Below are positions 1 to 32,622 of a stretch of DNA of 32,622 nt, one piece after another. Numbering within the stretch: position 1 is the stretch's first letter; each line of letters opens with the position of its first letter. The notes beneath the pieces are model-generated. The model saw only the letters and a list, made by a program, of their open reading frames with translations, made no database searches and was not told the DNA's origin. The DNA lies in contig JBFMAE010000356.1 of assembly GCA_040756085.1 (NCBI GenBank), positions 1 to 32,622 of the forward strand. The letters are read 5' to 3'. The position numbers and the translations under genes were made by a program. The stretch comes from Thermodesulfobacteriota bacterium (GTDB taxonomy: Bacteria > Desulfobacterota > BSN033 > UBA1163).

Positions 1-2
1 TT

Positions 3-1439
3 CGCCCGATACGACAGTCTGATCTCCTCTGCGCCACCTTGAGAAATAGTGACCTCGCTGCCACCTCTGAGCATCCAGAGGGGATTATTGAGGACGAAAT
101 CATCTCCTTCTTAAAAAAGCAATACCTATTGGGCACTTCTAAAATCTTTTTACGGGAACACCTTGACCTCAAACAGCTCAAAAAAAAGGACGCATTCGAA
201 ACCAAATCGGATCGATTAGTTAAGAAGATCTCCCATCGACTGAGGGAGGTGGAAACCAAAGAGGCAGAAAATCTGCTCGAGGATTTTTTCCGGCATCAGC
301 TGATCGGACTCGAAGATCTGACCCCTAGGCTCAAAGATAAAATTCTCCTCGAAAGATTGACGGATAAATTCCTCAGCTACACCGACCAGTTCTTCCAACA
401 ACTCGACCAGGCCAAAGAGAAAGAGAAATTTCTTAACGTGGCCCTTTCCTTTGTCAGGATGATTCCAGAACTTATTCGGAGGGATCGGTATACGGAGATC
501 CTCCGTATCCTTGAAACTTTTAAGCGACATTTTCACCAAAAAACGTTGTGGGCTCTTTTGGCAGGTCAATTACTTGAGGAGATTGGGAAAGGGGCGATCC
601 CTCTTTTACTTCAAGAAAAATTTCTAACGGAGAAGAAGGAAGTTCGATCTGCGATCATTCCTGTTTTCGTCTCTCTCGAGATTGGAGCCATTCCCCACCT
701 TCTCAACATTTTAAAGAAGAGTGAAGATCAATGGGTAAGAAAGAACGCCTGCGAAGCCTTGATACAGATCGGGCCCGTCGCCGCTATCCTTCTCTTAAAG
801 GAACTGGAAAAACAGCAGACCTCTGTAGAAACGACCTGTGATATCCTTAGGGTTCTTGGAGAGATTAAATCTGAACAGTGGAGATCTCCCCTGATGGAAA
901 TTCTGAAGCGATATACCTCTCATGAAAACCCTAAGCTTAGAGAACAAGGGATCCACACTTTTTGTCAAATCGGAGGGATCGAAGGGGAAGAAATCTTTCT
1001 TTCAAGCCTCAACGATCCAGACCTCGAAGTTCGAAAGAGGGCAGTCTGGTGCCTTGGAATGATCAAAAGCGCCAAAGGGGCTGAAAAGATGATGGAAATT
1101 CTCAAACAGTTATCCCCTGCCCCCTCTCCACAAATGGATCAACTCGAAACCCAGATCTACTACGCCTTTGGCACCTCAGGAAACCTGACGGTCGAAGGGA
1201 AAACCATGGAACAGATTCTCCTCCATATTATTGAGAAAAGAGGGATGAAACGGTGGTGGGGCTTCTTCCAGAAGAATCTTCTCAAGGACGCCCCCCTGGC
1301 GGCCATCTGTGAGGCTTTGGGGAAAATTGGTACCCAAGAATCAATCAAAATATTGACACGTTTAGGAAAAAATCGTGAAGGCCCCTGGATTCCAAAGATG
1401 AGAGAGGCTTTAAAAAAGATTGAGGAACGCAAAAAATAA
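3..1439 (+). CDS. HEAT/PBS-lyase repeat protein (5'-partial, frame open to window edge)
   Basis: Repeated HEAT-like motifs (EDQWVRKNACEALIQIG, DPDLEVRKRAVWCLGMI, AAICEALGKIG). No stop in frame from position 3 to the track's TTG at 39. Confidence 0.8.
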   Translation, partial: RPIRQSDLLCATLRNSDLAATSEHPEGIIEDEIISFLKKQYLLGTSKIFLREHLDLKQLKKKDAFETKSDRLVKKISHRLREVETKEAENLLEDFFRHQLIGLEDLTPRLKDKILLERLTDKFLSYTDQFFQQLDQAKEKEKFLNVALSFVRMIPELIRRDRYTEILRILETFKRHFHQKTLWALLAGQLLEEIGKGAIPLLLQEKFLTEKKEVRSAIIPVFVSLEIGAIPHLLNILKKSEDQWVRKNACEALIQIGPVAAILLLKELEKQQTSVETTCDILRVLGEIKSEQWRSPLMEILKRYTSHENPKLREQGIHTFCQIGGIEGEEIFLSSLNDPDLEVRKRAVWCLGMIKSAKGAEKMMEILKQLSPAPSPQMDQLETQIYYAFGTSGNLTVEGKTMEQILLHIIEKRGMKRWWGFFQKNLLKDAPLAAICEALGKIGTQESIKILTRLGKNREGPWIPKMREALKKIEERKK

Positions 1440-1440
1440 T

Positions 1441-1608
1441 GAATCCTAAATCACAAGCCCTCCACCTAACATGGTGTAGGGCAAGCACCAAGTCCCAAAC
1501 AAATTCCAAAGAATAAAATTCAAATTCCAAACAAAAACGTTTTGGTCATTCGGAATTCATGTTTGGAATTTATTTGGGATTTGGAATTTGTAATTTGGGA
1601 TTTGAAAT
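1441..1608. repeat. Imperfect palindrome of AAATTCC/GGAATTT-type heptamers with a nested 23-nt hairpin insert
   Basis: Left arm AAATCAC/AAGTCCC/AAATTCC units, right arm GGAATTT/GGGATTT units. Insert 1459-1481 is flanked by CAAGC direct repeats. Lies between convergent genes. Confidence 0.75.
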
Positions 1609-1611
1609 AAA

Positions 1612-1815
1612 TTAGGTTGTCTTTACTACTTTGGTCGCCTGGGGTCCTTTCGGACCGTTAGCGATTTCAAACTCTACCTCCTCTCCTGCACGAAGGGATT
1701 TAAATCCTTCGCCCAAGATCCCTGAATAGTGGACAAAAACATCGTCTCCTCCGGGTTGTTCGATAAACCCGAACCCTTTCTTCGTATCAAACCATTTCAC
1801 AAACCCTTTTGCCAA
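1612..1815 (-). CDS. cspA: Cold-shock protein (CspA family)
   Basis: [15 protein letters not shown] (RNP1) and DVFVHYS (RNP2), 67 aa. TTG start with AGGAGG SD. Symbol is family-level. Confidence 0.95.
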
Positions 1816-1882
1816 GATCTTCGTCCTCCTTTGCTAAAACGGTCTTTTTAGCGGCATTTGATAGCATTTCTCCACAAAGATG

Positions 1883-2821
1883 TCAAGATTTTTGTCTTTC
1901 CCTGGAAATCCTCCTGTCCCCGGTTAACAGGGATGGAGTGGAGGGCGAAGAAGCCCTCCGTGTCGCTAAGTAAACCCCGGAAAGGATCATCCCCCCACCG
2001 GCCAGCGTGATCCATTGAATCTCTTCATTCAAGAGAAGGGAAGCCCCGACCAATGTCACAAAGGGTTCCAGATAGAGGTACATCCCTACAATACTGGAAT
2101 CCTTCTTCTCCAAAGCAGCATACCAAAAGAGATAAGCCAGACCAGAAGAGAGAATCCCTAAAAAGAGGATCCCCATCCATGCGGAGAGGGATAAATGGAA
2201 AAAGGTATTCCATTCTCCTTTCAGAGCAGCTAAGGGAAAGGTGATCAGACATCCCACCATCATAATCGGTGTGATAGCTGTAAGAGATTTGAACCTTGAG
2301 AGAAACCCTCTTCCCACGACAGTAAACGCCGTCCAGGTCAATGCACTGATGAGGATGAGGAAGTCGCCGAAGGTGGCGCCGAGATGAAACATGGAAAAAG
2401 AGAGCTCACCCTTTGAGATCACAAGAAAGACTCCGAGGAAACCAATGATAATCCCCGCCATCTTTCTCGAGGTGATGGCTTCACTGAGATAGAAGCGGGC
2501 TCCAATGGCGATGAAAATGGGCATGATGGCAACGATCCAGCCCGTATTGATCGCAGTCGTATAAAGGAGTCCATAGGCCTGAAGGAGGTTGTGACCTGTA
2601 ATCCCCACGATGGCTAAAAGAAGAATAGTGAGCCAATCTACAGATGAAAAGTTTTTAAGGAATCCCCTATCCTTTTTAAGTTGAATGAGGAGGAGGAGAA
2701 GGGCCCCCATTCCAAACCGGAAGGTGAGAAGGGTGAAGGGATGAATTTCTCTTAAGGCGACTTTCGTGGCAATGAAAGAGAATCCCCAGATGATAACTGC
2801 CGCCAAGGCCTGCCAGGACAA
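1883..2821 (-). CDS. DMT/EamA family transporter
   Basis: About 10 hydrophobic helices in two EamA-like repeats (IWGFSFIATK, YLEPFVT, LLNEEI). Confidence 0.92.
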   Translation of the reverse strand: MSWQALAAVIIWGFSFIATKVALREIHPFTLLTFRFGMGALLLLLIQLKKDRGFLKNFSSVDWLTILLLAIVGITGHNLLQAYGLLYTTAINTGWIVAIMPIFIAIGARFYLSEAITSRKMAGIIIGFLGVFLVISKGELSFSMFHLGATFGDFLILISALTWTAFTVVGRGFLSRFKSLTAITPIMMVGCLITFPLAALKGEWNTFFHLSLSAWMGILFLGILSSGLAYLFWYAALEKKDSSIVGMYLYLEPFVTLVGASLLLNEEIQWITLAGGGMILSGVYLATRRASSPSTPSLLTGDRRISRERQKS

Positions 2822-2875
2822 GAGCTTCCTCTCTTCTTTATTTGATCGTGTCTATTCTTACCATAAAAGAACCAT

Positions 2876-3112
2876 TTGGTAAATGCCATGGAGATGCCGG
2901 TTCAGATGATGGGAGCCGAGGATCCCAAACCCAGTAGGCAAAAGGGAAAAGTGTTGGATAAAGGGTCAGAGACGATCAAGGTCCCTGCTGGGACATTTAA
3001 AACACAACATCTCCAGTACCGGGATGCAGAGGGTGTAGTGTATACCTGGGCCTATAAAGATGTTTTTCCCTATGGTGTGATCAAGTCACAATCCAAAGAT
3101 TTCGAAATTTAA
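2876..3112 (+). pseudogene. Probable gene fragment (contains ETIKVPAGTF motif)
   Basis: The VPAGTF motif is typical of larger exported proteins. Here there is no signal peptide, no clear SD and only 78 aa. Confidence 0.4.
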
Positions 3113-3218
3113 TTAAGAAAATAAAAACATGTAATAATGCAAGGCCTGACCCTTTCCACAATTTCACTAAAAAATGTAAACAATTTTGTGCTCCCGGTAA
3201 TAAAAGGATTCGCCTCTT

Positions 3219-3232
3219 TTGACTTAGATCAA
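3219..3232 (+). promoter_or_regulatory. FNR/Crp-family (HcpR-like) binding site TTGAC-N4-ATCAA
   Basis: TTGACTTAGATCAA. With the candidate -10 TATTGT at 3255-3260 it centres at -41.5, the class II activator position. Confidence 0.65.
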
Positions 3233-3296
3233 GGAAAAAGATTTAAGGGAGGGTTATTGTTTAGTTAAAAATAACCCCTTGGAGGAGGAAAAAAAC

Positions 3297-4085
3297 ATGG
3301 TAACAAGAAAGATTGTCAGGATTGACGAGGAGAAATGCAATGGCTGCGGGCTCTGTATCCCTAACTGCGCTGAGGGGGCACTTCAGATTATTGACGGAAA
3401 AGCCAAATTGATCAGCGACAAGTTCTGTGATGGTCTGGGGGCCTGTCTCGGACACTGCCCCGAGGATACCATCACCATCATTGAAAGGGAAGCTGAAGAT
3501 TTTGATGAAAAGGCAGTGGAAGCCCATCTTCATAAACAGAAAGAGTCGGCACACACTCATGGACCTCAATCTAAACCTCAACCTGTATTCACGAAATGTC
3601 CCTCTTCGAGGGTCTTGCATTTTCAGGTTCCCAAATCCAAGGAGACGGGTACCGCTACCCCATCGGTGTCCATGCTGACCCAATGGCCTGTTCAGTTGAA
3701 GTTGGTTCCGATCAATGCCTCTTATTTTCAGGATGCGGATTTGCTGGTTGCGGCTGATTGTGTCCCATTTGCCTATCCAAGCTTCCATAAGGATTTTCTC
3801 AGAGGAAAGGCTCTGGTGGTGGGCTGCCCGAAACTGGATGATATCCAATTTTATAAAGAAAAATTGACGGAGATCTTCAAGACGAATTCCATTAAAAGCG
3901 TGACCGTTCCTTACATGGAAGTCCCCTGTTGCTTTGGATTGGTCAAAATCACAGAGGATGCTATTGCAGCCTCAGGCAAAAAAATTCCTCTAAAGAAAGT
4001 AAAGATTGGTATCCGGGGACAGATCCAACCAGAAGGGCAAGTGGGAGCGACTCAACGTCCTCGCACTTTTGCTCATCCGCATTAA
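3297..4085 (+). CDS. 4Fe-4S ferredoxin-domain protein of the type usually linked to hybrid cluster protein
   Basis: CNGCGLCIPNC, CDGLGACLGHCP, QWPVQL, ADCVPF, GCPKLDD, EVPCC. ATG at 3297 follows GGAGGAGG. Confidence 0.88.
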   Translation: MVTRKIVRIDEEKCNGCGLCIPNCAEGALQIIDGKAKLISDKFCDGLGACLGHCPEDTITIIEREAEDFDEKAVEAHLHKQKESAHTHGPQSKPQPVFTKCPSSRVLHFQVPKSKETGTATPSVSMLTQWPVQLKLVPINASYFQDADLLVAADCVPFAYPSFHKDFLRGKALVVGCPKLDDIQFYKEKLTEIFKTNSIKSVTVPYMEVPCCFGLVKITEDAIAASGKKIPLKKVKIGIRGQIQPEGQVGATQRPRTFAHPH

Positions 4086-4091
4086 TAAATA

Positions 4092-4260
4092 AAGGGTTTG
4101 AGGGCTCTTGAGGTCAAGGATTCAAGGGTGAATTCTAAAAATCTATTAAACTTATCAACTAATTTCCATTTCTCTTGACCACTTGACCCCAAGATTCCTT
4201 GAACCTTCTGTCTTTGGTATTGCACTTGATCCCTGGAACCCTCGGCCTCTTGAACCCTCC
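4092..4260. repeat. Palindromic element of GGTTCAAG/CTTGAACC-type octamers
   Basis: Left GGTCAAG/GATTCAAG units, right CTTGACC/CTTGAACC units. Same family as 9550-9637 and 26655-26757. Confidence 0.7.
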
Positions 4261-4284
4261 CACAGGATGGGTTAATTAAGATTC

Positions 4285-5202
4285 GTGATTCTCCCATTCC
4301 AAGTCACTAAAAATATCACACTCTTAGGAAGTGAACTTTTCAACCTCTACCTAATCAAAGGGGAAACTTATGCGATCATTGAAGGGGGCATCAGTGGTAT
4401 TACTTACCCTTTCCTGAACCAATTAAAACAACTTAACGTTTCTCCCGAAGCCATCTCCCATCTCATCATTCTCCACGCTCACTTCGACCACATGATGGTC
4501 TTTCCCATTCTCAAAGAAAGATATCCCTGGATGAAAATCGTATCTTCTGCCCAGAACGAAGCGACTTTTTCGAGCGAACGCATCATCGGGAGGATCTACG
4601 AGTCCGATCGCAAGATGACACTCACCCTGATGGAAAGAGGCCTGATCTCAGAAGCTCCAACCCTCCACCCCCATATTACATTTCCACTCGATCTCTCTAT
4701 TAAAGAAGGAGAGGGCCTCGATCTTGGCAAGGGAGTGAGGATAAAGTTTTTCGAAACGCCTGGACACGCTCCCGATGGTATCTGTGCCTATTTGGAGGAG
4801 AAAGAAATTCTTTTCTGTTCTGATTCAGCTGGCTTCTATACCCCTCCCGACTTTTTCCGGCCCAATTATTGGTTTAGCCTGGATGAGGCAGTAAAATCGA
4901 TCGATAAGATGAAAACTAACGACCCAGAAATACTCTGCCGAGGCCATTATGGAGCCATTGTGGGAAGAGATGTCGTCAGGAAACATTTACAAATGTCCAC
5001 CCAGTGTATTGAGGATTTCAAGGCCTTTGTGCTGGAAAGGATTCAGGGGGGAGGGTCGGTTGATACAATTGCAGATGAGGTGACGAAACGGTTTTCGAGG
5101 GGGTTTCTCGAACTCTTTCCGTCTGAAGATAACTACCGCCTCTGGAAATTATTAATCCGAAGGACGCTCGAGCATTTTGGTATTGAGATGGAGGAAAGAT
5201 AA
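4285..5202 (+). CDS. MBL-fold metallo-hydrolase
   Basis: HAHFDH (HxHxDH), TPGHAPD, CRGHYG. Confidence 0.9.
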   Translation: MILPFQVTKNITLLGSELFNLYLIKGETYAIIEGGISGITYPFLNQLKQLNVSPEAISHLIILHAHFDHMMVFPILKERYPWMKIVSSAQNEATFSSERIIGRIYESDRKMTLTLMERGLISEAPTLHPHITFPLDLSIKEGEGLDLGKGVRIKFFETPGHAPDGICAYLEEKEILFCSDSAGFYTPPDFFRPNYWFSLDEAVKSIDKMKTNDPEILCRGHYGAIVGRDVVRKHLQMSTQCIEDFKAFVLERIQGGGSVDTIADEVTKRFSRGFLELFPSEDNYRLWKLLIRRTLEHFGIEMEER

Positions 5203-5213
5203 AAAAGAAATGC

Positions 5214-5265
5214 CAAATGTCAAAATTTCCTGAACTGCGTGGAGTTCAGGAAATTTTGACATTTG
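5214..5265. terminator. Perfect 23-bp inverted repeat between convergent genes
   Basis: CAAATGTCAAAATTTCCTGAACT-gcgtgg-AGTTCAGGAAATTTTGACATTTG. Terminator role is inferred from position. Confidence 0.65.
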
Positions 5266-5291
5266 AAATTTGTTCTTTAATCTTTAATGCA

Positions 5292-5456
5292 TTAACTCTT
5301 TCTCGAGGTTTTAGTCTGGAAGGGGGTAATGAGTTGTTCCAGTTTCCTTCCTCCACATTTTGGGCACTTCGCTTTTCCCTCATCGTGCTCTTTCATGCTG
5401 AGAATGAGAGAAAATTCCTTATTGCATTTAGCACATCGATAATCATAGGTGGGCAT
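5292..5456 (-). CDS. FmdB-family zinc-ribbon protein (54 aa, absent from ORF track)
   Basis: MPTYDYRCAKCNKEFSLILSMKEHDEGKAKCPKCGGRKLEQLITPFQTKTSRKS. Two CxxC motifs and an AGGAGG SD. Confidence 0.9.
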   Translation of the reverse strand: MPTYDYRCAKCNKEFSLILSMKEHDEGKAKCPKCGGRKLEQLITPFQTKTSRKS

Positions 5457-5529
5457 CTCATCTCCCTCCTTTCTTTATAATCTCATTGAATTCCCTTTCA
5501 GAAAAGGGTATTTGTTTTTAACCATTTCT

Positions 5530-5558
5530 AATATAAAAATTCATTGAAAAGCTGTCAA
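5530..5558 (-). promoter_or_regulatory. Sigma70-type promoter of the FmdB-like gene
   Basis: TTGACA-17-TATATT on the minus strand. Confidence 0.6.
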
Positions 5559-5625
5559 TAGTTAACTTCTTTTTTTATCCTTGAAATCACCAGCGGACCC
5601 ATCAGCCCACCGATCCCCAGTAATG

Positions 5626-5752
5626 TAAACCCCGTTAGAAAGGTTGGGGCTTTAAATCCCACCCTTCCTGCCTGCGGTAGGCAGGTCTAAGATGAGTATT
5701 ATTTATTTTTATCATCCACGCCATAAATGGCGTGGCTTTCTAACGGTGTAAA
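5626..5752. mobile_element. Putative non-autonomous palindromic/MITE-like element with nested 19-nt palindrome
   Basis: Terminal IR ACCCCGTTAGAAAG / CTTTCTAACGGTGT (13/14). Subterminal hairpin CCACGCCAT-AA-ATGGCGTGG. Insert CCTGCCTGCGGTAGGCAGG at 5667-5685. Confidence 0.55.
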
Positions 5753-5787
5753 TGCCCACCCCCAATTTGGAACATATCCATATCGGG

Positions 5788-7065
5788 TCAAAGCATCTGT
5801 AGCTTTTTCTGTTCCAATCTCCGTCTCCTATGGAGGAGAAGCTCGATCTCTTTTGGTTGATACGATCGGGTCTGTTCTAATGCCTTTTCGACATAGGCAA
5901 TCGCCCTTTCGCAATCCTTGAGCCGGTGCTCATGGTATTTTGCCAATTCAATATAAGGAAAGACATCTTTCTGATAAGGCCAGTCAATCATCGCCTCCCA
6001 GAGTGATCGAGCCTTCTCTCCCTGGCCTGTTTTCTTAAAAGTCCTGGAGAGCCACTTCATCACTTCCCAGGAGAGATCGTCGTCACACCGTTTGAGTGCG
6101 ATCTCAAAACAGGGGATGGCTTTCTCCAGATGGCCATGCTCATAGAAGAGCCTCCCCAATGCAAAGTGTTCGACCCCCTTTCTGGGTTTGGCTGCCTCAG
6201 GGTCGTGATAAATGAGATGGATCCTTCCAGCCAATGCGACCATAGTAAGGATATCCATCCGATTATGGTAAAAAACCTGGTGAATCCTCTGAGCATCTCC
6301 AGTTCTTAAATAGTCAAAGTAGAGATAGGGAATCCATTCTGAAGAAACATCATCCACTCTTTCCATTCCCAGAAGTTTGGATTCGAGGGTGACCAAGCGG
6401 CAGTTGTCGTACGCCCCCTTCCATATCTTCCTGGAGGGATAGAGAAGGTCGAAATTGGGCATCTGTTTGATTTTGGAGGTCATCCGGGATAGGATGAATC
6501 GAGTCTCGAGCAGCGGGATGTCATAATACCTCCCATTAAAAGTGACCAGGAATTGAAATGATTCAAGCAGATCATTTACCAAGGAGAGCGAGGCCCTTTC
6601 CTCGGAATAGTCCCTCATGAAGAATTGTTGGACGATAAATCCATCCTCCTGAAAGAAACCCAGACCCACCATAAAGGCGAAGGTTCCAGTTCCTCCAGCC
6701 AGGCCGGTCGTTTCGGTATCGAGAAACAGAGCCTTTCGGAGATCCAATTCCTTGAGCCGTTCGTCTCTTGAAAGAAGATGGGCGGGGTAGGTAGGGATGT
6801 TGAGGATTTCTGTCAGGGTCATCTCTCCATATCGAAAGTCAGTAGGAAAATATTCCCTCGCCTGGAAAGTTTCCCCATCGGGAGTTGAAATGACCTCACC
6901 TTTGATCAATTGTTCGATGGGGAGGACCACCTTCTTTCGATAGATCTTCTTCGGTTCGAAAAGTCGATCAATCCTCTGCCTTAAATCGCTGATGACCTGA
7001 GATTTTTCCTCTGGCTGGATTTTGGAAACCGATGTAAGTCTGTTCAATCTTTCTTTGAGATCCAT
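5788..7065 (-). CDS. YprB/MrfB-like RNase H-fold (DEDD) exonuclease with C-terminal TPR
   Basis: FLDTETTGL, VTFNGRYYD, FDLL, HNRMDIL, then TPR-like helices (IELAKYHEHR). Confidence 0.88.
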   Translation of the reverse strand: MDLKERLNRLTSVSKIQPEEKSQVISDLRQRIDRLFEPKKIYRKKVVLPIEQLIKGEVISTPDGETFQAREYFPTDFRYGEMTLTEILNIPTYPAHLLSRDERLKELDLRKALFLDTETTGLAGGTGTFAFMVGLGFFQEDGFIVQQFFMRDYSEERASLSLVNDLLESFQFLVTFNGRYYDIPLLETRFILSRMTSKIKQMPNFDLLYPSRKIWKGAYDNCRLVTLESKLLGMERVDDVSSEWIPYLYFDYLRTGDAQRIHQVFYHNRMDILTMVALAGRIHLIYHDPEAAKPRKGVEHFALGRLFYEHGHLEKAIPCFEIALKRCDDDLSWEVMKWLSRTFKKTGQGEKARSLWEAMIDWPYQKDVFPYIELAKYHEHRLKDCERAIAYVEKALEQTRSYQPKEIELLLHRRRRLEQKKLQML

Positions 7066-7075
7066 GGGTCTCTAA

Positions 7076-7166
7076 AATTCTAAGTTCGGAGTTATTAGTT
7101 CGTAGTTCGGAGCATTGAATTAAAAGCATTAGGTAAATTTTTTACTCCGAACTCTTAACTACAAAT
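7076..7166. repeat. Palindromic element of AGTTCGG/CCGAACT heptamers
   Basis: AGTTCGG AGTTATT AGTTCGT AGTTCGG ... ACTCCGAACTCTTAACT. Same family as 17545-17612. Confidence 0.7.
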
Positions 7167-9521
7167 TCATAACTGCAGTATTTCCTTCAGCAGCGCCATT
7201 GCTACATCTTTTGATTTCTCACCGACCTCTTTGGTCGGACCCACACAGGAAGGACATCCACTGTGGCACTCACACCTGGAGATGAGCCTCAGGGTTTTTT
7301 CAAGAAGTATTCGGGTGTCATCGAAGAGCTGGTGGCTGAACCCCATACCGCCCGGATAGTTATCGTAGAGAAAGAGAGTGGGTTCAAAAAGATCCATCTT
7401 TTCCAAAGGAATTTCCTCGGGGGCATTAAAGGAAGAATAGATCCCTTTGGAATCCATCGAAAGTCGGATGAACCACTTCGCCCCTCGATCACCCACGCAT
7501 CGATTAATGTCATGAGGGTCGGACATCAGGTGAAGGGAAGCCATGGAATGGAAAGCATAGCCGAGCCCTAATACGCCATCGATAATTTCAAAGCGATGAT
7601 AGGGAAGTTTTTCCACAAGCTCTCTCTGAAAAGTGATCCAGTAAGAGGTCGTATGGAACTGGAGATCAGGAAGTTCAATCTTTCCATACCCTAAGTTTTC
7701 GAGGGTATAGAACTTGATCTTTTTAAACCCGACAATACGTGTGGCAACTTTAACCTCGCCATGCTCAAAGACGAAGCCCCTTCCCGGTTTCCTCTCAAAT
7801 CCCTCCAGTATGGAAACATCGGTATAGTCGATCGCATCGGTGTAGTAGTCCCCGTGGGTCTTCTTGACGTATGCCTTACGATGAGTGTAATCGAGTTTTT
7901 CTACCAGATAGGGTTCTGATTCGCAGAGATAGACAGCCCCTTCATAAAGAGTGGTATGGGCACCGGTGAAGTCGACCTCTGCGATCACCTCTTCTTTCTT
8001 TTTCGTCGTATCGACCACGACAAAGTTCTCCTCCGAGGTGGAGCGGAGGCTGACCTTCTCCGCCGGATAGGCATCCTGGGTCCAATACCAATGCTCGCCT
8101 GTATGACGGAGCATTCCTTTTTCTTCGAGGTATTTCAACATCTCCTCCAGATCTTCTCCTCCAAAGCGTTCTCCATCTCTGAAGGGAAGTTCAAAAGCAG
8201 CACACTGAATATGGCTGAGCAGGATGAGGAGATTGTCCGGGTTAACCAATCCATGCTCCGGGGATCTTCCGAAGAAATAGTCCGGGTTTTCGATGATGAA
8301 TTGATCCAGGGGCTGGCTTCGGGCGATGAGGACCGCCACTGACTTTTCTGATCGCCTTCCCACCCTTCCTGCCTGCTGATAGGTGCTGGCGATCGTGCCA
8401 GGATAGCCTGCGATCAGACAGGCCTCCAGATCCCCGATGTCGATCCCGAGTTCAAGGGCATTGGTGGAGACGACCGCCCTGACCTTCTTTTCCCTCAATC
8501 CCTTTTCGATCTCTCTTCGAACTTTTGGAAGATAGCCGCCTCGATATCCCCGGATGGTTCCCTTTTCTTCCAGCCTCTTCTCAAACCCATCTTTCAAATA
8601 CTTCGTTAAAACCTCGACTTGGAGCCGACTGGTGGCAAAGAGAATGGTCTGAATCCCCTCTTTAACAAAGGGCGAAGCCAGCCGTTTGGCTGCTTTGACA
8701 TGACTTCCACGGATGCCCAGTTCCTTGTTGACCACCGGTGGATTGTAGAAGATGAAAATCTTCTCGGAAGACGGGGCTCCACTTTGATCGATCAAGTAGA
8801 CCTCCCTTTCCAGGAGCCTTTCGGCCAGCTCCTTCGGGTTGGCAATTGTCGCAGAGCAGCAGATGAACTGAGGTTTGGATCCATAGAAACGGCAGATTCG
8901 ATCTAACCGCCTCAAGACATTGGTCATATGAGAACCGAAGACACCCCGGTAAGTGTGGAGTTCATCGATCACTACAAATTTCAGATTCTGGAAGAAAGAC
9001 ATCCATTTCGTATGATGAGGTAAGATCCCTGTGTGAAGCATATCGGGATTGGTGATGACAATATCCCCCTGGGTACGAATCGCCTGCCGGGCATTCGGGG
9101 GAGTATCTCCATCGTAGGTAAAAGTGGTCACCGGTTTTTCGATCTGGTTGATCAAGTCTTGGAGTTCGAACATCTGGTCCTGGGAAAGGGCTTTCGTGGG
9201 AAAGAGGTAAAAAGCTTTTAAAAATGGGGTAGTCAGTTTTGAATTCAGCACGGGAAGGTTGTAGCAGAGGGTCTTTCCTGAAGCGGTTGGAGTCACTATC
9301 ACCACATCCTTTCCTGCCTGAACCACTTCAATCGCTTCAGCCTGGTGGGAATAGAGACGCTCGATCCCCTTTTCTTTGAACGCCTCCCTTAAAACGGGGT
9401 GGATGAAGTTTGGAAAAGGGCAATATTGTCCCTCTCCCTTTTTAAAAATTCGCAGGTCGGTGATACAGGGTGAGATGGAACGTGACCGTTTCCAGGATTG
9501 GATGATTTCTTCAATCGACAT
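7167..9521 (-). CDS. DEAD/DEAH helicase with DUF1998 (YprA/MrfA/SftH type)
   Basis: TPTASGKT, DELH, SAT, QQAGRVGR, C-terminal CECHSGCPSC zinc motif. Confidence 0.92.
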   Translation of the reverse strand: MSIEEIIQSWKRSRSISPCITDLRIFKKGEGQYCPFPNFIHPVLREAFKEKGIERLYSHQAEAIEVVQAGKDVVIVTPTASGKTLCYNLPVLNSKLTTPFLKAFYLFPTKALSQDQMFELQDLINQIEKPVTTFTYDGDTPPNARQAIRTQGDIVITNPDMLHTGILPHHTKWMSFFQNLKFVVIDELHTYRGVFGSHMTNVLRRLDRICRFYGSKPQFICCSATIANPKELAERLLEREVYLIDQSGAPSSEKIFIFYNPPVVNKELGIRGSHVKAAKRLASPFVKEGIQTILFATSRLQVEVLTKYLKDGFEKRLEEKGTIRGYRGGYLPKVRREIEKGLREKKVRAVVSTNALELGIDIGDLEACLIAGYPGTIASTYQQAGRVGRRSEKSVAVLIARSQPLDQFIIENPDYFFGRSPEHGLVNPDNLLILLSHIQCAAFELPFRDGERFGGEDLEEMLKYLEEKGMLRHTGEHWYWTQDAYPAEKVSLRSTSEENFVVVDTTKKKEEVIAEVDFTGAHTTLYEGAVYLCESEPYLVEKLDYTHRKAYVKKTHGDYYTDAIDYTDVSILEGFERKPGRGFVFEHGEVKVATRIVGFKKIKFYTLENLGYGKIELPDLQFHTTSYWITFQRELVEKLPYHRFEIIDGVLGLGYAFHSMASLHLMSDPHDINRCVGDRGAKWFIRLSMDSKGIYSSFNAPEEIPLEKMDLFEPTLFLYDNYPGGMGFSHQLFDDTRILLEKTLRLISRCECHSGCPSCVGPTKEVGEKSKDVAMALLKEILQL

Positions 9522-9549
9522 CCGAGGTTCTCCAAAAGAGTGGCTAATA

Positions 9550-9637
9550 AGGGTTCAAGATTCGAGGGTTCATGGGTTTAAGTGTTTTTTTCTAAGATTT
9601 TCACTTGACCCCTCGGCCACTTTACTTCTTGAATCCT
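9550..9637. repeat. Palindromic octamer element (GGTTCAAG family)
   Basis: GGGTTCAAGATTCGAGGGTTCATGGGTTTAAGTG ... CACTTGACCCCTCGG...CTTGAATCCT. Confidence 0.7.
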
Positions 9638-9639
9638 AT

Positions 9640-10764
9640 TCAAATTTCTCCTTTCTGATAGGCCTGGAGGAAGGCCTCCACCACTTTCCTGTCAAATTGT
9701 GTCCCGGAACACTTCTTCAGTTCCTCGATCGCATTCTCCCTTTCCATTGCTTTCCGGTAGGGTCGATCCGTGGTCATCGCATCATAGGTGTCGGCGACAG
9801 CCACAATCTTTGCGAGGATGGGGATATTTTCTCCTATCAAACCATCTGGGTAGCCCCTGCCATTGATCTGTTCATGATGGTATTTCACACCGGGAATGAT
9901 CTCTCTGAGTTGCCGGACATGCTTAATGATCTCCGCTCCGATATCGGAATGGCGTTTGATCATATCAAACTCTTGAGGGTTCAACCGTTCCGGTTTTCTG
10001 AGAATCTGATCCTCAATCCCAATCTTTCCGATATCGTGAAGCACAGAGGCGATCTTCAGCCACTTTCTCTCCAGAGGCTTCAACCGGAGGTATTTGGCAA
10101 TGGCCAAGCTATATAACGTCACCCTCTGAGTATGCCCTCCTGTATAGGGGTCTCGTTTCTCAATCGCATCGGCCAAGGACTCCGCTGTTTGAAAGAACAT
10201 CTCCTCCAATTCCTGATAGAGTCGTGAGTTGTCCAGTGCAATAGCCACTTGATCGGCCAGGGAAGTCAGGAGGGTAAGATCCTCCTGGTCAAACTCTTTT
10301 CCTCCCTGCTTATTGATCGCTTCCAGGACTCCGATCACCTTTTCTTTAACCTTGACCGGGACACAGATGAGGTTTCGCGTTTTAAACTCTGTCCTCTCAT
10401 CTACCCCTTTAAAAAATCGGGGGTCCTTCTCAGGGGCATTGACAATCAGTGGCTTTCCATTCTGGGCGACCCATCCTGCGATCCCCTCTCCGATGCTGAG
10501 CGAAATTGTTTTGATATCTTCCTCCCGATCACCCAAGGCCACCTCAAAATAGAGTTGTTGCTTCTCTTCATTGATGAGGAGAAGGGAACTCACTTCTGCT
10601 TTCATCAATTGGGTGGCCGCCTCCACGGCCCTCCTCCGGACCTCTTGTCGGTTCAGTGTGGAGTTGAGAATTTGACTCAATTGTGAGAGCTGGGCAAGCC
10701 TTGAAACTCTTTCTTCGATCCGGTTCAGCTTGGACATCCATTGATCTAAATCAATCTTCTTCAT
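9640..10764 (-). CDS. GAF + HD-GYP domain protein (putative cyclic dinucleotide phosphodiesterase)
   Basis: GAF (GEGIAGWV, GVLEAINK), HTQRV, LHDIGK, HHEQINGRGYP, ADTYDAM. Confidence 0.93.
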   Translation of the reverse strand: MKKIDLDQWMSKLNRIEERVSRLAQLSQLSQILNSTLNRQEVRRRAVEAATQLMKAEVSSLLLINEEKQQLYFEVALGDREEDIKTISLSIGEGIAGWVAQNGKPLIVNAPEKDPRFFKGVDERTEFKTRNLICVPVKVKEKVIGVLEAINKQGGKEFDQEDLTLLTSLADQVAIALDNSRLYQELEEMFFQTAESLADAIEKRDPYTGGHTQRVTLYSLAIAKYLRLKPLERKWLKIASVLHDIGKIGIEDQILRKPERLNPQEFDMIKRHSDIGAEIIKHVRQLREIIPGVKYHHEQINGRGYPDGLIGENIPILAKIVAVADTYDAMTTDRPYRKAMERENAIEELKKCSGTQFDRKVVEAFLQAYQKGEI

Positions 10765-10883
10765 CTCCCTATCTCCTCTTCAAGAGAAATTAACCAATTT
10801 TATCTCCTTTGTCATCAAAAATTTTAAATGTTTGATATTCGATTCTTTTCCTGGTAATAGTAAATTTAGAAAGGAGAGGTATA

Positions 10884-11810
10884 ATGGGACTGTTCACAAA
10901 TAAACATCTGCTCAATCAGGCCCAAAAGGGTGGCTATGCCGTGGGTGCCTTCAACATCAACAATCTGGAGATCCTTCAGGCAATCCTTTCCGCCGGGGAG
11001 GAAGAACGCTCTCCGGCGATTATCGCCGTATCCGAAGGGGCCATCCAATATGCGGGACTGCTTAACATCGTATCAATGGTTCGAACCGCCTCCGAACAAA
11101 CTTCCATTCTTCTCTCCCTCCACCTTGACCATGGAAAGGATCTGGAAGTCATCCGGTCCTGCATCGAGAGTGGGTTTACCTCCGTCATGATCGATGGTTC
11201 CCATCTCGAATTTAAGGAAAACATGGCGATTACAAAAAGGGTGGTGGAGATGGCCAGCCCGAAAGGCGTCTCTGTGGAGGCGGAGTTGGGAAGATTGAAG
11301 GGGATAGAGGACAATGTCTCTGTATCCGAACGGAATGCCATTTTTACCGACCCCCAGGCTGCAGAGGAATTCGTAAAAAAGACCGGAGTGGATGCCCTGG
11401 CCATTGCTATTGGGACATCGCACGGTGCTTACAAATTCAAAGGAGAGGCGAAACTCGACTTCGAACGTCTGAAGGAAATTGCCCGTAGGCTGGATATTCC
11501 CCTGGTCCTTCATGGTGCTTCGGGGGTTCCTAAACCTGTCCTTGAAAAGGCGGAACGGTTCGGTGCCAAACTCCCGGGAGCAAAGGGAATCCCCGATGAG
11601 GCCATTCAAAGGGCGATCTCCCTGGGAATCTGTAAAATCAACATCGACACCGACTTGAGGTTAAGTTTTGTCGGTGCCATTCGGGAAGTGCTCACTCTTA
11701 AACCCGAGGAGTTCGATCCTCGAAAGATATTAGGACCTGGCCGGGAGGCGATCAAGCAAACCGTTCAATCGAAGATGAGGCTTTTTGGAAGTTCCGGCAA
11801 AGCCTTGTAG
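10884..11810 (+). CDS. fba: Fructose-1,6-bisphosphate aldolase class II
   Basis: AVGAFN, LHLDHG, SVMIDGS, VEAELG, GTSHGAYKF, VLHGASG, KINIDTD. Confidence 0.95.
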   Translation: MGLFTNKHLLNQAQKGGYAVGAFNINNLEILQAILSAGEEERSPAIIAVSEGAIQYAGLLNIVSMVRTASEQTSILLSLHLDHGKDLEVIRSCIESGFTSVMIDGSHLEFKENMAITKRVVEMASPKGVSVEAELGRLKGIEDNVSVSERNAIFTDPQAAEEFVKKTGVDALAIAIGTSHGAYKFKGEAKLDFERLKEIARRLDIPLVLHGASGVPKPVLEKAERFGAKLPGAKGIPDEAIQRAISLGICKINIDTDLRLSFVGAIREVLTLKPEEFDPRKILGPGREAIKQTVQSKMRLFGSSGKAL

Positions 11811-11814
11811 AGGC

Positions 11815-12004
11815 AAAATTCGAAGCACGAAAACCCCACCTGCCAAAGAACCTGTTCGGCGGGCAGGCGAAATTCGAAACAATTTCAAATGACTAAAATT
11901 CAAAACAAAAAAAATTAGAAGATGTTTAAAAAAATTTGATCATTTGAATTTCGTATTTGTTTCGCCTGCCTGCCCTGCCTACCGCAGGCAGGGATTTCGG
12001 ATTT
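11815..12004. repeat. Palindromic AAATTCG/CGAATTT heptamer element with nested CCTGCC...GGCAGG inserts
   Basis: AAATTCGAAGCACGAAA...AAATTCGAAAC left arm. Inserts at 11839-11867 and 11965-11992. Confidence 0.75.
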
Positions 12005-12012
12005 TACCAAGG

Positions 12013-12258
12013 TCAATTCTTTCTGAATAAGTTCGTGATCTTCTCTCTCCACTTCTCCATTCGTTCATGGTGGTGGGGATAACGCTCTTCGAGATGTTTC
12101 AAAAAACGTTTTACAAATTCGCTTCGAGAGGAAAGGATGGCCAGACCGATCATGATGAAGAGTAGCCCCTGAAGGATAGGGAGAAAGAGGCCCAGGATTC
12201 CTAACCCGATGAAGAGCCAGCCAATGATCAGAATGCCGAATTTCCTGATTTCATCCAT
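12013..12258 (-). CDS. Small membrane protein (PGPGW-like family)
   Basis: GILGLFLPILQGLLFIMIGLAILS helical hairpin followed by an amphipathic tail. Confidence 0.75.
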   Translation of the reverse strand: MDEIRKFGILIIGWLFIGLGILGLFLPILQGLLFIMIGLAILSSRSEFVKRFLKHLEERYPHHHERMEKWREKITNLFRKN

Positions 12259-12425
12259 TCGATCGATCTTCTTCTTTTTAATTCATATCTTAAACAGTGG
12301 TGGGCTAATCATACATAACTGGTTAATAAAATCAAGCAAAATTTGGTAATCCGTATTCTTCGCCTTTTACAATCCCTTCCTACCTTTTACCTCCCAACCC
12401 GGAGGTGAGGAGAGGAGGGGGAAGG

Positions 12426-12663
12426 TTGCTCTTCATTCAGCACCAAGGCATAATTTAACCAGCCAGTTGCAAAACTGAATTTGTGGGACCGGGCAGGATT
12501 GCTGGAAAAGCCTTATAGCGGCACCTCTGAGAGGAAAGCCTATTGAGGTTTCATGCACATATCAGACATCACCGGAGGTTGAATCGTCGGTTGCCCATAA
12601 AATTTAATAATAACCCGCTTGATAAGGCTTTGGAAGTGACCTTGGTCAGTGAAGACAATGCAA
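12426..12663. ncRNA. Candidate multi-stem structured RNA or element, family unrecognised
   Basis: Nested complementary pairs TCTTCA/TGAAGA, ACCAAGG/CCTTGGT, CCAGC/GCTGG, CAGTT-GCAA-AACTG, AAAGCCTTAT/ATAAGGCTTT, AGCGG/CCGCT. No ORF in the track. Confidence 0.35.
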
Positions 12664-12678
12664 AGTTAAGGTTAACTC

Positions 12679-12709
12679 TTTGAATATTTAAGTTCATTTT
12701 CCGTCTAAA
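12679..12709 (+). promoter_or_regulatory. Putative ECF-sigma autoregulatory promoter
   Basis: TTTGAATA-N14-CCGTCTAAA. CGTC is an ECF-type -10 and the motif recurs at 14439-14470. Confidence 0.6.
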
Positions 12710-12723
12710 GAGGTAAGGGTACG

Positions 12724-13293
12724 GTGAATCAGGAAGAGATGGAGCTGATCTCCAGATGTCAACAAGGGGATCAGGATGCCCTGAAGGAGATCTTCGATCA
12801 GTATCATAAGAAGGTCTACCGGATTGCCTACGGAGTGGTGAGACAACGGGAGGATGCCCTCGATATCGTTCAGGAGGTCTTTATCAAACTATTTCGCTCC
12901 ATCCGGAATTTTAAAGGGAGGTCAAAATTCTACACTTATCTTTATCGGATGGCGGTGAATACGGCTATCGACCACTCTCGAAAGATGGGGAAATTCCCCC
13001 CTTCAAGCCTTGATGAAGAGGGGGCTTTCCAACCATCGGATGAGGTTGAAAAGAGACCAGATCGAATCCTGATTCATAAGGAACTGGAAGAAAAATTGAA
13101 TTTAACAATGAGAAAACTTCCCGTCGATCAGAGAAAGGCTCTCCTCCTGAGGGAGGTGGAGGGTCTTTCCTACAAGGAGATGGCAGAATCGCTGGAATGT
13201 TCTATCGGAACAGTGATGTCCCGTCTTCACTACGGCAGAAAGAGGCTCCAGGAGTTGTTGAGGAACTATTTAGAAGAAGGGGAACGAAAATGA
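12724..13293 (+). CDS. ECF sigma-70 family RNA polymerase sigma factor
   Basis: DALDIVQEVFIK, FYTYLYRMAVN (region 2), LREVEGLSYKEMAESLECSIGTVMSRL (region 4). Confidence 0.95.
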   Translation: MNQEEMELISRCQQGDQDALKEIFDQYHKKVYRIAYGVVRQREDALDIVQEVFIKLFRSIRNFKGRSKFYTYLYRMAVNTAIDHSRKMGKFPPSSLDEEGAFQPSDEVEKRPDRILIHKELEEKLNLTMRKLPVDQRKALLLREVEGLSYKEMAESLECSIGTVMSRLHYGRKRLQELLRNYLEEGERK

Positions 13294-13802
13294 AAGATCT
13301 CTGTTCATCTGTATCTAAACTTTTAGAAAAATATTTTGACCAGGAGGTGACCCAAAAGGAGAGGTCTCTTGTCGAGAAGCACCTTTTAGGTTGCCCCACC
13401 TGCCGGGATACTCTGAAGTCAATGGAGGGGCTTAGAGATATGATCAAAGTCCCTGTTGAAGAGGCTGTCCGGAAGGAGGATTTTCAATGGGTGTGGCAGA
13501 ATATCCAAAGGGAGATCCGGCTCAGAGAAAGGCCAACAGTGTGGGAAACCGTCCGGTCCTGGCTGGACATCTCCCCTCTTTTCCAAAGGAGAATCTGGGT
13601 CCCTATTGCGGCGTCTATGGTCCTCATTATTCTGATCAGCACACCGCTTCTTTTCAAAAAAACCCCTTCCTTTCCAGGCCCATATGTTGTAGAATACGTG
13701 GAAAGCCAAACTCATAATGTCATGATCTATCAATCAGAAAAGTCAAAAGTGACGGTCATATGGCTACTCGAGGGACCGGAGAAGGAGGTATCTCCTTCAT
13801 GA
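13290..13802 (+). CDS. ZAS-type (zf-HC2) transmembrane anti-sigma factor
   Basis: HLLGCPTC (HxxxCxxC), one TM segment, ATGA overlap with the sigma stop. Confidence 0.88.
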   Translation: MKDLCSSVSKLLEKYFDQEVTQKERSLVEKHLLGCPTCRDTLKSMEGLRDMIKVPVEEAVRKEDFQWVWQNIQREIRLRERPTVWETVRSWLDISPLFQRRIWVPIAASMVLIILISTPLLFKKTPSFPGPYVVEYVESQTHNVMIYQSEKSKVTVIWLLEGPEKEVSPS

Positions 13803-14242
13803 GAAGAACAATCTCTTTTCTTATCTCTGTTCTTATCCTTGTTCACTTTTTCACCTCGATGGCCATTGCTCAGATTCAGACCCGATTAAGAGTGATCCGG
13901 GCTTCTAATGTTGGATCGAATGTCGATCCATCCTTAAGGGATGTACACGAGGAGTTAGGATCTCTTTTCAGCTTTACCTCCTACCGTCTTCTAAGGGATG
14001 AAACCCTTAATCTTCCTCCTAACCGACCTGTTTCAATCTCAGCCCGCGAGGGGAGGATAATTATAGAGACCACCTTAGTAGGACTGCATAGGGGTGTTGC
14101 TGAGTTAAAAATAAGAGTCGTCCGTGAAGGAAAGGATATTCTCAACACTCAGGTCAGACTTTCCCCTGGAAGGACGGTCTTAATCGGAGGTCCGAGGCAC
14201 CGTGAAGGCGTCATCATATACGCCCTTTCCGCCCGCTTTTAA
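13799..14242 (+). CDS. Exported hypothetical protein, third gene of the ECF operon
   Basis: ATGA overlap and signal peptide MRRTISFLISVLILVHFFTSMAIA. Confidence 0.8.
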   Translation: MRRTISFLISVLILVHFFTSMAIAQIQTRLRVIRASNVGSNVDPSLRDVHEELGSLFSFTSYRLLRDETLNLPPNRPVSISAREGRIIIETTLVGLHRGVAELKIRVVREGKDILNTQVRLSPGRTVLIGGPRHREGVIIYALSARF

Positions 14243-14248
14243 AATAAT

Positions 14249-14437
14249 GTGACAGTGCTTGCACGCAGTAGTGCTGTCTTGGTCAACCTGTTTCCAAGAC
14301 AAATTCTTTAGCATATGAGATGGCTTTAGGAGGCAGGCGTTTCAGCACGCAGGCATGTCACGTGTCTGTAATCCTTCTACCCTCATTATTCCAACATTCC
14401 CTGTCTGCCGACAGGCAGGCATTATTCCAATATTCCG
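14249..14437. repeat. Compound palindromic region: branched hairpin plus CATTATTC octamers with nested CCTGTCTGCCGACAGGCAGG
   Basis: GTGACA-G-TGCTTGC/GCAGGCA-TGTCAC, GTGCTG/CAGCAC, GTCTTGG/CCAAGAC. Insert at 14400-14419. Confidence 0.6.
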
Positions 14438-14438
14438 A

Positions 14439-14470
14439 TTTGAATAAATATCCTCTTCCCTCCGTCTAAA
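14439..14470 (+). promoter_or_regulatory. Second copy of the putative ECF promoter
   Basis: TTTGAATA-N15-CCGTCTAAA, 35 nt before the 14506 start. Confidence 0.6.
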
Positions 14471-14505
14471 AAGACAAAGCAGATGATCCGAAGGGAGGGA
14501 TTTTT

Positions 14506-14925
14506 ATGGTAAAAAAGTTAATCTCAATGGTTTTGGTTCTAACCCTAATTTCTCTTTTTGCAGTCACCTCTGCGGAGGCGGGGTCAAAAACCCGTCATAG
14601 GTGGCAGGGGGCTGCCATCGCCCTCGGGGCGGTTGCCTTAGGAGGCCTGTTGGTCCATCACCTTCATGCCTATCCGCCACCTCCTCCATCTCATGTTATT
14701 TACATCCCGCCGCCAGAACCTTATTATCCTCCACCACGGGAATATGTGCCGGGGCACTGGAAGATTGTCCGGGAATGGGTACCGGGAACCTGGGAGAGGG
14801 TATGGGTACCGGGTCATTATGATCGCTGGGGGAATTGGGTAGCCGGACATTATGAAGAGCGCCATACTCCTGGACGATATGTGGAGAGAAGGGTCTGGGT
14901 TGAAGGGCACTACAGAAATTACTAA
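14506..14925 (+). CDS. Exported Pro-rich protein with W/YxxGxW/Y repeats
   Basis: Signal peptide, PPPPP tract, YVPGHW, WVPGTW, WVPGHY, WVAGHY, WVEGHY. GGAGG SD. Confidence 0.85.
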   Translation: MVKKLISMVLVLTLISLFAVTSAEAGSKTRHRWQGAAIALGAVALGGLLVHHLHAYPPPPPSHVIYIPPPEPYYPPPREYVPGHWKIVREWVPGTWERVWVPGHYDRWGNWVAGHYEERHTPGRYVERRVWVEGHYRNY

Positions 14926-14939
14926 AAATAAAACATAAG

Positions 14940-14971
14940 TGAAGCCCTGCCGATAATAGTGCAGGGCTTCA
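14940..14971. terminator. 11-bp stem hairpin after the 14506 gene
   Basis: TGAAGCCCTGC-N10-GCAGGGCTTCA. No U-tract, so terminator role is uncertain. Confidence 0.4.
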
Positions 14972-15458
14972 TGGATCACCTTGGCTTCCTCGCCCTTGCG
15001 AAGAGCAATGCCTTTCAGCGCCATTTCCCCCGATATCATAATAATATCTTTTGGGAGTGTTGTTTTTATTTCAATATTTTCATCTCAACTTATTTAAAAA
15101 AGTAGTAAAGAGTGTCCCCAAAATATTTCCAGAAAATCCAAATCCCTGAGAAATAACCAAGAATTTCTTAAGTTGAGCTTGGACCTCCTGCTTCACCTCC
15201 TTTCCTAAATTTTAATCTTACAGACCATGTCAGAATATATTCTCATCTTCCTTCTTAATCATCTCCATGGACAAAAAGAAAACAAATATCAAAGATTAAC
15301 TTTCCCCTTGCTCAATCCAAGATGACAGATCGTGTTCATATTATATTTACAATTGTGGAAGTTTATAATACAATATGTATAATTTTTCATGTTATATAAT
15401 TCATGAAAAATAAAGTGGATATTTATACAGGCCTTTTATGGGGAGGGATTGAGACATA

Positions 15459-15587
15459 ATGAAAATAATTTTAATCGTAATATCATTCTTATTGGTTGGG
15501 TGTATGGCGATACCAAAGAACCCACACGCTGAACTAAATCGAACATTTAGAGTAGGGATAGACTATCCAGGGGAATATCCATACTGA
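15459..15587 (+). CDS. Putative small lipoprotein (42 aa) or lipoprotein gene remnant
   Basis: MKIILIVISFLLVGCMAIPKNPHAELNRTFRVGIDYPGEYPY. Lipobox LVGC, upstream GGAGG. Absent from the ORF track. Confidence 0.45.
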   Translation: MKIILIVISFLLVGCMAIPKNPHAELNRTFRVGIDYPGEYPY

Positions 15588-15886
15588 CGAAATTGGCATA
15601 CGGAGTTTGCGGAGCAAACTCAAATTCTAGGTCATTAAAAAGAAATTTATTAAGGCAGCTAGTATTACTGAATAAGCCACAATTAGTCACTACTAAAGCG
15701 AAAGTTTTAAACTAGAAAAATGTAGTAAAGTAGCAAACATATTTTATAATTTTTAATGAAAGATAGAAGTGACTATAAATATTTCTACCAGAAGTCTTTA
15801 ACCTCAAGAGCTATCACATAATGAGGACTCATAGATTTAATCGGTAATTTTGAATCAATCAATAATCTCTGTTACATCAAATTCGG

Positions 15887-16708
15887 CTATTTCGATGAAG
15901 CTGTGTAATTCGGATTAAATTTCTGATAAATCTTTTCGGTCAGAAAGATGGGCACAAACAGGGTTGGGTAAACGAGAGGGAGGGCCTCATCCTTTCCAAT
16001 CACCAGACACCCCTTATCTTTTAAACTGAGGGCGATCTTTTTTAAAACATCGACCTGGCATTCTTTTGAAAAATAAGTGAAGGCCAAATTTCGACAGAAA
16101 ACCATATCCATCCCTGAAAATGGTTCTTCGTTGATTATATGGTGTTTTCTAAATTCCACACCCTCCCGGATGGCCCGATCGAGAACATAAAAACCGTTAT
16201 CGATTTTGAAAAAATCTCTGAGGACTTCTTCAGGAACCTCTTTCACACTACTTTTCTTATATTTCCCTTCTTTCGCTCTTTCAATAAGATTCTCATTAAC
16301 ATCCGTAGCTAAAATGGAGAGATGGATTTGAGGCCAAGTTTTCTCAAATCTCTCCTTCCATAGCAGGCAGATGCTATAAGGCTCCTCCCCGCTGGCGCAG
16401 CCAATCGACCAGATCTTCAAATGCCCCTCATTCCTGTTTTTAATGATTGTTGGAATGAGAAAATTTTCGATGGTACTGAAAACCTCTCTGTCTCTGAAAA
16501 ACCTTGAAATAGTTACGGCAAGGAATTTTGACAAGTGGCTTTGTTCTTCAGGATCGTTTTTAATTTTTAATAGATAATCTTCAAATTTAGAAAGACCGAC
16601 CTGGGCTATCCGATGTTCGACCTTTCGCCTGATCCCTCTCCTTTGAAAGGGCCGCCATTGAAGACCAAGAAGGGGAGTGACTTCTCTGAGGAATTCATCA
16701 AAGTGCAT
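15887..16708 (-). CDS. cheR: CheR-family SAM-dependent protein-glutamate methyltransferase (orphan)
   Basis: ISRFFRD, IWSIGCASGEEPYS, ILATD, DMVFCRN. Confidence 0.9.
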   Translation of the reverse strand: MHFDEFLREVTPLLGLQWRPFQRRGIRRKVEHRIAQVGLSKFEDYLLKIKNDPEEQSHLSKFLAVTISRFFRDREVFSTIENFLIPTIIKNRNEGHLKIWSIGCASGEEPYSICLLWKERFEKTWPQIHLSILATDVNENLIERAKEGKYKKSSVKEVPEEVLRDFFKIDNGFYVLDRAIREGVEFRKHHIINEEPFSGMDMVFCRNLAFTYFSKECQVDVLKKIALSLKDKGCLVIGKDEALPLVYPTLFVPIFLTEKIYQKFNPNYTASSK

Positions 16709-17204
16709 GGGCTTTTTCTAAGTCCAATAGTTGCCTCTTGACCTTAAGGCCATGGCCAAAACCGCCTAGGCCACCATTGCTTTCAATCACTCGATGACAA
16801 GATAGGATCAATGGAAGGGAATTAGAACCGTTTGCATTCCCCACTGCCCGAAAGGCTTTTGGATGGCCAATAGCCTTCGCAATCTCCTTATATGATCGCG
16901 TCTGGCCATAAGGGATTTTTGCCAATGCTGACCAGACTTTTTTCTGAAATGGAGTTCCTTTCATATCCAATTGGCAATTAAAACGCCGAAGTTCTCCCTT
17001 TAGGTATTTTCTTAATTGAGATAGAACCTCCTTATTCTTTTGATCGTCTCTGATGATCTCCCCGGGAAAACGTTCCTTTAATCTCCTCAGAAAGGCATTC
17101 TCTGATCTAAGAAAGTCCACCATGCAGACACCCTTATCTGTGGAGGCAACAAAAACCTTTTTTAAAAAGGGTGAATCAAAAAAAGAATAGTAAATTTTCT
17201 CCAT
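16698..17204 (-). CDS. ogt: Methylated-DNA-protein-cysteine methyltransferase
   Basis: GTPFQKKVW, IPYGQTRSY, RAVGNA, SCHRVI (variant of PCHRV). Confidence 0.93.
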   Translation of the reverse strand: MEKIYYSFFDSPFLKKVFVASTDKGVCMVDFLRSENAFLRRLKERFPGEIIRDDQKNKEVLSQLRKYLKGELRRFNCQLDMKGTPFQKKVWSALAKIPYGQTRSYKEIAKAIGHPKAFRAVGNANGSNSLPLILSCHRVIESNGGLGGFGHGLKVKRQLLDLEKAHAL

Positions 17205-17213
17205 CCTGCCCTC

Positions 17214-17540
17214 CTAACTTAAAATCGCCAGCGCATAGCGCCTGCCTGTCCCCATTGATCTGACCTCATCCAAATCATTACGAATGGAATAGGCCGCAGA
17301 CTCTTCCATGACCACACGATATCCCCTTTGAATGTGACGAAGGAATGCCCTGCCAAGAGAACTTCCTCCAATTGTATCGCCATGGATATAGACATGGCTC
17401 TCGATGGTTTTTAATTTTTCTACGATAAATTTGGATGGAGTGGGGAGGATGAGACTGATACAATTTTCGATCTTTTTTTGTGAATCAAAAAGAAGAATAT
17501 CCTGAGTGCCCGCTCCAATATCAATCGCCAGTATCTTCAT
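17214..17540 (-). pseudogene. Truncated DUF1786-like protein
   Basis: ILAIDIGAGTQDIL N-terminus, GDTIGG, AAYSIRNDLDEVRSMG. Only 108 aa, whereas I recall roughly 340 aa for the family. Confidence 0.6.
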
Positions 17541-17544
17541 TGCA

Positions 17545-17612
17545 AGTTCGGTGTTCGGAGATTTGAGTTCGGAGTTTAAAACTCCCTACTACGAACTCAT
17601 TACTCCGAACTA
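17545..17612. repeat. Palindromic AGTTCGG heptamer element
   Basis: AGTTCGG TGTTCGG AGATTTG AGTTCGG AGT ... ACTCCCT ACTACGA ACTCATT ACTCCGA ACT. Confidence 0.7.
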
Positions 17613-19067
17613 TTATCCTTTGATCACTCCCATAGGGACAAGTTTCACGACCTTGCGGCTGATACCTGCATGATGAACCACACTCACCACTTCCGTCACA
17701 TCTTTATAGGCATCCGGAATCTCCTCTACAAGCGTCCCGCGGCTTGCCCCTTTGACGATGATCCCTTTATCTTCCAATTCCCTCGTAATCGATCTCCCTT
17801 TTGCTGCTTTGATCGCCTGGTGGCGGCTCATCACACGACCTGATCCATGGCAGGTGCTACCGAAAGTTTCTTCCATGGCCCTCTCCGTCCCCACCAACAC
17901 ATAAGAACATCTCCCCATATCTCCTGGAATGAGGACCGGTTGGCCGATGGATCGATACTCTTCTGGAACATCGGAGTGACCGGGTGGAAAGGAGCGGGTT
18001 GCTCCCTTTCTGTGGACACAGACCTTCAGGGTCTTTCCATTGATGGTGTGGGTCTCTATCTTGGCGATGTTGTGGCAAACATCATAAATCAAATCTAACT
18101 TTAAATCTCTGGGACTCTTCTGAAAAACCTGCTCAAAGGTCTCCCCCACCCAGTGACTGATCATCTGCCTATTGGTAAAGGCAAAGTTTGCCGCACAGGC
18201 CATGGCTTCCAGATACTGCTTCCCTTCCGTTGAAGAGATGGGAGCACAACAGAGCTGGGGGTCCGGAAGTTCAATCTGATATTTGCGGGCGGCATCCATC
18301 ATCATACGGATATAATCATCACACACCTGATGTCCCAAACCCCTTGAACCGGTATGCACCGTAATCGTAACCTGATCCTTCCAGAGGCCTAATGTTTGAG
18401 CAATGGCCTCATCAAAGACCTCGGCCACATATCCAACCTCAACAAAGTGATTTCCAGAACCAAGTGTTCCCAACTGGGCCTTGCCCCTCTCCATCGCCCT
18501 ATCAGAGACACGATCCGGGTCTCCTCCTTCGATGCACCCCTGTTCCTCGATATGGTCGAGATCTTCTGCTGTGCCGAAACCTCTTTGTACTGCCCATTTG
18601 GCGCCCTTTTTGAGGACCTGTCGCTGCTCCTCACGATCCAGTTTGAGGTCTTTCCGGTGAGACCCTACGCCTGAAGGGATATTGGCGAAGAGGGTCTCCA
18701 CTAGCTCTCTCATTCTTCCCTGGATGTCCATGCGGCTCAACCCTGAGCGCATCAATCGGACGCCTCAGTTGATATCGTAACCCACTCCTCCAGGGGAAAC
18801 GACCCCTTTCTTCATATCAAAGGCTGCCACGCCACCGATGGGAAAACCATAACCCCAATGGATATCCGGCATGGCCAAGGAATGGCCCATAATGCCCGGT
18901 AGCCAAGCCACATTGGCGACCTGGACTAGACTCTGGTCCTTTCGAATATCGGCGAACATCCGCTCGTCCGCATAGACGATGCCATCGGTCCTCATCTTAC
19001 CCTCTCGTGGAATTCTCCAACGGTAATCATCAATTTTTTGAATTTTGAACTTTTCTTCTGCTGACAT
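17613..19067 (-). CDS. rtcB: RtcB RNA 3'-phosphate/5'-OH ligase, 484 aa, probable selenoprotein (UGA at 18765-18767 = residue 101)
   Basis: The two track ORFs are in frame: [19 protein letters not shown]. Other motifs intact: [47 protein letters not shown]. Confidence 0.93.
18726..18764 (-). promoter_or_regulatory. Bacterial SECIS-like hairpin 3' of the rtcB UGA
   Basis: Minus strand after UGA: GGC GUCC GAUUG AUGC GCUCA [GGGU] UGAGC C GCAU GGAC. The G-first apical loop starts at +22. Confidence 0.75.
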
Positions 19068-19086
19068 TTTGGTTACCCCTTTCCAT

Positions 19087-19246
19087 TAGCAGGTTGCTTA
19101 AAAATCGTTATTTTGCCCAGAATGTCATGCCGAACCTTGTGCTGAACTCGATTCAGTATTGTTTCGGCATCTCATAAAATCGGAGATTTGTTAGACCCTG
19201 AACCAAATTCAGTGTGACAAAAAAGGTTTTCTCAATATCCTATTAG
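19087..19246. repeat. REP-like double-hairpin element with nested insert between archease and rtcB
   Basis: TGTCA...TGACA boundaries, ATGCCGAAC/GTTTCGGCAT stem, 18-nt insert 19141-19158 flanked by TTGT, second hairpin ACCCTGAA-CCAAA-TTCAGTGT. Confidence 0.65.
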
Positions 19247-19247
19247 A

Positions 19248-19664
19248 TTAAAGGTCAAAAATAATCTGGGCCCTCCAGCTTCCTTCCGTCTTTCGAACCT
19301 CTATCCAGTGGTGGGTGACAGCCTTCACTTCTGTCTTGATCACATGAACCCCTTCCTGAAATGGCTCTCCCTTCACCTTCGCTTTCAATCCATCTTCTCC
19401 AACGGACTCCACTTTAAACCCTTTAAAGAGAAGATTCTCCACATCGTGAAGATAGAGGAGTTCGCTTAACCAATCCACCATCAGGCGCTCCAGTTCCTTT
19501 CCTCCAATCTCAATCCGTCTCTCAGTCCGGCGCCTCACTTTCCTTAAATCGGTGATGAGGTGGAAGAAGGCTTCACCGGCATTTTCGAAAAGCGCCTTGA
19601 GATCTTCACCATAAACGATGAGGCCGATATCGGCCGTATGATCTAAAACTTCAAAGCGCTTCAT
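19248..19664 (-). CDS. Archease (RtcB cofactor)
   Basis: FEVLDHTADIG, WLSELLY, EVKAVTHH, C-terminal IIFDL. Upstream of rtcB on the same strand. Confidence 0.93.
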   Translation of the reverse strand: MKRFEVLDHTADIGLIVYGEDLKALFENAGEAFFHLITDLRKVRRRTERRIEIGGKELERLMVDWLSELLYLHDVENLLFKGFKVESVGEDGLKAKVKGEPFQEGVHVIKTEVKAVTHHWIEVRKTEGSWRAQIIFDL

Positions 19665-19694
19665 CCACAACCCAATTTCTTCTCTGACACAAGA

Positions 19695-20063
19695 TCACTC
19701 ACCCTTTTTCTTCCCTTTGATGATATTGATCGCCTTTTCCATCATATCGGGGACCTTTCCTATGAAGGCTTCCATCATCGCGGGCATCCTCCTGAGATGG
19801 AGAATGGAAACCTCTCCATCCTTAATCACCAGAAAAGCAATGGGCTCCACACAGATTCCTCCTCCTCCTGCACCTCCGCTTCCGCCTGAGCTCCTGATCT
19901 GTTCTGTTCCAGCCCCTGCACCAATGCCCAAGGAGATCTTGGAGACGGGAAGGAGGGTGTTCTCCCCCGCTTTGATCCCTTCTCCGACAATGGTCTCGGT
20001 CTTGGCAACGGCCTTAAACCCCTCTAAAAGTGTCTTGATTAAATCGGTAGCTTCCATTATCAT
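19695..20063 (-). CDS. GerW/YtfJ family protein
   Basis: TETIVGEGI, LLPVSKISLGIGAG, GGGGICVEPIAFLVI. Confidence 0.85.
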   Translation of the reverse strand: MIMEATDLIKTLLEGFKAVAKTETIVGEGIKAGENTLLPVSKISLGIGAGAGTEQIRSSGGSGGAGGGGICVEPIAFLVIKDGEVSILHLRRMPAMMEAFIGKVPDMMEKAINIIKGKKKGE

Positions 20064-20521
20064 TCACCTCCTTTTCGTTGTCTCCTCCCCCTTGTTTCCC
20101 TGAGAAGGGGAAGTATCCATTTTCTAAAATGATGCAATAATCTCCTTGGAGGCATAACAACTTCACCCTTACACCAATTCTCCCCTAAAAAATTGATAGT
20201 CATATGGATCTTTCGACCCCCCTTGCCGGTTCCAAAAGCGCTGGTCCACCCGTAGAGTATTCCATTGATCATGGGATCTGGAAAAGAAAGAGTTCCTTCC
20301 ATCTCTTTCAGTTTCCATTCTGTAAGAAAGGAAAAGGCTCCTTTCAAATATATCCACCGCATGGGAAAACGGATCCTTTTTCGTCTGATGCCATGGGGGA
20401 TAGGGATCCCGAGAATTTTTGTTAAAAACTTCCCGTCCTCCCATCCAGAAGAGAAAAATCCATTCCATTTGAAACAGATCGACTTCTCCCGGCTGTTCCA
20501 GGAAAATGAAACCGGAATCAT
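20060..20521 (-). CDS. Hypothetical protein (DUF2953/YtfI-like partner of YtfJ)
   Basis: FPDPMINGILYG motif and 4-nt overlaps with both neighbours. Confidence 0.65.
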   Translation of the reverse strand: MIPVSFSWNSREKSICFKWNGFFSSGWEDGKFLTKILGIPIPHGIRRKRIRFPMRWIYLKGAFSFLTEWKLKEMEGTLSFPDPMINGILYGWTSAFGTGKGGRKIHMTINFLGENWCKGEVVMPPRRLLHHFRKWILPLLRETRGRRQRKGGE

Positions 20522-20904
20522 CCTATCCTCTTCTTCTCCACTTTTTGAAGAAACCGTTCTTTAGAAACAAGGATTCGCTCATGTTCCCCCTCAGCCACCT
20601 TCTCCCTTTCATCATAAGCATCAACCAGGAAGAGAAGCCGGTTCTTCTCTACCTCCTTGAGAAGAGCCTGAGCAGTGACCTTCATGCCAAGAGGTGTTGG
20701 GGTCAGGTGCCTGATCTTCACCTGCGTTCCGAGGCTCATTTGATCAGAGGACATATACCCCTCGATCGCCTCGATAGCCGCTGACTCCATAAGCTGAATG
20801 AGCCTTGGGGTGGATAGGACATCCAAGGGGATGCTCCCCAGTTTTCTGACCAGATTTTCCTCCATGACGACCATCTCAGATTTTCCCGTGAGTCCAGGTA
20901 CCAT
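20518..20904 (-). CDS. Hotdog-fold thioesterase (FlK-like)
   Basis: VLSTPRLIQLMESAA, SLGTQVKIRHLTPTPLG, GEHER. ATG 20904 follows GGAGG. Confidence 0.88.
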   Translation of the reverse strand: MVPGLTGKSEMVVMEENLVRKLGSIPLDVLSTPRLIQLMESAAIEAIEGYMSSDQMSLGTQVKIRHLTPTPLGMKVTAQALLKEVEKNRLLFLVDAYDEREKVAEGEHERILVSKERFLQKVEKKRIG

Positions 20905-21023
20905 CTCGCCTCCTAAATTGTCAAATGACAAAGTTCAAATTTGAAACCAAATCGAAAGCTCCTGCCTACAGCAGGTAAAAAGCTACTGCATCTGCCTCTT
21001 TCCTTATGGCAAACCTCAAAATC

Positions 21024-21296
21024 TCATCGAGGTTTTGCAATCTCATCTTCTTCCTCCTTTCCAAAACTTCTTTTCACCTCAGCAATAACCCTCTTCGCCT
21101 TCTCACCGAATTTCTCAGGGACCATGACCGCTCCCCAGCCTTTCTGAGGAAGGTAGAGTCCATCATACGCCGTATCGAGAAAGGATTTCATAAGAAATGG
21201 AATTCTTTCCTCATTCAGCGCTTGAGAAACCCTATCTCCTTCAAATCGGTTTTCAACAATCCCGGCTTTCACCCACCGGGCCATCTCCTCCTCCAT
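21024..21296 (-). CDS. Small hypothetical protein (DUF2007/PII-like putative signal transducer)
   Basis: ENRFEGDRVSQALNEERIPF...DTAYDGLYLPQKGWG. Confidence 0.7.
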   Translation of the reverse strand: MEEEMARWVKAGIVENRFEGDRVSQALNEERIPFLMKSFLDTAYDGLYLPQKGWGAVMVPEKFGEKAKRVIAEVKRSFGKEEEDEIAKPR

Positions 21297-21452
21297 ATTT
21301 ATATTATATAATGAATTAGAAATAACCCAAAGAATAAATTTTCACATCGAGTTTGTGGTGACGGGAATGCCCCAATAAAAATTAAGTTGAAAAAAATTAA
21401 ATTGAGAATATAATGAAATGATCCATATTCAATCTGATCATAGGGAGGAAAC

Positions 21453-22007
21453 ATGGCAACGAGGAAGTTAGACGAAAAATCCTTTGGTACCAAGATGAAA
21501 CAACTCCGTCAAGTAAGAAAAATTTCCCTGGAACAGCTTGCCAATAAAACAAGATTCTCGCAACGGTACTTGAGGGAAATTGAGGAGGGGATCGCCATCC
21601 CCCCTGTCTCTGCAGTCATCCAGATCGCAAAGGCTCTATCTGTTGATTCAGGCTCTTTCCTCTCTGCTGAAGAGCAGGAAGCCTCACAAAAAAGAAGGAG
21701 GGAAAGCTTTTACAAACGGACTCAGGCCTACTCTTATAAAACCCTTACTCCGGATGCAGAAACAAAACATATGAAGGCCTTTCTCGTCACCATCGATCCT
21801 AAACAGGATCATAAGATGGTGGAGTACAAGCATGAGGGAGAGGAATTTATCTATGTCCTAAAGGGTCAGGTGGAGGTGATGGTGGGAGAAAACCGTAACC
21901 TTCTGAAAAAAAATGAAACCCTCCATTTTGATTCAGGGATTATTCATAAACTCCGAAACCTCGGAGATGATGAAGCCAAGCTCCTCGTTGTCCTCTATAC
22001 CCCCTAA
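21453..22007 (+). CDS. XRE-family HTH regulator with cupin domain
   Basis: N-terminal HTH (ISLEQLA...YLREIEEG), cupin HEGEEFIYVLKG, FDSGIIH. Confidence 0.92.
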   Translation: MATRKLDEKSFGTKMKQLRQVRKISLEQLANKTRFSQRYLREIEEGIAIPPVSAVIQIAKALSVDSGSFLSAEEQEASQKRRRESFYKRTQAYSYKTLTPDAETKHMKAFLVTIDPKQDHKMVEYKHEGEEFIYVLKGQVEVMVGENRNLLKKNETLHFDSGIIHKLRNLGDDEAKLLVVLYTP

Positions 22008-22020
22008 TCCCAGCTCCGCT

Positions 22021-22177
22021 GGGAAATCCGAAATTCGAACATCGAAATTCGAAACAAATTCAAAATTCAAATTTCAAAATTATTTCTGTTTGTTTGGATC
22101 ATTCGTATTTTGAACATTCGTGCTTGTTTCGGATTTCGCCTGCCTACCGCAGGCAGGTGCTTCGAATTTAGAATTTC
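22021..22177. repeat. Palindromic AAATTCG heptamer element with precise 19-nt insert
   Basis: GGAAATCCGAAATTCGAACATCGAAATTCGAAAC ... GGATTTCG[CCTGCCTACCGCAGGCAGG]TGCTTCGAATTTAGAATTTCC. Confidence 0.8.
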
Positions 22178-22191
22178 CCCATAGTGGCAGG

Positions 22192-23052
22192 TTATTCTCT
22201 CCAGTTTCTGGGCACGCCTGCATACGAAGCCTTTCGGTCTAACTCGTCCAGCTGATTTTCAAAATATCGGATCGCATTGTTGATCTGATTCAGTTCAAAA
22301 CTTGTTCCCCGACTCTCATATCTTGTCTTCAACTTCTTCAACTCCGCCAAGCTTCGATGGTAGAACCGGAACTGGCCAGTCCAGTAATCCCTACTATAAC
22401 CGCCTGGTCGGTCGGGTGACGGTCTCCCCGACATGGGAAAGAGCGTCATCTTCGCATTGGAAGAATCAAGAACCACCCGGAACTTATTGAGAAAAGAGTT
22501 TCCCAAAAGCCCTGCTTTATCGGAAGGCATGGTATAAACCAATGCCTCCACATTCTCCGCTTCTGCATTCCCGACCCGCACAGATTTCAGTGTTACCAGC
22601 GGGGTGAGAATGACACTGCTCACAGTCGTGACCGGGATGACCGGTGTGTTTTCGTCGATGGTGAGACCCAACTCCCTCCTTGTCTCCTGGTTGATGAGGG
22701 TGAAACTTGCCCCAGAATCAACGATGAAAAGCCGTCTCACCCTATGATTCATGGTAACCTCTACCAACAACAATTCATGTTTTCGTAAGAGGTCCACCTC
22801 AATCCCTTCGGATTCGGAAGTTTTTGGGGTGGGGGGAAGCACTGGCTTCACCCTATTTTCTGGAGGAGGAACCTCTTTGGGAGCTTTCCGCATCTCAGCA
22901 TTCGGGCGGTATTTCTCTGGAACTTTGGAAAGATCGTCGGAATAATGGACCGTCCCCTTCTCATCCACCCACTTATACATCTCTCCAAAACCGGTGGATG
23001 GGAAACTGACTATAATGGCAATGAGAAGGATGACGACCTTCAATTTTTTCAC
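22192..23052 (-). CDS. Exported clan AA (retropepsin-like) aspartic protease with N-terminal DUF4124
   Basis: Signal peptide, YKWVDEKGTVHYSD, FIVDSGAS, LLGNSFL. Confidence 0.88.
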   Translation of the reverse strand: MKKLKVVILLIAIIVSFPSTGFGEMYKWVDEKGTVHYSDDLSKVPEKYRPNAEMRKAPKEVPPPENRVKPVLPPTPKTSESEGIEVDLLRKHELLLVEVTMNHRVRRLFIVDSGASFTLINQETRRELGLTIDENTPVIPVTTVSSVILTPLVTLKSVRVGNAEAENVEALVYTMPSDKAGLLGNSFLNKFRVVLDSSNAKMTLFPMSGRPSPDRPGGYSRDYWTGQFRFYHRSLAELKKLKTRYESRGTSFELNQINNAIRYFENQLDELDRKASYAGVPRNWRE

Positions 23053-23076
23053 TATTGATCCTTTAAATCAATATAT

Positions 23077-23134
23077 ATTCTACTCATTACAGGGGAGGAT
23101 GTCAATTGCCGTTTTAGGGGTATTCTGTTATAAT
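23077..23134. promoter_or_regulatory. Back-to-back sigma70 promoters
   Basis: Minus TTGACA(23105-23100)-17-TAGAAT and plus TTGCCG(23106)-17-TATAAT with extended TG. Confidence 0.7.
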
Positions 23135-23167
23135 TTTTTTAAGGTAAATGACAGAAAGGGGAGAAAA

Positions 23168-23665
23168 ATGGGAGCAAAAACAGAAGAAAATCTGAAAGAA
23201 GCATTTGCAGGCGAATCCCAGGCCAACCGGAAATACCTTGCCTTTGCCAAGAAGGCAGAAGAAGAAGGTTATTTACAGGTTGCTAAACTTTTCAGGGCCG
23301 CTGCAGAGGCTGAAACCGTCCATGCCCATAATCATCTCCGAGTCCTGAAAGGGACCAAATCCACTAAGGAAAACCTCCTGGAGGCCATCAACGGTGAAAC
23401 CCATGAGTTCAAGAATATGTATCCGGAGATGATAAATGAAGCAAATGCCGTAAAGAACGAGGAGTCTGCTCTGACCTTCCATTACGCCAACGAAGTGGAA
23501 AAGATCCACGCCTCTCTCTACTCCAAAGCCCTTGAGAATCTGGGAAAAAATGAGGTCTTAGACTATTATGTCTGCCCTTTCTGCGGGAACACTGTTGAAA
23601 AGGCTCCACCTGAGAAGTGCCCGATCTGCGGCGCTCCGGGAAAGAAATTTATTAAAATTGTTTAA
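23168..23665 (+). CDS. rbr: Rubrerythrin
   Basis: AFAGESQANRKY, EAETVH, EVEKIH, C-terminal CPFC...CPIC. ATG at 23168 is the likely start. Confidence 0.93.
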   Translation: MGAKTEENLKEAFAGESQANRKYLAFAKKAEEEGYLQVAKLFRAAAEAETVHAHNHLRVLKGTKSTKENLLEAINGETHEFKNMYPEMINEANAVKNEESALTFHYANEVEKIHASLYSKALENLGKNEVLDYYVCPFCGNTVEKAPPEKCPICGAPGKKFIKIV

Positions 23666-23689
23666 CCCCAATTCTCTCTTCGAGATATG

Positions 23690-23845
23690 ATTGATGAGGT
23701 GATAGGGCGTTGGGGTGATGGGGTTGAATTTAAGTTTTTCCGCAATTGTGCTTTGACCTTCCTCCGCCCGCAGAAGCGGGCTTCGCGAAGGCGGGAGCGC
23801 TTCGAGCGAAAGCGCGCTTCCCCATCTCCTTATCACTCTATTCAA
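23690..23845. repeat. Degenerate palindromic spacer with GC-rich nested hairpins
   Basis: TGATAGGG/TGATGGGG versus CCCCATCT/CTTATCAC arms. Internal GCCCGC-AGAA-GCGGGC and related stems. Confidence 0.5.
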
Positions 23846-23860
23846 TCAGTATGATCTCTA

Positions 23861-24583
23861 TTGAAGATGAAAACCTACTTCCTCTATCCAGAATCGATTC
23901 GGAAACTCTTTGACTCCATCGCCCCCCGTTATGACTTCCTCAATCACTTCCTCAGCCTTGGAAGAGATTTCTATTGGAGAAAGATGGCTGTCCGGGAACT
24001 CAGAGGACTTGATGGCTGGATATTGGATATCGCTACAGGGACAGGAGATGTAGCCATAGAGATCATCCACCAGGATGGTCATCGGAGGAAGGTCTTCGGG
24101 TTGGACTTCTCCGAACCCATGATCAGAGGGGCCAAGCAAAAGCTTTTAAAGAAAGGCCTGTCACAAAAGATTGTCTTAAGCATTGGGGATGCCCTCTCCC
24201 TTCCCTTTCGAGAAAATACCTTCAGCGCCTCAATGATTGCTTTTGGTCTAAGGAATATCCTGAAGAAAGAGCAAGCCTTCTCCGAAATGGTCCGGGTGAC
24301 TAAGGAAGGTGGAAAGGTGATCATTTTGGAATTCACTTTTCCCCAGCAGGGGTTGATGAGAAGATTGTATCCGATCTATTTTAAAAAAATCCTCCCCTGG
24401 TTGGGGGGCTTCATCTCTGGAGACAGAGGAGCGTATGCCTATCTTCCGGAATCGGTCCTCCATTTTCAAAATGCTGAAAACTATGAGAAGATAATGAGGG
24501 GATCCGAATTGGAAAATGTAAATCACCAGAAATTAACCTCTGGCATTGCCTCCATCATCACAGGGACGAAAAAGCGTAAATGA
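23861..24583 (+). CDS. ubiE: Demethylmenaquinone/ubiquinone methyltransferase (MenG/UbiE)
   Basis: FDSIAPRYDFLN, LDIATGTGD, AFGLRN, AYAYLPES. Confidence 0.93.
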   Translation: MKMKTYFLYPESIRKLFDSIAPRYDFLNHFLSLGRDFYWRKMAVRELRGLDGWILDIATGTGDVAIEIIHQDGHRRKVFGLDFSEPMIRGAKQKLLKKGLSQKIVLSIGDALSLPFRENTFSASMIAFGLRNILKKEQAFSEMVRVTKEGGKVIILEFTFPQQGLMRRLYPIYFKKILPWLGGFISGDRGAYAYLPESVLHFQNAENYEKIMRGSELENVNHQKLTSGIASIITGTKKRK

Positions 24584-25026
24584 TTCGGCCCTTCTCTTTT
24601 GACGATCTGAATCGGATTCTCCAAATCGAACGTCAATCCTTCCCCAAATCTCCATACGACTGGGCGACCTTTGTCAACCTCCATCACCTTTATCCGGACA
24701 CCTTTTTAGTATATGTCGAAACGACGCACGATCTAAAGGGAGAACAGATTTTGGGATACATCGCCTTTTCTCCAGAGGGGCACATTATTTCCATTGCCGT
24801 CCACCCCCGGCACAGAAGGAAAGGGATTGGAAGACAACTCCTTGAAAGGGCGATCAATGCTCCCGTTGTTAAAAAAGTGTGGGCCGAAGTGAGGAGGGGG
24901 AATCAGGGCGCACAGGCCTTCTATCTCCAGATGGGATTTCAGATCATTGGGGTGTCTCCGAACTACTATGGAAACGAAGATGCCTTGATCGTTCAATGGA
25001 CTCCTCTAGGTCCCAGAGCCTATTGA
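24580..25026 (+). CDS. rimI: GNAT N-acetyltransferase, RimI-like
   Basis: HIISIAVHPRHRRKGIG, EVRRGN, FY..MGF, YYGNEDA. Confidence 0.85.
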   Translation: MIRPFSFDDLNRILQIERQSFPKSPYDWATFVNLHHLYPDTFLVYVETTHDLKGEQILGYIAFSPEGHIISIAVHPRHRRKGIGRQLLERAINAPVVKKVWAEVRRGNQGAQAFYLQMGFQIIGVSPNYYGNEDALIVQWTPLGPRAY

Positions 25027-25255
25027 TCCCATTGCTTCATTTAGGTCCAATTAGATTGACTCAGAATTTCATTCTGAATGATCGAAACATAAAAATTTTT
25101 TAAATTGCTGGACACAACATTCAATGACGAGAGCTCTGAAAAACTACTTCACGCTCTAAAGATTTCTGGACTTTTTCAGAAATCTCATGACTCAAGGTTG
25201 ACAAGAGGAATACCCTCTGCTATTGATAAGTGAGCATCGCAACCAGGGAGGATGT

Positions 25256-26656
25256 ATGAGCGGGATCTTCGGGATCGTATCGAAAAAAAATTGTGCGGAC
25301 ACCTTGCTTTACGGGACCGATTATCACTCCCATATGGGAACAGAATACGGGGGCATGGCGGTCCTCGGAAAGCGCTTTTACCGCTCCATTCATGATATCA
25401 GCAAATCTCAATTTAAATCGAAATTTTTCGATGATTATAAAGAAATGAAGGGCAATCTGGGCATCGGGGTGATCAGCGATAGAGATCCCCAGCCTCTCAT
25501 CATCGGATCCAAGTTCGGCACCTTCGCTATTGCCGCCACAGGGTTGGTAGAAAATGTCGATGAACTGGCCTCGAAACTTCTCCGGGAGGGGGAAACCTTC
25601 GGCGAGATGTCGAGCGGTGGGATGAATTCCGTGGAATTGATCGCAAAGCTGATCACCCGGGGCCAAACCCTCCCTGAAGGAATTGAGGGGGTCTATGATT
25701 GGATCAAGGGCTCTGCTTCTATCCTCCTTCTGAAAAACGAAGGGATTTATGCAGCCCGTGACCGCCTGGGGCGAACCCCTCTGGTCATCGGAGAAAAAGA
25801 TGGAGAATATGCCATCGCCACAGAAACCTGTTCCTTCCTGAATCTGGGTTTCCGAATTAAGAAATACCTCAACCCAGGGGAGATCGTCCTGATCGGAAAA
25901 TCAGGGCTTGAGGGGAAGTCAGCCGGCAAAAAAATGAATCAGATTTGTGCATTTCTGTGGATTTATACCGGATATCCCGCTTCCAGCTATGAGGGCATCA
26001 GTGTCGAACTGGTCAGGGAACGGTGTGGAAGATCGCTCGCTAAGAATGATCATGTGAAGGCAGATCTCGTAGCGGGCGTCCCGGATTCCGGGGTGGGTCA
26101 TGCGATCGGGTATGCCATTGAATCGGGCCTTCCTTACCGGAGACCTCTGGTCAAATATTCAGCGGGATATGGACGGAGTTACACTCCTCCTTCCCAGGAG
26201 ATTCGTGACCTTGTGGCCACGATGAAACTCATCCCCGTCAAGGAGGTGATCTGTGGAAATCGGATCATCCTCTGTGAGGACTCCATCGTCAGAGGGACCC
26301 AGTTGAAAAACTATACCATCAAAAAATTGGTCGAGTGCGGGGCAAAGGAAGTCCATGTCCGACCGGCCTGCCCCCCCCTTATGTTCCCATGCCGATTCGC
26401 CCTCTCCACCCGTTCCATCGAAGAACTGGCAGCCCGCAAGGCCATCCGAGCTATTGAGGGGAAGGTTATTGAAAATGTCAGGGAATACATCGATCACCGA
26501 ACAAAAAAATATGAGAAGATGGTCGAGTGGATCCGGAAGGAATTGGGAGTGACGACGCTCAGATATCAAAACATTGACGATATGGTGGAGGCGATCGGCC
26601 TTCCTAAAGAGAAACTCTGCCTCTTCTGCTGGGTCGGTGATTATAAAATTTCTTAA
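25256..26656 (+). CDS. purF: Amidophosphoribosyltransferase, variant lacking the N-terminal Cys
   Basis: RDRLGRTPL, GVPDSG, EDSIVRGT (PRPP loop), Fe-S Cys in CAFLWIY/PCRF/CLFC. Starts MSGIFG after GGAGGA. Confidence 0.9.
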   Translation: MSGIFGIVSKKNCADTLLYGTDYHSHMGTEYGGMAVLGKRFYRSIHDISKSQFKSKFFDDYKEMKGNLGIGVISDRDPQPLIIGSKFGTFAIAATGLVENVDELASKLLREGETFGEMSSGGMNSVELIAKLITRGQTLPEGIEGVYDWIKGSASILLLKNEGIYAARDRLGRTPLVIGEKDGEYAIATETCSFLNLGFRIKKYLNPGEIVLIGKSGLEGKSAGKKMNQICAFLWIYTGYPASSYEGISVELVRERCGRSLAKNDHVKADLVAGVPDSGVGHAIGYAIESGLPYRRPLVKYSAGYGRSYTPPSQEIRDLVATMKLIPVKEVICGNRIILCEDSIVRGTQLKNYTIKKLVECGAKEVHVRPACPPLMFPCRFALSTRSIEELAARKAIRAIEGKVIENVREYIDHRTKKYEKMVEWIRKELGVTTLRYQNIDDMVEAIGLPKEKLCLFCWVGDYKIS

Positions 26657-26757
26657 GGGTTCGAGGGTTCAAGGGGTCAAGTGAGAATCTAATAATAAAA
26701 AACACTTGAATCCACGAACCCTCGGATCCTTGAACCCTCGCCTGCCGATAGGCAGGC
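26655..26757. repeat. Palindromic octamer element (GGTTCAAG family) with CCTGCC-GATA-GGCAGG
   Basis: GGGTTCGA GGGTTCAA GGGGTCAA GTG ... CACTTGAATCC...CTTGAACCCT. Mini-palindrome at 26741-26756. Confidence 0.75.
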
Positions 26758-26760
26758 TTT

Positions 26761-27195
26761 TTATTTGGAAAATCGAATCATATCCCCTACGTTGATGCCA
26801 TTGGCAGAAAACCAGCCCTTCTTCATCTCCAGGGCATAGAGGATCGGTTTGGGTGGCATGTGGGATACTAAGGTTAGAGGTTTCATATCCGTGATTCTAA
26901 CAATCCGACCCTCTTTATCGATGAAGGCGATACTCAGGGGGATGAGAGTATTCTTCATCCAGAACCCATGATAGTCTTCTGTCTCAAAGATGAAGAGCAT
27001 CCCCTCATTCTGACCTAAATGCTTTCTTCCCATCAGTCCAATGCTCCTCTCTTCCGGGGTCTTCGCTACCTCCACATGGATCTCTTTGTCTTTGATGTAG
27101 ATAGGGATCTTCGGGAGATTCTGGGAATCCGCATCTGAAACCCAGAGGAGAAAGAGAATGAAAATGACCTTCTCAGCCTTTCGGCTCTGAGACAT
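26761..27195 (-). CDS. DUF192 family protein
   Basis: VEVAKTPEERSIGLM, GMLFIF, FWMKNTLIPLSIAF, YALEM. Start uncertain (27195 preferred). Confidence 0.9.
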   Translation of the reverse strand: MSQSRKAEKVIFILFLLWVSDADSQNLPKIPIYIKDKEIHVEVAKTPEERSIGLMGRKHLGQNEGMLFIFETEDYHGFWMKNTLIPLSIAFIDKEGRIVRITDMKPLTLVSHMPPKPILYALEMKKGWFSANGINVGDMIRFSK

Positions 27196-27403
27196 CCTTT
27201 CCCTTTTCATCCCATTCCCTTTTACCAATCTGTTCGGCGAGGTTTCGGATTTCATCCCTGATCTTTCCCGTATTCCACTGGATGAACAAAACCCAGAGGG
27301 GAAGAAGAAGCCAGATGATCAGGAGGATGGCCAGGAAGACAACCATCGCAATAGCAATTCCAAAGGGAAGCTCTTTAAAAATCTGCTCAACATACCATTC
27401 CAT
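27173..27403 (-). CDS. Small membrane hypothetical protein
   Basis: Long hydrophobic segment and GAGG SD-like sequence. Overlaps the next gene. Confidence 0.6.
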   Translation of the reverse strand: MEWYVEQIFKELPFGIAIAMVVFLAILLIIWLLLPLWVLFIQWNTGKIRDEIRNLAEQIGKREWDEKGKDVSEPKG

Positions 27404-27454
27404 CCTTACCTCAGGTCTCCTTTCTAAATCCTAAGTTACCAATGTCGGTAATTA

Positions 27455-27577
27455 TAAATACGAAGCACGAAATCCCCGCCTGCCATAGAACTTGTTCGGC
27501 GGACAGGTCGGCGAGTAGGTTAGCGTAAGCAGGTTTCGGCGAAGACAGGGATTTCGATATTCGAATTTCGAATTTTT
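27455..27577. repeat. AAATTCG-family element with nested CCTGCC...CAGG insert
   Basis: CGAAGCACGAAATCC then CCGCCTGCCATAGAACTTGTTCGGCGGACAGG, nearly identical to 11839-11867. Right arm GATTTCGATATTCGAATTTCGAATTT. Confidence 0.7.
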
Positions 27578-27579
27578 TC

Positions 27580-27867
27580 CTATTGGGCTTTTTCTCCCCC
27601 CAACTTTTTCTTCAGTTTTTCGTTGACCTTTAAAATTTGATCCACATCCGAACCGCTCAGTTCCCACGAATAACTATCCTTCCCATCTCTCTTTAGCTTA
27701 ATCTTCACCTCCGGGGGTAGAGGCTCTTCCTTCTCTGCCTTCTCTTTTTCAACAAGAACTTTCGGGACCGGTGGAATCTCCGATTTCCCCTGCGGAAGAG
27801 GAGATTTCCTCTCACAGGCGATGAGGAGGAAAGCCAACAGAACCATAAAGACCCATATTCTCTTCAT
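27580..27867 (-). CDS. Hypothetical lipoprotein
   Basis: Lipobox LLIAC and C-terminal KIKLKRDGKDSYSWELSG. Confidence 0.75.
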   Translation of the reverse strand: MKRIWVFMVLLAFLLIACERKSPLPQGKSEIPPVPKVLVEKEKAEKEEPLPPEVKIKLKRDGKDSYSWELSGSDVDQILKVNEKLKKKLGGEKAQ

Positions 27868-27898
27868 TCCGCCTCAACCCCTTTGGCAATGAAAAGGA

Positions 27899-29436
27899 TC
27901 AATCCTCTTTTAAGAGGAGGCGGCATCCTTTCAGGAAATCTTCCTTGGTGGAAGCCTCTTTTGGGTAGGTATAGGTCCTGAATTGTACATCCGTTCCCTT
28001 AGGAAGATAGCCACCCTGGATTAATTTCACCTGAACCCTTTCCCCAATCTCCTTGGCCAACTTCTTATCATTGAAGGAAAAATATAAACCATACTGTTTT
28101 GGAAAGGAACGATGGTGTCCACAGAACGGACCATCTTTTGAAGAGCATACATGACCCCTTCCCAGTACTCATGGCTGAGTGTGATCTCCCTTTTGGTCCG
28201 ATGGTCCCAAAACTCTACCCGGATCATAGAGAAAGACATCTTATCCCTCTCCGCTTCTTCCAGCATCGGATTGAGAAGGAGGTTGAAGATATTCTCTACT
28301 CCGAATATGGGAAGCGAGAAGACAAAGGAGGCCCCGCTTCCGAACTTGCTCTCAGCATGGATAAAACCCTGATGTCCTTCGATAATCTCTTTGGCAATGG
28401 CAAGCCCCAAGCCTGTTCCCATGATGATCCCTGTCTGTGTTCTCTGTCCTTGATAGAAACGATCGAATACTTTTGGCAAGTCTTCGGGTGAAATGCCGAC
28501 CCCCGTATCGGTCACGACAATCTTGATATGATCCCGCCTCTCTGTGAGCCCCCTCGAATCGATGGTGATCTTTCCTCCCGGTGGGGTGAACTTAATCCCG
28601 TTGCTGATGAGGTTGATGAAAACCTCCACCAATCGATTACGATCGATCAGAACCAGAGGGGTCTCCGGGTCGAGCCGATTTTCAAGGGTGATTCCCTTCT
28701 CCGTGAACTGCTGCGATAAGGTCATCGAGGCATCCTCAACGACTTCAATCAGAGGGACCGGTTCCAACTTCAATTTCAACCCTTTTCCGGATTCGATCCT
28801 CGAAAAGTCAAGGAGGGTTTCGATCAGGTTCGTCAGCCGCAGAATATTCTTGTTGGCAATGGTCAAATACTCTTTCTGATCCTCGGTAAGAATCCCCACA
28901 TGCCCTTCGAGCATAAGGGAAATAAACTCCTTGATTACAGTCAAAGGGGTTCGAAGTTCATGAGAAACACTGGAGATAAAGGTTGATTTCAATTGGTCGA
29001 GCCGTTTGAGTTCTTCATTGGCCCTCTCCAATTCCAGCGATTTCTGAGTCAGATCTCCGATGAGATTCCTCTCGCGGATCACCCGGTTTAATTTTGCCCT
29101 CATCTCATCGATGGTGAAGGGTTTGGTGATGTAGTCCATCGCTCCGAAAGCAACCACATCGGTATATGTATAAGAGGCCCCATGGGCAGTCATACAGATG
29201 ATATGGATATCCGGAAATCCAGCCTGTACGGCTTTCATCAGCTCAAATCCGTCCATCTCAGGCATCTTGATATCGGTGATTAAAATAGAAATGGGTTCTG
29301 TTCTCAGTACCTCTAAGGCCTCTTCCCCATTTCTGGCGGTTACCACCTCGTAGCCAATGAGGTTCACCACCCTGGAAACCATCTCCCGAACGGCTTCTTC
29401 ATCATCAACGACTAAAACTCGTTCCTTTTCGGCCAT
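27899..29436 (-). CDS. Hybrid receiver-histidine kinase with degenerate GGDEF-like tail, probable frameshift at about 28080
   Basis: VLVVDDE/TDIKMP receiver, SHELRTPL, NLISNGIKFT, GTGLGL. The shifted frame continues SFNDKKLAKEIGERV...YPKE...LLLKED to TGA at 27899-27901. The track ORF ends at 28027. Confidence 0.85.
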
Positions 29437-29474
29437 CCTTCTAAAGATCTCCTTTTCCTAAAAACTAATTCTCT

Positions 29475-29520
29475 ATTCCCCCCAACTCCCCTTTAGCAAA
29501 GGGGGGCGAGAGAGGATTTA
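29475..29520. repeat. CCCCTTT-AGC-AAAGGGG hairpin repeat
   Basis: Related copies at 32470-32533. Confidence 0.6.
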
Positions 29521-29617
29521 AAAAGAATATTCCTTTTGCCAGACAATTTCAATAAAATTGTTTGTCTGGTTGGAATGGGAACCCGGTTCTAAGTGAGGAT
29601 GCCTGCCAAAATTCAAA

Positions 29618-30688
29618 CTATCTGCATTCTAACTCTTTTTTCCAAATGGAGAAGAAGGTCCAGAACCGTTCGGAGGTTCCTAGAGGCAGATTGAGAAAAT
29701 GAATTCCTGCCGGAATGGCCTCATCGAAGAAGTGTGGGTTCAGCTCTTTAATCTCTTTGTAAAAAAATCCAAGGGCCCTGGATACATCCATGATGGGAAG
29801 AGGCTGGAGCAGCTCAATCTGAACTCTCTCCACCTGAAGGGGATCGTAAAGCTCTTTCTCCTCCAGATAAAACCCGTATCGCCCTGGATTGGAAAGGATA
29901 ATCTTGGCCACCGCAATCTTATAGACATAACGCTCTGTCTCCAGGGGGAGATCGAGATAGAAATAATCCCTTGTCTTCTGGAGCTCTATCTCCTTTCGGA
30001 TCCTGTTCTCTCCCGCATTATAGGCTGCCATCGCCAGCGCCCAGCTTTTGAACTCCTCGTATAGGATTTTCAGATAGGCCAGGGAACCTTCTGTGGCCTT
30101 AAAGAAATCGAAACGCTCATCGATGACCAGGTTCCTTCTCATGCCATATTTATCACCGGTGGAGGGGATGAATTGCCAGATACCGGAAGCCCCGGAAGAG
30201 GAGACCGCATAGGGCCGAAGGCTGCTCTCCGTGATAGTCACATACTTCAAATCATCCGGAAGGCCCAACTCTTTCAACCTGTTTTCAATATGGGGAAAGT
30301 ATCGGCGGGCCCGCTTCATCCATAAGAGGACTTGAGCCTCACTTCCCACGGCCAGAAGGAATTCTCGATCCAGATTTTCCCACACATTCCTATCCTCTAA
30401 TGGAATCCTCTCTCCGCAGAGATAAACCTCTTTGGGGAGCTTATGGGTGGTGAGAGGGGGACGGGCACGAATATTTTTCATTCGCTCTTCTAACCGTGCT
30501 ATCTCTGAACGGAGGTTGGCGATGGACTGTTCCAAGGCTCTCATTCTTTCCACTAATGCATTGACATTCCCTGAGGGTTCCACTTGGACGATCACCTTCT
30601 CAGGACCTTTCTCTGCGGGTCGATTGATGGCACAACTGAAGAAAAGAATATTTATAAAGAAAATAATGATGATCTTTCCGAATCCCAT
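29618..30688 (-). CDS. Lytic transglycosylase (SLT/MltD-like) lipoprotein
   Basis: Lipobox FFSC, ITESSL, GASGIWQF, AAYNAGE, LPLETERYV. Confidence 0.92.
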   Translation of the reverse strand: MGFGKIIIIFFINILFFSCAINRPAEKGPEKVIVQVEPSGNVNALVERMRALEQSIANLRSEIARLEERMKNIRARPPLTTHKLPKEVYLCGERIPLEDRNVWENLDREFLLAVGSEAQVLLWMKRARRYFPHIENRLKELGLPDDLKYVTITESSLRPYAVSSSGASGIWQFIPSTGDKYGMRRNLVIDERFDFFKATEGSLAYLKILYEEFKSWALAMAAYNAGENRIRKEIELQKTRDYFYLDLPLETERYVYKIAVAKIILSNPGRYGFYLEEKELYDPLQVERVQIELLQPLPIMDVSRALGFFYKEIKELNPHFFDEAIPAGIHFLNLPLGTSERFWTFFSIWKKELECR

Positions 30689-30823
30689 CCTCCAAACCCT
30701 TTCTTTTCAGGATTGCTTGATTTGTCAAACGGAAGTAGTTTTAAAAATAGCATAAATTTCCTTGAAGATTCAAGCTCTGGTTTTTACTTCATTTCACAGA
30801 GGTGAGATGTTATAATTTGATAA

Positions 30824-32035
30824 ATGAAAAATCACCTCTTATGGATACTCCCCATTCTGTTCGGAGGCTTTCTGCTTGCGGGGTGTGTGAAGAGAACACC
30901 TCAACCCCTCTGGGTCTCAAAAGTCTCAACGATGAAAGAACCCATCGGATCAGAGGAGATTCTCAGACTTCCCGAAGGAGATCAAATCTCCTTCGTGCAA
31001 CTTTTAGATGATCTCCAAATGGCAAGAGTCATTTTTGTCGGGGAATCGCATGACAGGGTCGAACATCATCAGATCCAGGTAAAAATTATTCAAAAGCTTC
31101 TGGAAAAAGGAAAGGACCTGGCCATCGCTATGGAGATGTTTCAGAAGGGACAGCAACCTGTATTAGATCGGTGGAGTCAAGGGCTTCTGTCGGAAGAAGA
31201 GTTTTTAAAGGAAGTGCAGTGGGAAACCACATGGGGCATAGACTACCATCTTTATAAGGGCGTCCTCGATGAGATAAGAAACAACCGACTCAAAGTTCTC
31301 TGTCTCAACGTTCAAAGGGACTTGGTCAGAAAGGTGGCTCAGAATGGAACGGAAGGACTCTCCCCCGAGGAAAAAAAGATGCTTCCGGAAATGGACCTGA
31401 CGGACCAACAGCATCGTGCCTATATCCGGTCCATCTACAAAACCCATCAGGGTGGCTCGGCCAAAGATCTGGAAAATTTCTACCAAGCCCAGTGTCTCTG
31501 GGACGAGGCCATGGCAGAGACCATCTCCGAATTCCTCATCTCCCCCGAAGGAAAAGAAAAGACGATACTGGTATTTGCCGGCAGCGGCCATGTGGTTTTT
31601 GATTTTGGAATACCCAGACGGTTTTACCGAAGAGCGCCCTTCCCTTTTAGAACCGTGGTTTTAAAGGAATGGAAAAAAAACGTTGATCAGGATCTCACCA
31701 ATACCGGAACCCCTTTATCAATAGCAAATTTCCTCTGGGTTACACGGCCTCAACCTCCTGAGAAAGAGCGACCCAGAATGGGTGTTGTGCTAAAACAAAG
31801 AGAGGGTCAAAAAGGGTTTTGGATTGAAAGAGTGATTCCCAAAAGCCCGGCAGAAAAAGCAGGCCTTCTTCCAGGAGATCAGATGGTCGCCGTCGAAGGA
31901 ATAGAGATTGCGAGGGTGAAGGACATTCATGATGCCCTCTCCCAAAAAGGATGGGGAAAAGACTTCACGGTTACCATCCTTAGGGAAGGGCTGAAGAAAG
32001 AAATAATGGTGACGCTTCCTCCTTTCAAAGAATAA
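30824..32035 (+). CDS. ChaN/PhuW-like lipoprotein with C-terminal PDZ
   Basis: Lipobox LAGC, FVGESHD, AMEMFQ, AGSGHV, SPAEKAGLLPGD (PDZ). Confidence 0.88.
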   Translation: MKNHLLWILPILFGGFLLAGCVKRTPQPLWVSKVSTMKEPIGSEEILRLPEGDQISFVQLLDDLQMARVIFVGESHDRVEHHQIQVKIIQKLLEKGKDLAIAMEMFQKGQQPVLDRWSQGLLSEEEFLKEVQWETTWGIDYHLYKGVLDEIRNNRLKVLCLNVQRDLVRKVAQNGTEGLSPEEKKMLPEMDLTDQQHRAYIRSIYKTHQGGSAKDLENFYQAQCLWDEAMAETISEFLISPEGKEKTILVFAGSGHVVFDFGIPRRFYRRAPFPFRTVVLKEWKKNVDQDLTNTGTPLSIANFLWVTRPQPPEKERPRMGVVLKQREGQKGFWIERVIPKSPAEKAGLLPGDQMVAVEGIEIARVKDIHDALSQKGWGKDFTVTILREGLKKEIMVTLPPFKE

Positions 32036-32122
32036 CCCTCTCCACTTTAGATTTCTCCTTTATCATTGACCATTTCTTTCATTTTTTATAGACTTCCATA
32101 ATAATTAATTAGTACGCGAATC

Positions 32123-32566
32123 ATGAGTAAAATAACTCCTCCAATTGTCACTGAAGTTTTTTCCAGGAAGCGGTTGTTTAACCAGTTGGACCACATGCGG
32201 AAGCGGCCGGTGATCTGGGTCTCTGAACCCCCCGGCTCAGGGAAAACCACCCTGGTTGCGAGCTATCTCGATGCTCGCAAGGTTCCTTGTCTTTGGTATC
32301 AGATCGATGAAGGCGATTCAGATCCTTCAACCTTTTTCTATTATATGGGCATGGCAGCTAAGAGGGCCCCACCAAGAAAGCGGAAACCCTTGCCTCTTCT
32401 CACCCCGGAATATCTTCAAGATATCCCCACATTTACTTATCGATATTTTGAAGAACTCTACAGCCGTGTAATCCCTCCCATCCCCCCTTTACAAAAGGCA
32501 ATTCCCCCTCACCCCCCTTTAGTAAAGGGAAGGTGTGAAAAAATTGTAAAATGGGTAAAAAATTAA
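32123..32566 (+). pseudogene. Truncated MalT-like STAND ATPase regulator N-terminus
   Basis: SKITPP...RKRL, degenerate Walker A EPPGSGKT, WYQIDEGDSDPSTFFYY. The frame runs into a CCCCCTTT repeat and stops. Confidence 0.7.
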
Positions 32567-32595
32567 TTGACATAGCCATATGACTATGATATCCT
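32567..32595 (+). promoter_or_regulatory. Sigma70 promoter with overlapping palindromic operator
   Basis: TTGACA-17-TATCCT with extended TG, near-palindrome CATAGCCATATGACTATG, and GGAGGAGG SD at the window end. Confidence 0.7.
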
Positions 32596-32622
32596 CTTCT
32601 CAACATTTTTGGGAGGAGGCGC

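Follow-up and report, generated by a model that had tools for sequence, protein, structure and literature searches.

Is the TGA triplet that interrupts an RNA ligase gene of a Thermodesulfobacteriota bacterium a lesion, a stop codon, or a codon for selenocysteine (Sec)? The question is raised by the RtcB gene on a contig of 32,622 nt, which was analysed over its whole length and is called the window below. The host is a groundwater Syntrophales-like bacterium, represented by a metagenome-assembled genome with 5.9% contamination. The initial annotation, made from the window alone, had described a single in-frame TGA in the motif GYDIN*GVRL, flanked by two intact halves of a 484-aa protein, and had equated this codon with Cys98 of Pyrococcus horikoshii RtcB, a residue that bridges two Mn2+ ions. 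The gene and the codon are located as follows:

17613..19067, minus strand: gene of an RtcB 3′-phosphate/5′-hydroxyl RNA ligase (Pfam PF01139), 484 codons plus TAA, with one in-frame TGA
18765..18767, minus strand: TGA codon 101, proposed to be read as selenocysteine, in the context GYDIN*GVRL; equivalent of P. horikoshii RtcB Cys98 in a HMMER alignment

Retranslation of the minus strand from 19067 to 17613 agreed with this description, i.e. it yields 484 residues and a terminal TAA, the TGA at codon 101 is the sole internal stop, and no other lesion is present. The coordinates were right, and the strand is the minus strand. An open reading frame listing divides the gene into pieces of 100 aa and 380 aa. 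The read-through protein matches PF01139 with 596.9 bits (cut-off 27) over the complete profile (positions 1–426 of 426), and a search of the 3.8-Mb host genome with its 444 contigs found one RtcB copy (589.8 bits). The closest solved structures are those of Thermus thermophilus TTHA1785 (PDB 2epg, E = 1e-182) and P. horikoshii RtcB (1uc2, E = 1e-178). The window’s protein resembles both (for P. horikoshii also 4dwq and 4isz) in family, length, end-to-end alignment, and the Asp/His/Asn site. The metal-bridging residue is a Cys in these two enzymes, whereas the window’s gene has a TGA, predicted to encode Sec, and a SECIS-type hairpin within the coding sequence.

The HMMER alignment to PDB 1uc2/4dwq revealed that the active-site residues D68, D98, N206, H207, H238, H332, and H407 are present. 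The counterparts checked in P. horikoshii were Asp65, Asp95, Cys98, Asn202, His203, His234, His329, and His404, and all of them are kept except Cys98, which is replaced by the TGA. In the P. horikoshii enzyme, these residues serve in metal binding and guanylylation. The gene product is most likely a full-length RtcB of the archaeal/eukaryal type, which is predicted to join RNA ends with a 2′,3′-cyclic or 3′-phosphate to 5′-OH ends in a GTP- and metal-dependent reaction. A 2023 review (PMC10630183) describes that both Mn2+ ions of P. horikoshii RtcB are bound by Cys98, and that ligase activity is lost when the equivalent Cys of the E. coli, Pyrobaculum, or human enzyme is mutated to Ala. The equivalence of the TGA with Cys98 was confirmed by the alignment.

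We analysed the distribution of the TGA at several phylogenetic distances. An RtcB orthologue with 63–87% identity and exactly one TGA is present in 34 of 40 relatives of the host genome, i.e. in 22 of 24 genomes of the same family, 11 of 13 from two other families of the class, and one of three from further out. The other six either lack a match, have a stop-free RtcB, or have nothing but a distant paralogue. In all 20 related loci that were fetched, the TGA is found at the same codon. In addition, 80 loci from named genomes were inspected, mostly of Syntrophaceae/Syntrophales, “Deltaproteobacteria”, and Thermodesulfobacteriota metagenome-assembled genomes. The codon is TGA in 42, TGC in 23, and TGT in 12 of them; the remaining three (L093, L095, and L097) have no motif match and were excluded from the codon count. 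These frequencies of the TGA, 20 of 20 related and 42 of 80 named loci, by far exceed what chance or assembly errors could produce. Pooling gave 97 related loci, with TGA in 62 and TGC or TGT in 35.

The phylum sample consisted of 401 evenly sampled genomes, 326 of which contain RtcB at E ≤ 1e-100. Among the best 150 RtcB matches, beyond which there are 182 further matches, 47 have one TGA (counted by hand), and these belong to 13 families. Within these best 150 matches, TGA-containing and stop-free RtcB are often mixed within one family. In a second phylum, three of 17 genomes have a TGA-RtcB and four have Cys orthologues; this group includes the TGA locus L096 and an Entotheonella record. 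Orthologues with TGA at the same codon, for which the initial annotation had proposed a search, thus occur in at least 13 families and in a second phylum. In a codon alignment of the 53 distinct TGA-containing genes (“Sec genes” or “Sec forms” below), the residues flanking the TGA are invariant.

Bacterial Sec insertion involves a SECIS element in the mRNA. The initial annotation had mentioned a downstream hairpin that, together with a UGA aligned to a catalytic Cys, would be the bacterial Sec signature. The hairpin was located at the following position:

18730..18752, minus strand: bacterial SECIS-type hairpin within the coding sequence, ATGCGCTCAGGGTTGAGCCGCAT, apical loop GGGT; based on fold, synonymous constraint, and pairing

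The hairpin starts 12 nt and its loop 21 nt past the TGA. An apical stem of 4 bp and a lower stem of 5 bp are separated by a one-base bulge, and the fold has −12.1 kcal/mol over 30 nt. The element is embedded in codons 106–112 of the RtcB gene. As outlined in a review of May 2026 (PMC13188914; Zhang and Gladyshev model), a bSECIS has an apical loop of 3–9 nt on a stem of 4–16 bp, a G in the first two loop positions, a distance of 16–37 nt between UGA and loop, and a minimum free energy (MFE) of ≤−7.5 kcal/mol. The window’s hairpin agrees with the model in all four criteria, so that the expected signature was indeed found. In our own implementation, the criteria are passed by 51 of the 53 distinct Sec forms, compared to 10 of 35 Cys forms. 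A hairpin fold at the same position is present in all 62 TGA loci, with a mean MFE of −10.45 kcal/mol versus −6.78 kcal/mol in the 35 Cys loci.

The strongest evidence for the hairpin is synonymous constraint, which shows that the RNA itself is under selection. Across the 53 distinct Sec genes, synonymous-codon diversity has its minimum of 0.31 at codons +5 to +11, versus a gene mean of 0.84, and of 365 sliding windows, the eight with the least diversity all include part of the hairpin. The Arg codon at +6 is CGC in 50 of the 53 genes, while the Arg at +3 uses six codons. In other lineages, the stem is preserved either by a paired replacement of codons, in which TCA becomes TCC and Ser-AGC becomes Glu-GAG, or by loss of the bulge. 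In a fixed register, 92.2% of the cells are paired, versus 24–42% when the partner is slid; classical covariation in this register is weak, with two cells changed on both sides. The single-sequence hairpin fold is no better than that of shuffled sequences (z = −0.65). A phylogenetically independent-pairs test of hairpin versus TGA comprised five pairs and has no power (median p = 0.5). Searches of the window with Rfam at gathering thresholds gave no match, and tRNAs were not found in it.

Most of the Cys forms that pass the hairpin criteria are closely related to Sec forms (L039, L040, L074, L077, L083, L086, L087, and L099). We read their hairpins as “fossil” SECIS elements, left after a recent change from Sec to Cys. 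Distant Cys forms, e.g. of Desulfuromonadales and Brocadiales, do not have such a hairpin.

For the Sec machinery, the initial annotation had named selA, selB, selC, and selD as genes to be expected in the host. Three of the four were found, i.e. selA (538 bits), selB, which is split over two contigs, and a Sec-type selD, which carries a single in-frame TGA of its own. A second SelB match (contig C5) was considered as a paralogue and rejected, because it is a near-identical C-terminal fragment that points to strain or assembly redundancy. In contrast, selC was not found in the host’s 444-contig assembly: ARAGORN at default settings predicted 37 tRNAs, none of them tRNA-Sec, and blastn with the tRNA-Sec of relatives gave only matches of 14–17 nt. 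The host sequences that matched Rfam RF01852 are tRNAs for Ser, Leu, and Arg, and the dozens of “SeC” calls at relaxed ARAGORN thresholds were spurious and were discarded. The missing selC is weak evidence, because the assembly consists of 444 contigs and has only 37 tRNAs, so that several amino acids are without a tRNA.

For comparison, we searched other genomes with a TGA-RtcB. A tRNA-Sec with UCA anticodon and 68–82 bits (RF01852) is present in 10 of 11 that were tested, i.e. in four of five close relatives, in five of five genomes from five other families, and in the genome of L096. Where matches were listed, there is one RF01852 match per genome above the cut-off. The exception is G033, a genome of 75% completeness, which has no tRNA-Sec above the cut-off. 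Of the 47 TGA-RtcB genomes in the phylum sample, 46 contain SelA; the one without a match, G389 (90% complete), does have tRNA-Sec. This co-occurrence discriminates little, because SelA is found in 371 of all 401 genomes of the sample. In the host genome, TGA terminates 522 of 1550 long open frames, showing that the standard code applies and that TGA is otherwise a normal stop codon.

We put the probability that the UGA at codon 101 is decoded as Sec at about 90%, as judged from comparative sequence analysis. Three other explanations were weighed against this reading. One is that the UGA is recoded to Cys or another standard residue, either by a Cys-charged tRNA-Sec-like tRNA delivered via SelB or by near-cognate read-through, so that the product would be an ordinary Cys-RtcB. 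Cys-recoding tRNAs of the tRNA-Sec-like type exist in some anaerobes. The lack of a selC match in the host assembly is compatible with this explanation, as is the retention of the same hairpin in the Cys forms L039 and L040, which have 86–87% identity. A further point in its favour comes from an engineered P. horikoshii RtcB with Sec98, which, according to PMC4150793, cleaves itself at a nearby peptide bond. The engineered U98 enzyme has the same Cys-to-Sec swap at the same residue as the natural form; it differs in that it was made with a UAG codon and an EF-Tu system, whereas the natural gene would use UGA and a SECIS. As the natural Sec-RtcB is conserved, it is presumably stable, unlike the engineered protein. 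Recoding to Cys is very improbable, since the tRNA-Sec of 10 of the 11 other TGA-RtcB genomes is canonical, and since the host has two genes required solely for Sec synthesis, selA and a Sec-type selD. Moreover, a costly combination of UGA and hairpin would be hard to maintain over 13 families when TGC or TGT would encode Cys.

A second explanation, about equally improbable, is that the UGA mainly terminates translation. It could act as a selenium-dependent switch, or the gene could consist of two pieces that encode a 100-aa peptide and a 379-aa product re-initiated at a Met. An ATG is indeed present five codons past the TGA, and gene callers yield 379-aa proteins that start there (P0023 and P0064). 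Sec insertion in bacteria is also generally inefficient. However, the 379-aa piece is devoid of D68, D98, and residue 101, i.e. of three metal ligands, and the restart Met is Val or Leu in 14 of the 53 Sec forms. In addition, constraint on the N-terminal 100 codons is as strong as on the remainder of the gene. The median dN/dS values relative to the window’s gene are 0.066 before the TGA (98 aligned codons) and 0.054 after it, calculated from 30 of 52 usable pairs upstream and 19 of 52 downstream, because 22 and 33 pairs, respectively, with saturated or undefined dS were dropped. The low number of usable pairs is explained by the saturation of dS. These values establish the purifying selection on both sides of the codon that the initial annotation had proposed to look for. 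Its counter-scenario, a TGA unique to one strain with decay downstream, does not hold, as the TGA is found in 62 loci and the downstream dN/dS is 0.054.

The third explanation is a pseudogene or an assembly or sequencing error in one genome, to which a single in-frame stop in a metagenome-assembled genome with 5.9% contamination might point. It has a negligible probability and is refuted by the comparative data: the TGA codon is shared by 62 loci of independently assembled genomes, the gene has no other lesion, and selection acts on either side. In public sequencing data, none of the differences listed for the contigs of four runs (contigs drop rare variants) is at 18765–18767. Among the public runs listed as matching, there was no RNA run, and the best match was a groundwater metagenome with a fraction of 0.55 of the words.

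To follow the exchange of Sec and Cys, we inferred a tree by maximum likelihood from 88 distinct proteins (53 Sec and 35 Cys forms); nine of the 97 loci are identical in protein and were entered once. The tree requires at least 10 changes between Sec and Cys, five of which are forced by well-supported branches, and several Cys forms are nested within Sec clades. The Sec form is ancient and widely distributed among Desulfobacterota-type lineages, with repeated exchanges between Sec and Cys. The Cys orthologues L039 and L040 (see above) and the Sec forms are naturally matched pairs at 86–87% identity, which makes the advantage of Sec over Cys directly testable. One genome has two Sec-RtcB copies on the same contig (L044 and L050).

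How Sec-RtcB has been annotated so far was analysed with databases and the literature. The best 120 matches in a collection of 5.8 billion proteins are 118 Cys forms (GYDINCG) and the two 379-aa fragments mentioned above, which begin just after the TGA; none contains U or X. The fragments show that pipelines mis-call the Sec-RtcB gene, as the initial annotation had anticipated when it expected a split gene. RtcB is therefore currently mis-annotated as truncated or split in many genomes of anaerobes, so that a core RNA-repair function is hidden. Among the NCBIfam models, none is specific to Sec-RtcB; the top-scoring one describes intein-containing RtcB, and its match is below the cut-off. The review PMC13188914 lists 119 families and subfamilies of prokaryotic selenoproteins, some of them known only from GenBank annotation, and calls this the “most comprehensive inventory”. 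RtcB/PF01139 is absent from its Table 1, and the words ligase, RtcB, and splicing have zero occurrences in its text. Known bacterial selenoprotein genes share with Sec-RtcB the alignment of UGA with Cys, the G in the apical loop, the spacing of 16–37 nt, the patchy Sec/Cys distribution, and the truncated annotation, but PF01139 is not among the families of this table. RtcB is also unmentioned in the main texts of a 2022 review (PMC9312934) and of a study on Deltaproteobacteria (PMC8318568). A full-text literature search, which covered the main texts of papers, retrieved no natural Sec-RtcB and only the engineered enzyme. An earlier mention could be present in Supplementary Table 6 of PMC8318568, a list of putative non-redox selenoproteins from marine Deltaproteobacteria.

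Sec-RtcB is a genuine, conserved, and, as far as we checked, previously uncatalogued form. It adds a family to the prokaryotic selenoproteome that is not among the 119 of the 2026 catalogue. While recoding would follow the usual mechanism, what is new is the predicted position of Sec, which would bind metal in an RNA ligase without redox chemistry and would occupy the place of a Cys that was supposed to be invariant. With regard to the mechanism, the hairpin 12 nt past the UGA would recruit SelB with Sec-tRNA(Sec), so that Sec is inserted and termination is avoided. In the GTP-dependent ligation centre, the two divalent metal ions would be bridged by the selenolate of Sec101 in place of the Cys thiolate. 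The pairing of a soft ligand such as selenolate with a hard ion such as Mn2+ would not be an obviously favourable one in chemical terms.

The benefit of Sec was considered in the light of what is known about the Cys. According to PMC10630183 and PMC12263435, the active-site Cys has been found oxidised in aerobically purified RtcB (the former), is invariant and oxidation-sensitive in RTCB (the latter), and is the residue through which RTCB is inactivated in a copper- and oxygen-dependent way (both). Sec most likely would shield this metal ligand from irreversible over-oxidation, similar to [NiFeSe] hydrogenases, for which, as PMC13188914 states, Sec has been proposed to guard against such over-oxidation. 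By analogy, Sec may make the oxidation of this prone site reversible. The idea of protection fits the inactivation of RTCB via the same Cys. A changed metal preference would be another possible benefit. The initial annotation had likewise suggested that Sec could affect metal preference or oxidation sensitivity.

A comparison with known systems reveals both similarities and differences. In formate dehydrogenase (Mo/W) and [NiFeSe] hydrogenase (Ni), Sec directly coordinates the catalytic metal, as proposed here for RtcB. In contrast to RtcB, a GTP-dependent nucleotidyl-transfer RNA ligase with a binuclear Mn2+ centre, both are redox enzymes, and Sec-RtcB would be among the few cases of Sec as a metal ligand in a non-redox enzyme. 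In human RTCB, the same “invariant” Cys (Cys122) is described as the oxidation-sensitive weak point (PMC12263435 and PMC10630183), and PYROXD1 acts as the protector. While human RTCB keeps the Cys under PYROXD1 protection, the window’s RtcB would alter the residue itself to Sec. In a far-reaching interpretation, Sec-RtcB would be the first natural selenoenzyme to act in RNA processing or repair, with a selenolate that bridges a binuclear metal centre in a non-redox ligase and that is kept for oxidation robustness or metal choice; we regard this as tentative and, as a whole, less likely than not. If true, Sec would have evolved as an alternative to the protection of the PYROXD1 type in animals, and Sec-RtcB would be a natural experiment on Sec over Cys outside redox catalysis.

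The gene neighbourhood contains a further component of RNA ligation:

19248..19670, minus strand: archease gene; Pfam PF01951, 152.1 bits, profile positions 1–136 of 136

The archease gene is directly upstream of the RtcB gene, on the same strand and 180 nt away. In other organisms, archease is a known activator of RTCB-type ligases, and it is a partner common to the human system and that of the window. Sec-RtcB most likely works with this archease. Downstream of the RtcB gene are a short DUF1786 fragment, an O6-methylguanine methyltransferase gene, and a CheR gene.

Sec-RtcB, the RtcB RNA ligase gene whose in-frame TGA is very probably read as selenocysteine, has the following neighbours in the window.

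19248-19670, minus strand: archease gene, immediately upstream of Sec-RtcB
17214-17540, minus strand: 108-aa ORF, partial DUF1786
16698-17204, minus strand: O6-methylguanine-DNA methyltransferase gene (Ogt, PF01035), following RtcB

The archease gene and Sec-RtcB apparently form one operon. The DUF1786-like ORF stops just short of the Ogt gene and aligns with only the first ~40 of the 252 profile positions; it probably represents what is left of a gene. Sec-containing members of PF01035 occur elsewhere, according to the table of a 2026 review of prokaryotic selenoprotein families (PMC13188914); the Ogt ORF of the window is uninterrupted.

The selenophosphate synthetase gene selD of the window's own genome (L004, contig C156:11267-12193) itself contains one in-frame TGA and thus encodes a Sec-type SelD. 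Two near-identical C-terminal ends of selB, differing in a few residues, are found on contigs C154 and C5 (L002 and L003), suggesting heterogeneity among strains or redundancy in the assembly of this MAG, for which contamination is estimated at 5.9%. Among relatives, the tRNA-Sec genes of four genera of the family (L118-L121, from genomes G001, G005, G020, and G012) are almost identical, with 0-3 differences in 90 nt, a conservation far above that of the surrounding protein genes.

One other MAG carries two full-length Sec-RtcB copies on the same contig (L044 and L050, with 85% and 83% identity to the RtcB of the window, respectively), and both have the TGA as well as the SECIS-type hairpin, i.e. 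the stem-loop within the coding sequence. Eight Cys-form RtcB genes (L039, L040, L074, L077, L083, L086, L087, and L099) also retain this hairpin, located roughly 12-42 nt downstream of the Cys codon. We read these hairpins as “fossil” SECIS elements that mark recent Sec-to-Cys conversions, and the genes bearing them represent natural matched controls for comparing Sec with Cys.
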